IMG/VR virus record: IMGVR_UViG_3300029822_000593
Location: 1 to 43,645 of that record
Reading direction: 5' to 3' (one strand)
Length of the DNA stretch: 43,645 bases
DNA from: a virus
Taxonomy: Duplodnaviria > Caudoviricetes
This document shows positions 1 through 43,645 of the stretch, in pieces. The stretch's first letter is position 1; every line of letters starts with the position of its first letter. The notes beneath the pieces were generated by a model. That model made no database searches. It was not told the DNA's origin and saw only the letters and a program-made list of their open reading frames with translations. A program made the position numbers and the translations under genes.

Positions 1-82
1 CCTGACAAAACAAACGCCTCGTGTGCAGGAGAGAAAACAGCCCATCTATGGGAGCATTTTACATATAGGAGGAGGGATGAAT

Positions 83-391
83 ATGGAAAATATTGAGAGC
101 ATAAAACAATCTTTGATAAAACAACTGAAAGATAAAGGGGCAAATGTAGAACATTTCCTTGGGCTTGTGGATGACTATGTTTGGTATGCCAAACAGGAAA
201 GAAAGATGCAGGAAGATATAGACAAGCGTGGCTCTGTCTATATTGCCACATCTGCGGCAGGCAAGGCATACGAGAAACAGAACCCCTCCATTAAGGATGC
301 CATAATGTTTAACAAACAGAAATTGGCAATCCTGAAACAGCTAGAGCTAACTACAGAGAATGCAGAAAGCCCTGATGAGGATGAACTCTAA
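83..391 (+). CDS. terS: Terminase small subunit (P27-like)
   Basis: Directly upstream of terL; GGAGG RBS at 71-75 favours ATG 83 over the ORF-track start 23; KQNPSI...NKQKLAILKQLEL motif. Confidence 0.85.
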   Translation: MENIESIKQSLIKQLKDKGANVEHFLGLVDDYVWYAKQERKMQEDIDKRGSVYIATSAAGKAYEKQNPSIKDAIMFNKQKLAILKQLELTTENAESPDEDEL

Positions 392-2048
392 ACTTATACC
401 AGAGATACAAAACTATATTGACCTAGTTAGAAGCGGCGAGATAGCTGAATGTAAAGAGCAGTTTCAATTGTGTAACTATGTAGAAAAATGTTTTAAAGAA
501 GAAAACTTAATTATTGATGTAGAACTCCTACATAAGTATTTAAGTCTCCAGAAATATTTCTCTTTTGATTTGTACGACTGGGAAGTTTTTGTTTTTACAT
601 TGCACAATTGTACCTATGCAAAGCCTGGAATTCTAAGGTGGCCGGACCTGTTTATCTATGTCGGCAGAGGTTCCGGGAAAAACGGATACCTGAGTTTTGA
701 AGATTTCTGCCTCCTAAGCGAGTATAACAAAATAAAGCAGTACAACATAGACATCTGCGCCAACGCAGAGGAGCAGGCAAAGACAAGCTTTGATGATATC
801 TATAATGTCCTAGAAGCCTACAAACCAAAACTAAGGAAACATTTCTACTGGAATAAAGAGGTTATATATAATCTAAAGACAAGGTCCACATTGAGATTTA
901 GGACATCCAATGCCAAGACAAAAGACGGCGGCAGACCAGGAAAAGTAGATTTTGATGAATACCACCAATACGAGGATTACAAAATTATAAATGTCTTTAT
1001 AACTGGCCTGGGAAAAAAGAAAAACCCCAGAACCACTATAACCACTACTGATGGCGACATCCGGGGCGGCCCCTTGGATAATGTAAAAGATAGAGCGCTT
1101 AGAATACTGAATGAGCAGGGTGGCGACAATGGTATGCTTCCCTTTATTTGCCGTTTGGACAATGAAAAGGAAGTTGATAATCCCAAGATGTGGGAGAAAG
1201 CAAACCCTACGTTACACTACAATGAAGAACTCCTGCGGGAAATGAAAAAGGAATACGAAAACTATAAAACTGACCCTGTGAGCAATAGCGCATTTATGAC
1301 AAAACGTATGAATATGCCGCGGGGCAATAAAGATGTTGAAGTAACCTCCTGGGATAATATTCTTGCTACAAACCAGCTGATACCTGCTGACGACCTTGCA
1401 GGGTGTACCTGCGTGGCTGGATTGGATTATGCAAAGACTACGGACTTTGTAGCGGCGGGATTGCTTTTTAAATACAAGGGCAAATACTATTGGATAACCC
1501 ACACATGGGTATGCCGCAATTGTAATGACCTGGACAGGATAAAAGCCCCATTGGAAGAATGGGCAACTGAAAAAGGTGGAAGCCTATTGACATTTATAGA
1601 TGATGTAGAAATAGCTCCCTCCATTCCCGCGGAATGGCTTGCAAAGCAGGCACAGAAATACAATATAACCACCCTGGGCATGGATAACTACAGGTATACG
1701 CTCTTAGCAAAAGCCTTAAGAGAAGTTGGTTTTGATACCGATAAAAACGGAGTGAACAATATAAAACTGACAAGGCCGAGCAACCAGATGTTAGTGGCCC
1801 CAACCATAAACAGCCTATTTGTAAACCACAGTATTGTATATGGTGATAATCCCCTGATGCGCTGGTATACAAATAACGCCTGTAAGTGTCCGGAGAAATA
1901 CGACAACATGACCTATGGAAAGATAGAACCTAAGAGCAGGAAGACAGATGGTTTTATGGCAATGGTGGCCGCTTTCTCCGCTGGAGGTACGGAACTTGAA
2001 GACAGCGGGGAGGAGTTTGACTTTGATGTAGGCGTATATACGTATTAG
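360..2048 (+). CDS. terL: Terminase large subunit
   Basis: Walker A GRGSGKN, Walker B VDFDEYH, nuclease GLDYAKTTD and KTDGFMA motifs; true start may be a few codons downstream. Confidence 0.95.
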   Translation: MQKALMRMNSKLIPEIQNYIDLVRSGEIAECKEQFQLCNYVEKCFKEENLIIDVELLHKYLSLQKYFSFDLYDWEVFVFTLHNCTYAKPGILRWPDLFIYVGRGSGKNGYLSFEDFCLLSEYNKIKQYNIDICANAEEQAKTSFDDIYNVLEAYKPKLRKHFYWNKEVIYNLKTRSTLRFRTSNAKTKDGGRPGKVDFDEYHQYEDYKIINVFITGLGKKKNPRTTITTTDGDIRGGPLDNVKDRALRILNEQGGDNGMLPFICRLDNEKEVDNPKMWEKANPTLHYNEELLREMKKEYENYKTDPVSNSAFMTKRMNMPRGNKDVEVTSWDNILATNQLIPADDLAGCTCVAGLDYAKTTDFVAAGLLFKYKGKYYWITHTWVCRNCNDLDRIKAPLEEWATEKGGSLLTFIDDVEIAPSIPAEWLAKQAQKYNITTLGMDNYRYTLLAKALREVGFDTDKNGVNNIKLTRPSNQMLVAPTINSLFVNHSIVYGDNPLMRWYTNNACKCPEKYDNMTYGKIEPKSRKTDGFMAMVAAFSAGGTELEDSGEEFDFDVGVYTY

Positions 2049-2070
2049 CCCAATAGGGCTTTTATTTTTT
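2047..2070 (+). terminator. Weak terminator-like hairpin after terL
   Basis: agccc-aata-gggct followed by tttatttttt; only a 5-bp stem. Confidence 0.4.
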
Positions 2071-2091
2071 GCCCGGAAAGGCGGTGATAGA

Positions 2092-3279
2092 GTGGGATTT
2101 TGGGATTGGACAAAACATTTTTTTGGGGCTGATAAAGCTGAAATATATGTAACAGCCAAGGCCATAGAAGACAAGAAAAACAGACTTAGCATTGAAAAAT
2201 TTGGTATAGTGATGGCAATTAATTTTATCGCAAATGCCATTTCTAAATGCGAGTTTAAAACCTTCCTTGACGGTAAGGAAGTAAAGGGTGATGAATATTA
2301 CCTTTGGAACATAGAACCGAATATGAACGAGAGTTCAACGCAGTTTATGCATAAACTTATCAGCCAGCTGTTATTTTACGGCGAGGCACTTGTAATTGAG
2401 GTAAATGGGCAGTTGCTAGTTGCAGATAGTTTCAACCAAGTTGAGTATGCCATCAAGGAAAATTATTTTACGGACGTATCCGTGAAGACCATGACATTCG
2501 GGAAGACCTTCAATATGTCGGATGTGATGTATTTCAAACTTGATGATACAAACATACGTACGCTACTAACCCAGCTGGTAGATCAATATGAGGATTTGAC
2601 AGCCATGGCAGAGGGCAAGTACAAGCGAGCCCAGGGCAGAAAAGGGGTTGTAAAGCTAAATGGTACCAGCAAGGGGGATAAGGACTATAAGAAGAAGATA
2701 GATGACCTATTCAACCGCCAGTTTAAGGAATATTTTGAGGCGGAAAATGCAGTGGTGCACCTGCCTAAAGGGGTTGAGTACCAGGAACAGCAGGATACAT
2801 CTGCCAAGAAAAGTACCTCGGAGATAGCCGATATAAAAGGCATTACGGCGGAGGCGTTTGATAGGATAGCACAGGCATTTAGGATACCTCCTTCCTTACT
2901 ACGTGGGGATATTGCGGATATAGGAGAGCTAACAAACAACTTCCTAAGCTTCTGCATAGACCCCATAACGACAATCATAGGAGAGGAAATAACCCGCAAG
3001 CGATATGGCAAGCGGGCTTTTTTGGACGGCTCCTATATAAAAATTGATACGAGCAACATACGTCATATTGATATATTCAGCATCAGCCAGGCGTTCGACA
3101 AACTAATTGCCTGCGGTGGATATAGCATAGATGACTTGAGGATCAAGGCAGGAGATACACCGCTAAATACAGACTGGAGCCAGGAGCACTGGATGACAAA
3201 GAACTATCTGCAGATAGAACAGCAACAAAACCAAATTGACGAAGGGAGTGACGAAAATGGGGAAAATTCTGGAGTTTAA
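2092..3279 (+). CDS. Portal protein, HK97 family
   Basis: Position after terL; WNIEPN...FMHKL and IAQAFRIPPSLL motifs; 395 aa. Confidence 0.92.
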   Translation: MGFWDWTKHFFGADKAEIYVTAKAIEDKKNRLSIEKFGIVMAINFIANAISKCEFKTFLDGKEVKGDEYYLWNIEPNMNESSTQFMHKLISQLLFYGEALVIEVNGQLLVADSFNQVEYAIKENYFTDVSVKTMTFGKTFNMSDVMYFKLDDTNIRTLLTQLVDQYEDLTAMAEGKYKRAQGRKGVVKLNGTSKGDKDYKKKIDDLFNRQFKEYFEAENAVVHLPKGVEYQEQQDTSAKKSTSEIADIKGITAEAFDRIAQAFRIPPSLLRGDIADIGELTNNFLSFCIDPITTIIGEEITRKRYGKRAFLDGSYIKIDTSNIRHIDIFSISQAFDKLIACGGYSIDDLRIKAGDTPLNTDWSQEHWMTKNYLQIEQQQNQIDEGSDENGENSGV

Positions 3280-4135
3280 GAGCCGGGATAAGACCGGCAA
3301 GGAAAAGACAAACGGGAAAATGGAAATAAAAAACGAAACTGGAAGCTCTTCGGAGCTTTATTTTTATGGTGATATTTGTGGTTCTGCCTGGGACAAATGG
3401 CAGGACGAGGACAAATGTCCGCAAGATGTGGCGGACTTTTTGGGACAGCTCGAGGGAAACAAAGATGTAAATATCTACATCAACAGCGGCGGCGGCGATG
3501 CCTTCGCAGGGATGGCTATATACAACACCTTGAAGAGGAACCCTGCCCACAAAACTACCCATGTAGATGGGCTGGCAGCAAGTGCGGCGTCCGTGATTGC
3601 ACTGGCGGGAGATAAAGTAATAATTCCCAAAACAGCACAGTTCATGATCCACAATGCCTGGACTATAGCCATGGGCAACGCAAATGACTTTTTATATACG
3701 GCGGAAAGGCTGGAAAAATGTGACGAATCCATTTTGAATGTCTATGCGGAGAACCTCAAAGAGGGCGTGGACAAGGCAACTATAAAACAAAAGATGGACG
3801 ACACCACTTGGATGACCGGCGAGGATGCCGCCAAGTACTTCAACGTGGAAGTTGAAGAGGGTGATGCTGCAGTGGCGTATGCAGACAGCCAGTTTTTCGA
3901 CAGGTACAAGAACCTGCCTGACTGCTTGAAAAACAAGGATGAAAAGTCCAAACCTAGTGACACCAGCCTTGATGAAAAAGTCAAGCAGGCAGTCAAACAG
4001 GCACTTTCAGAAGTATTGGAAAAGGATCAAAAAACACAGAAACCGGCAGAACCAAAGAAGAGTAATGCCGAGAAGATATTAAAAATTTTCAAAAATTCAA
4101 ATACAGGAGGTAATGATAATGGCAATGAAAAGTAA
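3257..4135 (+). CDS. ClpP-like prohead maturation protease
   Basis: INSGGGD, DGLAASAAS, FMIHNAW and TWMTGEDA motifs; ATG 3257 follows a GGGAG RBS. Confidence 0.93.
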   Translation: MGKILEFKSRDKTGKEKTNGKMEIKNETGSSSELYFYGDICGSAWDKWQDEDKCPQDVADFLGQLEGNKDVNIYINSGGGDAFAGMAIYNTLKRNPAHKTTHVDGLAASAASVIALAGDKVIIPKTAQFMIHNAWTIAMGNANDFLYTAERLEKCDESILNVYAENLKEGVDKATIKQKMDDTTWMTGEDAAKYFNVEVEEGDAAVAYADSQFFDRYKNLPDCLKNKDEKSKPSDTSLDEKVKQAVKQALSEVLEKDQKTQKPAEPKKSNAEKILKIFKNSNTGGNDNGNEK

Positions 4136-5315
4136 AGATTTGGTCGAAAAAGAATTAAGACAGAAGTTGGCAGATGCTTTTAAAAGTGACAACCCCGACG
4201 ATATAACACAGGCGTTTGCAGACTTCGCAGAGAATGTACAACAGAATGTAATGGAAGAATGTAACCAATATAAGGAAGCACAGGATTCTAATATACTCTC
4301 CAAGAGAGGTGTGCACCAATTAACTTCTGCAGAACAGAAATATTATACAAAGTTGATTGATGCAATGAAGTCCAGCAACCCAAAGGCGGCAATAACTGAT
4401 ATTGACGTGGCTTTCCCCGAAACCATAATAGACAATATAATGCAGGATTTGGAGACCCAGCACCCACTTTTAAATGCCATAACTTTTTTGAATACCACTA
4501 TCTTGACTAAGATACTGGTGAACAAGCAAGGTAGCCAGATGGCAACCTGGGGACAGCTTGATTCTGCTATAACCCAAGAACTGCAGGGAGCTATAGGCAA
4601 GATAGATTTGACTATCTGCAAACTGACTGCATATATGCCGCTATCCAAAGATATGTTAAATATCGGACCCGCTTGGGTGGATGCCTATGTAAGGTCTACG
4701 CTCACAGAGGCATTAGCGTTAGCTTTGGAAACAGCTATAGTGGACGGCACAGGCAACAATGAACCTATAGGCATGGACAGGTCTGTGGCGGATGATGTAA
4801 CTGTAACTGGCGGAGTATATCCAAAAAAGACTGCTACAGCCATAACAGCTTTTGACCCTGTTAGCTATGGAAAGCTTTTGGACAAAATTTCCCAGGCTCC
4901 GAATGGCAGGAGGAGACCGGTACCCGGCGTAATCCTCGTTGTGAATCCTTCGGACTACTTTACAAAAGTATTCCCAGCTACAACTCTGAGGACAACCAAC
5001 GGAACCTATGCAACTAATGTATTTCCGTTCCCCACCACAGTTATACAATCACCGGCAGTACCTGTAGGCTCAGCAATTATGGGGCTTGCGAGCAAGTACT
5101 TTATGGGAATTGGCGGAGGTTCGGCCGGCGGAAAGATCGAATACAGCGATGAATTCCGTTTCCTGGACGACGAGAGGGTATACACCGTGCGTATGTACGG
5201 CAATGGCAGGGCATTGGACGATAATGCGTTCCAGTTGCTCGACATAAGTGGAGTAGTTCCGGCAGATTTTGAAGTGCAGGTAACTAATGTTGTTAAGACC
5301 AAGGAACAGGCATAA
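4113..5315 (+). CDS. Major capsid protein, HK97 fold
   Basis: Position; PETIIDNI, AIVDGTGNNEPIG and YGNGRALDDNAF motifs; N-terminal delta-like region. Confidence 0.92.
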   Translation: MIMAMKSKDLVEKELRQKLADAFKSDNPDDITQAFADFAENVQQNVMEECNQYKEAQDSNILSKRGVHQLTSAEQKYYTKLIDAMKSSNPKAAITDIDVAFPETIIDNIMQDLETQHPLLNAITFLNTTILTKILVNKQGSQMATWGQLDSAITQELQGAIGKIDLTICKLTAYMPLSKDMLNIGPAWVDAYVRSTLTEALALALETAIVDGTGNNEPIGMDRSVADDVTVTGGVYPKKTATAITAFDPVSYGKLLDKISQAPNGRRRPVPGVILVVNPSDYFTKVFPATTLRTTNGTYATNVFPFPTTVIQSPAVPVGSAIMGLASKYFMGIGGGSAGGKIEYSDEFRFLDDERVYTVRMYGNGRALDDNAFQLLDISGVVPADFEVQVTNVVKTKEQA

Positions 5316-5329
5316 TTGAGGTGGTTTAA

Positions 5330-5899
5330 ATGGCGGATGCAATTGTGGAACAGTTACTCCCCGAAGTTAAAAGCAATTTGCATATAACTTGGAATGATGA
5401 AAGTACAGACGCAAATATAAGAGGCTATATAGCAAGGGGAATGGCACGCCTAAGCGATATTGCGGGCACCCCTGACCTGGACTTTGTGACAGATGGACAG
5501 CCTAAGGCTCTGCTCCTGGATTATTGCAGATATGCCAATAGCCAAGCGCTTGAGATGTTCGAAAAAAATTTTGGAGGTGAGCTATTGGATCTAAATTTAG
5601 GATGCCAGTTCGAGGAACCAGAAAAATTGGACGTGGTATCCCAGGCGGGAACGCTCGCAGGAAACACAAAAATATCCGTGTCCCCAAGTTTAGATTCTGG
5701 GGACACATATGTATACAAAGTGGGGAAAAATCTGGTTTTGCCGGGGTATTTTTCTGTATGTAGCATTACAGAAGGCTACTTTATATGGGATGGGAATTCC
5801 GATATAGCAGCTACCGCCGGAGATGATATTGTGGTTGTCGAGGTGGACGACAGGAACAAAGCGATACGAGCAGGAAAAACAACGACAGTAGTGAGGTGA
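5330..5899 (+). CDS. Head-tail connector (gp6-like) with C-terminal beta-rich extension
   Basis: VKSNLHITWNDE...LLLDYCRY N-terminal domain; extra ~90 aa ending WDG...IVVVEVD...KA. Confidence 0.75.
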   Translation: MADAIVEQLLPEVKSNLHITWNDESTDANIRGYIARGMARLSDIAGTPDLDFVTDGQPKALLLDYCRYANSQALEMFEKNFGGELLDLNLGCQFEEPEKLDVVSQAGTLAGNTKISVSPSLDSGDTYVYKVGKNLVLPGYFSVCSITEGYFIWDGNSDIAATAGDDIVVVEVDDRNKAIRAGKTTTVVR

Positions 5900-5905
5900 T
5901 GGGGT

Positions 5906-6223
5906 ATGAAAATCAAGACGCCCACTGAATTCATCTCTTTTTCTGATGGGATATGTACTATCTACAGTGAAGATGACGACGGGGTGAGAACTGACAAGTA
6001 CAAAAACTTGGGTTTTGCCAAAAGAACTATGGGATACAAAAGGTTTTTTGAGGCAAATGCCGTGCAGATGAGTGTGGACAAAGTCATACGAATCCCACAG
6101 CTGGGGGATATAGATACCTATGACCATGTAGAACTTGACGACACACAGTACGACATTGTGCTTATCCAGGATATATATAATTCTAACCCCTTATCTACTG
6201 ACCTTACACTACAAAAGAGGTGA
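5906..6223 (+). CDS. Head closure / head-tail adaptor protein
   Basis: Position and size; beta-rich, ends TDLTLQK. Confidence 0.7.
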   Translation: MKIKTPTEFISFSDGICTIYSEDDDGVRTDKYKNLGFAKRTMGYKRFFEANAVQMSVDKVIRIPQLGDIDTYDHVELDDTQYDIVLIQDIYNSNPLSTDLTLQKR

Positions 6224-6228
6224 TTTAA

Positions 6229-6675
6229 ATGGGAGTTGATGTAGAATTTTCCGGAATGTCCGAACTAATTGAAAAGCTCGAGGCTACAAATGGTAGGTTC
6301 AACACGGTGGAAAACCAAGCATTGAAGGCTGGAGCCCAGCCAATACTGGAGGATATGAAAAATACTACAGCATTCAAAGATAGAACTGGCAGGCTCAGGA
6401 AAAGCCTAAAAATAAGCGGCATAAAAAGGACGGGCGGGCGTAAGTCTGTATGGGTTGGAGATACAGATGGCAAATGCAATTATAGTTGGTTTGTGGAGTT
6501 CGGCCACAGCATTGGACAATCCCGAAAAAACATGTCTGCCAAAGACAAAAGAGCTGGCAAACTAAACAAAGTTACCTATGCCCCAGCAAGACCTTTTGTG
6601 GCTCCAGCCCTTGAACGGCACAAAAGGGAAGCTATTGAAATTATTAAAGCCGAATTAAGGCGGGCGATAAAATGA
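6229..6675 (+). CDS. HK97 gp10-like tail completion protein
   Basis: TGRLRKS, WFVEFG and PARPFVAPA motifs. Confidence 0.85.
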   Translation: MGVDVEFSGMSELIEKLEATNGRFNTVENQALKAGAQPILEDMKNTTAFKDRTGRLRKSLKISGIKRTGGRKSVWVGDTDGKCNYSWFVEFGHSIGQSRKNMSAKDKRAGKLNKVTYAPARPFVAPALERHKREAIEIIKAELRRAIK

Positions 6676-7010
6676 AAACCGATGTAATAGAGGACATTTT
6701 AAAGCCTGTTAAGGATAAAGGCATTCCCGTGAAACATATGTTTTACACAGGGCAGAAAGACCCTTATATAACTTACCAATTCTACAACGAGTATGGGGAA
6801 GCTTTTAGCGAGAACAGGGAAATAGCAACAATGTACTCCGTACAGATAGATATATTTACACAGGGTGATACAGAAGATTTATACAACCAAATAATGAGCC
6901 TTATGACTGCGGCGGGTTGGTACCGAACATATGCCATGGAGCTATATGAACCCGATACCAAACTAAAACATAAAATTATAAGGTTTCAATACGCAGAGGA
7001 ACATTCGTGA
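6672..7010 (+). CDS. Tail terminator-like protein
   Basis: Position before the major tail protein; PYITY, VQIDIF and YEPDTKLKH motifs. Confidence 0.75.
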   Translation: MKTDVIEDILKPVKDKGIPVKHMFYTGQKDPYITYQFYNEYGEAFSENREIATMYSVQIDIFTQGDTEDLYNQIMSLMTAAGWYRTYAMELYEPDTKLKHKIIRFQYAEEHS

Positions 7011-7027
7011 ATGGGTGTTCTTTTTTT
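6998..7027 (+). terminator. Intrinsic terminator-like hairpin
   Basis: ggaacattcg-tgaa-tgggtgttct stem (with G-U pairs) followed by a T run. Confidence 0.55.
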
Positions 7028-7056
7028 ATGTAAAAATTTAAGGAGGTAATAAATAA

Positions 7057-7956
7057 ATGGCAACTTTTGGAATAGAAAAACTTTACGTTGCAAAGCAGAC
7101 AAGTGATGATTCCAGTGGTATGGAGTATACTAAGCCACAGTATTATAAAAACGTAACAGAACTCGATAACAAACCCAAAGTGAACGACGACCAGGCATAT
7201 GCAGAAAACAGGCAGGTGGACCAGGCTACAATGTTCGCAAACTCCGAGGTAAGCATAAGCAGATACTATATGTCACCGCAGGAACAGGCATTCCTACTCG
7301 GTAGTGACCTGTCCGGGGACGGCGGAGTAATACTTAGTGCTGGCGACATAGCCCCATATATAGCAGTTATGTATAGGGCCCCACTTAGGGGAGCCGGGGA
7401 CAACTACAAAAGATATGGCGTTTTCTACAAAGTCATGTTTACGCCCCCAGAAGATAAAATAAAAGGCCTTGAGGGGAAACCAGACCTCAGCCAAGTTCCG
7501 GAGATAACAGGGACCGCACAGTCTACAGAATGGTCATATGAGGATTCTAAAGGCAACGAGAAGCACCCATGGGAATACCATATAGATACGGCGGAGAACT
7601 TGGACGATAGCTTTTTCAATATCGTACCTACCCCGACACTCGCAGAGACCCAAGATCTACAACTCGTGAGTTCCACGCCTAAGGATTCGGATACCGAGGT
7701 AGCCACCAGCGTGCATCCGGTGCTCAACTTTAATAATGTAATATTGGAGTGTAATGTTGTAATTGTAGATGTGGCGGCAGGTAGCTTGGTTGACTGTAGT
7801 GTATCCTTGGATGATTCCAAGAGGGTTGCAACGGTGGTCCCAAAATCGGCGCTTAGTGCGGGCAAGGTATACAGCCTTATTCTCGCCAATGTGATGGATT
7901 TGTATGGGCATAAACTTCCAGCCCAATCTATTAAATTTACTGTTGCAATTTCATAA
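7057..7956 (+). CDS. Major tail protein with C-terminal Ig-like (Big_5-type) domain
   Basis: Siphovirus MTP-like N-terminus (GIEKLYVA, YAENR, APYIAVMY); C-terminal SSTPKD...LNFNN...PKSALSAGKVYSL...DLYG Ig signature. Confidence 0.85.
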   Translation: MATFGIEKLYVAKQTSDDSSGMEYTKPQYYKNVTELDNKPKVNDDQAYAENRQVDQATMFANSEVSISRYYMSPQEQAFLLGSDLSGDGGVILSAGDIAPYIAVMYRAPLRGAGDNYKRYGVFYKVMFTPPEDKIKGLEGKPDLSQVPEITGTAQSTEWSYEDSKGNEKHPWEYHIDTAENLDDSFFNIVPTPTLAETQDLQLVSSTPKDSDTEVATSVHPVLNFNNVILECNVVIVDVAAGSLVDCSVSLDDSKRVATVVPKSALSAGKVYSLILANVMDLYGHKLPAQSIKFTVAIS

Positions 7957-7957
7957 T

Positions 7958-7990
7958 GAGAGGGCTTCAAAGGCTCTCTTATTTATTTTT
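7958..7990 (+). terminator. Intrinsic terminator after the major tail gene
   Basis: gagagggctt-caa-aggctctctt followed by a T-rich tail. Confidence 0.65.
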
Positions 7991-8061
7991 AAGAAAATAT
8001 AATTATACATATGGTGAATTACTAGATTGAAATTATTTTAAAATCAAAATTTTTAAGGAGG

Positions 8062-8478
8062 ATGATTCAGATGGAAGGCAAGGACTTGCAAAATAAAGGC
8101 GTCGAAATTATGGTAGATAAAAAGAGGCGATTGATATATGACATGAACGCATATTGTCTGTTCGAAGATAAATATGGGAGTGTAATGGATGCATTTAAAG
8201 CACTGGAAACTGGGAGTACGCATAAAGAGAGGTGGCTCCTATGGGTAGGACTTCAGCACGATTTGAGAGAGGCTGGGGAGGAAATGACCGAGGAGGATAT
8301 CGGGACATACCTTGATACAGTTGAAAAAATAAATAAAGCACATGAGCTGATAAGCGTAGCTCTGTTTGGCTCTGCTCCGAAAAGCGACGGCAAACAGAAA
8401 ACGCCCAGCAAAAGCGGAGGACAAAAAACTTCCGTGGGCGAGGTTGATAAATCTAAGCAAACTTCTGGGAATGACTGA
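8062..8478 (+). CDS. Tail assembly chaperone (G-like)
   Basis: Between MTP and tape measure; LIYDMNAYCLFEDKYG motif. Confidence 0.75.
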   Translation: MIQMEGKDLQNKGVEIMVDKKRRLIYDMNAYCLFEDKYGSVMDAFKALETGSTHKERWLLWVGLQHDLREAGEEMTEEDIGTYLDTVEKINKAHELISVALFGSAPKSDGKQKTPSKSGGQKTSVGEVDKSKQTSGND

Positions 8479-8599
8479 AAAAGAGTTTTGGAATTGCACG
8501 CTCAAGAAATTTATGCTGTTGTGGGATGATTATAAAATCCTTAACGGCATAGAAGAGCCCAAGGGAAAGAAAAAAGTATATGTAAATGACATTTTTTAG
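8366..8599 (+). CDS. Tail assembly chaperone, second part (T-like); start uncertain or reached by frameshift
   Basis: Overlaps the preceding ORF in the +1 frame; LGMTEKEFWNCTL motif typical of the T segment. Confidence 0.65.
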   Translation: MALLRKATANRKRPAKAEDKKLPWARLINLSKLLGMTEKEFWNCTLKKFMLLWDDYKILNGIEEPKGKKKVYVNDIF

Positions 8600-8601
8600 T
8601 A

Positions 8602-8630
8602 TGGAAAATAAGCCCTGAATTTGATAATAT
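8602..8630 (+). promoter_or_regulatory. Candidate sigma-A promoter of the moron gene
   Basis: TGGAAA-17 nt-TAATAT with TG extension, followed by an AAGGAGG RBS. Confidence 0.4.
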
Positions 8631-8655
8631 ATAAATATAAGGAGGGGTTCACTTT

Positions 8656-9255
8656 ATGAAAAAAAGATTAATCATCGAAATTGTGTGTGGCGTCATAATT
8701 TTTGCTGTTGGCTATTTTGTAGGGGATGCATCTGCTGTAAAAAGAGTTAATGAGACTGTGGATAGCAAAGTATCCCAAGAAGCGTCAATGGCCCAAACGG
8801 CTTCTTCTCGGCCTAAAGAAAAGATGTATAAAATAGGCGAGGAAGGTGCTTCGGGCAACTTAGTAATGAAGATATTGGGCGTTCAAGAGACAAACACAGT
8901 AGAGGGCGGAGACAGTTCCCAGACAAAAACCACAGACCAAAAATACATTGTGGTTAAATTGCAACTTACCAATAAATCTCAAGCAGCCATCCAATATTCT
9001 GATGAAGATTTTGTATTAGGAGATTCTAAAACAAAAACGCAATATAAAGCAAATACAGATGCGGGAGCGGCGGCTAACAATAAAGAGACCATATACAAGG
9101 AAAATAATGAATTTGTAGGGGAAAATGATGACATTAATCCTAATACACCAAAACAGACCTATATTGCGTTTGAAGTGCCTAAGGATTTTAACCTGCAAAA
9201 TGCAGTACTAATAAACACAAAAAACGGGAAGACAACAGGCTTTTATTTAAAGTAA
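8656..9255 (+). CDS. Membrane-anchored DUF4352-like protein (moron)
   Basis: N-terminal hydrophobic anchor; YKIGE, YIVVKLQLTNKS and INPNTPKQTYIAFEVPKD signature; flanked by promoter-like and terminator-like signals. Confidence 0.8.
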   Translation: MKKRLIIEIVCGVIIFAVGYFVGDASAVKRVNETVDSKVSQEASMAQTASSRPKEKMYKIGEEGASGNLVMKILGVQETNTVEGGDSSQTKTTDQKYIVVKLQLTNKSQAAIQYSDEDFVLGDSKTKTQYKANTDAGAAANNKETIYKENNEFVGENDDINPNTPKQTYIAFEVPKDFNLQNAVLINTKNGKTTGFYLK

Positions 9256-9258
9256 ATT

Positions 9259-9287
9259 AGAGTCCTAGAGATAGGGCTTTTTATTTT
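9259..9287 (+). terminator. Intrinsic terminator after the moron
   Basis: agagtccta-gaga-tagggcttt followed by ttatttt. Confidence 0.65.
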
Positions 9288-9319
9288 GCCTAAAAATTAT
9301 TAAGAAAGGAGGCAGTTAT

Positions 9320-12300
9320 ATGGCGGAAGGCGAAAGTATTGGTTCTTTGGCGGTACGTGTTGCCCTGGATGACTCCAGCTTTACAAAGGGGATGCAAAAC
9401 TTAAAGAGAAGCTTGGGCGTAATAGACAGCGGGTTCAAGTCTAGCATTGCCGGCGTGAAAGACTGGGGCAAAAGTTTGGATAACTTGAAGAACAATGCCC
9501 AGGCGCTCGGTGACAAAATTGAAGTACAGAGGAAAATTGTCCAAGGTTATTCAGAACAAATTGGAAAATTGCGAACAACTTTGGATGAGAATGGGCAGGC
9601 TATGAATACCCTCCGTACCAGAGTCGAAAATACTAGGCGGGCATATGAACAATCCAAAGCGACGTTCGGAGAAAATGATGAGCAAACTAGGCGTTTGAAG
9701 TCAGATCTAAACAATCTCACCCGTGAGTACCAAAGCAGCGAAAGAGCTGTTCTGAACAACGACAGAAGCATAAAAAACTATACTACCCAGATGAATAATG
9801 CCCAGGGGAAGCTAAAAGGTTTTGAAAACCAGCTAGATGAAACAAACAGAAAAATAGCTAATTTTAAGCTGGCTTCTTTAAGTACCTCCCTAAAGGAAAG
9901 CGGAGAAAAATTTAAGCTTGCCGGAGATACTGCAAACAGATTCGGTGATAGTCTCCTAACGCTGTCTGTTCCCCTTGTTGGCGTTGGTGTAGCGGCGGGC
10001 AAGGTTGGAATAAGCTTTGAAAACTCCATGAGCCAAGCCGCGGGGGCACTAAACAAGCCTATGAGCTCTATGGGGAGTTTGAGAAGTTTGGCGTTGAAAC
10101 TAGGCGCTGATACGCAATTCTCTGCAACTGAGATGGCACAAGCCATGACAGGGCTCGCAAAAGGTGGTTTGAGTGAAGCTCAAATCAAAATGGGCGCCTT
10201 GGATGCGACGCAGAAACTGGCGGCGTCCTCTGGTATGCAGTTGGGAGATGCGGCAAATACAATAGTACAGGCAATGGGAGCCTTTGGGCTGTCGGCAAAT
10301 CATGCGAGTGAGGCGGCAAACGCCCTGGCAGGTTCGGCGGCGGCATCATCCACAGACGTGGAGCCACTGACGGAAGCACTAGAACAGTGTTCAGCCGGTG
10401 CCCACCTGGCAGGCTGGTCTATACAAGACACCACAGCGGTGCTTGGGGCATTCGCAGACAAAGGGCTTGTAGGGTCGGATGCTGGTACATCCCTAAAAAC
10501 CATGTTCCAAAGGCTAACCGCTCCAACTGGAGAAGCGTCGGCAGAAATGCAAAAACTTGGAATAAATGTTTGGGACAGCAGCGGCCATCTAAAAAATGCA
10601 GCCGGAGTAGCCCAGGAACTGCAAACCCACATGAAGGGTCTGTCTGACTCCGAGCGTGACCAGGCCATGAGTACGATATTTGGTAGTGATGCTACTAGAG
10701 CCGGGAGCATAATGATGGCGTATGGTGCGGCTGGCATAGAAAAATATACTAAGGCCACAAATGACCAGACCTCGGCGGGCAGACTTGCCCAAAGCCAAAT
10801 GAGCGATACCCAAAAGGCTATCGAGAGTATGAAAGGCTCACTCGAGACGGCGGCTATAAAGCTCGAGGGCAATTTTGCCCCGGCAATAAAGTCCGTGGCA
10901 GATGATGTTGGAAAGCTGGCCGATGGATTCGGAAATTTGAGCCCAGGGGCACAAAAGGCTGTTGTTGGATTTGGCGTTGTTACATTGGCTGCGGGTGGCA
11001 CCTTAAAGGCCGTTGGAGGTGTAGCTAATGGCCTGGGGAGTATCCTTGATCTGCTTGGCAAATTTGCGGGCAAGGAAGCAGCCACAGGAGCGGCATCCAA
11101 GATAGCGGAAGCGGGAATAAAAGGAGCTGGAGTGGCAACAGCAGGAACAGCGGCGGCTACAGCAGGAGCAACAACTGCGGCTGGTGGATTTGCGGCAAGC
11201 TTAGGGACGGCGGCACTCGCGGCGGCCCCTTTTGCGCTCGCGGGTGCGGGAGTCGTGGCAGGTGGAATAGCTATACACCATGTCCTAACCCAACAAGCAA
11301 TCCCCTCCGTCGACCTATTTGCAGACAAAACTACAAAGTCTGCCAAGATAGTCGCAAACGGGTATGGCAATGCTACCCAGCAAATAACCACCCATACAGT
11401 GAAGATAAGTGCGGCAACCAAGAAGGCTGTCGGTGCATATATACAGATGGATGACGGGATAAAGAAAGCCCTTACCAACCTGTATGTAAATGGCACAATA
11501 ATAACAAATAAAACTGCGACCAGCATGGTGGGAAAATACAAGCAGATGGGCACACAGATAAAATTAGGCATGGATAAGCATTATAATGATGAATATGCCA
11601 CTATGAAGCAGTTTTTCCAGAAGTCCACTGCCCTAAATACTACGCAAGAACAGCAGGCACTTTTAAAACTGACAAATAATAACAATGTTAAAAAAGCACG
11701 TATAAATTCATATACACAGCAGATACAGGCAATTTTCCAGAGAGCTGCAAGCAAACACAGGTCCTTAACCGCGCAGGAACAACAACAGGTTAATTCCCTC
11801 CAAGACAAAATGCGAGTAAATGCTGTGAATTCCCTCTCTACCAACGAAGTCCAAGCAAAAGTAATACTGCAGAGGATAAAGGATTATGGCACCAACATAA
11901 CAGCCCAACAAGCGAGCTCAATAATAAAGAGTGCCAATAGGCAGAGGGATGGGGCTATATCGGCGGCAAATGCACAGTACAATAAAACTGTGTCGGCCAT
12001 AATAAGAGCCAGGGATGAAAGCCACAGCATAACAGCAGACCAGGCGAATAAGCTCATAGCGGATGCCAAGAGACAACGCGATGGAACTGTGAACCACGCT
12101 GAAAATATGAGAAACAATGTTGTGAAAAAAGTTTCTAACATGAATTCTGATACTTCCAAAAATGTCGATACCACCACAGGGAACATCCTAACAAAGTGGG
12201 ATAAAATAAAGAGATACTGGGAGAATTGGCACCCGGTGAAAAAAGTATTTAGCTTTTTCGAAAGCTTTTCTGGAAATACCAAAGGCAAGGCGGCAAATGC

Positions 12301-13912
12301 CCAGGGAGGATATGCGGCCGGGACATTCGACGCATCCCCTGGTTGGCACTGGGTAGGTGAACAAGGCCCCGAGCTTTTGTATTTTGCCGGTGGTGAATCC
12401 GTAATTGACTCTAAGCAAAGCAATAAAGTTGCCAAGGAAGTTACCAAGGGGCAGGGCGATACTAAAAACAGCGCCTCTGAACAGCTGAAAGCCTCGGAGA
12501 AATTCGGGCAAGATATGAATGCCTCTCTTGCTAAAGGGCTGACTGAGACAGAGCCCATTGCGACAACACCCATAAATACCCTGAATGCTACGAATAAAAA
12601 GGCAATGGATACGGCAGTAGCAGAATATACTACCCACGGGCAAAATATGGACAAGAATCTAGGCACTGCTATAACTGCGAATCAGCCGCTTGTGGACAAT
12701 GCCACAAACGGAGTAACGACTACGAATAATAATCTATTAAATGTTTTTTCTGCTGATGTTGTTAAATATGGTGTCCAGACCGATACTTCTCTCGCATCTG
12801 GTATAACCGGGACGCTGGCAACCGTAATGGCATCCGTAAATAACATGATAACTTCTATGAGAAATGCCCTCCAATCTTTTTCTAGCTCCTGTGTATCTAT
12901 AGGAAAATCTATAGGAGATTCCATAGCAACAGGGATACAACAGAGCGAGAAGAACGCCACGGATATGGCCAAACAGCTGGCACAGAAAATTATAGCGGCG
13001 TTCGAGGGCCCTGATGGATTCGATGTAAATTCACCTTCCAGGAAAACGACTTGGATGGGGAATATGTTAGGCGCCGGCGTAATAAAAGGCTGGAGCAAAT
13101 CCGAAGTTATGAAGTTTTTTAAAGACGAAGTAGGAAAATTGGGGGACTTCATGACGGGCAGTAGCAAACAACTGGCAGGGTGGCTGACCACAGCCCTGAT
13201 GATTACAGGACAGTCTTTATCGGCACTCCCTGCACTCGAAATAATAGCACAGCACGAATCCGGCGGAAACCCACTAGCCATAAACCTGCGGGATTCCAAC
13301 GCGGCGGCGGGGCATCCATCTGAAGGCTTGATGCAGACAATAGGCCCGACATTCGAGAGATGGAAACTCCCAGGCATGGACAATATCTGGAACCCAATAG
13401 ACAATGCCGTGGCGGCTATAAGATACATGATAGGTGAATATGGCAGTATCTTTAATGTGCCTGGCGTAAGGTCTATCTTAGGCGGCGGCGGATACCTGCC
13501 GTATGCAACAGGTACAAATAACGCACTCCCGGGATGGAGAACGGTCGGTGAAAAAGGCATGGAATATGAATATTCTCCAAATGGTGGAGAAACCATACTA
13601 AGCAATAGAGACACCACAAAGATGATCAATATCCCCGATATGATACAGGGGTTAGGCAAACAGGTAGCCCAAATCGGGAATAACATTGTAGGTGCTATCC
13701 AAAACCTAAACAACAGCCGTGTGAATCTAAACGTAAATGCCAATGTATCCATGGCAGGGGCTACGCAGGATGCCGATACAGGTGAACCCGTATATATAAT
13801 TGTGAAAGGGAACACATTTCTGTCCAAGAAAGGGATGGATGAGTTTGTAGATACCCTTTCTAACAAACTCGCCATGAGGACAAATGCCAAAAGGAGGCGT
13901 GTGAGAATATGA
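9320..13912 (+). CDS. Tape measure protein with C-terminal lytic transglycosylase (SLT) domain
   Basis: 1530 aa, Ala/Gly-rich; TP901-like core (TQFSATE, GSDAGTSLK); HESGGN, GLMQT and DNAVAAIRY SLT motifs. Confidence 0.95.
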   Translation: MAEGESIGSLAVRVALDDSSFTKGMQNLKRSLGVIDSGFKSSIAGVKDWGKSLDNLKNNAQALGDKIEVQRKIVQGYSEQIGKLRTTLDENGQAMNTLRTRVENTRRAYEQSKATFGENDEQTRRLKSDLNNLTREYQSSERAVLNNDRSIKNYTTQMNNAQGKLKGFENQLDETNRKIANFKLASLSTSLKESGEKFKLAGDTANRFGDSLLTLSVPLVGVGVAAGKVGISFENSMSQAAGALNKPMSSMGSLRSLALKLGADTQFSATEMAQAMTGLAKGGLSEAQIKMGALDATQKLAASSGMQLGDAANTIVQAMGAFGLSANHASEAANALAGSAAASSTDVEPLTEALEQCSAGAHLAGWSIQDTTAVLGAFADKGLVGSDAGTSLKTMFQRLTAPTGEASAEMQKLGINVWDSSGHLKNAAGVAQELQTHMKGLSDSERDQAMSTIFGSDATRAGSIMMAYGAAGIEKYTKATNDQTSAGRLAQSQMSDTQKAIESMKGSLETAAIKLEGNFAPAIKSVADDVGKLADGFGNLSPGAQKAVVGFGVVTLAAGGTLKAVGGVANGLGSILDLLGKFAGKEAATGAASKIAEAGIKGAGVATAGTAAATAGATTAAGGFAASLGTAALAAAPFALAGAGVVAGGIAIHHVLTQQAIPSVDLFADKTTKSAKIVANGYGNATQQITTHTVKISAATKKAVGAYIQMDDGIKKALTNLYVNGTIITNKTATSMVGKYKQMGTQIKLGMDKHYNDEYATMKQFFQKSTALNTTQEQQALLKLTNNNNVKKARINSYTQQIQAIFQRAASKHRSLTAQEQQQVNSLQDKMRVNAVNSLSTNEVQAKVILQRIKDYGTNITAQQASSIIKSANRQRDGAISAANAQYNKTVSAIIRARDESHSITADQANKLIADAKRQRDGTVNHAENMRNNVVKKVSNMNSDTSKNVDTTTGNILTKWDKIKRYWENWHPVKKVFSFFESFSGNTKGKAANAQGGYAAGTFDASPGWHWVGEQGPELLYFAGGESVIDSKQSNKVAKEVTKGQGDTKNSASEQLKASEKFGQDMNASLAKGLTETEPIATTPINTLNATNKKAMDTAVAEYTTHGQNMDKNLGTAITANQPLVDNATNGVTTTNNNLLNVFSADVVKYGVQTDTSLASGITGTLATVMASVNNMITSMRNALQSFSSSCVSIGKSIGDSIATGIQQSEKNATDMAKQLAQKIIAAFEGPDGFDVNSPSRKTTWMGNMLGAGVIKGWSKSEVMKFFKDEVGKLGDFMTGSSKQLAGWLTTALMITGQSLSALPALEIIAQHESGGNPLAINLRDSNAAAGHPSEGLMQTIGPTFERWKLPGMDNIWNPIDNAVAAIRYMIGEYGSIFNVPGVRSILGGGGYLPYATGTNNALPGWRTVGEKGMEYEYSPNGGETILSNRDTTKMINIPDMIQGLGKQVAQIGNNIVGAIQNLNNSRVNLNVNANVSMAGATQDADTGEPVYIIVKGNTFLSKKGMDEFVDTLSNKLAMRTNAKRRRVRI

Positions 13913-14691
13913 ATCTGCGGATGACAGTGAATGGAATGGACACGCTGATGTATGGGACAAGGCTTTTGTCTCGGTCTATAGGTGTGCCTGCCGTAACAAC
14001 GTATGATGATTGGCTCAAGGGCGCCATGAATCCCATTGTGTTCGGACAGCAAACCACGTACAGACAAATAAAGCTGAACTTTTTGGTAAAAGATGGTGAC
14101 GATAAATCCGCATTCACCAACATGAGCGGGCTCCTCGCAAGGATGCGTCAATGTTCCATAAAATTCCAAGATATGGACTATGCCTATGACTGCGTCCTAC
14201 AGGAGGCAGGGGAGCCGGAGAAAAGCATTATGGATGGCAGGTTTAAGCTGGAAGTGACCCTCAAGGCGGCATATGCCTACACAAGCGAGGAGGAACAGAG
14301 TTATAACCTCGAATTCACGACGCTAGATAATTCCATAAATGTGAATGTCAAGGGCAACCTCCCGGTGCCCATAATTGTGCAGGCAGAGCTATTAGAAGCG
14401 GATACGGACTTAAACTTGATGTTCAACGTGGACCCAGACGACGACACCAGCATTAAGGGGTGGATTAAAAACGGGTTTATTATGCGACCGTTGTACAAGA
14501 ATTCTGGGCTGATTGTAGATGGAGAAAAATGCACAGTGTTCCAGAACGGGCAAAATGACTATGATAGTTTCTGGGGCAACTTTGTGACGCTACAGCCTGG
14601 GAATAATACGGTCCCAGTATCATTCGAAGCGCTAAACAACGGGGATGCTAAATTAAGTTTAAAAATAAAATACAAACCAAGATATATGTAG
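13909..14691 (+). CDS. Distal tail (Dit-like) protein
   Basis: Directly after TMP; FVTLQPGNNTV and YKPRYM C-terminal motifs. Confidence 0.8.
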   Translation: MNLRMTVNGMDTLMYGTRLLSRSIGVPAVTTYDDWLKGAMNPIVFGQQTTYRQIKLNFLVKDGDDKSAFTNMSGLLARMRQCSIKFQDMDYAYDCVLQEAGEPEKSIMDGRFKLEVTLKAAYAYTSEEEQSYNLEFTTLDNSINVNVKGNLPVPIIVQAELLEADTDLNLMFNVDPDDDTSIKGWIKNGFIMRPLYKNSGLIVDGEKCTVFQNGQNDYDSFWGNFVTLQPGNNTVPVSFEALNNGDAKLSLKIKYKPRYM

Positions 14692-14717
14692 GAGCTAGGC
14701 TTTAGCCCCTATTTTTT
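14689..14717 (+). terminator. Terminator-like hairpin after Dit
   Basis: taggagcta-ggctt-tagccccta (one mismatch) followed by a T run. Confidence 0.45.
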
Positions 14718-14741
14718 ATATAAATCTCTAGGAGGTAATAA

Positions 14742-15086
14742 ATGGTGGATATAAAAGAAACGGTGAACCTAAATGGGAACATAACAATTAAGGACGCTAC
14801 AGGGAATGACGTTGTGGCAGCGTATATAAATGCCTCTATAGATGGCAGTAATCTAAGCGGAAATGTAAGTATAAATGTCCGAGATAAAGCCCTGCTACAG
14901 GGAGACAACCTTGTGAATTCCGCAGGAGAAACGCCGGCACAGCAGTACGAGGAATTTGCCCAGCTAATGAAAAACAAAGCTATTGAGCTAGGATTTAACA
15001 TATTTGGGGGACAGGCACCGGATGCACCGCAGAATCTAACGGCGAGTGGAACAACAGAAAATGGCACAGTTTTGAACTGGAAGTAA
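14742..15086 (+). CDS. Hypothetical tail-region protein ending in an FN3-like fragment
   Basis: AGGAGG RBS; C-terminus APDAPQNLTASGTTENGTVLNWK. Confidence 0.7.
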   Translation: MVDIKETVNLNGNITIKDATGNDVVAAYINASIDGSNLSGNVSINVRDKALLQGDNLVNSAGETPAQQYEEFAQLMKNKAIELGFNIFGGQAPDAPQNLTASGTTENGTVLNWK

Positions 15087-15107
15087 AAAAATAGGAGGGC
15101 GTAATTT

Positions 15108-15494
15108 ATGAAAATTACAAATAAAGAACTTATAAATGATATTGGGGTTTTGAGGGATATTTCCCAGAAACAACTGCCGGTAAAAATATCCTATGCCATA
15201 GCCAAGAATATTGCCAAGGTGGATGCCGAGCTGAAAATTTACAACAAGGAGAGGCAAAAACTAATTAATAAATACTCGGAAAAAGGCGAGGATGGAAAAC
15301 CAAGAATAAATGAAAACAACCAGTACAGAATAAAGAAGGAATGCCTGGAAGATTGGAACAAAGATATCCAAGAACTGCTTTCCATATCGGTCGAATTAGA
15401 TGTTTTTACGTTCTCGGTAGACCTATTAGACGGGTTCAACATTTCCCCGGCAGAAATGGGCGTTCTCGCTCGAATGGTGGATGATGGAAAGTAA
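15108..15494 (+). CDS. Hypothetical phage tail-region protein (DUF1617-like)
   Basis: AGGAGG RBS; LPVKISYAIAKN...ERQKLINKY motif. Confidence 0.65.
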   Translation: MKITNKELINDIGVLRDISQKQLPVKISYAIAKNIAKVDAELKIYNKERQKLINKYSEKGEDGKPRINENNQYRIKKECLEDWNKDIQELLSISVELDVFTFSVDLLDGFNISPAEMGVLARMVDDGK

Positions 15495-15518
15495 AAAACT
15501 CCGGGAGGAGGTTAATAT

Positions 15519-18500
15519 ATGCTTAAATTGGAAGATGATCGGCATTATCCTATTGCGCCGCTGCCCAATGCTAAAGATGTAAAAATAGAGCGGGATTTGT
15601 CTGGAAATGATACCCTCTCTTTTTCCTATGCTATGGGGGTAGACACATTTGCAAAACTAATAAAACCGCAGGGGTTTATCATAACGCCCGATCAGGAATA
15701 CGTAATAAAGGAAGTTAACCCAGGCGAGGAAAACTACATGGATGTGACAGCGGTTGTGAATATAGAGGATTTAAAAAGCTCCTATATCAACGGGTTCACG
15801 AGGGAAGATGTACCGCTCTCCGAGCTCGCAACAAATGCCCTAACCGGCATGAACTGGACTTTCAAAACGAATGTAAACAAGCTTAGAAGCTTATCTATGA
15901 CAGATTCGACCATCTATGAAATCCTAATGAAACTGGCCGACCTATATATGTGTGATATATGGTTTGATGCCAAAAATAAGGTTGTGACATTCGACGAATA
16001 TGTCACGTCCGGCGTGAGCAAAGGATACTTCATAGATAAACTGAACTTGGAGAGTCTGCAGGTGCAGAATACCACATATGATTTTTGTACCAGGTTAATA
16101 CCGGTGGGGAAGGACGAACTTCGGATAACGGACGTAAATGCGGGGCTGGAGTATGTAGAAAACTACCAGTATACGAGCCAGATTATAGTTGCATACTGGA
16201 AAGCAGATCAATATACAGATGCAAGCGCCCTAAAAGAGGACGCAGTGAAGAAGCTGGAATTTCTTTCAAAACCCACATTGGCGTACAAAGCCAAAGTGCG
16301 AGACCTTGCAAACATCCTACCTAAGGACTATGGATTTATGCGCTACAAGCTCGGAGATTATATCAAAATAGTGGACTCATCTAAGCAACTAATAGATGTG
16401 GTTAGAATCGTAAAGACAACAGACTATCCATTTGACCCGGAGAGCAACGAAATGGAGCTCAACAGCAGGTACGAGCTACTAGAGGATATCGAGTCCAAAA
16501 ATGAACTTACAAGCGACACTGTGGACGACATAACTACCCCGGATGGTGGGGAAGTGAGCGGGGAGAAGATAGATGGCGTGGACTGGACAAAAGTGAAGAA
16601 TGTCCAGATAGACACCGCCCAAATAAAGGACCTCTCCGTCACTACAGCCAAGATTCAAGATGCTACTATAACTACGGCGAAAATTGGAGATCTATCCGTG
16701 ACAAACGCCAAGATAGCAAATGCCACAATTACAGACGCCAAGATACACGACCTATCAGCAGACAAAATCACTGCCGGCACAATAGATGCCCGATTTATCC
16801 GCGTGATAAACTTAAATGCGGACTGGATAAATGCCGGCACCATAAATGCAAATCTGATAGGGGCAAGGACCATCACAGCGGACAAGCTCGCCGCCCATAC
16901 CATCACGTCCAACGAAATAGAAGTAGGTACTATAACTGCCGAGAGTGGCATAATAGCGGATGCGGCCATAGGCACAGCGCAGATACAAGACCTTTCCGTT
17001 ACAGGTGCCAAAATAGCCACAGCGGCTATAGACACCGTAAACATAAAAGCCGGCGCAATAACTACCGCTCTTATTGGCACTGGTGCAGTAGATACCGCCC
17101 AAATAGCAGATGGGAGCATTACAGATGCGAAAATAGTTTCTCTTACTGCGTCCAAAATCACCGCCGGCACTCTAGATGCAGGCGTAATAAACGTAATAAA
17201 TCTCAACGCGGATAATATAACTGTGGGTACCATAAATGGACAGCATATAGCAGATGGAGCCATAACCGGGGATAAAATAACCCCGGGAGCTATAGACGAT
17301 ACCAAAATAAAAGATGGAGCAAGCATAAATGGTGCCAAGCTCAATATCAACACAGTATTCGACGAGATGAACGCCAACCAGGATATAGGCTATGGCGACG
17401 GTGGATATGGTAAATCCGCCTATGGCGGGGAGCGGCACGAATTAAATGACAGTAAAATTGTCATCACTCAGGAGGGGAAAACCCTTGATTTGGTGCTTGC
17501 AGACGTTGGGGATAGAATTAGCGCGGCAGAGGTAAAAATAACACCAGACGCCATAATAAGCACCGTAATAAATAGCACCGAATTTAATACGGCATCTTCA
17601 CAAGTAGCTCAATCCGCAGAAAATATAAAGATAGGCTTTAATGGTATAGACAACAACGTGGTATTCGACTCGGACGGGCTACATGTGAACCACGGTTCTA
17701 TAGACGCTAGCCTTGCCAATATAACCAATATAAACGCAAGCAATATAAACACAGGAATTTTGCAGGGCAATTTAATCGCCGCTAACACTATTACAGGGGG
17801 TAAAATCGTTGCAGGCGCCATAACTTCCAGAGAAATAGCTACAGGGACAATTACAGCGAATGAAATAGCCGGGCATACTATTACATCGGCAGAGCTAAAG
17901 ACTGGCACTATAACCGCCTCTAGTGGGATAATAGCGTCCATAGATGCGAGTAAGATAACCACCGGGACATTGGACGGTTCCGATATAAATACCGTGAATT
18001 TGCAAGCTCAAGACCTGCTAGTAAAATACAATGGTACACAACTTATTAACGCCCGACCGGACATAAACGGCGGGCGTATTTATATTTACAATAATGATGG
18101 AGATCTTAACGTAACTATTGGCTCTAGCGGATTTGCGCCGTCCAATATCGGCGGAACGCTAATTCTCCAAGATAATAACGGGAACCATAAGGTTGAGGCT
18201 GGAGTTGCAACAGAAGATAATAGCGGAGTAATAAACGCCTATGGCTCCAGTACTAGTTATTATGTTGCAGGCGTATATGGCGCACACGATGACAAAAACG
18301 GGAACGATGACCCCGCGCTATTCACGAAAATGCCTGGGGCTCTCTCTTTTCTAACCCCTAGGTATTTGTACGTAGGGAATCAGAAAGTAGTAGACAATGG
18401 AGATTTATACCATATTGGGCACGGGAGTGTGGCATACCAGACTAGTATTTCTCTGGGGAGTAATGAATCAACCACGATAAACCACAACCTAGGATACTAC

Positions 18501-18632
18501 CCTATAGTCCAATGTGACGGCAATACAGGGAATAGAGTTATAAATGTGTACCATAACAGTACTAGCCAAGTGACTATAAGCAATTATAGTTCCGGAGGTA
18601 ATAGCTGGAGTGGTACGGTACGTTTATATTAG
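15519..18632 (+). CDS. Tail spike / baseplate hub (Tal-like) protein with long beta-helical repeats
   Basis: N-terminal prophage tail domain (FCTRLIPVGKDEL, YVENYQY); many ITTAKI / ADKITAGTI repeats. Confidence 0.85.
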   Translation: MLKLEDDRHYPIAPLPNAKDVKIERDLSGNDTLSFSYAMGVDTFAKLIKPQGFIITPDQEYVIKEVNPGEENYMDVTAVVNIEDLKSSYINGFTREDVPLSELATNALTGMNWTFKTNVNKLRSLSMTDSTIYEILMKLADLYMCDIWFDAKNKVVTFDEYVTSGVSKGYFIDKLNLESLQVQNTTYDFCTRLIPVGKDELRITDVNAGLEYVENYQYTSQIIVAYWKADQYTDASALKEDAVKKLEFLSKPTLAYKAKVRDLANILPKDYGFMRYKLGDYIKIVDSSKQLIDVVRIVKTTDYPFDPESNEMELNSRYELLEDIESKNELTSDTVDDITTPDGGEVSGEKIDGVDWTKVKNVQIDTAQIKDLSVTTAKIQDATITTAKIGDLSVTNAKIANATITDAKIHDLSADKITAGTIDARFIRVINLNADWINAGTINANLIGARTITADKLAAHTITSNEIEVGTITAESGIIADAAIGTAQIQDLSVTGAKIATAAIDTVNIKAGAITTALIGTGAVDTAQIADGSITDAKIVSLTASKITAGTLDAGVINVINLNADNITVGTINGQHIADGAITGDKITPGAIDDTKIKDGASINGAKLNINTVFDEMNANQDIGYGDGGYGKSAYGGERHELNDSKIVITQEGKTLDLVLADVGDRISAAEVKITPDAIISTVINSTEFNTASSQVAQSAENIKIGFNGIDNNVVFDSDGLHVNHGSIDASLANITNINASNINTGILQGNLIAANTITGGKIVAGAITSREIATGTITANEIAGHTITSAELKTGTITASSGIIASIDASKITTGTLDGSDINTVNLQAQDLLVKYNGTQLINARPDINGGRIYIYNNDGDLNVTIGSSGFAPSNIGGTLILQDNNGNHKVEAGVATEDNSGVINAYGSSTSYYVAGVYGAHDDKNGNDDPALFTKMPGALSFLTPRYLYVGNQKVVDNGDLYHIGHGSVAYQTSISLGSNESTTINHNLGYYPIVQCDGNTGNRVINVYHNSTSQVTISNYSSGGNSWSGTVRLY

Positions 18633-18643
18633 GAGATGATAGA

Positions 18644-18985
18644 TTGAATTATTACGCTATAGTAGATCAAAATAAAAAGATTATTCAGCTTTTTGGATGG
18701 GGTGATAATAGACTGCTTCCGGCAGGCTATCCTCACTCGGAGGGCACAAATATAGTGGAGATACCGGAGAAATTCGCCAAGGAAATGCAGGAGAAGTGGC
18801 AGGATAGCGCCCCATATATAAAGGACATTTCCGCCGCAATGGATTCCTCCAAAGGCTACAGCGAATACTTCTCCGATATGCCAAGGGAGAAAACAGAGGC
18901 AAGCCCCAAGTTTACGGCGGAAGACTTGCAAAAACAAATAGCGGATTTGCAAACACAAATAAAGGAGATGAAAGCAAATGGCTAG
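18644..18985 (+). CDS. Hypothetical tail-associated protein
   Basis: Between spike and fibre genes; C-terminal coiled coil. Confidence 0.6.
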   Translation: MNYYAIVDQNKKIIQLFGWGDNRLLPAGYPHSEGTNIVEIPEKFAKEMQEKWQDSAPYIKDISAAMDSSKGYSEYFSDMPREKTEASPKFTAEDLQKQIADLQTQIKEMKANG

Positions 18986-20162
18986 TACAACAGCAAACTA
19001 CGGATTCACCAAGCCCGATAAAGGGGCTGCTGGTTGGGATGTGGATTTAAACAAAAATTTTGACGATATAGATACACAAATAAAGGCCAGGGCAGATGAA
19101 TCTGCCAGCAGGTATACAAAGACCGAAGCAGACAACACGTTCGCGGCAAAAACACAAATAGGAGATTTAGCAGTGCTTTCAACAACTGCAAAAGACAGCA
19201 TAGTCAATGCCTTAAATGAGGTTTTCAACGAAGTCAATAGTGGCAAGACTAGTATTTACGGAGCCATTGTTGACAAAGGCGTAACGCCCTCTAGTCAGGC
19301 GTTCGCCGATTTGGTAACAGCGATTGGAGCTATAACAACTGGCGGAGACGTGACAATTGAGGGCACAGCGACAGCCCCCGACATATTGGAAGGGAAGACT
19401 GCTACAGTGCCTAGCGGAGTTATTACAGGTACTATGGCAAATCATTCGGGAGATACAGATGTAGGACATACGCAGGCTATTAGTTACGTAGTTAGTCTCA
19501 CTACGCATAATATTTATTTTAGATTGGATCCTGGAGCATATATTACACCGGACATGAACGGTGACCCACCATCTGTTTATATTAAGGAACCAAATTTGGT
19601 ACCTGAAAATATAAAAGCGAATGTTTCAATTTTGGGCGTAAGTGGTAAATCTAGCGTAGTCGATACAGCCGACGCAGACGCAGTAGCAGACGATATAGCA
19701 GCACATAAAACAGCTTATGTAAATGGAGAAAAGGTAGAAGGGACGGGCAAAACTAAATTCTATACGGTAGAGATAACCACAGACAGTTTAGACGGGGAAA
19801 TCCCTAATGTTCCATTCAAGCCTAAGTTTATATGTTGGGAAGAAGGGGATGATTTTGTTTTTGGGGGCGGAGGAACATTTTCAGGATGTTGCTATGCAAA
19901 TCTAGATGAATATTACGGCGATCCAGCAACCAAGGCGAAGGGAATATATGTATACAATATCAAGTCTAGTTATGTCTATGATTCTACTTGGGATTTTATT
20001 GAGCCTGTTAATATTAATAACGTTACATGTCCATTTGTTGTGAAGGAAATAGTCGATTCCGCGTATACGATTGGCTTCAATTTTGAAGAATACTTAGCCT
20101 GGTCAATGTCCAGTGTACCTGCTCATAGCAAATTTAACCCTAAATTTACTCTTATTGGCTAG
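18978..20162 (+). CDS. Putative tail fibre / receptor-binding protein
   Basis: TTANYGFTKP...LNKNFDDID N-terminus; IGDL..LSTTAKDSIVNALNE, ATAPDILEGKTA and DIAAHKTAYVNGEKVEGT fibre repeats. Confidence 0.75.
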   Translation: MASTTANYGFTKPDKGAAGWDVDLNKNFDDIDTQIKARADESASRYTKTEADNTFAAKTQIGDLAVLSTTAKDSIVNALNEVFNEVNSGKTSIYGAIVDKGVTPSSQAFADLVTAIGAITTGGDVTIEGTATAPDILEGKTATVPSGVITGTMANHSGDTDVGHTQAISYVVSLTTHNIYFRLDPGAYITPDMNGDPPSVYIKEPNLVPENIKANVSILGVSGKSSVVDTADADAVADDIAAHKTAYVNGEKVEGTGKTKFYTVEITTDSLDGEIPNVPFKPKFICWEEGDDFVFGGGGTFSGCCYANLDEYYGDPATKAKGIYVYNIKSSYVYDSTWDFIEPVNINNVTCPFVVKEIVDSAYTIGFNFEEYLAWSMSSVPAHSKFNPKFTLIG

Positions 20163-20176
20163 CAAGGAGGCGAAGG

Positions 20177-20563
20177 ATGGACAAGAACACGTTTAATTTT
20201 ATAGTAGCAGGGATAGGAAGCATATTGACTTATTGTTTTGGTGGATGGGATACCTGTTTAATTGTATTAGTTATATTTATGATTTTGGATTACGCTACAG
20301 GTCTGATAAACGCCTATATAAAATGCAAAATAAACTCTAAAATAGGGGCCAGGGGCATAGTCAAAAAAGCATCTATTTTTATAGTGCTTATCGTGGCTGT
20401 ACTACTGGATAGGCTTCTAAACAGTGGTGTCTGGGTTTTCCGTACCCTTGTTTGCTATTTCTATATAGCAAACGAGGGTATTTCTATTTTAGAAAATTTA
20501 GGTAAGTGTGGGGTTCCACTACCAAGCAAATTATTGCAAGCGCTCGAACAACTCAAAAAATAA
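20177..20563 (+). CDS. Phage holin (toxin-secretion/phage-lysis holin family)
   Basis: FGGWD, DYATG and NEGISILENLGKCGVPLP motifs; TM helices. Confidence 0.92.
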   Translation: MDKNTFNFIVAGIGSILTYCFGGWDTCLIVLVIFMILDYATGLINAYIKCKINSKIGARGIVKKASIFIVLIVAVLLDRLLNSGVWVFRTLVCYFYIANEGISILENLGKCGVPLPSKLLQALEQLKK

Positions 20564-20579
20564 ATAAGGAGGTAATAAT

Positions 20580-21509
20580 ATGCACAGAGGAGTAGATATA
20601 AGCAATTTAAACGGGAATGTGAATATGAACTTGGTTAAAAATGCAGGAAATGACTTCTGTATATGCAGAGCTACAGAAGGGACTTCCGGGAGTGGCTCAA
20701 GAGACCAGTATTATCATCAAAATATTGCCAACGCGAAGGCGGCAGGGATAAAAACCGGGGCATATCACTTTTCGCATTTCGCCGATATTTCAAAAGAGGA
20801 ATCGGAGCTTCAAAACTTTTTGAATTTCATAGAGGATACTACTCCAGATATGGTTGTATTGGATGCAGAGAACAGTTGCCAGGGAGATGTTACAGGGCTA
20901 TGCCTGGATTTTTTGGACAGGGTAGCCAAGGTAGCCAGACCACTGATATACACCTATTCGGCGTGGCTAAAAGCACACCTGAATAAGTCTATAATGAAGT
21001 ACCCGCTATGGATAGCAGAATACGGGGTATCCTCGCCAGATATAAGCTTCTATGACGGGTACAGCATATGGCAGTACACGGATAAGGGACAAATATCCGG
21101 GGTATCTGGGTATGTGGACATGAACTATATGACGGACACATTCTGGAACATCCTGACCGGCGGATATACGCCACCTGTGAATCCTTTGAAAGAGCAGATT
21201 GAGGCGCTCCAATATGATCTGAATATAGACTACAATGCCGGGCTAGTAGTGGACGGCGTAGCAGGCCCTGCAACCATGGCGGCGTTAAAAGGGATTGAAG
21301 GCATAATTGTGAAGGGGCACAAGTCCCACGTGGTGCTATGGGTACAACAGAAACTCGTAGGGTATGGATACCTACAAGAAGGCTCATATACCCCTATGAT
21401 ATATGACGAGCCAACTTTTCAAGCTGTGACCAATTTACAGAAGAACTGGGGACTAGCTACAGATGGAATATTGGGGCCACAAACCTGGAATGTGTTTTTA
21501 ACAAATTAA
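20580..21509 (+). CDS. Endolysin: GH25 muramidase with C-terminal peptidoglycan-binding repeats
   Basis: GVDIS, ATEG, GAYHF, LDAE, LWIAEY and WQYT motifs; VDGVAGPAT / TDGILGPQT repeats. Confidence 0.93.
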   Translation: MHRGVDISNLNGNVNMNLVKNAGNDFCICRATEGTSGSGSRDQYYHQNIANAKAAGIKTGAYHFSHFADISKEESELQNFLNFIEDTTPDMVVLDAENSCQGDVTGLCLDFLDRVAKVARPLIYTYSAWLKAHLNKSIMKYPLWIAEYGVSSPDISFYDGYSIWQYTDKGQISGVSGYVDMNYMTDTFWNILTGGYTPPVNPLKEQIEALQYDLNIDYNAGLVVDGVAGPATMAALKGIEGIIVKGHKSHVVLWVQQKLVGYGYLQEGSYTPMIYDEPTFQAVTNLQKNWGLATDGILGPQTWNVFLTN

Positions 21510-21534
21510 ATTTAAAAAATAGGAGGAATAATAT

Positions 21535-22113
21535 ATGGTAAGTAATATTGTTGCAATTGCAGGGGTTTTAGTAGGCGTTGTTGGTGTTATTTTTGGCATA
21601 ATACCATACCTAAAAAAGAAAGGAATTGATACCGGAAAAGTTTTAGAAGGTACAGACAAAGTGCTGGAAGCATCCGAACCGCTCATTCAGGCTGCAAAGA
21701 CTATACCGGGATTGAAGCCAGAGGCGGCACTTTTAGATTGGATAGAACAGAAAGCCAAGGCAGGAGTCAAGGCGGCAGAACAGCTGGGGCACGCGGGAAG
21801 TCTAAAGACCAACTCAGAGAAGTTCCAAGCCGCACAGCAGACAGTGTATGCCGCTCTAAAGGAAATTGGCATTGCTCCTACAGACAACCAAAAGAAATTG
21901 ATAGATGACTTTATCCAGGAGGCAGTGAACGACCTGGGGCACGCACCAGCCCCGGTGGCGGCACAGAAAGCAGAACTCCAAAAAACGAGCCAGAACTTAG
22001 CCAAAGCACAGAACGAGAATACCCAGCTTAGGCAAAAGCTGACTATTATCCAGAGCGCATCCCAGATAGCGCAGAGCGCTCCGGCACAGCCCGCTATACA
22101 ACCCAAAAAATAG
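21535..22113 (+). CDS. Second holin-like protein (LL-H-like family)
   Basis: Single N-terminal TM helix; VKAAEQL...EKF...LKEIGI...IQEAV pattern; C-terminal coiled coil. Confidence 0.65.
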   Translation: MVSNIVAIAGVLVGVVGVIFGIIPYLKKKGIDTGKVLEGTDKVLEASEPLIQAAKTIPGLKPEAALLDWIEQKAKAGVKAAEQLGHAGSLKTNSEKFQAAQQTVYAALKEIGIAPTDNQKKLIDDFIQEAVNDLGHAPAPVAAQKAELQKTSQNLAKAQNENTQLRQKLTIIQSASQIAQSAPAQPAIQPKK

Positions 22114-22117
22114 TTTT

Positions 22118-22152
22118 AGCCCGGTAGGTTATTCCCACCGGGCTCTATTTTT
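22118..22152 (+). terminator. Terminator between the late operon and the convergent accessory operon
   Basis: agcccggt...accgggct perfect 8-bp stem followed by ctattttt. Confidence 0.75.
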
Positions 22153-22174
22153 ATACCTTAATTTAATTGTCGTA

Positions 22175-22618
22175 CTAACATTTTTTATCCCCCCTAGGCA
22201 TTCCATACACCCGCACCATGGCGGGCTTTGTAATAAGCCAAGTAGCCCCAGACTGCCTATATTCATCCTCTCTGAAACGCCCTTGTCTAATAGCATTTCT
22301 GAGTACGGACCCATCAGATAATCCCCATTTTTGCGCCGCCTCAGCTAATGTGTATACATCATCCAGCAGACCACCTAGGATTTTGTCTGGGTCTTTCCGC
22401 TTATAAACACTCATACTGGAGGACTCCCACCTGCCGGTGGGAAACTTCGTGTACATTATACTGCCATATTCGTCCTCATTGTCGATTATTTGCAGGGCAA
22501 CATTGTCCCCCAGAGTAATAGCTGATCCGTCTTCCAGTTGCACCATATTCTTTCCTATATATTTTCCTGCCAACCCTGTAATTTCTTCTGCCTTCTGTTC
22601 AAAATACTTTGGTAGCAT
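22175..22618 (-). CDS. Protein with C-terminal helix-turn-helix domain; last gene of the leftward operon
   Basis: YTLAEAAQKWGLSDGSVLRNAI...RQSGATWLITKPAM..VYG HTH signature. Confidence 0.8.
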   Translation of the reverse strand: MLPKYFEQKAEEITGLAGKYIGKNMVQLEDGSAITLGDNVALQIIDNEDEYGSIMYTKFPTGRWESSSMSVYKRKDPDKILGGLLDDVYTLAEAAQKWGLSDGSVLRNAIRQGRFREDEYRQSGATWLITKPAMVRVYGMPRGDKKC

Positions 22619-22676
22619 CTATATATCCCCTTTCTCAGGACAATCATTTTCATCAACATTAGTACGTTTGTCCATG

Positions 22677-22994
22677 CTAGTCAACTCCCTTTTCCTCCAG
22701 AAATGCCTCCAAATTCTCGCCATAGTCAAGTTCATCCTCCGACACGTTTCGCACGTATTCGGCATCATATTCGTCGCCAGTAAGGATTTTTTCAAATCCT
22801 TCTGATTCATCCTGCGCTATCTCCTTCCCATATTCTTTGGTTTCTCCAAAGTCCTCTGCATACACTATCACGTCCATTATGTCTGTTTTAGGATTATACA
22901 TAACTGCGAAACGTGTCGTGTATTTGTCTATTTCTCCACATTCTACCAGCTTTTTAAATGCCTTTGTATACAATTCTTTTTTATTCATTCCCAT
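22677..22994 (-). CDS. Small acidic hypothetical protein (105 aa)
   Basis: AAGGAGG RBS places the start at 22994 (MGMNKK); strongly D/E-rich C-terminal half. Confidence 0.75.
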   Translation of the reverse strand: MGMNKKELYTKAFKKLVECGEIDKYTTRFAVMYNPKTDIMDVIVYAEDFGETKEYGKEIAQDESEGFEKILTGDEYDAEYVRNVSEDELDYGENLEAFLEEKGVD

Positions 22995-23036
22995 ATTATA
23001 TTCCTCCTTATGGCAGGTTTTTGGCACCCGCCAGCC
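22991..23036 (-). repeat. Hairpin + RBS unit, copy 1
   Basis: Minus strand ggctggcgggt-gccaaaa-acctgcca-taaggaggaatataatatgg; matches copy 2. Confidence 0.8.
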
Positions 23037-23044
23037 TAATAATC

Positions 23045-23614
23045 CTACAATTGTAAATCTATTTTGGATTGGCGAATCGCTTCGCTATCCTTTTTCCACT
23101 GGGAAGTACCTATCCCAAGATGGTATTCTAAAATTTCTGCTACTTCCCAATAATCTGGTGTGTTTGATTCCACAATTTTCCCATTTTTAACCTTGATTGT
23201 GGCATCATAGCAAGAGAATTTTTTTTTGCCTTCTCTCTTACCTTTTTCCTCCAACATTACAATAGCCTTCTGTATATTTTTCTGCATTTGTGGTTCGCAT
23301 TCGGATATCTGTCGATATAAAAATTCTACATTGTGTTTCCCATTCCATGAATCTAGTAAATACTGTAAGTCTTTCTTTAAGCCTTTAAGAATTTTAAATT
23401 TATAACGGGATTCTAATTGCAACGTAATCTTAGGATTGTCCCAATCCTCTAAAAATACAATGTCAAAAATCTCTTTATCTGGCGAACCTTCCTTATATAA
23501 TACCCTAATACAATTAGCTGGAAAAATTGAATTTATTTTCTCCCCATGTGGCTGTCCACTTACATTATATAATTCTCCTTCTATTAATTTTTCTATATCA
23601 GTATACTTTTCCAT
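23045..23614 (-). CDS. Hypothetical protein (189 aa)
   Basis: AAGGAGG RBS places the start at 23614 (MEKYTD); no family recognised. Confidence 0.75.
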   Translation of the reverse strand: MEKYTDIEKLIEGELYNVSGQPHGEKINSIFPANCIRVLYKEGSPDKEIFDIVFLEDWDNPKITLQLESRYKFKILKGLKKDLQYLLDSWNGKHNVEFLYRQISECEPQMQKNIQKAIVMLEEKGKREGKKKFSCYDATIKVKNGKIVESNTPDYWEVAEILEYHLGIGTSQWKKDSEAIRQSKIDLQL

Positions 23615-23657
23615 ATTATATTCCTCCTTCTGGCAGTTTTCTGGATAACTGCCAACC
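23611..23657 (-). repeat. Hairpin + RBS unit, copy 2
   Basis: Minus strand ggttggcagtt-atccagaa-aactgcca-gaaggaggaatataatatgg; the 19-nt RBS-to-start block is identical to copy 1. Confidence 0.8.
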
Positions 23658-23676
23658 AAAATATACTCTATAACTG

Positions 23677-24114
23677 TTAATATCTACCCGCGAAAGCTTT
23701 TTCATGTCCGATGTCGAAAGCAACAAGCATAAGCTGCTTTTTCATGTCCATTCTAGCGAGTCTAATTATGGAAGCATTTCTCATATCTATCCAGTTGGAA
23801 GCATTTTCAACACTAAATATTCTTTCAGCTGCGGCAGTAAGTTCAGCAACATATTTCTTGTTTTCTGCATCTTTCAAATCCTCTTGCTCTTTCTTCCAGT
23901 CCTTCATTTTTTCATCTCTAATTTTCTCAGCCCATGCAACTTGCTTCTTTGAACCCTTCAACTCAACCATTATATCTTCAACCTCCTTTAAACTCGAAAG
24001 GAGATAACTCATCTCCAGTCCAAACTGGAATTTATAAGTAACTATTGGAAATTCCAGTTTCATGTTCCTTGTTTCTTCGTGCGCCTTCCTTATTAACTCA
24101 CCTGTAAATTTCAT
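23677..24114 (-). CDS. Hypothetical protein; first gene of the leftward operon
   Basis: AAAGGGG RBS; LKGSKKQVAWAEKIR motif; internal in-frame RBS and ATG at 23970. Confidence 0.75.
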   Translation of the reverse strand: MKFTGELIRKAHEETRNMKLEFPIVTYKFQFGLEMSYLLSSLKEVEDIMVELKGSKKQVAWAEKIRDEKMKDWKKEQEDLKDAENKKYVAELTAAAERIFSVENASNWIDMRNASIIRLARMDMKKQLMLVAFDIGHEKAFAGRY

Positions 24115-24135
24115 TTTTCATTATCCCCTTTCGTA

Positions 24136-24188
24136 TCTTATAATTCTATTATAACACTAATTCGTGTTATGTCAATAGAATTATAAGA
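24136..24188 (-). promoter_or_regulatory. Consensus sigma-A promoter embedded in a long palindrome (operator)
   Basis: Minus strand TTGACA (24175-24170), 16-nt spacer, TG-extended TATAAT (24153-24148); perfect 15-bp IR 24136-24150/24174-24188 plus inner 7-bp IR ataacac/gtgttat. Confidence 0.85.
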
Positions 24189-24333
24189 AGTTTTTAAATA
24201 TTTTTTATATTATTCCCTTACAATTATGCTATCAAATCATAAAGGTTATACTGTTTGGTATATCTGTTGTAAGTAACATATTCTTGTTTATTATTGTCCC
24301 AGTACCCGTATTGATGCTGAGTTCTCCCGAATA

Positions 24334-24363
24334 AAAAGGAGACACATTTAAGTGCCTCCTTTT
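24334..24363 (-). terminator. Probably bidirectional intrinsic terminator
   Basis: aaaaggagacac-atttaa-gtgcctcctttt directly after the 24373 stop. Confidence 0.7.
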
Positions 24364-24372
24364 GCTGTCTGC

Positions 24373-24768
24373 CTATTTTGTATGGAACCTAAAATATATG
24401 GGTTTTATAATCGCTCCAGACGTGCTTTTTAGGTTCTGTATATATATCGTATAAGTTTCGCCTCGTTTGTACGGCTCGATATTAAACAAGTATATAACCT
24501 TCTTTCCCTGGGTTAGTGCCGTTTGCACGGGGGCTTTATTCCCTTTGCTATCCACCACGTATATATTAGCGGCAGTGATGGTACCATAATCTACCTCTTT
24601 GTTAAGGGTTATAGTCCAGCACTTATACTGCCCAACATTATAGGTGTCCTGTCCGTACTGTGTAGGCGTAGCGGATTGAGCGTGTATCGATACAGCGGCA
24701 ACTCCAAACACCAAAGAAACAGCGAGTACTAAAACACATACAACTTTCTTCATTCCAAATTTTTTCAT
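24373..24768 (-). CDS. Secreted Ig-like (Big_5-type) domain protein
   Basis: Signal peptide MKKFGMKK...IHA; WTITLNKEVD, NIYVVDSKG and YKRGETYTIYI motifs typical of clostridial surface proteins. Confidence 0.75.
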   Translation of the reverse strand: MKKFGMKKVVCVLVLAVSLVFGVAAVSIHAQSATPTQYGQDTYNVGQYKCWTITLNKEVDYGTITAANIYVVDSKGNKAPVQTALTQGKKVIYLFNIEPYKRGETYTIYIQNLKSTSGAIIKPIYFRFHTK

Positions 24769-24850
24769 AATTTTTACCTCTCCTTTATAATTATATTTTA
24801 TCCCCTATATATATATTATCCCTTTTGGCATATATTGTATATATACCTAA

Positions 24851-25097
24851 TGGGGACATATAGGGGACAAATGTCACTTGTAGTTACCTAACGTCAGCAA
24901 ATATTATCGACAAACTCTGGATTAAAATCCCCGAATTTAGGGCTTTGTATAATGTGGCAAACATTATCCACGCCAACTTTAAACATGAGATGTATTTACA
25001 CATTACGAGGTATACTCCTAGAGTGCAGATATGCCAACGCCTCCGAGGTTTGTAATTTTATCCAAACCGTTATTTGGGGACATTCTGGGGACAAAAT
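24851..25097. other. Candidate attP region with integrase arm-type sites
   Basis: Non-coding, adjacent to the int stop; tandem GGGGACA pairs at 24851-24872 (tggggacatataggggacaaat) and 25075-25096 (tggggacattctggggacaaaa). Confidence 0.7.
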
Positions 25098-26302
25098 TAT
25101 TTTATTCCCCGAAAGTGGTCAAATTCTTTTATCACTTTCTTTTGTTCCTTCTTGGTCACATGCAAATAAAGATTTTGTGTGGTCTTTACATCGGCGTGAC
25201 CGAGCCTCTTCTGAATTGCTTTCATATTGGCACCATTCTCCAGAAGGTACGTTGCGGACGTATGCCTTAGCCCATGTAGCTTTATGTGGTGAATTCTGTT
25301 CCTCTGCAGGAATTTCCGCCACCAATTCGTAACGCTGTTCGGGTTATATGGGACACCCTTTCCGCTGTGGAACAGATAGCATTTATCCCCGCCTTTCCAG
25401 CCTGAGCCTACCCTCATCTTTTCCAGTTTCCATTGGGTGCAGTACTTTTTTAACTCATCCATAAACCATTTGGGCATGGTTATTGTCCTTTTGGACGCCT
25501 CGGATTTAGGGTTTTTCACTAGAAATTTTCCCTTTATTTTCATGGGGATGCTAGCGTCAACTCTAATGGTATCATTTTCAAAATCCAGGTCATTCATTTC
25601 AAGAGCAACAATTTCCTCCCTCCTAAAACCACTCAAGAACGCCATTAAAATAATCATTCGCCATCTTATGGGTTCTTTCTCTAGGGCTTGGAATATGTTG
25701 TCCAGCTCCTCTTCCTCGTATACTTCGACTTCTTTTTTGCGTACTTTTGGCCATCTTACGCCGTCGCATGGATTTTTTGAAATGAAGTTCCACTCTACAG
25801 CGGCACTAAAGACACTCCGCAGTACCTTCAGGATGTATACTCTGGTTCCACCGCTCAAAATTCCGCCATTTATGTTTTTTCTATCCTTCTTAGCGGCGGG
25901 CGTCGCCAGATAATTCATAAAATCTACTACATGCATAGTCTTTATGCTCCTAAGGCACATATGCCCAAACCAAGGGAGAATATGCACTCTAAGGTGCTGA
26001 TAAAATGTAACTTGCGTTGATTTTGCGAACTCCTTCTCTGCATACTTGGGCTTCCACTGCGTTTCTACAAAGTCCCCAAACAACATTTTCTGGGGACGGA
26101 TATATTCGCCAGCTTCTACTTCTCTCTTGAATTCGTACAGCCTCGCCTCCAGGTAGTCCCGGAGCTTTTTCTTTGTCCTTAGCAGGGCTTTGTCCTCGAC
26201 GTGGATAGTTTTCTTTTCTCTCCTCCGTCTGCCCTTCGCATCCCTGCCGGCTTCCACAACCAGTCTCCAGGAGTTTTTACCTCGTTTTTCTATGCTTGCC
26301 AT
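25097..26302 (-). CDS. int: Tyrosine recombinase / integrase
   Basis: SGFRREE (catalytic R), HGLRH (HxxR), RLGH and NLYLH (catalytic Y); N-terminal arm-binding MASIEKRGKNSWRL. Confidence 0.95.
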   Translation of the reverse strand: MASIEKRGKNSWRLVVEAGRDAKGRRRREKKTIHVEDKALLRTKKKLRDYLEARLYEFKREVEAGEYIRPQKMLFGDFVETQWKPKYAEKEFAKSTQVTFYQHLRVHILPWFGHMCLRSIKTMHVVDFMNYLATPAAKKDRKNINGGILSGGTRVYILKVLRSVFSAAVEWNFISKNPCDGVRWPKVRKKEVEVYEEEELDNIFQALEKEPIRWRMIILMAFLSGFRREEIVALEMNDLDFENDTIRVDASIPMKIKGKFLVKNPKSEASKRTITMPKWFMDELKKYCTQWKLEKMRVGSGWKGGDKCYLFHSGKGVPYNPNSVTNWWRKFLQRNRIHHIKLHGLRHTSATYLLENGANMKAIQKRLGHADVKTTQNLYLHVTKKEQKKVIKEFDHFRGIK

Positions 26303-26308
26303 TTTTCA

Positions 26309-26611
26309 TCACCTCCTTTCATGTAAATTTTCCATGGCCGCCCGGGTGTCTGCCTCGGCTTTGGTGCGGCTGTGGCTTTCCAGGTGATCCAAACATATAT
26401 GTATACCTTCGTGCAGGAGAACACTCTTAAACTCTTTTTCTCCCAGTCCATCTTTTACAACTATTAGGTATTGTCCGCAGTGTTCTATCACAGCACCTTT
26501 TACACAAGACATTTTGCTATCCTTTACAATGCGGAGTTTATGCTCCCGTTCCAGCTCTGTGAGCTTCCTTATTATATCCCCCGTCTTGCTTGTATTCTCC
26601 AATTTTACCAA
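26309..26611 (-). CDS. ImmA/IrrE-like metallopeptidase (anti-repressor)
   Basis: HExxH motif (LLHEGIH) and downstream EAD; located between int and repressor. Confidence 0.75.
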   Translation of the reverse strand: MVKLENTSKTGDIIRKLTELEREHKLRIVKDSKMSCVKGAVIEHCGQYLIVVKDGLGEKEFKSVLLHEGIHICLDHLESHSRTKAEADTRAAMENLHERR

Positions 26612-26628
26612 CCCCCAAAATAAAATTG

Positions 26629-26982
26629 TTAGTCACTGGTTTCTTCCAAAAACACTTTTATAATAGCCATTAGCCTGCGTTTATCGGCGGGCGGCAGTTT
26701 TTTGTCGACTGCTTTGTCAAAGAGTATCTTCATTTCTGCCGTATCCTCGTCCTCAAAATCAGGAAGGTCCTCTTCCTTGTCTTCAGCATTATCAAAGAAA
26801 TCACTCACGGAGACCCCTAGGGCATCAGCTATCTTTTGTAGAGTTTTAGTATTTGGATTTTTGGCTTTCCCATTCAATATATCACTTAATGTGGATTGCG
26901 CCATATTGGCTTCCTTGCATAATCTATACTTAGACCAGCCCTTCCTTCGCAGGGCTTTTTCTATTGCCTCTCTATTCAACAT
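26629..26982 (-). CDS. XRE-family immunity repressor (ImmR/CI-like)
   Basis: HTH_3 signature WSKYRLCKEANMAQSTLSDILNG...LQKIADALGVS. Confidence 0.9.
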   Translation of the reverse strand: MLNREAIEKALRRKGWSKYRLCKEANMAQSTLSDILNGKAKNPNTKTLQKIADALGVSVSDFFDNAEDKEEDLPDFEDEDTAEMKILFDKAVDKKLPPADKRRLMAIIKVFLEETSD

Positions 26983-26989
26983 TTATATA

Positions 26990-27237
26990 TCCTCCTATAT
27001 TTCGTACTTCATTATATCTAAGTATATATCAGAATGTTTACATATGTCAAGCAAAACGGAGTAAAAAAACGCATATGAGAGTTATTTTTTACATAATAGT
27101 CATTTTAACCGAAGTATGAGGCTTGCTTTTACTCCGAGATAGATATACTATAGACATAACGAATTAAGTAAACCGAAGTAAAGGAGGTGATAATTCTACA
27201 AAATAATATAAATTCCTTTAGAGAAAGAGGTGAGGAA
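26990..27237. promoter_or_regulatory. Divergent lysis/lysogeny promoter-operator region
   Basis: Leftward TTGACA at 27050-27045; rightward TTGCTT (27123)-17 nt-TACTAT (27146); aaccgaagta at 27107 and 27171; inverted cggagtaaaa (27057) / ttttactccg (27127). Confidence 0.65.
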
Positions 27238-27432
27238 ATGCCTATCGGAGAAAATATTTTGAAATTTACAAAACAGAAAAATATGTCCTTATATAGGCTC
27301 GCCAAGGATAGCAATGTATCTGAATCATATTTGAACGACATTGTCCACGGCAGAGCTAATAACCCCAGTGTAATTTTAGTAAAGAGAATTGCTGACACAT
27401 TGAAGGTATCTATACAAAATTTAATTGAATGA
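27238..27432 (+). CDS. Cro-like XRE regulator
   Basis: SLYRLAKDSNVSESYLNDIVHG HTH; GAGGTGAGG RBS before ATG 27238. Confidence 0.85.
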   Translation: MPIGENILKFTKQKNMSLYRLAKDSNVSESYLNDIVHGRANNPSVILVKRIADTLKVSIQNLIE

Positions 27433-27746
27433 AAGGGGTTAAATATATGCAGGAATTAGAGCAGTTGTATTCGTCTCTTATCCATGACATTTCCGCCAAG
27501 GTGGAAAGAGAAGTCCTTGCCAAGCTCGATACCAAACCAATACTAGATGAGCCGCCCCTGCGCCCCCAAGAAGTAGCCGAATACCTAGGGATAAACAAAA
27601 GCACAGTATACCAGCTATGTAAGGAAGGACAGCTCCGAGGCTTTTATATCGGGTCGATACACTCAAAAAAACCCGTACTTAGGATCCGCAGGGAGGACTT
27701 GGAAAACTACATGGAGAGAGCGGGAGGAAAAGAGTTAGAGAAATAA
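27429..27746 (+). CDS. Excisionase-like HTH_17 protein
   Basis: LRPQEVAEYLGINKSTVYQLCKEGQL...LRIRREDLENY. Confidence 0.8.
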   Translation: MKGVKYMQELEQLYSSLIHDISAKVEREVLAKLDTKPILDEPPLRPQEVAEYLGINKSTVYQLCKEGQLRGFYIGSIHSKKPVLRIRREDLENYMERAGGKELEK

Positions 27747-27892
27747 AGAATTATGCATGCTGCAGAAAACTGAGAAGGAAAAGAGATAGGAATATTGAAA
27801 TCACTAGGTTTAGGCAACCAGCCAAATTTTCGACCGGTTAAATACAAGGATAAAAAAGGTGAATTAAGAAACTGCGAAGGAGGGTGTAAAAG

Positions 27893-28048
27893 ATGATTGA
27901 CCTAAGTAAATTATCTATTGATCAACTGAAAAATGCCATTTGGATTTACAACAGTGGTATGGTTCCGATTGGTGGATTAGACGTAGAAGAATATCGCAGA
28001 GAGCTTATTTTTAGAGGCGAAGACGGAAAGGGGTATCACGAAGAATGA
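27893..28048 (+). CDS. Small hypothetical protein (51 aa), absent from the ORF track
   Basis: AAGGAGG RBS; MIDLSKLSIDQLKNAIW...GKGYHEE; stop overlaps the next ATG (ATGA). Confidence 0.65.
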   Translation: MIDLSKLSIDQLKNAIWIYNSGMVPIGGLDVEEYRRELIFRGEDGKGYHEE

Positions 28049-28245
28049 ACTACTTAGATAAAAAGGGTAATGAAATATTTATAAGTACTGGTTTAGGTAG
28101 CGAATATGGGACTTTTAGAAAAAGCAAAAATAACGGGCTACACAGAGTAAAATCTCCGGCAATGCCTATGGTTTCATCCAGAGAAGCAGCTCAAAAAAAT
28201 TTAGATTTATGGGCACAAAAAAATAAATTAAAATCAATCAATTAG
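28045..28245 (+). CDS. Hypothetical protein
   Basis: ATGA-coupled to the upstream ORF. Confidence 0.65.
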   Translation: MNYLDKKGNEIFISTGLGSEYGTFRKSKNNGLHRVKSPAMPMVSSREAAQKNLDLWAQKNKLKSIN

Positions 28246-28258
28246 GAGGAGAAAAGCA

Positions 28259-28576
28259 ATGATTAAAGACATCTTTAGAGTAGAGGAAATTCAGCCAGGT
28301 GAACCAAGAGGTTACAATTTTCCAGAGAATAGCAAGGTTACTATAAATGATTTCCAGCTAAAAAAGGATCGGGTTGCACAAGTAGAGGTTACAAAATTAA
28401 AAGATTTACCAGACACCATTTTTGTAACATTGTATACCAAGTTTACGGAGATTGGAACTGTGGTAACAAAAGAATCTTATGTAATAGACCTAGAGGTTGT
28501 CGATAACGTAAAACACTATGAGTTAAGGCCACTAAAGGAGAGTGATTGCAAGGATGAAGGAACTAAAAGTAAATGA
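28259..28576 (+). CDS. Hypothetical protein
   Basis: AGGAGG RBS; within the early operon. Confidence 0.65.
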   Translation: MIKDIFRVEEIQPGEPRGYNFPENSKVTINDFQLKKDRVAQVEVTKLKDLPDTIFVTLYTKFTEIGTVVTKESYVIDLEVVDNVKHYELRPLKESDCKDEGTKSK

Positions 28577-28742
28577 GGAATTCAAGAACCTCATTCCGCC
28601 TCTAACGGCAGAAGAAAAAACAGAACTGGAAAAAAGTCTGATGCTGTTTGGATGCAGGGACAAGATTGTCACCAGGGAACAGATTCTAAATGGACAAATA
28701 TCTATGGAGGATATTAAGAAAGAACAGGAGGGAGAAAATTGA
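28542..28742 (+). pseudogene. Truncated ParB/Srx-like N-terminal fragment
   Basis: LKVNEEFKNLIPPLTAEEKTELEKSL...GCRDKIVT matches the ParB-like N-terminus, but the DGHxR motif and the rest of the domain are missing. Confidence 0.55.
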
Positions 28743-29137
28743 AAGAATATACGTTGGCACAAGTAATGGAGAAGATGGAGAAAAATCCAAATCTAAAATT
28801 TGAATATACGGGTGAGGATCGTGGAGTTGTTATTCATGCAGATGCAGATGGATATGTCTCAAATGAAGACGGGGAGCCTATATTGTCAAATTTCACTTTA
28901 GGTAGCAAGTTCAGGCTAGTGAATGAGCCAGTAAGTGTAAAAGAAGCTCTTAAGGCATCTGAAGATGGAAAAACAATTATATGTGAACTAGGAGACTTCA
29001 CGGCTGAATACCATGTAGTCAATGACGGATCGGCATTTTCAAAAATATGTGATACCCGCAAGAGTGCAGGCCCCGTTTCACTTCAAGAACTTCTATATGG
29101 CAAATGGTTCATAGAGGGAGATGGCGAAGATGATTAA
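28739..29137 (+). CDS. Hypothetical phage protein
   Basis: GGAGG RBS, TTG start; PVSVKEALKA..EDGKTI...GKWFI pattern. Confidence 0.65.
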   Translation: MKEYTLAQVMEKMEKNPNLKFEYTGEDRGVVIHADADGYVSNEDGEPILSNFTLGSKFRLVNEPVSVKEALKASEDGKTIICELGDFTAEYHVVNDGSAFSKICDTRKSAGPVSLQELLYGKWFIEGDGEDD

Positions 29138-29666
29138 CCCAGAAGACCATATCCCTTTAGTCAGGAAAATAGCTGGCAAATTCTACAAGAAATTTCATTT
29201 TAGGTACGAATATGAGGAGTTATTTCAAGTCGGCTGTGTTGGACTCATGAAAGCAATTGATAAATTTGACGAATCAAAAGGATATAAATTTATAACCTAT
29301 GCATACCCGCAGGTGTGGGGCGCCATACACAATTATATTCGGGATGATAGCTGGTATATGGCTCCCAATTGCAGGACACGAGTAAAGAAAGCGCATCCGC
29401 CAGATTCTCTAGATATACCCGTCGGAGAAAACATGAAAAACACATGGAAAGAAACACTGCCATGTGATGAGCCAGGGTATAGAGATGTTGAACTGCGTGT
29501 GTTGGTAGATAATTTATCTCCTAAACAAAAAGAAGTAATTACAATGCTCTATTTTAGAGATATGACACCGAAAGAAATTACAAAAATACTGGGAATCACC
29601 CCGCGAGCCCTATATGAAAGGCGAAGATGGGCAATCAAAAATCTTAGAAAGGAGCTGGAGGCGTGA
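29121..29666 (+). CDS. Sigma-70 family sigma factor (SigF/G-like region 2 plus region 4)
   Basis: EELFQVGCVGLMKAIDKFDESKGYKFITYA; LSPKQKEVITMLYF..MTPKEI. Confidence 0.88.
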   Translation: MAKMINPEDHIPLVRKIAGKFYKKFHFRYEYEELFQVGCVGLMKAIDKFDESKGYKFITYAYPQVWGAIHNYIRDDSWYMAPNCRTRVKKAHPPDSLDIPVGENMKNTWKETLPCDEPGYRDVELRVLVDNLSPKQKEVITMLYFRDMTPKEITKILGITPRALYERRRWAIKNLRKELEA

Positions 29667-29899
29667 TTAGAGAGATGCTACCCGATATGACGGATGAAGA
29701 ATTTAGAGAAGTCATGGAGATTACAACCGACGATATCCGCGAGAACCGAACCAAATTCGGAAAGGAAACGGATTTGGAAGAGATGCTGGCCATTGCAAAG
29801 AGAAGTCTGAAGGTGCTGAGAAAATGCGACAAAGCTGTGGAATTGTATTTTGACGGATATACCGCGGAGCAAGCTGTAAATTTTGTAAAGGAGAGATAG
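29663..29899 (+). CDS. Hypothetical protein
   Basis: GTGA overlap with the sigma gene, GGAGG RBS. Confidence 0.6.
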   Translation: MIREMLPDMTDEEFREVMEITTDDIRENRTKFGKETDLEEMLAIAKRSLKVLRKCDKAVELYFDGYTAEQAVNFVKER

Positions 29900-29903
29900 A
29901 GAA

Positions 29904-30137
29904 ATGAAAAAAATAGAATTTGAATATGACGGTCCATTTATGAAGTTGGAAGCAAATGGAGCTGGTAAGTATGAAATTCTGGGTGTGGCTGTAGGTCTGG
30001 GAAAGATGCTTAGAGATGCAAATATGGATTTAGTGGATTTAGATTCTGCTATCTACTGCGTAAAGAAAGCGTATAACGACCCAACTTTCAATGGTTGTGT
30101 ATTAAAGGAGGCGCCACATGGAAAATTTAAAATTTAG
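29904..30137 (+). CDS. Hypothetical protein
   Basis: AAGGAG RBS; in operon. Confidence 0.6.
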   Translation: MKKIEFEYDGPFMKLEANGAGKYEILGVAVGLGKMLRDANMDLVDLDSAIYCVKKAYNDPTFNGCVLKEAPHGKFKI

Positions 30138-30327
30138 GATACTTGAGATTAAGAAGAACTCAGATGTAACCACTATTACCGCCGAATGTGTGGAAGATGG
30201 TGTAGGCGTTACTGCCAGTATTCCGACATTGTGCGCGTATGACAGGGCATTCATTAGGGCGGCGCTGGACGAAGGATATATAAGGGCTACGCAGGAGTGC
30301 GCTGTCCAGATAGGCGAGATAATTTAA
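30118..30327 (+). CDS. Hypothetical protein
   Basis: AAGGAGG RBS; in operon. Confidence 0.6.
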   Translation: MENLKFRILEIKKNSDVTTITAECVEDGVGVTASIPTLCAYDRAFIRAALDEGYIRATQECAVQIGEII

Positions 30328-30413
30328 AAAATGCCCTCTGCAAAGGGCAAATAAAAAATTTATCACCTCCCATTCTATCACGGGGTGGGAGGAAATTCAA
30401 GGAGGGTAAAAAG

Positions 30414-30620
30414 GTGAAAAAACTAAAAATATTTTCAAGCGGTTGCGAGATGACAACTGCGAAGGATTATATAGCTATTAACGGTACATCTTTGGAACAA
30501 CTTGTAAGAAAGAATTTGCCGGAAGGATTAGAAGACTACAAAAATTATCCAATTAAAATTGATTTATCTATAGATTTTATAGCAGATGACCCGATTGAAA
30601 TTCACACAGAAAATTATTAA
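30414..30620 (+). CDS. Hypothetical protein
   Basis: AAGGAGG RBS before GTG 30414, in frame with the track ORF 30297. Confidence 0.55.
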   Translation: MKKLKIFSSGCEMTTAKDYIAINGTSLEQLVRKNLPEGLEDYKNYPIKIDLSIDFIADDPIEIHTENY

Positions 30621-30633
30621 AGGAGGAATGATT

Positions 30634-31128
30634 ATGGCAAAGCTATATGAAATATCAGACAGGTACAAGAATTTAGATGAACTACTGGACAATCCAGAAT
30701 TGGAAGATGCAAAAGAGACCATCAGAAAGGCGCTGGATAGTGTGGATGAAGAATTCGACACCAAAGCCGAGAATGTCGCAAAAATTATAAAATCCAAGGA
30801 AGTTGATTCTAAGGGGCTGGATGAGGAAATCAAGAGGTTGCAGACCAGGAAAAAAGCAATAGAAAGCCAAAAAGACAGTTTAAAAGATTATTTATATGAG
30901 CATATGAAGGCCCTAAACAAAAAGAAAATCAAGGGTAAGCTATTCACTCTGTCAATTCAGAAAAACAGCCCCAGCGTGAGCGTAATTGACGAGGGCGCCA
31001 TACCTGGGCAATACAAGATACCCCAGCCGCCAAAACTGGATAAAAAGGCTATACTGGCAGATTTAAAACAGGGCGTAGAGGTAAATGGTGCGGAGATAAA
31101 GCAGGGTACAAGTTTAAGAATTCGATAG
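30634..31128 (+). CDS. Siphovirus Gp157-family protein
   Basis: MAKLYEI, KAENVAK, LDEEIKRL and PKLDKKAILADLKQG..VNGAEI....LRIR motifs; AAGGAGG RBS. Confidence 0.88.
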   Translation: MAKLYEISDRYKNLDELLDNPELEDAKETIRKALDSVDEEFDTKAENVAKIIKSKEVDSKGLDEEIKRLQTRKKAIESQKDSLKDYLYEHMKALNKKKIKGKLFTLSIQKNSPSVSVIDEGAIPGQYKIPQPPKLDKKAILADLKQGVEVNGAEIKQGTSLRIR

Positions 31129-31144
31129 GAGGGAGAATTTTACA

Positions 31145-32035
31145 GTGGAAAGAGAAGTTATGAATCAAAAAATGCAAAATGTGAATTTACTGGACGGTGT
31201 GGAAATTGGAAATGTGAGGAACAAACTGGCACAAATTTCCCAGTTCCAGAATGTAGTCAAAAATACGCTCAAAGAAGGGCACGACTATGGGGTTATTGGA
31301 GGGGTTACGAAGCCCGCCCTCCTGAAGCCCGGGGCAGAAAAGATACTCATGCTTATGGGTCTCACCAGCGAATATGACATCATCGGAAAAATTGCGGACT
31401 ACGACAAAGGCATATTCGCATACACAATTAAATGCACCCTCAGGAAAAGTGGTATGAAAATCACAGAAGGTGTTGGCAGCTGTAACTCCAAGGAGGATAA
31501 ATACCGCTGGAGATGGGTTAGAGAGGATGACCTGCCTATGGAAGTAGACAGGGACACACTCAAGAGCAAATCCGACAGCTACGGCCACATAAAATACAGA
31601 ATTGAAAATGATGATATATTCAGCCAGGCAAATACAATACTCAAGATGGCAAAGAAGAGGGCACAGGTAGACGCGACACTTACAGTCGCGAGCTTAAGCG
31701 AAATATTTACGCAGGATGTCGAGGACATGGCACAGTTCCAAGAGAAGGAAAATATCGAGAACATGAAGCCCGGCGAGGTTGGAAACATTGCGGTAAGATT
31801 TGGAAAACATAAGGGGCAGACTTTGGGACAAATCCTGGATGCAGACAGGAGATATATCGAATGGCTTGCGAAGAACGGCAGAGACGCCTCCATGCGTAAG
31901 GCTTGCGCAATGCTTCTAAACGGCGGCAGTAAGCCCGCAGAGGACAAACCAGCGGATAGTCCTAAAGGCAAAGAGCCACCCGAAGACCCGTACGAGGGCA
32001 CACCGTTTGCAGACAATGTAGACCAAGAATTCTAA
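31145..32035 (+). CDS. Putative single-strand annealing/recombination protein with a short C-terminal FGKHKG domain
   Basis: Follows Gp157; KPALLKPGAEK and NTILKMAKKRAQVDA...FTQDVED motifs; RFGKHKGQTL..I..DRRYIEWL tail; function inferred from position. Confidence 0.55.
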   Translation: MEREVMNQKMQNVNLLDGVEIGNVRNKLAQISQFQNVVKNTLKEGHDYGVIGGVTKPALLKPGAEKILMLMGLTSEYDIIGKIADYDKGIFAYTIKCTLRKSGMKITEGVGSCNSKEDKYRWRWVREDDLPMEVDRDTLKSKSDSYGHIKYRIENDDIFSQANTILKMAKKRAQVDATLTVASLSEIFTQDVEDMAQFQEKENIENMKPGEVGNIAVRFGKHKGQTLGQILDADRRYIEWLAKNGRDASMRKACAMLLNGGSKPAEDKPADSPKGKEPPEDPYEGTPFADNVDQEF

Positions 32036-32048
32036 GGAGACTTAAGCC

Positions 32049-32795
32049 ATGGAAGAAGGGAATGGATGGATAAAACTTTATAGAAAGCTGCTTGATAAAG
32101 CAATATGGAGATGTAGTACACCAGAGCAGAAAGTTATTCTCATTACTCTTCTTCTACTGGCAAACCACAAAGAAGAAGAGTGGGAATGGAAAGGACAAAA
32201 ATTTATGTGCAAGCCCGGGCAATTTATAACTTCCTTAAACAGCATTGCCCAAAAAGCAGGGAGGAATATCTCAATACAAAACGTAAGAACTGCGCTGGAC
32301 AAATTCAAAAAGTATGATTTTTTAACATATGAATCAACAAAGACAGGAAGGCTTGTAACTATAGTAAATTACAGCGTTTATCAGTCAAGAAAAGAAAGTA
32401 ATCAACAAAGCAACCAACAAAGGGCTAACAAAGAGCTAACAACTAACAAGAATGATAAGAAGATCTATATAAATAATAATAGTGCAAAAAATGAACAAAA
32501 TGCACAGTTGGCAGAGAATATTTGGAAACTATATCCATGTAAAAAAGGAAAAGCCAGGGCAATACAAAAAATACCTAAATTGATACAAAAGTATGGATAT
32601 GAGCAGATAGAAAATACAGTTCTTAGATACAAAAGATATGTTCAGCATAGACGAGAAACTGATTTTAAAGATTTGAAATACCAAAATGGAAGTACATTTT
32701 TCAGTGGAACTTATATGGACTATCTGGATGAAAATTATACAGAAGAATCAGAGCAAAACAGCAATGTACAAATGTTCGATTTTAGTGACGACTAG
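32049..32795 (+). CDS. Phage replication initiator (replisome organiser)
   Basis: GWIKLYRKL, LLLLANH, GQFITS and VTIVNYSVYQ motifs; IWKLYP.KKGK and QNGSTFF C-terminal domain; precedes the helicase. Confidence 0.85.
   Translation: MEEGNGWIKLYRKLLDKAIWRCSTPEQKVILITLLLLANHKEEEWEWKGQKFMCKPGQFITSLNSIAQKAGRNISIQNVRTALDKFKKYDFLTYESTKTGRLVTIVNYSVYQSRKESNQQSNQQRANKELTTNKNDKKIYINNNSAKNEQNAQLAENIWKLYPCKKGKARAIQKIPKLIQKYGYEQIENTVLRYKRYVQHRRETDFKDLKYQNGSTFFSGTYMDYLDENYTEESEQNSNVQMFDFSDD
32401..32450 (+). repeat. Iteron-like repeats inside the initiator gene (candidate origin)
   Basis: caacaaag / caacaaag / taacaaag / taacaac / taacaag, the first four at 11-12 nt spacing, followed by an AT-rich tract. 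Confidence 0.55.
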
Positions 32796-32806
32796 GAGGC
32801 AAGGCA

Positions 32807-34165
32807 ATGGATACGGGGAGAACTGCGAATATAAAGGCAGAAGCGAACATACTAGGTTCCATCCTGGTGAAAAACAATAGAATCCTTGACACTATAGACA
32901 TTTTAGAGCCACAAGACTTCTACAATAGCAAGAACCGGGCAATATACGCCGCTATGATGATACTGTACAAACATAATACCAAAATCGACATGACTACCCT
33001 GGCGGAAACTCTAAAAGGCAAGAAGGATGTGACAATCTCCTATATCTCCGAACTTGCGGCAGACGCCCCGATTGGCGGTATTAAGGATTATTGCCGAATC
33101 GTAAAAGAAAAATCCAAGATGAGGCTATTGGAAAGAGTTATCCAGAACACCCTTGCTGAAATCAAGGACGGAAGTAAAAAGTCAAGTACGATTCTGGAGA
33201 AACTGGAGACACAACTCACGGCCACGGCGGAAGAAAAAAGCCAATTGCTCACCGACGCCGAACTTATGGACGGCACTCTCGACATAATTCAGCAGAATTA
33301 TGAACGGGGTGGAGCAATTTTGGGAATTCAAACTGGTATAAAAACCCTGGATAATGCCATAAACGGACTCCAGAAAAAAAGATTTTATGTTATTGCCGGC
33401 AGGCCAGGGATGGCGAAATCCAGTTTTGCCTTAAACATTGCCCAGAATGTGTCCAAATATAAAAATGTTCTGTTCTACTCGCTGGAGATGGGCAAAGAAG
33501 AATTGGGAATTAGGAGGCTTGCTATGAAAAGCCTAATTGATACTGTACGGCTTGAGAAAGGCAAGATGTCGGAAGATGAGTGGAAAAGGATGTCCGATAT
33601 ATCCAGCGCCATAAGCCAGGGGCATTGTTATACAGACTGCACACCAAACAGGAGCGTAAACACAATGCGGCTCCAATGCAAAAAACTTAAGATGCAAAAT
33701 AGATTAGACCTGCTAATTGTCGATTACCTGGGTATTATGTCTCTTAGGGGCATGGGCGATAGCCGCCAGGAACAAATTAGCGCCGTATGTGCGGAACTAA
33801 AAAATATGTCGAAAGAATTTGAAATTCCCATAATTGCCCTGGCACAGATAAACAGGGGCGCCGAAGCACGAAATGACAAAAGACCAATGCTTTCAGACCT
33901 CAAGGAAAGCGGTGGAATTGAAGAAAATGCAGATGTGGTGATGCTCCTGTATCGTGATGAATATTACCATAAAAATACTAAAGAGCCTAATGTTATCGAG
34001 GTTAATATAGCAAAGCAACGAGGTGGCAGGACGGGCACCATAAAACTTACATGGCAGCCCAAATACCAGCTCATAACGGATAGGGCTATGTATGTCGAAG
34101 ACGGCACATACGACCCGAAAATATTTAAAAATAAAAAGGAGAATAAACATGAAAATAACAATTGA
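32807..34165 (+). CDS. dnaB: DnaB-like replicative helicase
   Basis: IAGRPGMAKS, SLEM, IVDYLG, LAQINR, SDLKESGGIEENAD and IAKQRGG motifs. Confidence 0.95.
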   Translation: MDTGRTANIKAEANILGSILVKNNRILDTIDILEPQDFYNSKNRAIYAAMMILYKHNTKIDMTTLAETLKGKKDVTISYISELAADAPIGGIKDYCRIVKEKSKMRLLERVIQNTLAEIKDGSKKSSTILEKLETQLTATAEEKSQLLTDAELMDGTLDIIQQNYERGGAILGIQTGIKTLDNAINGLQKKRFYVIAGRPGMAKSSFALNIAQNVSKYKNVLFYSLEMGKEELGIRRLAMKSLIDTVRLEKGKMSEDEWKRMSDISSAISQGHCYTDCTPNRSVNTMRLQCKKLKMQNRLDLLIVDYLGIMSLRGMGDSRQEQISAVCAELKNMSKEFEIPIIALAQINRGAEARNDKRPMLSDLKESGGIEENADVVMLLYRDEYYHKNTKEPNVIEVNIAKQRGGRTGTIKLTWQPKYQLITDRAMYVEDGTYDPKIFKNKKENKHENNN

Positions 34166-34646
34166 ACTGGAAAAAGATAGGAATGTTGATGTAAATGTGA
34201 AATTAGGAAAAGACAGCGAAAGGCGAGGATTTACGCCAGTTAGAGAGTACATTCACAACGGCACTGTGGAAGTAAAGAAAGCCGAAGTTACTGCGCCACA
34301 TTCAGATGAGCAGGAGCATCCTGCACGCAAAACCTTGGTAATAGTGAAGTGCCCAAAGTGCGGGAAAGTATCGTTTATCCCACTACCAGTGAAAGACGGG
34401 CATGTTGAATTGTTTAAAGATGTGTTGTGTTTAAACTGCGGGACAAAGCTTGATTTGTCTGATCTATACCCCGGGGAAGCTAAATGCCCGAATTGTGGAA
34501 ATGCAATATGGTTTTATGGTGCAGGCAGAGAAGATTTGGAAATCACTTGCAAGAATTGTGGAAGCCCTATCGACCTAATTTACAACGACAAAGAGAAGGA
34601 ATTTAGAAGTGCAAATTTGTTCGGCCCCGGAGTGAATAGACCGTAG
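34149..34646 (+). CDS. Multi-CxxC zinc-ribbon hypothetical protein
   Basis: Four CxxC pairs (CPKC, CLNC, CPNC, CKNC); AAGGAG RBS before ATG 34149. Confidence 0.7.
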   Translation: MKITIELEKDRNVDVNVKLGKDSERRGFTPVREYIHNGTVEVKKAEVTAPHSDEQEHPARKTLVIVKCPKCGKVSFIPLPVKDGHVELFKDVLCLNCGTKLDLSDLYPGEAKCPNCGNAIWFYGAGREDLEITCKNCGSPIDLIYNDKEKEFRSANLFGPGVNRP

Positions 34647-34669
34647 CATATATCGAAATTTTAGCCGAG

Positions 34670-34749
34670 AACGCCCTTAAAATTGATTCTATGGGTAGTA
34701 TAAGTATAATTAATCATTTGGATTTTTAGGAAGGTATTTAAGGGGCGTT
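34670..34749. promoter_or_regulatory. Intergenic inverted repeat enclosing a sigma-A-like promoter
   Basis: aacgcccttaaa (34670) / tttaaggggcgtt (34737); TTGATT (34683)-16 nt-TATAAT (34705) in the loop. Confidence 0.5.
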
Positions 34750-34781
34750 TGAAGCGATTTAGAAATTTAGGAGGTGTGAAC

Positions 34782-35021
34782 ATGAGTAGACCACCAAAAA
34801 AGAAAATATACGAGTACTTCTCCAAACGAGATGATGTGCTTGCGAAAGAAGCAATATTTGGAGCCTGCTACAATTACAACATTGCGAAATCGACAGCAAG
34901 GAAGTATTATGCGGAATGGAGGAAAATGTATATGAGCGGAGACATAAAACCGTACAATCATGCAGACCATCCGTGGGGTATCAAAAAATATAATAAAAAT
35001 ACAAATGCTGGAACTTGCTAA
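34782..35021 (+). CDS. Hypothetical basic protein
   Basis: AGGAGGTG RBS before ATG 34782. Confidence 0.6.
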   Translation: MSRPPKKKIYEYFSKRDDVLAKEAIFGACYNYNIAKSTARKYYAEWRKMYMSGDIKPYNHADHPWGIKKYNKNTNAGTC

Positions 35022-35060
35022 CAAGTTAGTGCAGGAAAAGTTGCAGAATGGAGGGAATAA

Positions 35061-35513
35061 ATGGCAAGGAGAACTAAGTATAATTCAAATAAAATTATCA
35101 TAGATGGAACAAAATTCGACAGTAAAGACGAGGCAAAATACTATGAATATTTAAAGCAGATGAAATTTGAAGGTAAGATACTAAACTTTGAATTACAACC
35201 TAAGTTCATATTGATACCCAAGTTCCAATACAGGGGCAAGACTGAGAGAATGGCGACCTACACACTGGATTTTCTAGTGTACAACTTAGATGGCACAGAG
35301 ACCTATATCGACGTGAAAGGCTACAGCACCCAGCAGGGGGAGTTTAGATTCAAACTACTGAAATACCTGCATCCGGATAAGGACTTTAGATGGGTAGCAA
35401 GGTCGCTAAAATACGGTGATGAATATGGTTGGATAGATTATAAGGAATTGAAAAGAAAAAGGTTAAAAAAGAGAAGGGAGAGTAAAAATGGGAAAAGTAA
35501 AAGAAAATATTGA
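35061..35513 (+). CDS. DUF1064-family putative endonuclease
   Basis: KYNSNK..IDG.KFDSKDEA.YY, LQPKF and YTLDF...IDVKG motifs. Confidence 0.85.
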   Translation: MARRTKYNSNKIIIDGTKFDSKDEAKYYEYLKQMKFEGKILNFELQPKFILIPKFQYRGKTERMATYTLDFLVYNLDGTETYIDVKGYSTQQGEFRFKLLKYLHPDKDFRWVARSLKYGDEYGWIDYKELKRKRLKKRRESKNGKSKRKY

Positions 35514-35904
35514 TTTGTCAAGAAAGGTGCTTGATGTAAGCATAGATAGCCCAGTGTTTCAACCGATGTTAAAAAACTTGGACAAAAAAATAATTGAGGT
35601 CATAAAACAGGTCTACAGTGGAGATTTTGAAAGTGGTGACATAGCCTTGAAACTTACATTGAAGACTCCTATGACTGCTAAAAATTTTCCCTATGAAGGC
35701 GATAATGGAGAACCAAAAGTAAAGGAATATGAATATAAAGCACTACAATTCGAGCATAAAATTTCTACTACACTTAAGCGTGTGGATAAGGATGGCGGAC
35801 GATATTATGGAGAAAAAGAACTGAAAGAGGAAGACGGGCATTTTATTGAGGTACCCGTGGAAGAACCGCAGATAAGTATCTTTGATACTAAAAGGGGTGT
35901 GTAA
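35488..35904 (+). CDS. Hypothetical phage protein
   Basis: In operon; ends with a QISIF motif. Confidence 0.65.
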   Translation: MGKVKENIDLSRKVLDVSIDSPVFQPMLKNLDKKIIEVIKQVYSGDFESGDIALKLTLKTPMTAKNFPYEGDNGEPKVKEYEYKALQFEHKISTTLKRVDKDGGRYYGEKELKEEDGHFIEVPVEEPQISIFDTKRGV

Positions 35905-35906
35905 CA

Positions 35907-36064
35907 TGACAATAACTGAATTCTATAGGCAGGAAATAGCCAAGCTGGATAGGCAAATACAAGTGGCAGAGGCAGACAAGGACTTCAAGTTGGCTGTAAA
36001 GCTGGCAGATAAAAAGGTCAAGCTCCAGGGTGATATGGCCACCTGGGAGAAGGAGGATAAATAG
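35907..36064 (+). CDS. Small hypothetical coiled-coil protein (start approximate)
   Basis: AAGGGGTG RBS before MTITEF. Confidence 0.5.
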
Positions 36065-36404
36065 ATTGGATATAAAAGATTTAGTTAAAGAAGCACATCA
36101 AAATGCTGTAGAACATGGATTTTGGGATGAATGGGCATCAGAAGAACGTGATGTATTAGCAGGCCATGCAGAAAATTATTACAATGCTGTAGGTAATATG
36201 TTGATGCTAATTGTTTCAGAAGTTGCGGAAGCTCAAGATGGGTTAAGACATGGAGACACGGAAAATTTTAAAGAAGAATTAGCTGATGTAGCAATAAGGC
36301 TTGGCGATTTATGTGGAGGCCTAAATATAGATTTAGAAAATGAAATTAAGAAGAAAATGGAGATTAATAAATCAAGACCATATAAGCATGGTAAGGAATT
36401 TTAG
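36030..36404 (+). CDS. MazG-like nucleotide pyrophosphohydrolase
   Basis: LMLIVSEVAEA...EELADVAIRL.DL...KKMEINKSRPYKHGK; true start probably the TTG near 36066. Confidence 0.85.
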   Translation: MIWPPGRRRINRLDIKDLVKEAHQNAVEHGFWDEWASEERDVLAGHAENYYNAVGNMLMLIVSEVAEAQDGLRHGDTENFKEELADVAIRLGDLCGGLNIDLENEIKKKMEINKSRPYKHGKEF

Positions 36405-36427
36405 AAGGATATTAAGGAGGAATAAAG

Positions 36428-36484
36428 ATGCCATTTCACGGCGAGAATTTGAAGGCATTTTTGAAAGAGAAAGGGATTGGATAG
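36428..36484 (+). CDS. 18-aa mini-ORF MPFHGENLKAFLKEKGIG
   Basis: AAGGAGG RBS 7 nt upstream; 35/45 nt identical to the 3' end of the 22677-22994 gene. Confidence 0.5.
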   Translation: MPFHGENLKAFLKEKGIG

Positions 36485-36522
36485 TTCGGATACCTAAAAA
36501 TAAGCATTAGGAGGGAAAACGC

Positions 36523-36960
36523 TTGAATAAAAAACTGTTTAGAAAGGTAGAGGCAACCCTATATTCATATAAAAATATGGATGCCAAAATTCAAAACCTG
36601 GAGATAGACATAGAGAACCTAAAAAGGACATATAAAGGTGTTTCGCCTCTCCAGTATGGGGAGAAAGTCCAGGGTACAAATAAATTTAGCTCTGTGGTGG
36701 AAAGTGAAGTTGTCCATAAAGAGAAGCTCATTGCCAGGCTGGAAGAGCAAAGAGACGATACAATTAGCCTTAAGTCTAAGGTGGAGAACGCCCTTAAAAC
36801 ATTAGATGATGAATCCAGGAAGCTGGTTGAACTTAGATATTTTGGCAGGAAGAATACCTGGGTGGCAATAGGACAGAAGCTAAACTTAGATAGTAGTTAT
36901 TGCTGTAAGCGCCGGACCTTGATAATAGAGCGATTAGGGGAATTAATCTACCATTTTTAA
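36523..36960 (+). CDS. ArpU/RinA-like late transcriptional activator
   Basis: Last early gene; VENALKTLDDESRKLVELRYF...TWVAIGQKL sigma-region-4-like HTH. Confidence 0.8.
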   Translation: MNKKLFRKVEATLYSYKNMDAKIQNLEIDIENLKRTYKGVSPLQYGEKVQGTNKFSSVVESEVVHKEKLIARLEEQRDDTISLKSKVENALKTLDDESRKLVELRYFGRKNTWVAIGQKLNLDSSYCCKRRTLIIERLGELIYHF

Positions 36961-36970
36961 ACAGCTTGAC

Positions 36971-37040
36971 TGCAAGAAAAGTGCAAACTTTGTACAAGAA
37001 CTGTACAATTTTCCAGATTAAAAAAGTTGTATTATAGTAT
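36971..37040 (+). promoter_or_regulatory. Candidate activator-dependent late promoter
   Basis: Four ~11-nt-phased t(g/a)caa repeats (36971, 36982, 36993, 37004), then a TATTAT/TATAGT -10-like box without a good -35. Confidence 0.6.
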
Positions 37041-37089
37041 CGTAACAAAGTAAAGATTGTTCTATATAACCCTCCTTTATAAATAATAT

Positions 37090-37141
37090 GCCCGCGGCTC
37101 CAGGGCGAAAATATGGGGCTGCCAATGCGGCGCAAGCCGTA
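37090..37141 (+). ncRNA. Candidate structured leader RNA (possible pseudoknot plus GNRA hairpin)
   Basis: GC-rich island in an AT-rich leader: gccc/gggc, gcggctcca/tggggctgc and tgcggc-GCAA-gccgta. Confidence 0.4.
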
Positions 37142-37179
37142 AATTTAAAAATCACTATTGTGTGTTGTGTGTCTAGGAG

Positions 37180-37207
37180 ATAGGCGTCGGAAACGGCGTC
37201 TATTTTC
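37180..37207 (+). terminator. Terminator/attenuator hairpin in the late leader
   Basis: ataggcgtcg-GAAA-cggcgtctat followed by a short T run. Confidence 0.55.
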
Positions 37208-37233
37208 ATATCCAAAAATAGAAGGCGATTAAT

Positions 37234-38298
37234 ATGCTAGATGCTGAAACATTTTATAAAATAACAAACACTACACAACATTCGGAGTTTGAGGCTTATT
37301 TAAAAAATATATTATTCAAGCCCGAAGAACGAAAGGAATTTTATAATGCACTTTTAAAAGTAGATTGTAATGTATATAAAGACACATTTAAGGATTATTT
37401 TGAGGAGTACAATGCAGAGAGGAAAACCCACAAACAGGACTATACGCCCGATTCGGTCTCTAAAATACTGGCAATGCTGACACGGAGCGACGCCGAAACA
37501 TTCCAAAAGGCGGGGTATTCTGCGTATGATCCAACGGCAGGAACGGGTTCATTGCTGATTCAAAAATGGAGGGATGACCAGCTTGCAGAAACCTTATGGA
37601 GTTATGCACCGCATAGGTATTTATATCGGGCGGATGAGCTGGCGGACAATGTCATCCCGTATCTTATCCACAACCTGGCTATCAGGGGTATGAACGCAAT
37701 AGTAGTGCATGGTGATTGCCTTGAAGGCAAGGTTAAACAGGTCTACTTCATACAAAATAGCAAAGACGATTTTCTAAGATATAGTGACATAAATGTGATG
37801 CCACACTCCAAAATGGTAGCAAAAGAATTCGGAGTAAAAGAATGGACACAAAACGAAATAAAACATATCGAAAGTGGGCAAGTAATATGGCATAGAGCGT
37901 TACCAATGCAGAGAAAAGCCTTAGAAGTTAATCCGAATCCGGTGCTGGGAGAATATTCAAGCCCGGATGGCCACCTGCAACTAAAAGATGTGGCAAGTGT
38001 AGAACGCTCTAAAAAAAACAAGATTTATCCAAAAGGCGCAATAGTAATCCAGATAAGCGCGACGAGGGGAGAAGTGGGCTTGCTGACATCCAGTGGTAAG
38101 GTCGGGAGCCAGTACGCAGTTGCAGAACCTACGCCGTGGGTAGACTCTGAGTTTCTTTTCTACTGCGTAAAGAGGAACATTAAAAAGCATTTCCATAAGT
38201 ATCAAACAGGACTGAATGCAACATTAGATACAGTGGAGAATATACCGATAGCCATGCCTATATGCAGCTCTTTTATTTTATGTGGAGGAAGTGAGTGA
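37234..38298 (+). CDS. N6-adenine methyltransferase-like SAM-binding protein fused to a TRD-like domain; catalytic motif IV not found
   Basis: QDYTP (motif X), YDPTAGTGSLL (motif I), HGDCL; C-terminal LKDVASVERS...IQISATRG...QTGLN; no NPPY/F/DPPY. Confidence 0.75.
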   Translation: MLDAETFYKITNTTQHSEFEAYLKNILFKPEERKEFYNALLKVDCNVYKDTFKDYFEEYNAERKTHKQDYTPDSVSKILAMLTRSDAETFQKAGYSAYDPTAGTGSLLIQKWRDDQLAETLWSYAPHRYLYRADELADNVIPYLIHNLAIRGMNAIVVHGDCLEGKVKQVYFIQNSKDDFLRYSDINVMPHSKMVAKEFGVKEWTQNEIKHIESGQVIWHRALPMQRKALEVNPNPVLGEYSSPDGHLQLKDVASVERSKKNKIYPKGAIVIQISATRGEVGLLTSSGKVGSQYAVAEPTPWVDSEFLFYCVKRNIKKHFHKYQTGLNATLDTVENIPIAMPICSSFILCGGSE

Positions 38299-38299
38299 C

Positions 38300-38431
38300 A
38301 TGAATAAAAAGAAACAACCAAATAAAGACAAACCCAAAGGAGGTGAACACCTCTCTTTTATAGATATAAAAAAATTAATGCACCATGATAGCTACAGACG
38401 AATCAATGGCGCGATAAGGAGGATTAGATAA
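38300..38431 (+). CDS. Small basic protein (43 aa), absent from the ORF track
   Basis: GGAGG RBS; MNKKKQPNKDKPKGGEHLSFIDIKKLMHHDSYRRINGAIRRIR. Confidence 0.6.
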   Translation: MNKKKQPNKDKPKGGEHLSFIDIKKLMHHDSYRRINGAIRRIR

Positions 38432-38453
38432 AATTAAAGGAGGAGTAATTATT

Positions 38454-38558
38454 ATGAAATACAAGGATAAGTTCAATGGCGAAGTTGTGAAGGAGATTAA
38501 ATTCTACCGGGTTGTAAAGCTATCATGTAAGGGTGAGAGGCCTTTACCTACTCTATAA
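38454..38558 (+). CDS. Small protein (34 aa), absent from the ORF track
   Basis: AAAGGAGGAG RBS; MKYKDKFNGEVVKEIKFYRVVKLSCKGERPLPTL. Confidence 0.45.
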   Translation: MKYKDKFNGEVVKEIKFYRVVKLSCKGERPLPTL

Positions 38559-38571
38559 TACATATCCCCTA

Positions 38572-38607
38572 AAGACACTTAGATTAAATTCTAGGTGTCT
38601 TATTTTT
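38572..38607 (+). terminator. Hairpin/terminator immediately upstream of csf1
   Basis: aagacacttaga / tctaggtgtctt 12-bp stem (one G-U) followed by attttt. Confidence 0.65.
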
Positions 38608-38621
38608 ATGCTTGAAAAGAG

Positions 38622-39389
38622 GTGAGAGCAATTACAAATACAGAGATATTATATTCAGCATTAGGGAACCCAAAAGTTGAAAACTTGGAAAGTATAGACA
38701 CTAATTGCCTAATATGCGGCAAGCATATAGCAGAAGGTGCAAAAGCCAAAAAAGTATTATCTTCAAACTTTACAAATTGGGGAGATTGCAAGAATAGAAT
38801 AAGCCAATATATTTGTAAAGAATGTGCAGGGGTAATAAAAGCTAGGGAAGTAAGGGTTAATTCGTTTGTAGCAGATGCAAATAACTTATATCTATTAAAG
38901 AAAAATGATATAGAAGATTATTTGTTTAACCTTGGAAAGTATGTAACTGGTGAATTCGTAGTGGGTATAACCCAAAGTTTTAAAAAGCATAATTCATTCA
39001 GATGTAAGGTAAATTCAGACCCGAAGAGATATTTTATTAGAGAAGAAGACAGAGAATATGTTTTTGATGTAAATAAGCTGAAAAGAGTGTATGAATACTT
39101 AAATGATGCTTATCTACAGTTTAGCAAAGATGAGCTACAAACGGGCAATTATAAGATGATTTCAATTGAACAATTCGGACTTGAAAAGTTTGCAACATAT
39201 GAGGATTTATTTAGCCAATACAGGGGTTCAGCACAATTTGACTTACTAATTTACATGATGAACTCTGAAAAAAGAAACGAATATGTAAAAGCTAAGCAGA
39301 AGGCACAGAAAGAAGAAAAAGCAAGGTTGAAAGCCCTTGAGAAAGAAAAGAAAAAAGCTGCTAAAACCAAACAAATAAGTTTATTCTAG
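38622..39389 (+). CDS. csf1: Type IV CRISPR-associated large subunit Csf1 (Cas8-like)
   Basis: CLICG...SSNFTNW...ICKEC zinc finger; FVVGITQSFKKH..FRCKVN motif; first gene of the csf operon; start codon uncertain. Confidence 0.8.
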   Translation: MRAITNTEILYSALGNPKVENLESIDTNCLICGKHIAEGAKAKKVLSSNFTNWGDCKNRISQYICKECAGVIKAREVRVNSFVADANNLYLLKKNDIEDYLFNLGKYVTGEFVVGITQSFKKHNSFRCKVNSDPKRYFIREEDREYVFDVNKLKRVYEYLNDAYLQFSKDELQTGNYKMISIEQFGLEKFATYEDLFSQYRGSAQFDLLIYMMNSEKRNEYVKAKQKAQKEEKARLKALEKEKKKAAKTKQISLF

Positions 39390-39401
39390 GAGGTATTAAA
39401 A

Positions 39402-39854
39402 TTGTACGAATTGAATAAAGAGAATATTCAAGATGCGGCAGTAGCTACATTGGCAGATATATGGTCTCAAATAGATTGGGACAAGGTAACTGGTACCAGG
39501 GCAATGGGAATATGGGATGAATTCACTTCAAAGGTGAAAGCTTCGGCTACTACAACAAATCAATATGATAAGTTTGTGGAAAAGCTATGCAGGAAGATGG
39601 ATGTTAGATCACTCAGGCATAAAAATGTATCAGAGATTTCAGAACAAACAGATGAATTTAAAAATGCAGTTCTCAAGGCTTTTAGAGAGAAAACCCAAGT
39701 GATTATTTTAAAACTTAGATTAAATAATCAAGTACGTAAAGAACAAATGCAGGCAGAAAAAGCCAGAAAAGAAAGAGAAGAAGCTTTGAATAAAAAGCTT
39801 GAAAATGCTCAAGTAAGTTTTACAGAGAAGGGGGTAAAAGTACATGAGAACTAG
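39402..39854 (+). CDS. cas11: Putative small subunit Cas11 (type IV-B-like)
   Basis: Small helical protein between csf1 and csf2; IWDEFTSKVKASA...FVEKLCRKM; AGGAGG RBS, TTG start; call rests mainly on position. Confidence 0.65.
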   Translation: MYELNKENIQDAAVATLADIWSQIDWDKVTGTRAMGIWDEFTSKVKASATTTNQYDKFVEKLCRKMDVRSLRHKNVSEISEQTDEFKNAVLKAFREKTQVIILKLRLNNQVRKEQMQAEKARKEREEALNKKLENAQVSFTEKGVKVHEN

Positions 39855-40674
39855 TATAAAATTAACACTTTTAAGTCCACTTAGCCATTTCGGGGACCAG
39901 AGAATGGGCACCATGCAAGCGGCAAGGACACAAAAATATGAATATGAAGGTGAGTACATAGATATTCCTGTATATTCTGGAAACGCCTTTAGGGGTGAAT
40001 TGAGAAGACTTATTATGCAGGATTATTTAGACCATATAGATATTACAGATGAGGGAGTATCAGCCAATCTTTATTATTTGTTGTTTACCGGTGGAGCTTT
40101 GACGAGTGGAAGCCGATATAATGAAATAGGCAAGAAAAGAGAAATGCGTAAGATGTGCCCACCTTTAAGCCTATTTGGTTCAGCTATAGGAGACCAGATA
40201 CCAGAAGGCAAATTGAAGGTGGCTATTTTTGTGCCTGTATGCAAGGAAACGGCAAAGTATACCGGAGCAGAGAATGATACAAGTTTCTATGATATGTTGC
40301 AGGACACCTTTTATACTAGAAGAGATGATTTAAAATCCAAAGATTTCAACATCAATGAAATTGAAGATGAAAAGGGCAAGAAAAAAGAAAACCCAACACA
40401 GATGAAATATGAGATGCAGTGTTTGAGCGCCGGTACTGAATTAGCCGGAGATATAGTTATAGAAAATGATAATGAAGTTGAAAAAGCTTGTTTGAAAGCA
40501 GGGCTTGAGAAGCTGAAAGAATATGGCTATATAGGCGGTAAAAGCTCAATAGGGCATGGGAAAATTAATCTTGATTATGATATAGACGTTGATATAAAAG
40601 TATATTACGACTATCTGGAGGAAAATAAAGACGCCATAAGAGAATGGATTAGAAATATGGAGAAGATTTTATAA
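39844..40674 (+). CDS. csf2: Type IV Cas7-family backbone protein Csf2
   Basis: RAMP motifs LLSPLSH, IPVYSGNAFRGELRR, LFTGGAL, PPLSLFG, TRRDD, QMKYE; G-rich loop IGGKSSIGHG. Confidence 0.9.
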   Translation: MRTSIKLTLLSPLSHFGDQRMGTMQAARTQKYEYEGEYIDIPVYSGNAFRGELRRLIMQDYLDHIDITDEGVSANLYYLLFTGGALTSGSRYNEIGKKREMRKMCPPLSLFGSAIGDQIPEGKLKVAIFVPVCKETAKYTGAENDTSFYDMLQDTFYTRRDDLKSKDFNINEIEDEKGKKKENPTQMKYEMQCLSAGTELAGDIVIENDNEVEKACLKAGLEKLKEYGYIGGKSSIGHGKINLDYDIDVDIKVYYDYLEENKDAIREWIRNMEKIL

Positions 40675-41465
40675 TGACATTGGAAGAGTTTATGGAGGTC
40701 GGTTATATAAGGGCTAATTCAAACCAATTCTTTAAAAAATGGGAAAAATCCAAAGAGGTAATAAAAGAACAATTGAAGAAATTTGATAAGCCTTATATAT
40801 GTCTTAGCGCCGGCAAGGATAGTGTAGCTATGGCGTTTATAATTGCAGAGGTAGCGGATGAATTAAATTATAAAAATAATATGTTTCTGTGGGCGCATGT
40901 AAGTGATGCGTCTTTCCCGGGGACAATTAAAACCTTGAATAAAGTATCTGAGAAAACAGGGATAAATCTTATCATAAATGAAAGCCCTGTATCTGCTTTT
41001 TCTACTGTATCTAAAAAAACAGCAAATGATGTTAAAAAATTTGGTAAGCAAGGATATTTCTTTGACGCTATAGATAATTGTATAGAAAAATATAATAGAA
41101 ACTTGGCTTTTATAGGTGTACGAGCATATGAAAGCAGAAGACGTATGAGAGCGGTGAAAGCACATGGAATGGCATTTACATCTCACGTGCCAACATTCTG
41201 TAACATATGTTACCCTATGGCGTGGTATAAGCTTGAAGATGTAGCGGCTACGATAACATTGTATAATGCACCTATGCACCCTATATATTCTAAGATGGAT
41301 ACGAGCATTGGATATACTACAAAAGATGAACATTGGATTAGGCTGGGATATATAACAGCAAGAGATTTAATGGAGAAGGGAACTATTGTGTTTTTAAAGA
41401 GAAACTATCCAGAGCAATATAATAAATTAACCGAAGCTTTCCCGGAGGTGAAAGGGTATGTATAA
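40674..41465 (+). CDS. CysH/PAPS-reductase-like PP-loop protein
   Basis: PP-loop SAGKDS, GVRAYESRRR, YPMAWY..EDV and MHPIY motifs; no C-terminal ECGLH; TAATG-coupled to csf2. Confidence 0.88.
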   Translation: MTLEEFMEVGYIRANSNQFFKKWEKSKEVIKEQLKKFDKPYICLSAGKDSVAMAFIIAEVADELNYKNNMFLWAHVSDASFPGTIKTLNKVSEKTGINLIINESPVSAFSTVSKKTANDVKKFGKQGYFFDAIDNCIEKYNRNLAFIGVRAYESRRRMRAVKAHGMAFTSHVPTFCNICYPMAWYKLEDVAATITLYNAPMHPIYSKMDTSIGYTTKDEHWIRLGYITARDLMEKGTIVFLKRNYPEQYNKLTEAFPEVKGYV

Positions 41466-41868
41466 AAACCATAAAATAGATCATCTAGTAAGGACAACTG
41501 TTCTGACGTATAAAATATGCCAATCTTTAAATGTAAATGAATATGATACTATGATTCTCCTTATTTCTGCACTATTACATGATATAGGCAGAAGAAACAA
41601 TTCAAACGATATAAAGCATGGAGAGATAAGTGCATGCAAAGCAAAGGGACTATTAAAAGACAAAAAAATATTTGACATAATAAAAAATCATTCTATCGGG
41701 GACAGAAATATAAAATCCGAATATAAAGGAATGATTTTAATATTAAAAGATGCGGATGCACTTGAACGTATTAGAAATAATGATTTAAATGTCAAATATA
41801 TAAGAAATAAAGAAAGCTTATGTTTGATTGATTTTGCAAAAAGCTTATTTTCAGAGTTAAGAGGGTGA
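41458..41868 (+). CDS. Stand-alone HD-domain metal-dependent phosphohydrolase
   Basis: H(LVRT)...ALLHDIGR...HGEISA...NHS...KDADALER, a complete HD metal-ligand set. Confidence 0.88.
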   Translation: MYKNHKIDHLVRTTVLTYKICQSLNVNEYDTMILLISALLHDIGRRNNSNDIKHGEISACKAKGLLKDKKIFDIIKNHSIGDRNIKSEYKGMILILKDADALERIRNNDLNVKYIRNKESLCLIDFAKSLFSELRG

Positions 41869-41872
41869 TACA

Positions 41873-42550
41873 ATGTTTAATAATTTTAAAGTAACAGCTA
41901 ATATGTCAAGCCCTATAGCAGTTACAGATTTTATTATATTGGATAGTGTTATATCTGCGGCAATAGCAAAGAAAATAAATGGAGACGAATATTACTCTGG
42001 AGAAAATATTTATGGAACGAAAGAATGGGTTGATAAATATTTAGGACAAGTGCTGGATAGAAAATACGGGGTATATTGTACTTCTATAGGGATAGGAGAT
42101 AATAAAGAATATGTATCATCGTGGTGTAAGAGATGGGACGATTGGCATGATGATATAGTTAGATTTAAAGGCAAAGGCAGGCACAGAGTAGATATAGGTT
42201 CTGGCTTTTTTAAATCTTATCATATGCCGCTGGTTTTGAAAGCATATCCCGAAATTATATTTTATGTTCGGGGTGATTTAAACAAAATAAAAAGCCTACT
42301 TGAAAATTATATATTTTATCTAGGCAAGAAAAGTTCACAGGGATATGGGCAGGTTAGAAAGTGGGAATTTGAGATTATAGAAGAAGATTGGAGCATATGG
42401 AAAGACGGCAAGCCAATGCGACCAATACCTGGTTTGCAATGCCAAGAATATATAAAAAAGAGCAAAAATATAAACCTGCAAGAACATGCTATAATCCCAC
42501 CGTATTGGAGACGAGATAATCGAGAATTATGCGTGATGCCAGATGTTTGA
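41873..42550 (+). CDS. csf3: Type IV Cas5-family protein Csf3
   Basis: FKVTANMSSPI..LDSVI, SGFFKSYHMPL, FYVRGD, G-loop LGKKSSQGYGQV, RPIP and PPYW motifs. Confidence 0.87.
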   Translation: MFNNFKVTANMSSPIAVTDFIILDSVISAAIAKKINGDEYYSGENIYGTKEWVDKYLGQVLDRKYGVYCTSIGIGDNKEYVSSWCKRWDDWHDDIVRFKGKGRHRVDIGSGFFKSYHMPLVLKAYPEIIFYVRGDLNKIKSLLENYIFYLGKKSSQGYGQVRKWEFEIIEEDWSIWKDGKPMRPIPGLQCQEYIKKSKNINLQEHAIIPPYWRRDNRELCVMPDV

Positions 42551-42863
42551 TAGCGCTTCAGAATTTGCAAGGGAACTTGGAGCAGATAGAAAAACTGTTA
42601 TTAATTATATCAAACAAGGTAAAATACAAGCCCATAGATACAAAAACAAGAAATTATATAAGATACCCGAAAATGAAAAAAATAAAATAAAGTATCTTAA
42701 AAAACCATATCCCAAATGGCAAAAGTCATGGAGTGAAGCAGAAGAAAATATGATTAGATATTCTCCTTATCTTAATTCTAAAGAGCTTTCAGGTGTTATA
42801 AAAAGAACGGAAAGCAGTATAAGAGTGCATAAATGTATAATGCGGAAACGAGGTACGCTATGA
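42543..42863 (+). CDS. DNA-binding protein: HTH_17-like N-terminus plus a Myb-like repeat
   Basis: SASEFARELGADRKTVINYIKQGKI...YKIP; WSEAEENMI...SKELS..IKRTESSIR. Confidence 0.7.
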   Translation: MFDSASEFARELGADRKTVINYIKQGKIQAHRYKNKKLYKIPENEKNKIKYLKKPYPKWQKSWSEAEENMIRYSPYLNSKELSGVIKRTESSIRVHKCIMRKRGTL

Positions 42864-43066
42864 GGATAAGAGTAGACTTTTATATAAATGAAGATTTTAA
42901 ATTTAATAAAAACCTTAATGAGGCTATGACAGCATTGTTAGAAGAGGCCAAGCAGACAGCGGACAAACTGAATGGTATGCTTAGGAAATTGAAGAACTAT
43001 AAGGTCGAATCTATACAGAACAATGATAGGCTACATTGCACCTGCGTGCTCAAGCCGGGTGAGTAG
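42860..43066 (+). CDS. Hypothetical protein
   Basis: ATGA-coupled to the HTH gene; GAGG RBS. Confidence 0.55.
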   Translation: MRIRVDFYINEDFKFNKNLNEAMTALLEEAKQTADKLNGMLRKLKNYKVESIQNNDRLHCTCVLKPGE

Positions 43067-43460
43067 GTGCATGAGCATGGGCAACAGTACAGCATACACA
43101 GGAGGACAGCCAAGAGGTAACAATACCATTGTGAGTAATAGTATGGAGTTAAGCCCGAGGCAGGTAACACAATGGGTTAGAGAGTTGGTAAAGCAGGGCA
43201 ACATGAAACCTTTCTATAACTCTGCTATATGGGAACATACCAAGCGTGAAGTACTAGAGGCACAGCACCATGAGTGCCAGGCGTGTAAGAGGAAAGGTAT
43301 GTATGCACCAGCCGAGGCAGTACACCATATCAAATTCCTAAAACAACACCCGGAGTTGGCACTCACTAAAAGCAATTTGGTTTGCCTATGCAAGGAGTGC
43401 CACTATGCTATCCACCACCGGGCGGAATGCAAACCACAGCTGAACAAAGAGAGATGGTAG
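43023..43460 (+). CDS. Packaging-associated HNH endonuclease (HK97 gp74-like)
   Basis: FYNS..W, CQAC, VHHIK and NLVCLCKECH..IH motifs; precedes terS on the circular map; true start probably downstream of 43023. Confidence 0.88.
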   Translation: MIGYIAPACSSRVSRCMSMGNSTAYTGGQPRGNNTIVSNSMELSPRQVTQWVRELVKQGNMKPFYNSAIWEHTKREVLEAQHHECQACKRKGMYAPAEAVHHIKFLKQHPELALTKSNLVCLCKECHYAIHHRAECKPQLNKERW

Positions 43461-43499
43461 AAGGCATAGGGAAGGTACCAAGGGGCGCAGAATATAGGG

Positions 43500-43645
43500 C
43501 ACTCCTTAGGTTCTATGCGGAGATTCCTTAAAATGAAAATTATTTTTCTAAAATTTTTAATTCAATTTAAAATAAAAAATAAAAATATTTTTTTTGGAAC
43601 TCCCCCCGGGTAAATAAAACGGGAAACTCTTCGGCTGTGGGAGAC
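43500..43645. other. Candidate cos/packaging region
   Basis: Non-coding HNH-terS interval with A/T tracts followed by ctccccccggg close to the window end. Confidence 0.5.

Follow-up and report, generated by a model that had tools for sequence, protein, structure and literature searches.

A type IV-B-like CRISPR-Cas operon with an exchangeable enzyme cassette in a temperate Clostridium phage

The window, by which we mean the whole 43,645-nucleotide stretch of viral DNA that was analysed, belongs to a temperate Clostridium phage and carries an operon that profile comparisons assign to type IV-B or a close variant of it. The segment between csf2 and csf3 is, as alignment with sister elements shows, an enzyme cassette that was exchanged at exact gene borders between near-identical phages. 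Two unrelated nucleotide-chemistry folds alternate in this slot and cassettes are swapped within almost identical DNA, which is an argument for enzyme positioning as the purpose of the complex. From the subunits, the cassette and the targeting of these phages by host spacers we infer, tentatively and at somewhat less than an even chance, a crRNA-loading scaffold that would deliver a nucleotide-modifying enzyme for counter-defence, blunting host type I-B immunity. What type IV-B does is recognised as unsettled, and the literature consulted points to CysH as the key. The cassette swap, the host, the loss of cas6 and the self-targeting lysogens are new here.

All seven genes of the operon are intact and lie on the + strand. 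The first, csf1 (38622..39389), encodes a 255-aa Cas8-like large subunit (PADLOC PDLC01721, E 1.6e-35) with two CxxC pairs, C29/C32 and C65/C68. It is followed by cas11 (39402..39854; type IV small subunit, 150 aa, PADLOC PDLC01695, E 1.4e-21), csf2 (39844..40674; Cas7 backbone, 276 aa, PADLOC E 1.1e-65), a cysH-like gene (40674..41465; PP-loop enzyme, 263 aa, Pfam PAPS_reduct 8.4e-13), a gene for an HD-domain phosphohydrolase (41458..41868; 136 aa, Pfam HD 6.8e-10), csf3 (41873..42550; Cas5, 225 aa, PADLOC PDLC01727, E 2.5e-46) and a gene for an HTH protein (42543..42863; 106 aa, Pfam HTH_17 3.1e-6). Gaps of 12 nt and 4 nt separate csf1 from cas11 and HD from csf3, respectively, and the other junctions overlap by 11, 1 (TAATG), 8 and 8 nt. 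The initial annotation had placed these genes at the same coordinates in a type IV-B-like, AT-rich operon and had proposed a profile search, and it is borne out on each count: the E-values of Csf1, Cas11, Csf2 and Csf3 span 1e-21 to 1e-65, and the GC content of the operon is 33.7% versus 43.9% for the structural genes, below all 138 equal-length segments elsewhere in the phage (their minimum is 38.4%). The NCBIfam matches of Csf1, Csf2 and Csf3 are significant, yet their scores of 46.8, 51.8 and 45.5 bits lie under the curated (equivalog) cut-offs of 140, 130 and 140. Just before csf1 lies a putative terminator-like hairpin of 12 bp with a T-rich tail (38572..38601, + strand; folding z -3.97 for 38545-38625), also present in the sister elements, whose homology begins at 38553. 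The HTH gene accompanies the operon in one subclade (a cluster of 8), either 5' or 3' of csf3, and its product is likely a regulator. The operon is located between the late activator gene rinA and a packaging (terminase/HNH) gene and may therefore be silent in the lysogen; it adjoins a dispensable DNA methyltransferase gene. RNA-library contigs from two studies cover it, with DNA carry-over a possible source.

The sister DNA is 91-98% identical to the window over 38553-40673 and again from ~41850 on, to 42936 in the sisters L001 and L023, with no match in between. The swappable cassette thus comprises 40674-41849 and begins with the cysH-like gene; the CysH proteins of the sisters are only 25-26% identical to that of the window. 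The CysH and HD genes had been annotated at first as an inserted enzyme pair and as the unusual part of the locus. The latter claim is weakened: CysH between csf2 and csf3 is the usual gene order in the clade, and the same CysH subfamily is mostly found without HD. The exchangeability of the slot was beyond what that annotation could see. The notion of a coupled pair was therefore rejected, and HD is better described as an optional partner of Csf3. HD is rare, occurring in three lineages among 208 loci and fused to Csf3 in two of them. The HD protein of the window retains its metal ligands (H9, H41-D42, H54, H78 and D98/D100), aligns with residues 16-151 of the HD::Csf3 fusion of locus L004 (34% identity, E 6e-17), and corresponds, as a free-standing protein, to the N-terminal domain of such fusions. 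The CysH-like protein has an SAGKDS PP-loop, in which S45-x-G47-K48-D49-S50 is invariant, no invariant cysteine and no C-terminal catalytic cysteine; the CysH proteins of the slot have a C-terminus resembling K..YP(E/D)...FPEV..YV. Loci matched by the CysH profile contain csf genes in 42 of 44 cases. The best folds matching the CysH-like model (pLDDT 89.8) are APS/PAPS reductase (Z 17.9, rmsd 2.9, 195 aligned), FAD synthase (17.6) and CysD (16.8).

In 52 distinct complete phage csf loci, CysH occurs in 41 and a TGT-like gene in six, never both, and five have neither; the mutual exclusion has a Fisher p of 2e-5 when kinship among the loci is ignored. The TGT-like gene stands in place of cysH at three separate points of the Csf2 tree, and its profile found it beside csf2 in 26/26 new loci and beside csf genes in 27/27 loci in all. 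Sequence searches with the ~230-aa protein against PDB, Pfam, PHROG and GenBank phages gave no match, and its identity was placed by fold and Atlas alone (DpdA on 17% of the members, in a rank-11 cluster). The top folds for the model (pLDDT 94.5) are archaeal TGT 1iq8 (Z 16.9, rmsd 3.1, 216 aligned), Cap10 (15.6), DpdA 7ui4 (15.5) and TGT (15.4), with the next unrelated barrel at 14.7. Strands 3, 4 and 8 end in aspartates D57, D96 and D209, the positions at which the available part of the DpdA study (PMC10164549) places the essential aspartates of that enzyme; the pairing with DpdA D95/D130/D256 is by strand position, not superposition. D96 and D209 are invariant in 117 TGT-like sequences and D57 is conserved in at least 90%. 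The model predicts a TGT/DpdA-fold base-exchange enzyme, and in five near-identical loci a gene for the precursor transporter QueT lies between the TGT-like gene and csf3. The TGT fold is also usable in protein-modification pathways (Cap10).

The initial absence call for cas1, cas2, dinG and a CRISPR array stands, as it does for an intact cas6; a cas6 remnant had been overlooked. A six-frame search detected no Cas1 in the window, Cas and DinG models matched none of 49 other ORFs nor 11 further ORFs outside the operon, and the window contains no Rfam match and no CRISPR-like repeat family. No mini-array was found in the window or in loci L001-L060. Among 148 further csf loci (duplicates included), only the distant L211 has an array, which is type I-C-like and lies 950 nt after cysH; other matches of that scan were rejected as tandem or iteron-like repeats. 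An Rfam E-value scan of four cas6-bearing loci gave 0 matches. A hairpin with a GGGC..AA loop (window 37094-37122; also L001, L023 and L026) was rejected as a general guide because other clades lack it at a comparable position. The cas6 remnant, 25 codons at 42860..42936 on the + strand, encodes 25 residues identical to Cas6 of sister L001 and then breaks off abruptly, with unrelated sequence continuing the ORF to 43066. The genes of L001 and L023 at this site are whole cas6 genes, and in a contig from run X5 cas6-like sequence continues where the window breaks off; the window phage has lost its own cas6. Elsewhere, Cas6 proteins of three Pfam families are encoded in or beside csf operons, with cas6 absent from most of the 52 distinct complete loci. 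Cas6 of L023 resembles that of host system A (26%, E 2e-14), not system B.

The virus likely infects fermentation Clostridium. In Clostridium lapidicellarium, 51/312 spacers match the window and 55/312 match its own csf prophage, 30 of these perfectly and with a TTA or TCA PAM; in Alkalithermobacter, 11/24 spacers match its own csf prophage, six of them perfectly. This targeting agrees with the counter-defence setting first suggested for the operon. Both genomes have full-length I-B cas ORFs, and no chromosomal self-target was found; C. lapidicellarium has two I-B systems, both complete, and its sister operon includes cas6. With 30 perfect, PAM-flanked self spacers, interference looks blocked in C. 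lapidicellarium, on the basis of two self-targeting genomes and no csf-free control. Both self-targeting prophages hold small Acr-like genes, one also a Racr-like repeat, and the neighbouring Acr-like genes and solitary repeat alone, without csf, could cause the block; the small proteins matched no known Acr models or families. In prophage L023, a gapped scan identified a solitary system-A repeat upstream of csf1 at 3 edits (shuffles never fell below 6), which an ungapped scan had missed. The 36 nt that follow it have no match elsewhere in the DNA examined. Prophage L071 has a weaker solitary host-like repeat, and the window has none within 6 edits of five repeats. Among host-family genomes, csf2 was present in 1/388 scored (13 more were not scored). 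Genome G003, the third considered, carries a cas locus resembling type I-C, with no array in the stretch examined. The available text of 10.1101/780106 gives the co-occurrence of IV-B with I-B, I-C, I-E and II-C as negative.

The difference in enzyme cassette between near-identical viruses suggests that chemical modification of nucleic acid, rather than cleavage of DNA, is the likely activity of the complex. In the proposed mechanism, Csf2 and Cas11 would polymerise along an RNA capped by Csf3 and Csf1. This RNA would be a host crRNA or would derive from repeats, processed by a phage-encoded Cas6 in those phages that have one and by the Cas6 of the host in the window phage. The CysH-like PP-loop enzyme would adenylate a nucleic-acid acceptor, and the TGT-fold enzyme of the relatives would swap guanine instead; the mark might disable the captured crRNA or mask phage protospacers, which host crRNAs would address for free. 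HD, held at the Csf3 end, could act as an optional accessory, trimming the ends of RNAs or nucleotide by-products. Against this mechanism, the enzyme-complex contact and the RNA content are putative, and in the accessible part of PMC7937560 a co-expressed type I-E crRNA was not enriched in the Mycobacterium IV-B complex (~0.12% of reads). We also count against it that most csf loci have no cas6, that the window phage has lost its own, and that the window holds neither array nor solitary repeat. The negative co-occurrence of IV-B with I-B, the Acr-like genes of the two self-targeting prophages, the possible silence of the operon in the lysogen and the use of the TGT fold in protein modification weigh on the same side.

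A CRISPR-independent scaffold is a doubtful but serious alternative. The complex would load phage or random RNA and bring modification enzymes to progeny DNA late in infection, as protection from restriction-type defences. The location of the operon between rinA and terminase/HNH, beside the methyltransferase gene, favours this explanation, as do the dispensability of cas6 and the DNA-modification-like cargo of the relatives' slots: IbrA/IbrB (PAPS-reductase + ParB), glycosyltransferases, a methyltransferase-like gene, QueT and a solute symporter. However, phage methylases and DpdA act without such a scaffold. The position of the operon also varies, following directly 3' of an Acr-like island in L001 and L023, and the recruitment of three Cas6 families beside array-less loci is difficult to account for unless repeat-containing RNA is involved. 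Non-specific RNA loading, which would suit the scaffold, is described in the part of PMC7937560 available to us.

RNA-guided base modification as an anti-CRISPR is a narrower form of the crRNA-loading reading and, as stated here, an unlikely one: the complex would load host anti-phage crRNAs, and an exchangeable enzyme head, putatively a PP-loop adenylyltransferase or 7-deazaguanine transglycosylase, would mask the matching phage protospacers.

A passive crRNA sponge, acting by sequestration with the enzymes secondary, is less probable still. The self-targeting lysogens fit it, as do the Acr-like genes and solitary repeat adjoining csf and the lack of a nuclease or helicase, and the accessible portions of 10.1101/780106 and PMC8175902 already contain the prophage location, sponge and modification ideas for IV-B. 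Nevertheless, a CysH or TGT-like gene is kept in 47/52 loci, four of the other five carry genes of an IbrA/B-like or methyltransferase-like kind within the operon or next to it, and the catalytic motifs are conserved although a sponge needs no chemistry. A further reading, that the phage turns borrowed host spacers on rival phages and plasmids, silencing or marking them as IV-A does by means of arrays it carries itself, is improbable. Type IV-A acts in mobile-element competition (PMC11656645, seen in part), and L211 has its array, but arrays occur in 1/148 loci and in none of the window and L001-L060, and host arrays are so dense in spacers against these phages that guides taken from them would direct the complex to the very genome that encodes it. 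That the locus is decaying, or that the cassette genes are unrelated morons landed in the operon, is most improbable, since the truncated cas6 and the rarity of HD, whose family is common as stand-alone genes, are opposed by seven intact, coupled ORFs, a 29-kb contig of a separate study in which the block from csf1 to the HTH gene, cysH and HD included, is unbroken, csf linkage of the CysH subfamily in 35/35 close loci and fusion of HD to Csf3 in two other lineages.

If the base-modification reading is true, the operon would encode an RNA-guided base writer of natural origin, a novel type of anti-CRISPR that might also serve as a scaffold for editing. A concrete system for tests is C. lapidicellarium MT-113, which combines a cas6-bearing sister operon with two I-B systems and with 30 spacers that match its own prophage perfectly.

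Several known systems share features with this locus. The C. lapidicellarium prophage resembles RNA anti-CRISPRs (Racr, solitary repeat units) and Acr islands in that a lone host-like repeat and small, HTH-flanked genes lie immediately 5' of csf1, whereas the window lacks such a repeat and its own Acr-like cluster is 15 kb away. The relatives' alternative enzyme shares with DpdA/TGT and CBASS Cap10 the TIM barrel, the aspartates at strands 3, 4 and 8 and, in some loci, a QueT neighbour; it differs in its small size, in a consensus without a Zn-site motif, in the lack of Pfam or PHROG matches, and in its position beside csf genes. The slot enzyme of the window is unlike true CysH (PAPS reductase) or DndC in having no catalytic cysteine. 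Types IV-A and IV-D share the Csf1/2/3 core and the Cas6 of the sister phages, and IV-D also occurs in Firmicutes, whereas the window has no DinG or RecD helicase, array or intact cas6. Type IV-C shares Cas11 and an HD domain, and the Csf2 profile has its best PDB match in a chain that bears the name Cas7c (11fs, 1.8e-18), the tie of this chain to IV-C being inferred from that name; the match to IV-B Csf2 (7jhy, 1.5e-15) is about equal, and that to IV-A (8rc2, 4.8e-4) far weaker. In place of the HD-fused Cas10-like large subunit of IV-C, the window has a 255-aa Csf1 and a separate 136-aa HD protein tied to Csf3, with a weak Cas10 match (E 4.5e-4). The closest likeness is to the type IV-B system of Mycobacterium sp. 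JS623 (PDB 7JHY), with which the window shares csf1, csf2, csf3 and cas11, a CysH-like PP-loop partner without catalytic cysteine, a mobile-element setting, and the lack of array, adaptation genes (cas1/cas2) and helicase. It departs from JS623 in belonging to a clostridial phage clade, in the placement of cysH between csf2 and csf3, in the extra HD and HTH genes, and in its cas6 remnant and the intact cas6 of its sisters, cas6 with IV-B being described as rare in the accessible part of 10.1101/780106. A further difference, for which our literature search found no published description, is the replacement of CysH in some relatives by the TGT-fold enzyme.

The csf locus (38622..42863, plus strand) is a real type IV-B locus. 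Its seven ORFs and their junctions lie where the initial annotation placed them, and PADLOC profile searches identified Csf1 (E = 1.6e-35), Csf2 (1.1e-65), Csf3 (2.5e-46) and the proposed type IV Cas11 (1.4e-21); scores against the NCBIfam Csf models fall under the curated cut-offs. Pfam matches to PAPS_reduct, HD and HTH_17 support the CysH-like, HD and HTH assignments. The GC content of the operon is 33.7% versus 43.9% for the structural block, in line with the AT-richness first noted, and is under that of all 138 equal-length windows elsewhere in the genome. By CheckV the record is a whole virus genome, and it is classed as linear; genes for head, tail, lysis, integrase and repressor proteins were recognised from reading the translations rather than profile by profile. 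The operon is flanked by rinA and a methyltransferase gene on one side and by an HNH gene preceding the terminase on the other. The gene at 37234-38298, whose product joins an N6-methyltransferase to a type I specificity domain, is dispensable, as a contig of sequencing run X3 skips 37212-38309. A structured non-coding stretch 3' of rinA (37075-37215, z = -3.87) contains a hairpin; its loop and stem are found again 5' of csf1 in the sisters L001, L023 and L026. Among GenBank phages Csf2 has a single match (27%), in Skermania phage SPI1 (KR011061.1), where five neighbour genes (Orf40-44) are all annotated hypothetical.

The DNA of the window is 91-98% identical to that of L001, L026 and L023 over 38553-40673, up to the csf2 stop codon. 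Identity resumes at ~41850 and reaches 42936 in L001 and L023, stopping earlier in L026. Between 40673 and ~41850 no DNA match to these three sisters was found, and their CysH proteins are 25-26% identical to that of the window. Judged from these alignments, the enzyme slot between csf2 and csf3 is a cassette. It holds CysH, an unknown protein and a glycosyltransferase-like protein in L001 and L026, a solute symporter and CysH in L023, and IbrA/IbrB in addition in other loci. Further cargo comprises a peptidase C39-like protein with a glycosyltransferase (L172, 6717-7852), an unknown 156-aa protein (L208, 3791-4261) and a methyltransferase-like 160-aa protein (L225, 4167-4649).

All 35 close loci with the window CysH subfamily are csf-linked, as are 42 of the 44 overall. 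The HD partner is nearly always absent across those loci, which weakens the initial claim that the CysH-HD pair is the unusual part. Across the 208 loci examined, HD appears in just three lineages: as a separate protein in the window, and joined to the N-terminus of Csf3 in L004 and L006/L039, where it has 34% identity to the window HD. The few lineages, the fusions and the prevalence of CysH without HD make HD an optional partner of Csf3, to which the window HD may, by analogy with the fusions, be physically tethered; taken alone, the HD insertion is a modest feature. For the CysH-like model (pLDDT 89.8) the closest folds are those of APS/PAPS reductases, FAD synthase and CysD (Z scores of 17.9-16.8), with GMP synthase and PP-loop enzymes of tRNA modification ranking next. 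The family alignment shows no variation in the PP-loop or Arg-loop, and it contains no invariant cysteine. The modelled features fit the proposal, in the available text of PMC8175902, that IV-B CysH adenylates its substrate without sulfur transfer.

A protein of 230-250 aa takes the place of cysH in L005/L036/L037, L011, L044/L045 and L055; the replacement maps to three different positions on a Csf2 tree of 42 distinct rows, from which L055 was left out as too short. This TGT-like protein has 247 homologues, and its model (pLDDT 94.5) is a TIM barrel matching, best first, archaeal TGT, Cap10, DpdA and bacterial TGT (Z scores of 16.9-15.4), with which Foldseek concurs. Residues D57, D96 and D209 stand at the ends of strands 3, 4 and 8 and, matched by strand position, correspond to DpdA D95, D130 and D256; mutagenesis described in the accessible part of PMC10164549 shows that two of these three DpdA residues are essential. 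A family search of viral contigs returned 27 loci, 26 of them new; csf2 adjoins in all 26 and cysH lies inside the operon in none, one having a cysH-like gene 1.4 kb upstream, outside the operon. When the best 80 of 124 loci from a Csf2 query were reduced to 52 distinct and complete ones, cysH was present in 41 and the TGT-like gene in 6, with no locus carrying the two together; the remaining 5 lack either gene, and four of them have IbrA/B-like or methyltransferase-like genes. A QueT transporter (Pfam 7e-29, run on one locus) lies between the TGT-like gene and csf3 in five near-identical loci. Directly 5' of the TGT-like gene stands a conserved, weakly glycosyltransferase-like protein of 306-316 aa (L076, 4024-4944; L084, 4096-5022; L086, 944-1894).

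Searches across the window upheld the reported absence of cas1, cas2, dinG and a CRISPR array. The reported absence of cas6 holds for an intact gene; however, a 5' remnant is present at 42860-42936. The first 25 residues of ORF 42860-43066 are identical to L001 Cas6 (Pfam Cas6_C, 2.6e-18), and DNA identity with L001 breaks off sharply at 42936. In run X5, which comes from another study, a 29-kb contig spans 38553-42936 unbroken, cysH and HD included, and continues into cas6 sequence. By the L001 identity and this contig, the parent block is csf1-cas11-csf2-cysH-HD-csf3-HTH-cas6; the window phage lost cas6 from it, probably by recombination. Cas6 proteins of three Pfam families (PF01881, PF10040 and Cas6f, PF09618) occur in or beside array-less csf operons, Cas6f (Csy4) and PF10040 genes lying at L084 5684-6166, L062 5738-6385 and L120 4346-4993; L023 Cas6 resembles that of host system A.

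The closest genome match to the window is this L023 prophage of Clostridium lapidicellarium MT-113 (Csf2, 93%), integrated between chromosomal genes of a strain with two type I-B systems, A and B, whose ORFs are full-length. From four arrays, one partial, 312 spacers were recovered, of which 51 match the window at ≤3 mismatches (24 perfectly), with TTA as PAM in 19/25 system-A and TCA in 21/26 system-B matches; a reversed-spacer control gave 0/175. The host is likely C. lapidicellarium or a close relative. Spacers also fall within the operon, at the cas11/csf2 junction (39823, TTA PAM) and in csf3 (42406, non-PAM flank). The strain's own csf prophage is matched by 55 of the 312 spacers, 30 perfectly and all 30 with a proper PAM, and 11 of 24 spacers of Alkalithermobacter thermoalcaliphilus match its own csf prophage, six perfectly. 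Prophage-borne CRISPR inhibition is usually recognised by such self-targeting (PMC10732046, available sections). In L023 the csf operon lies directly 3' of small genes including an HTH_59 protein, and a solitary system-A repeat copy with three edits (8438-8466), a candidate Racr (RNA anti-CRISPR) or substrate of the phage Cas6, separates the Acr-like island from csf1. Because small genes, HTH_59, repeat and system-A-like Cas6 adjoin it, csf sits in an anti-CRISPR neighbourhood; these neighbours could themselves be responsible, and with n=2 lysogens, both csf-bearing, the CRISPR block is not assignable to csf. In the window, the lysin and integrase genes enclose four small genes (22175-24114, minus strand) that, with an HTH_59 protein and repeated upstream elements (families D2/D4), form a candidate Acr island. 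Two of the four have homologues directly 5' of csf1 in L023 (89% and 58%), and known Acr models gave no match to the proteins of this island.

Mini-array, repeat and Rfam-type scans found no guide encoded in the window, and one of 148 further loci, L211, has a CRISPR array, on the opposite strand three genes away. This type I-C-like array (7982-8672, 11 repeats) lies 950 nt after cysH, and no cas1 or cas2 was seen near it. A solitary type I-C-like repeat, six edits from that of L211, occurs at ~9443 in L071, ~3.8 kb 3' of the csf-TGT operon. Since three Cas6 families adjoin array-less csf operons, we infer that repeat-containing RNA may be supplied in trans. Two observations, each from the available text of its source, count against this: type I-E crRNA was not enriched in the Mycobacterium IV-B complex (PMC7937560), and several CRISPR types show negative co-occurrence with IV-B (10.1101/780106).

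The leading explanation, held tentatively and at somewhat under even probability, is that the Csf complex would load crRNA, taking the host's own as guide, and would then position an exchangeable nucleotide-modifying enzyme for counter-defence. Its scaffold with a swappable enzyme is probable, and better supported than the use of host crRNA, which is an even call. Guide-independent modification of progeny DNA is the strongest competitor, at perhaps one chance in a few. A passive sponge is improbable, competition with other elements somewhat more so, and decay or hitchhiking very improbable.

What gives these results their value is the swappable slot, together with a self-targeting host strain known by name, in which the IV-B question can be put to a direct test. 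A literature search (main texts only, few subscription papers) returned nothing relevant on a transglycosylase with type IV, and the main text of PMC10910872 contains no IV-B, CysH or TGT. By term counts in its available text, the 2025 classification (PMC12669027) mentions neither CysH nor transglycosylase, and it presents IV-B without a tested mechanism. Already in print, in the parts of those sources available, are the occurrence of IV-B in prophages, its link to CysH, rare cas6, and both sponge and modification hypotheses (10.1101/780106, 10.1101/270033, PMC8175902, PMC11656645, PMC10848311).
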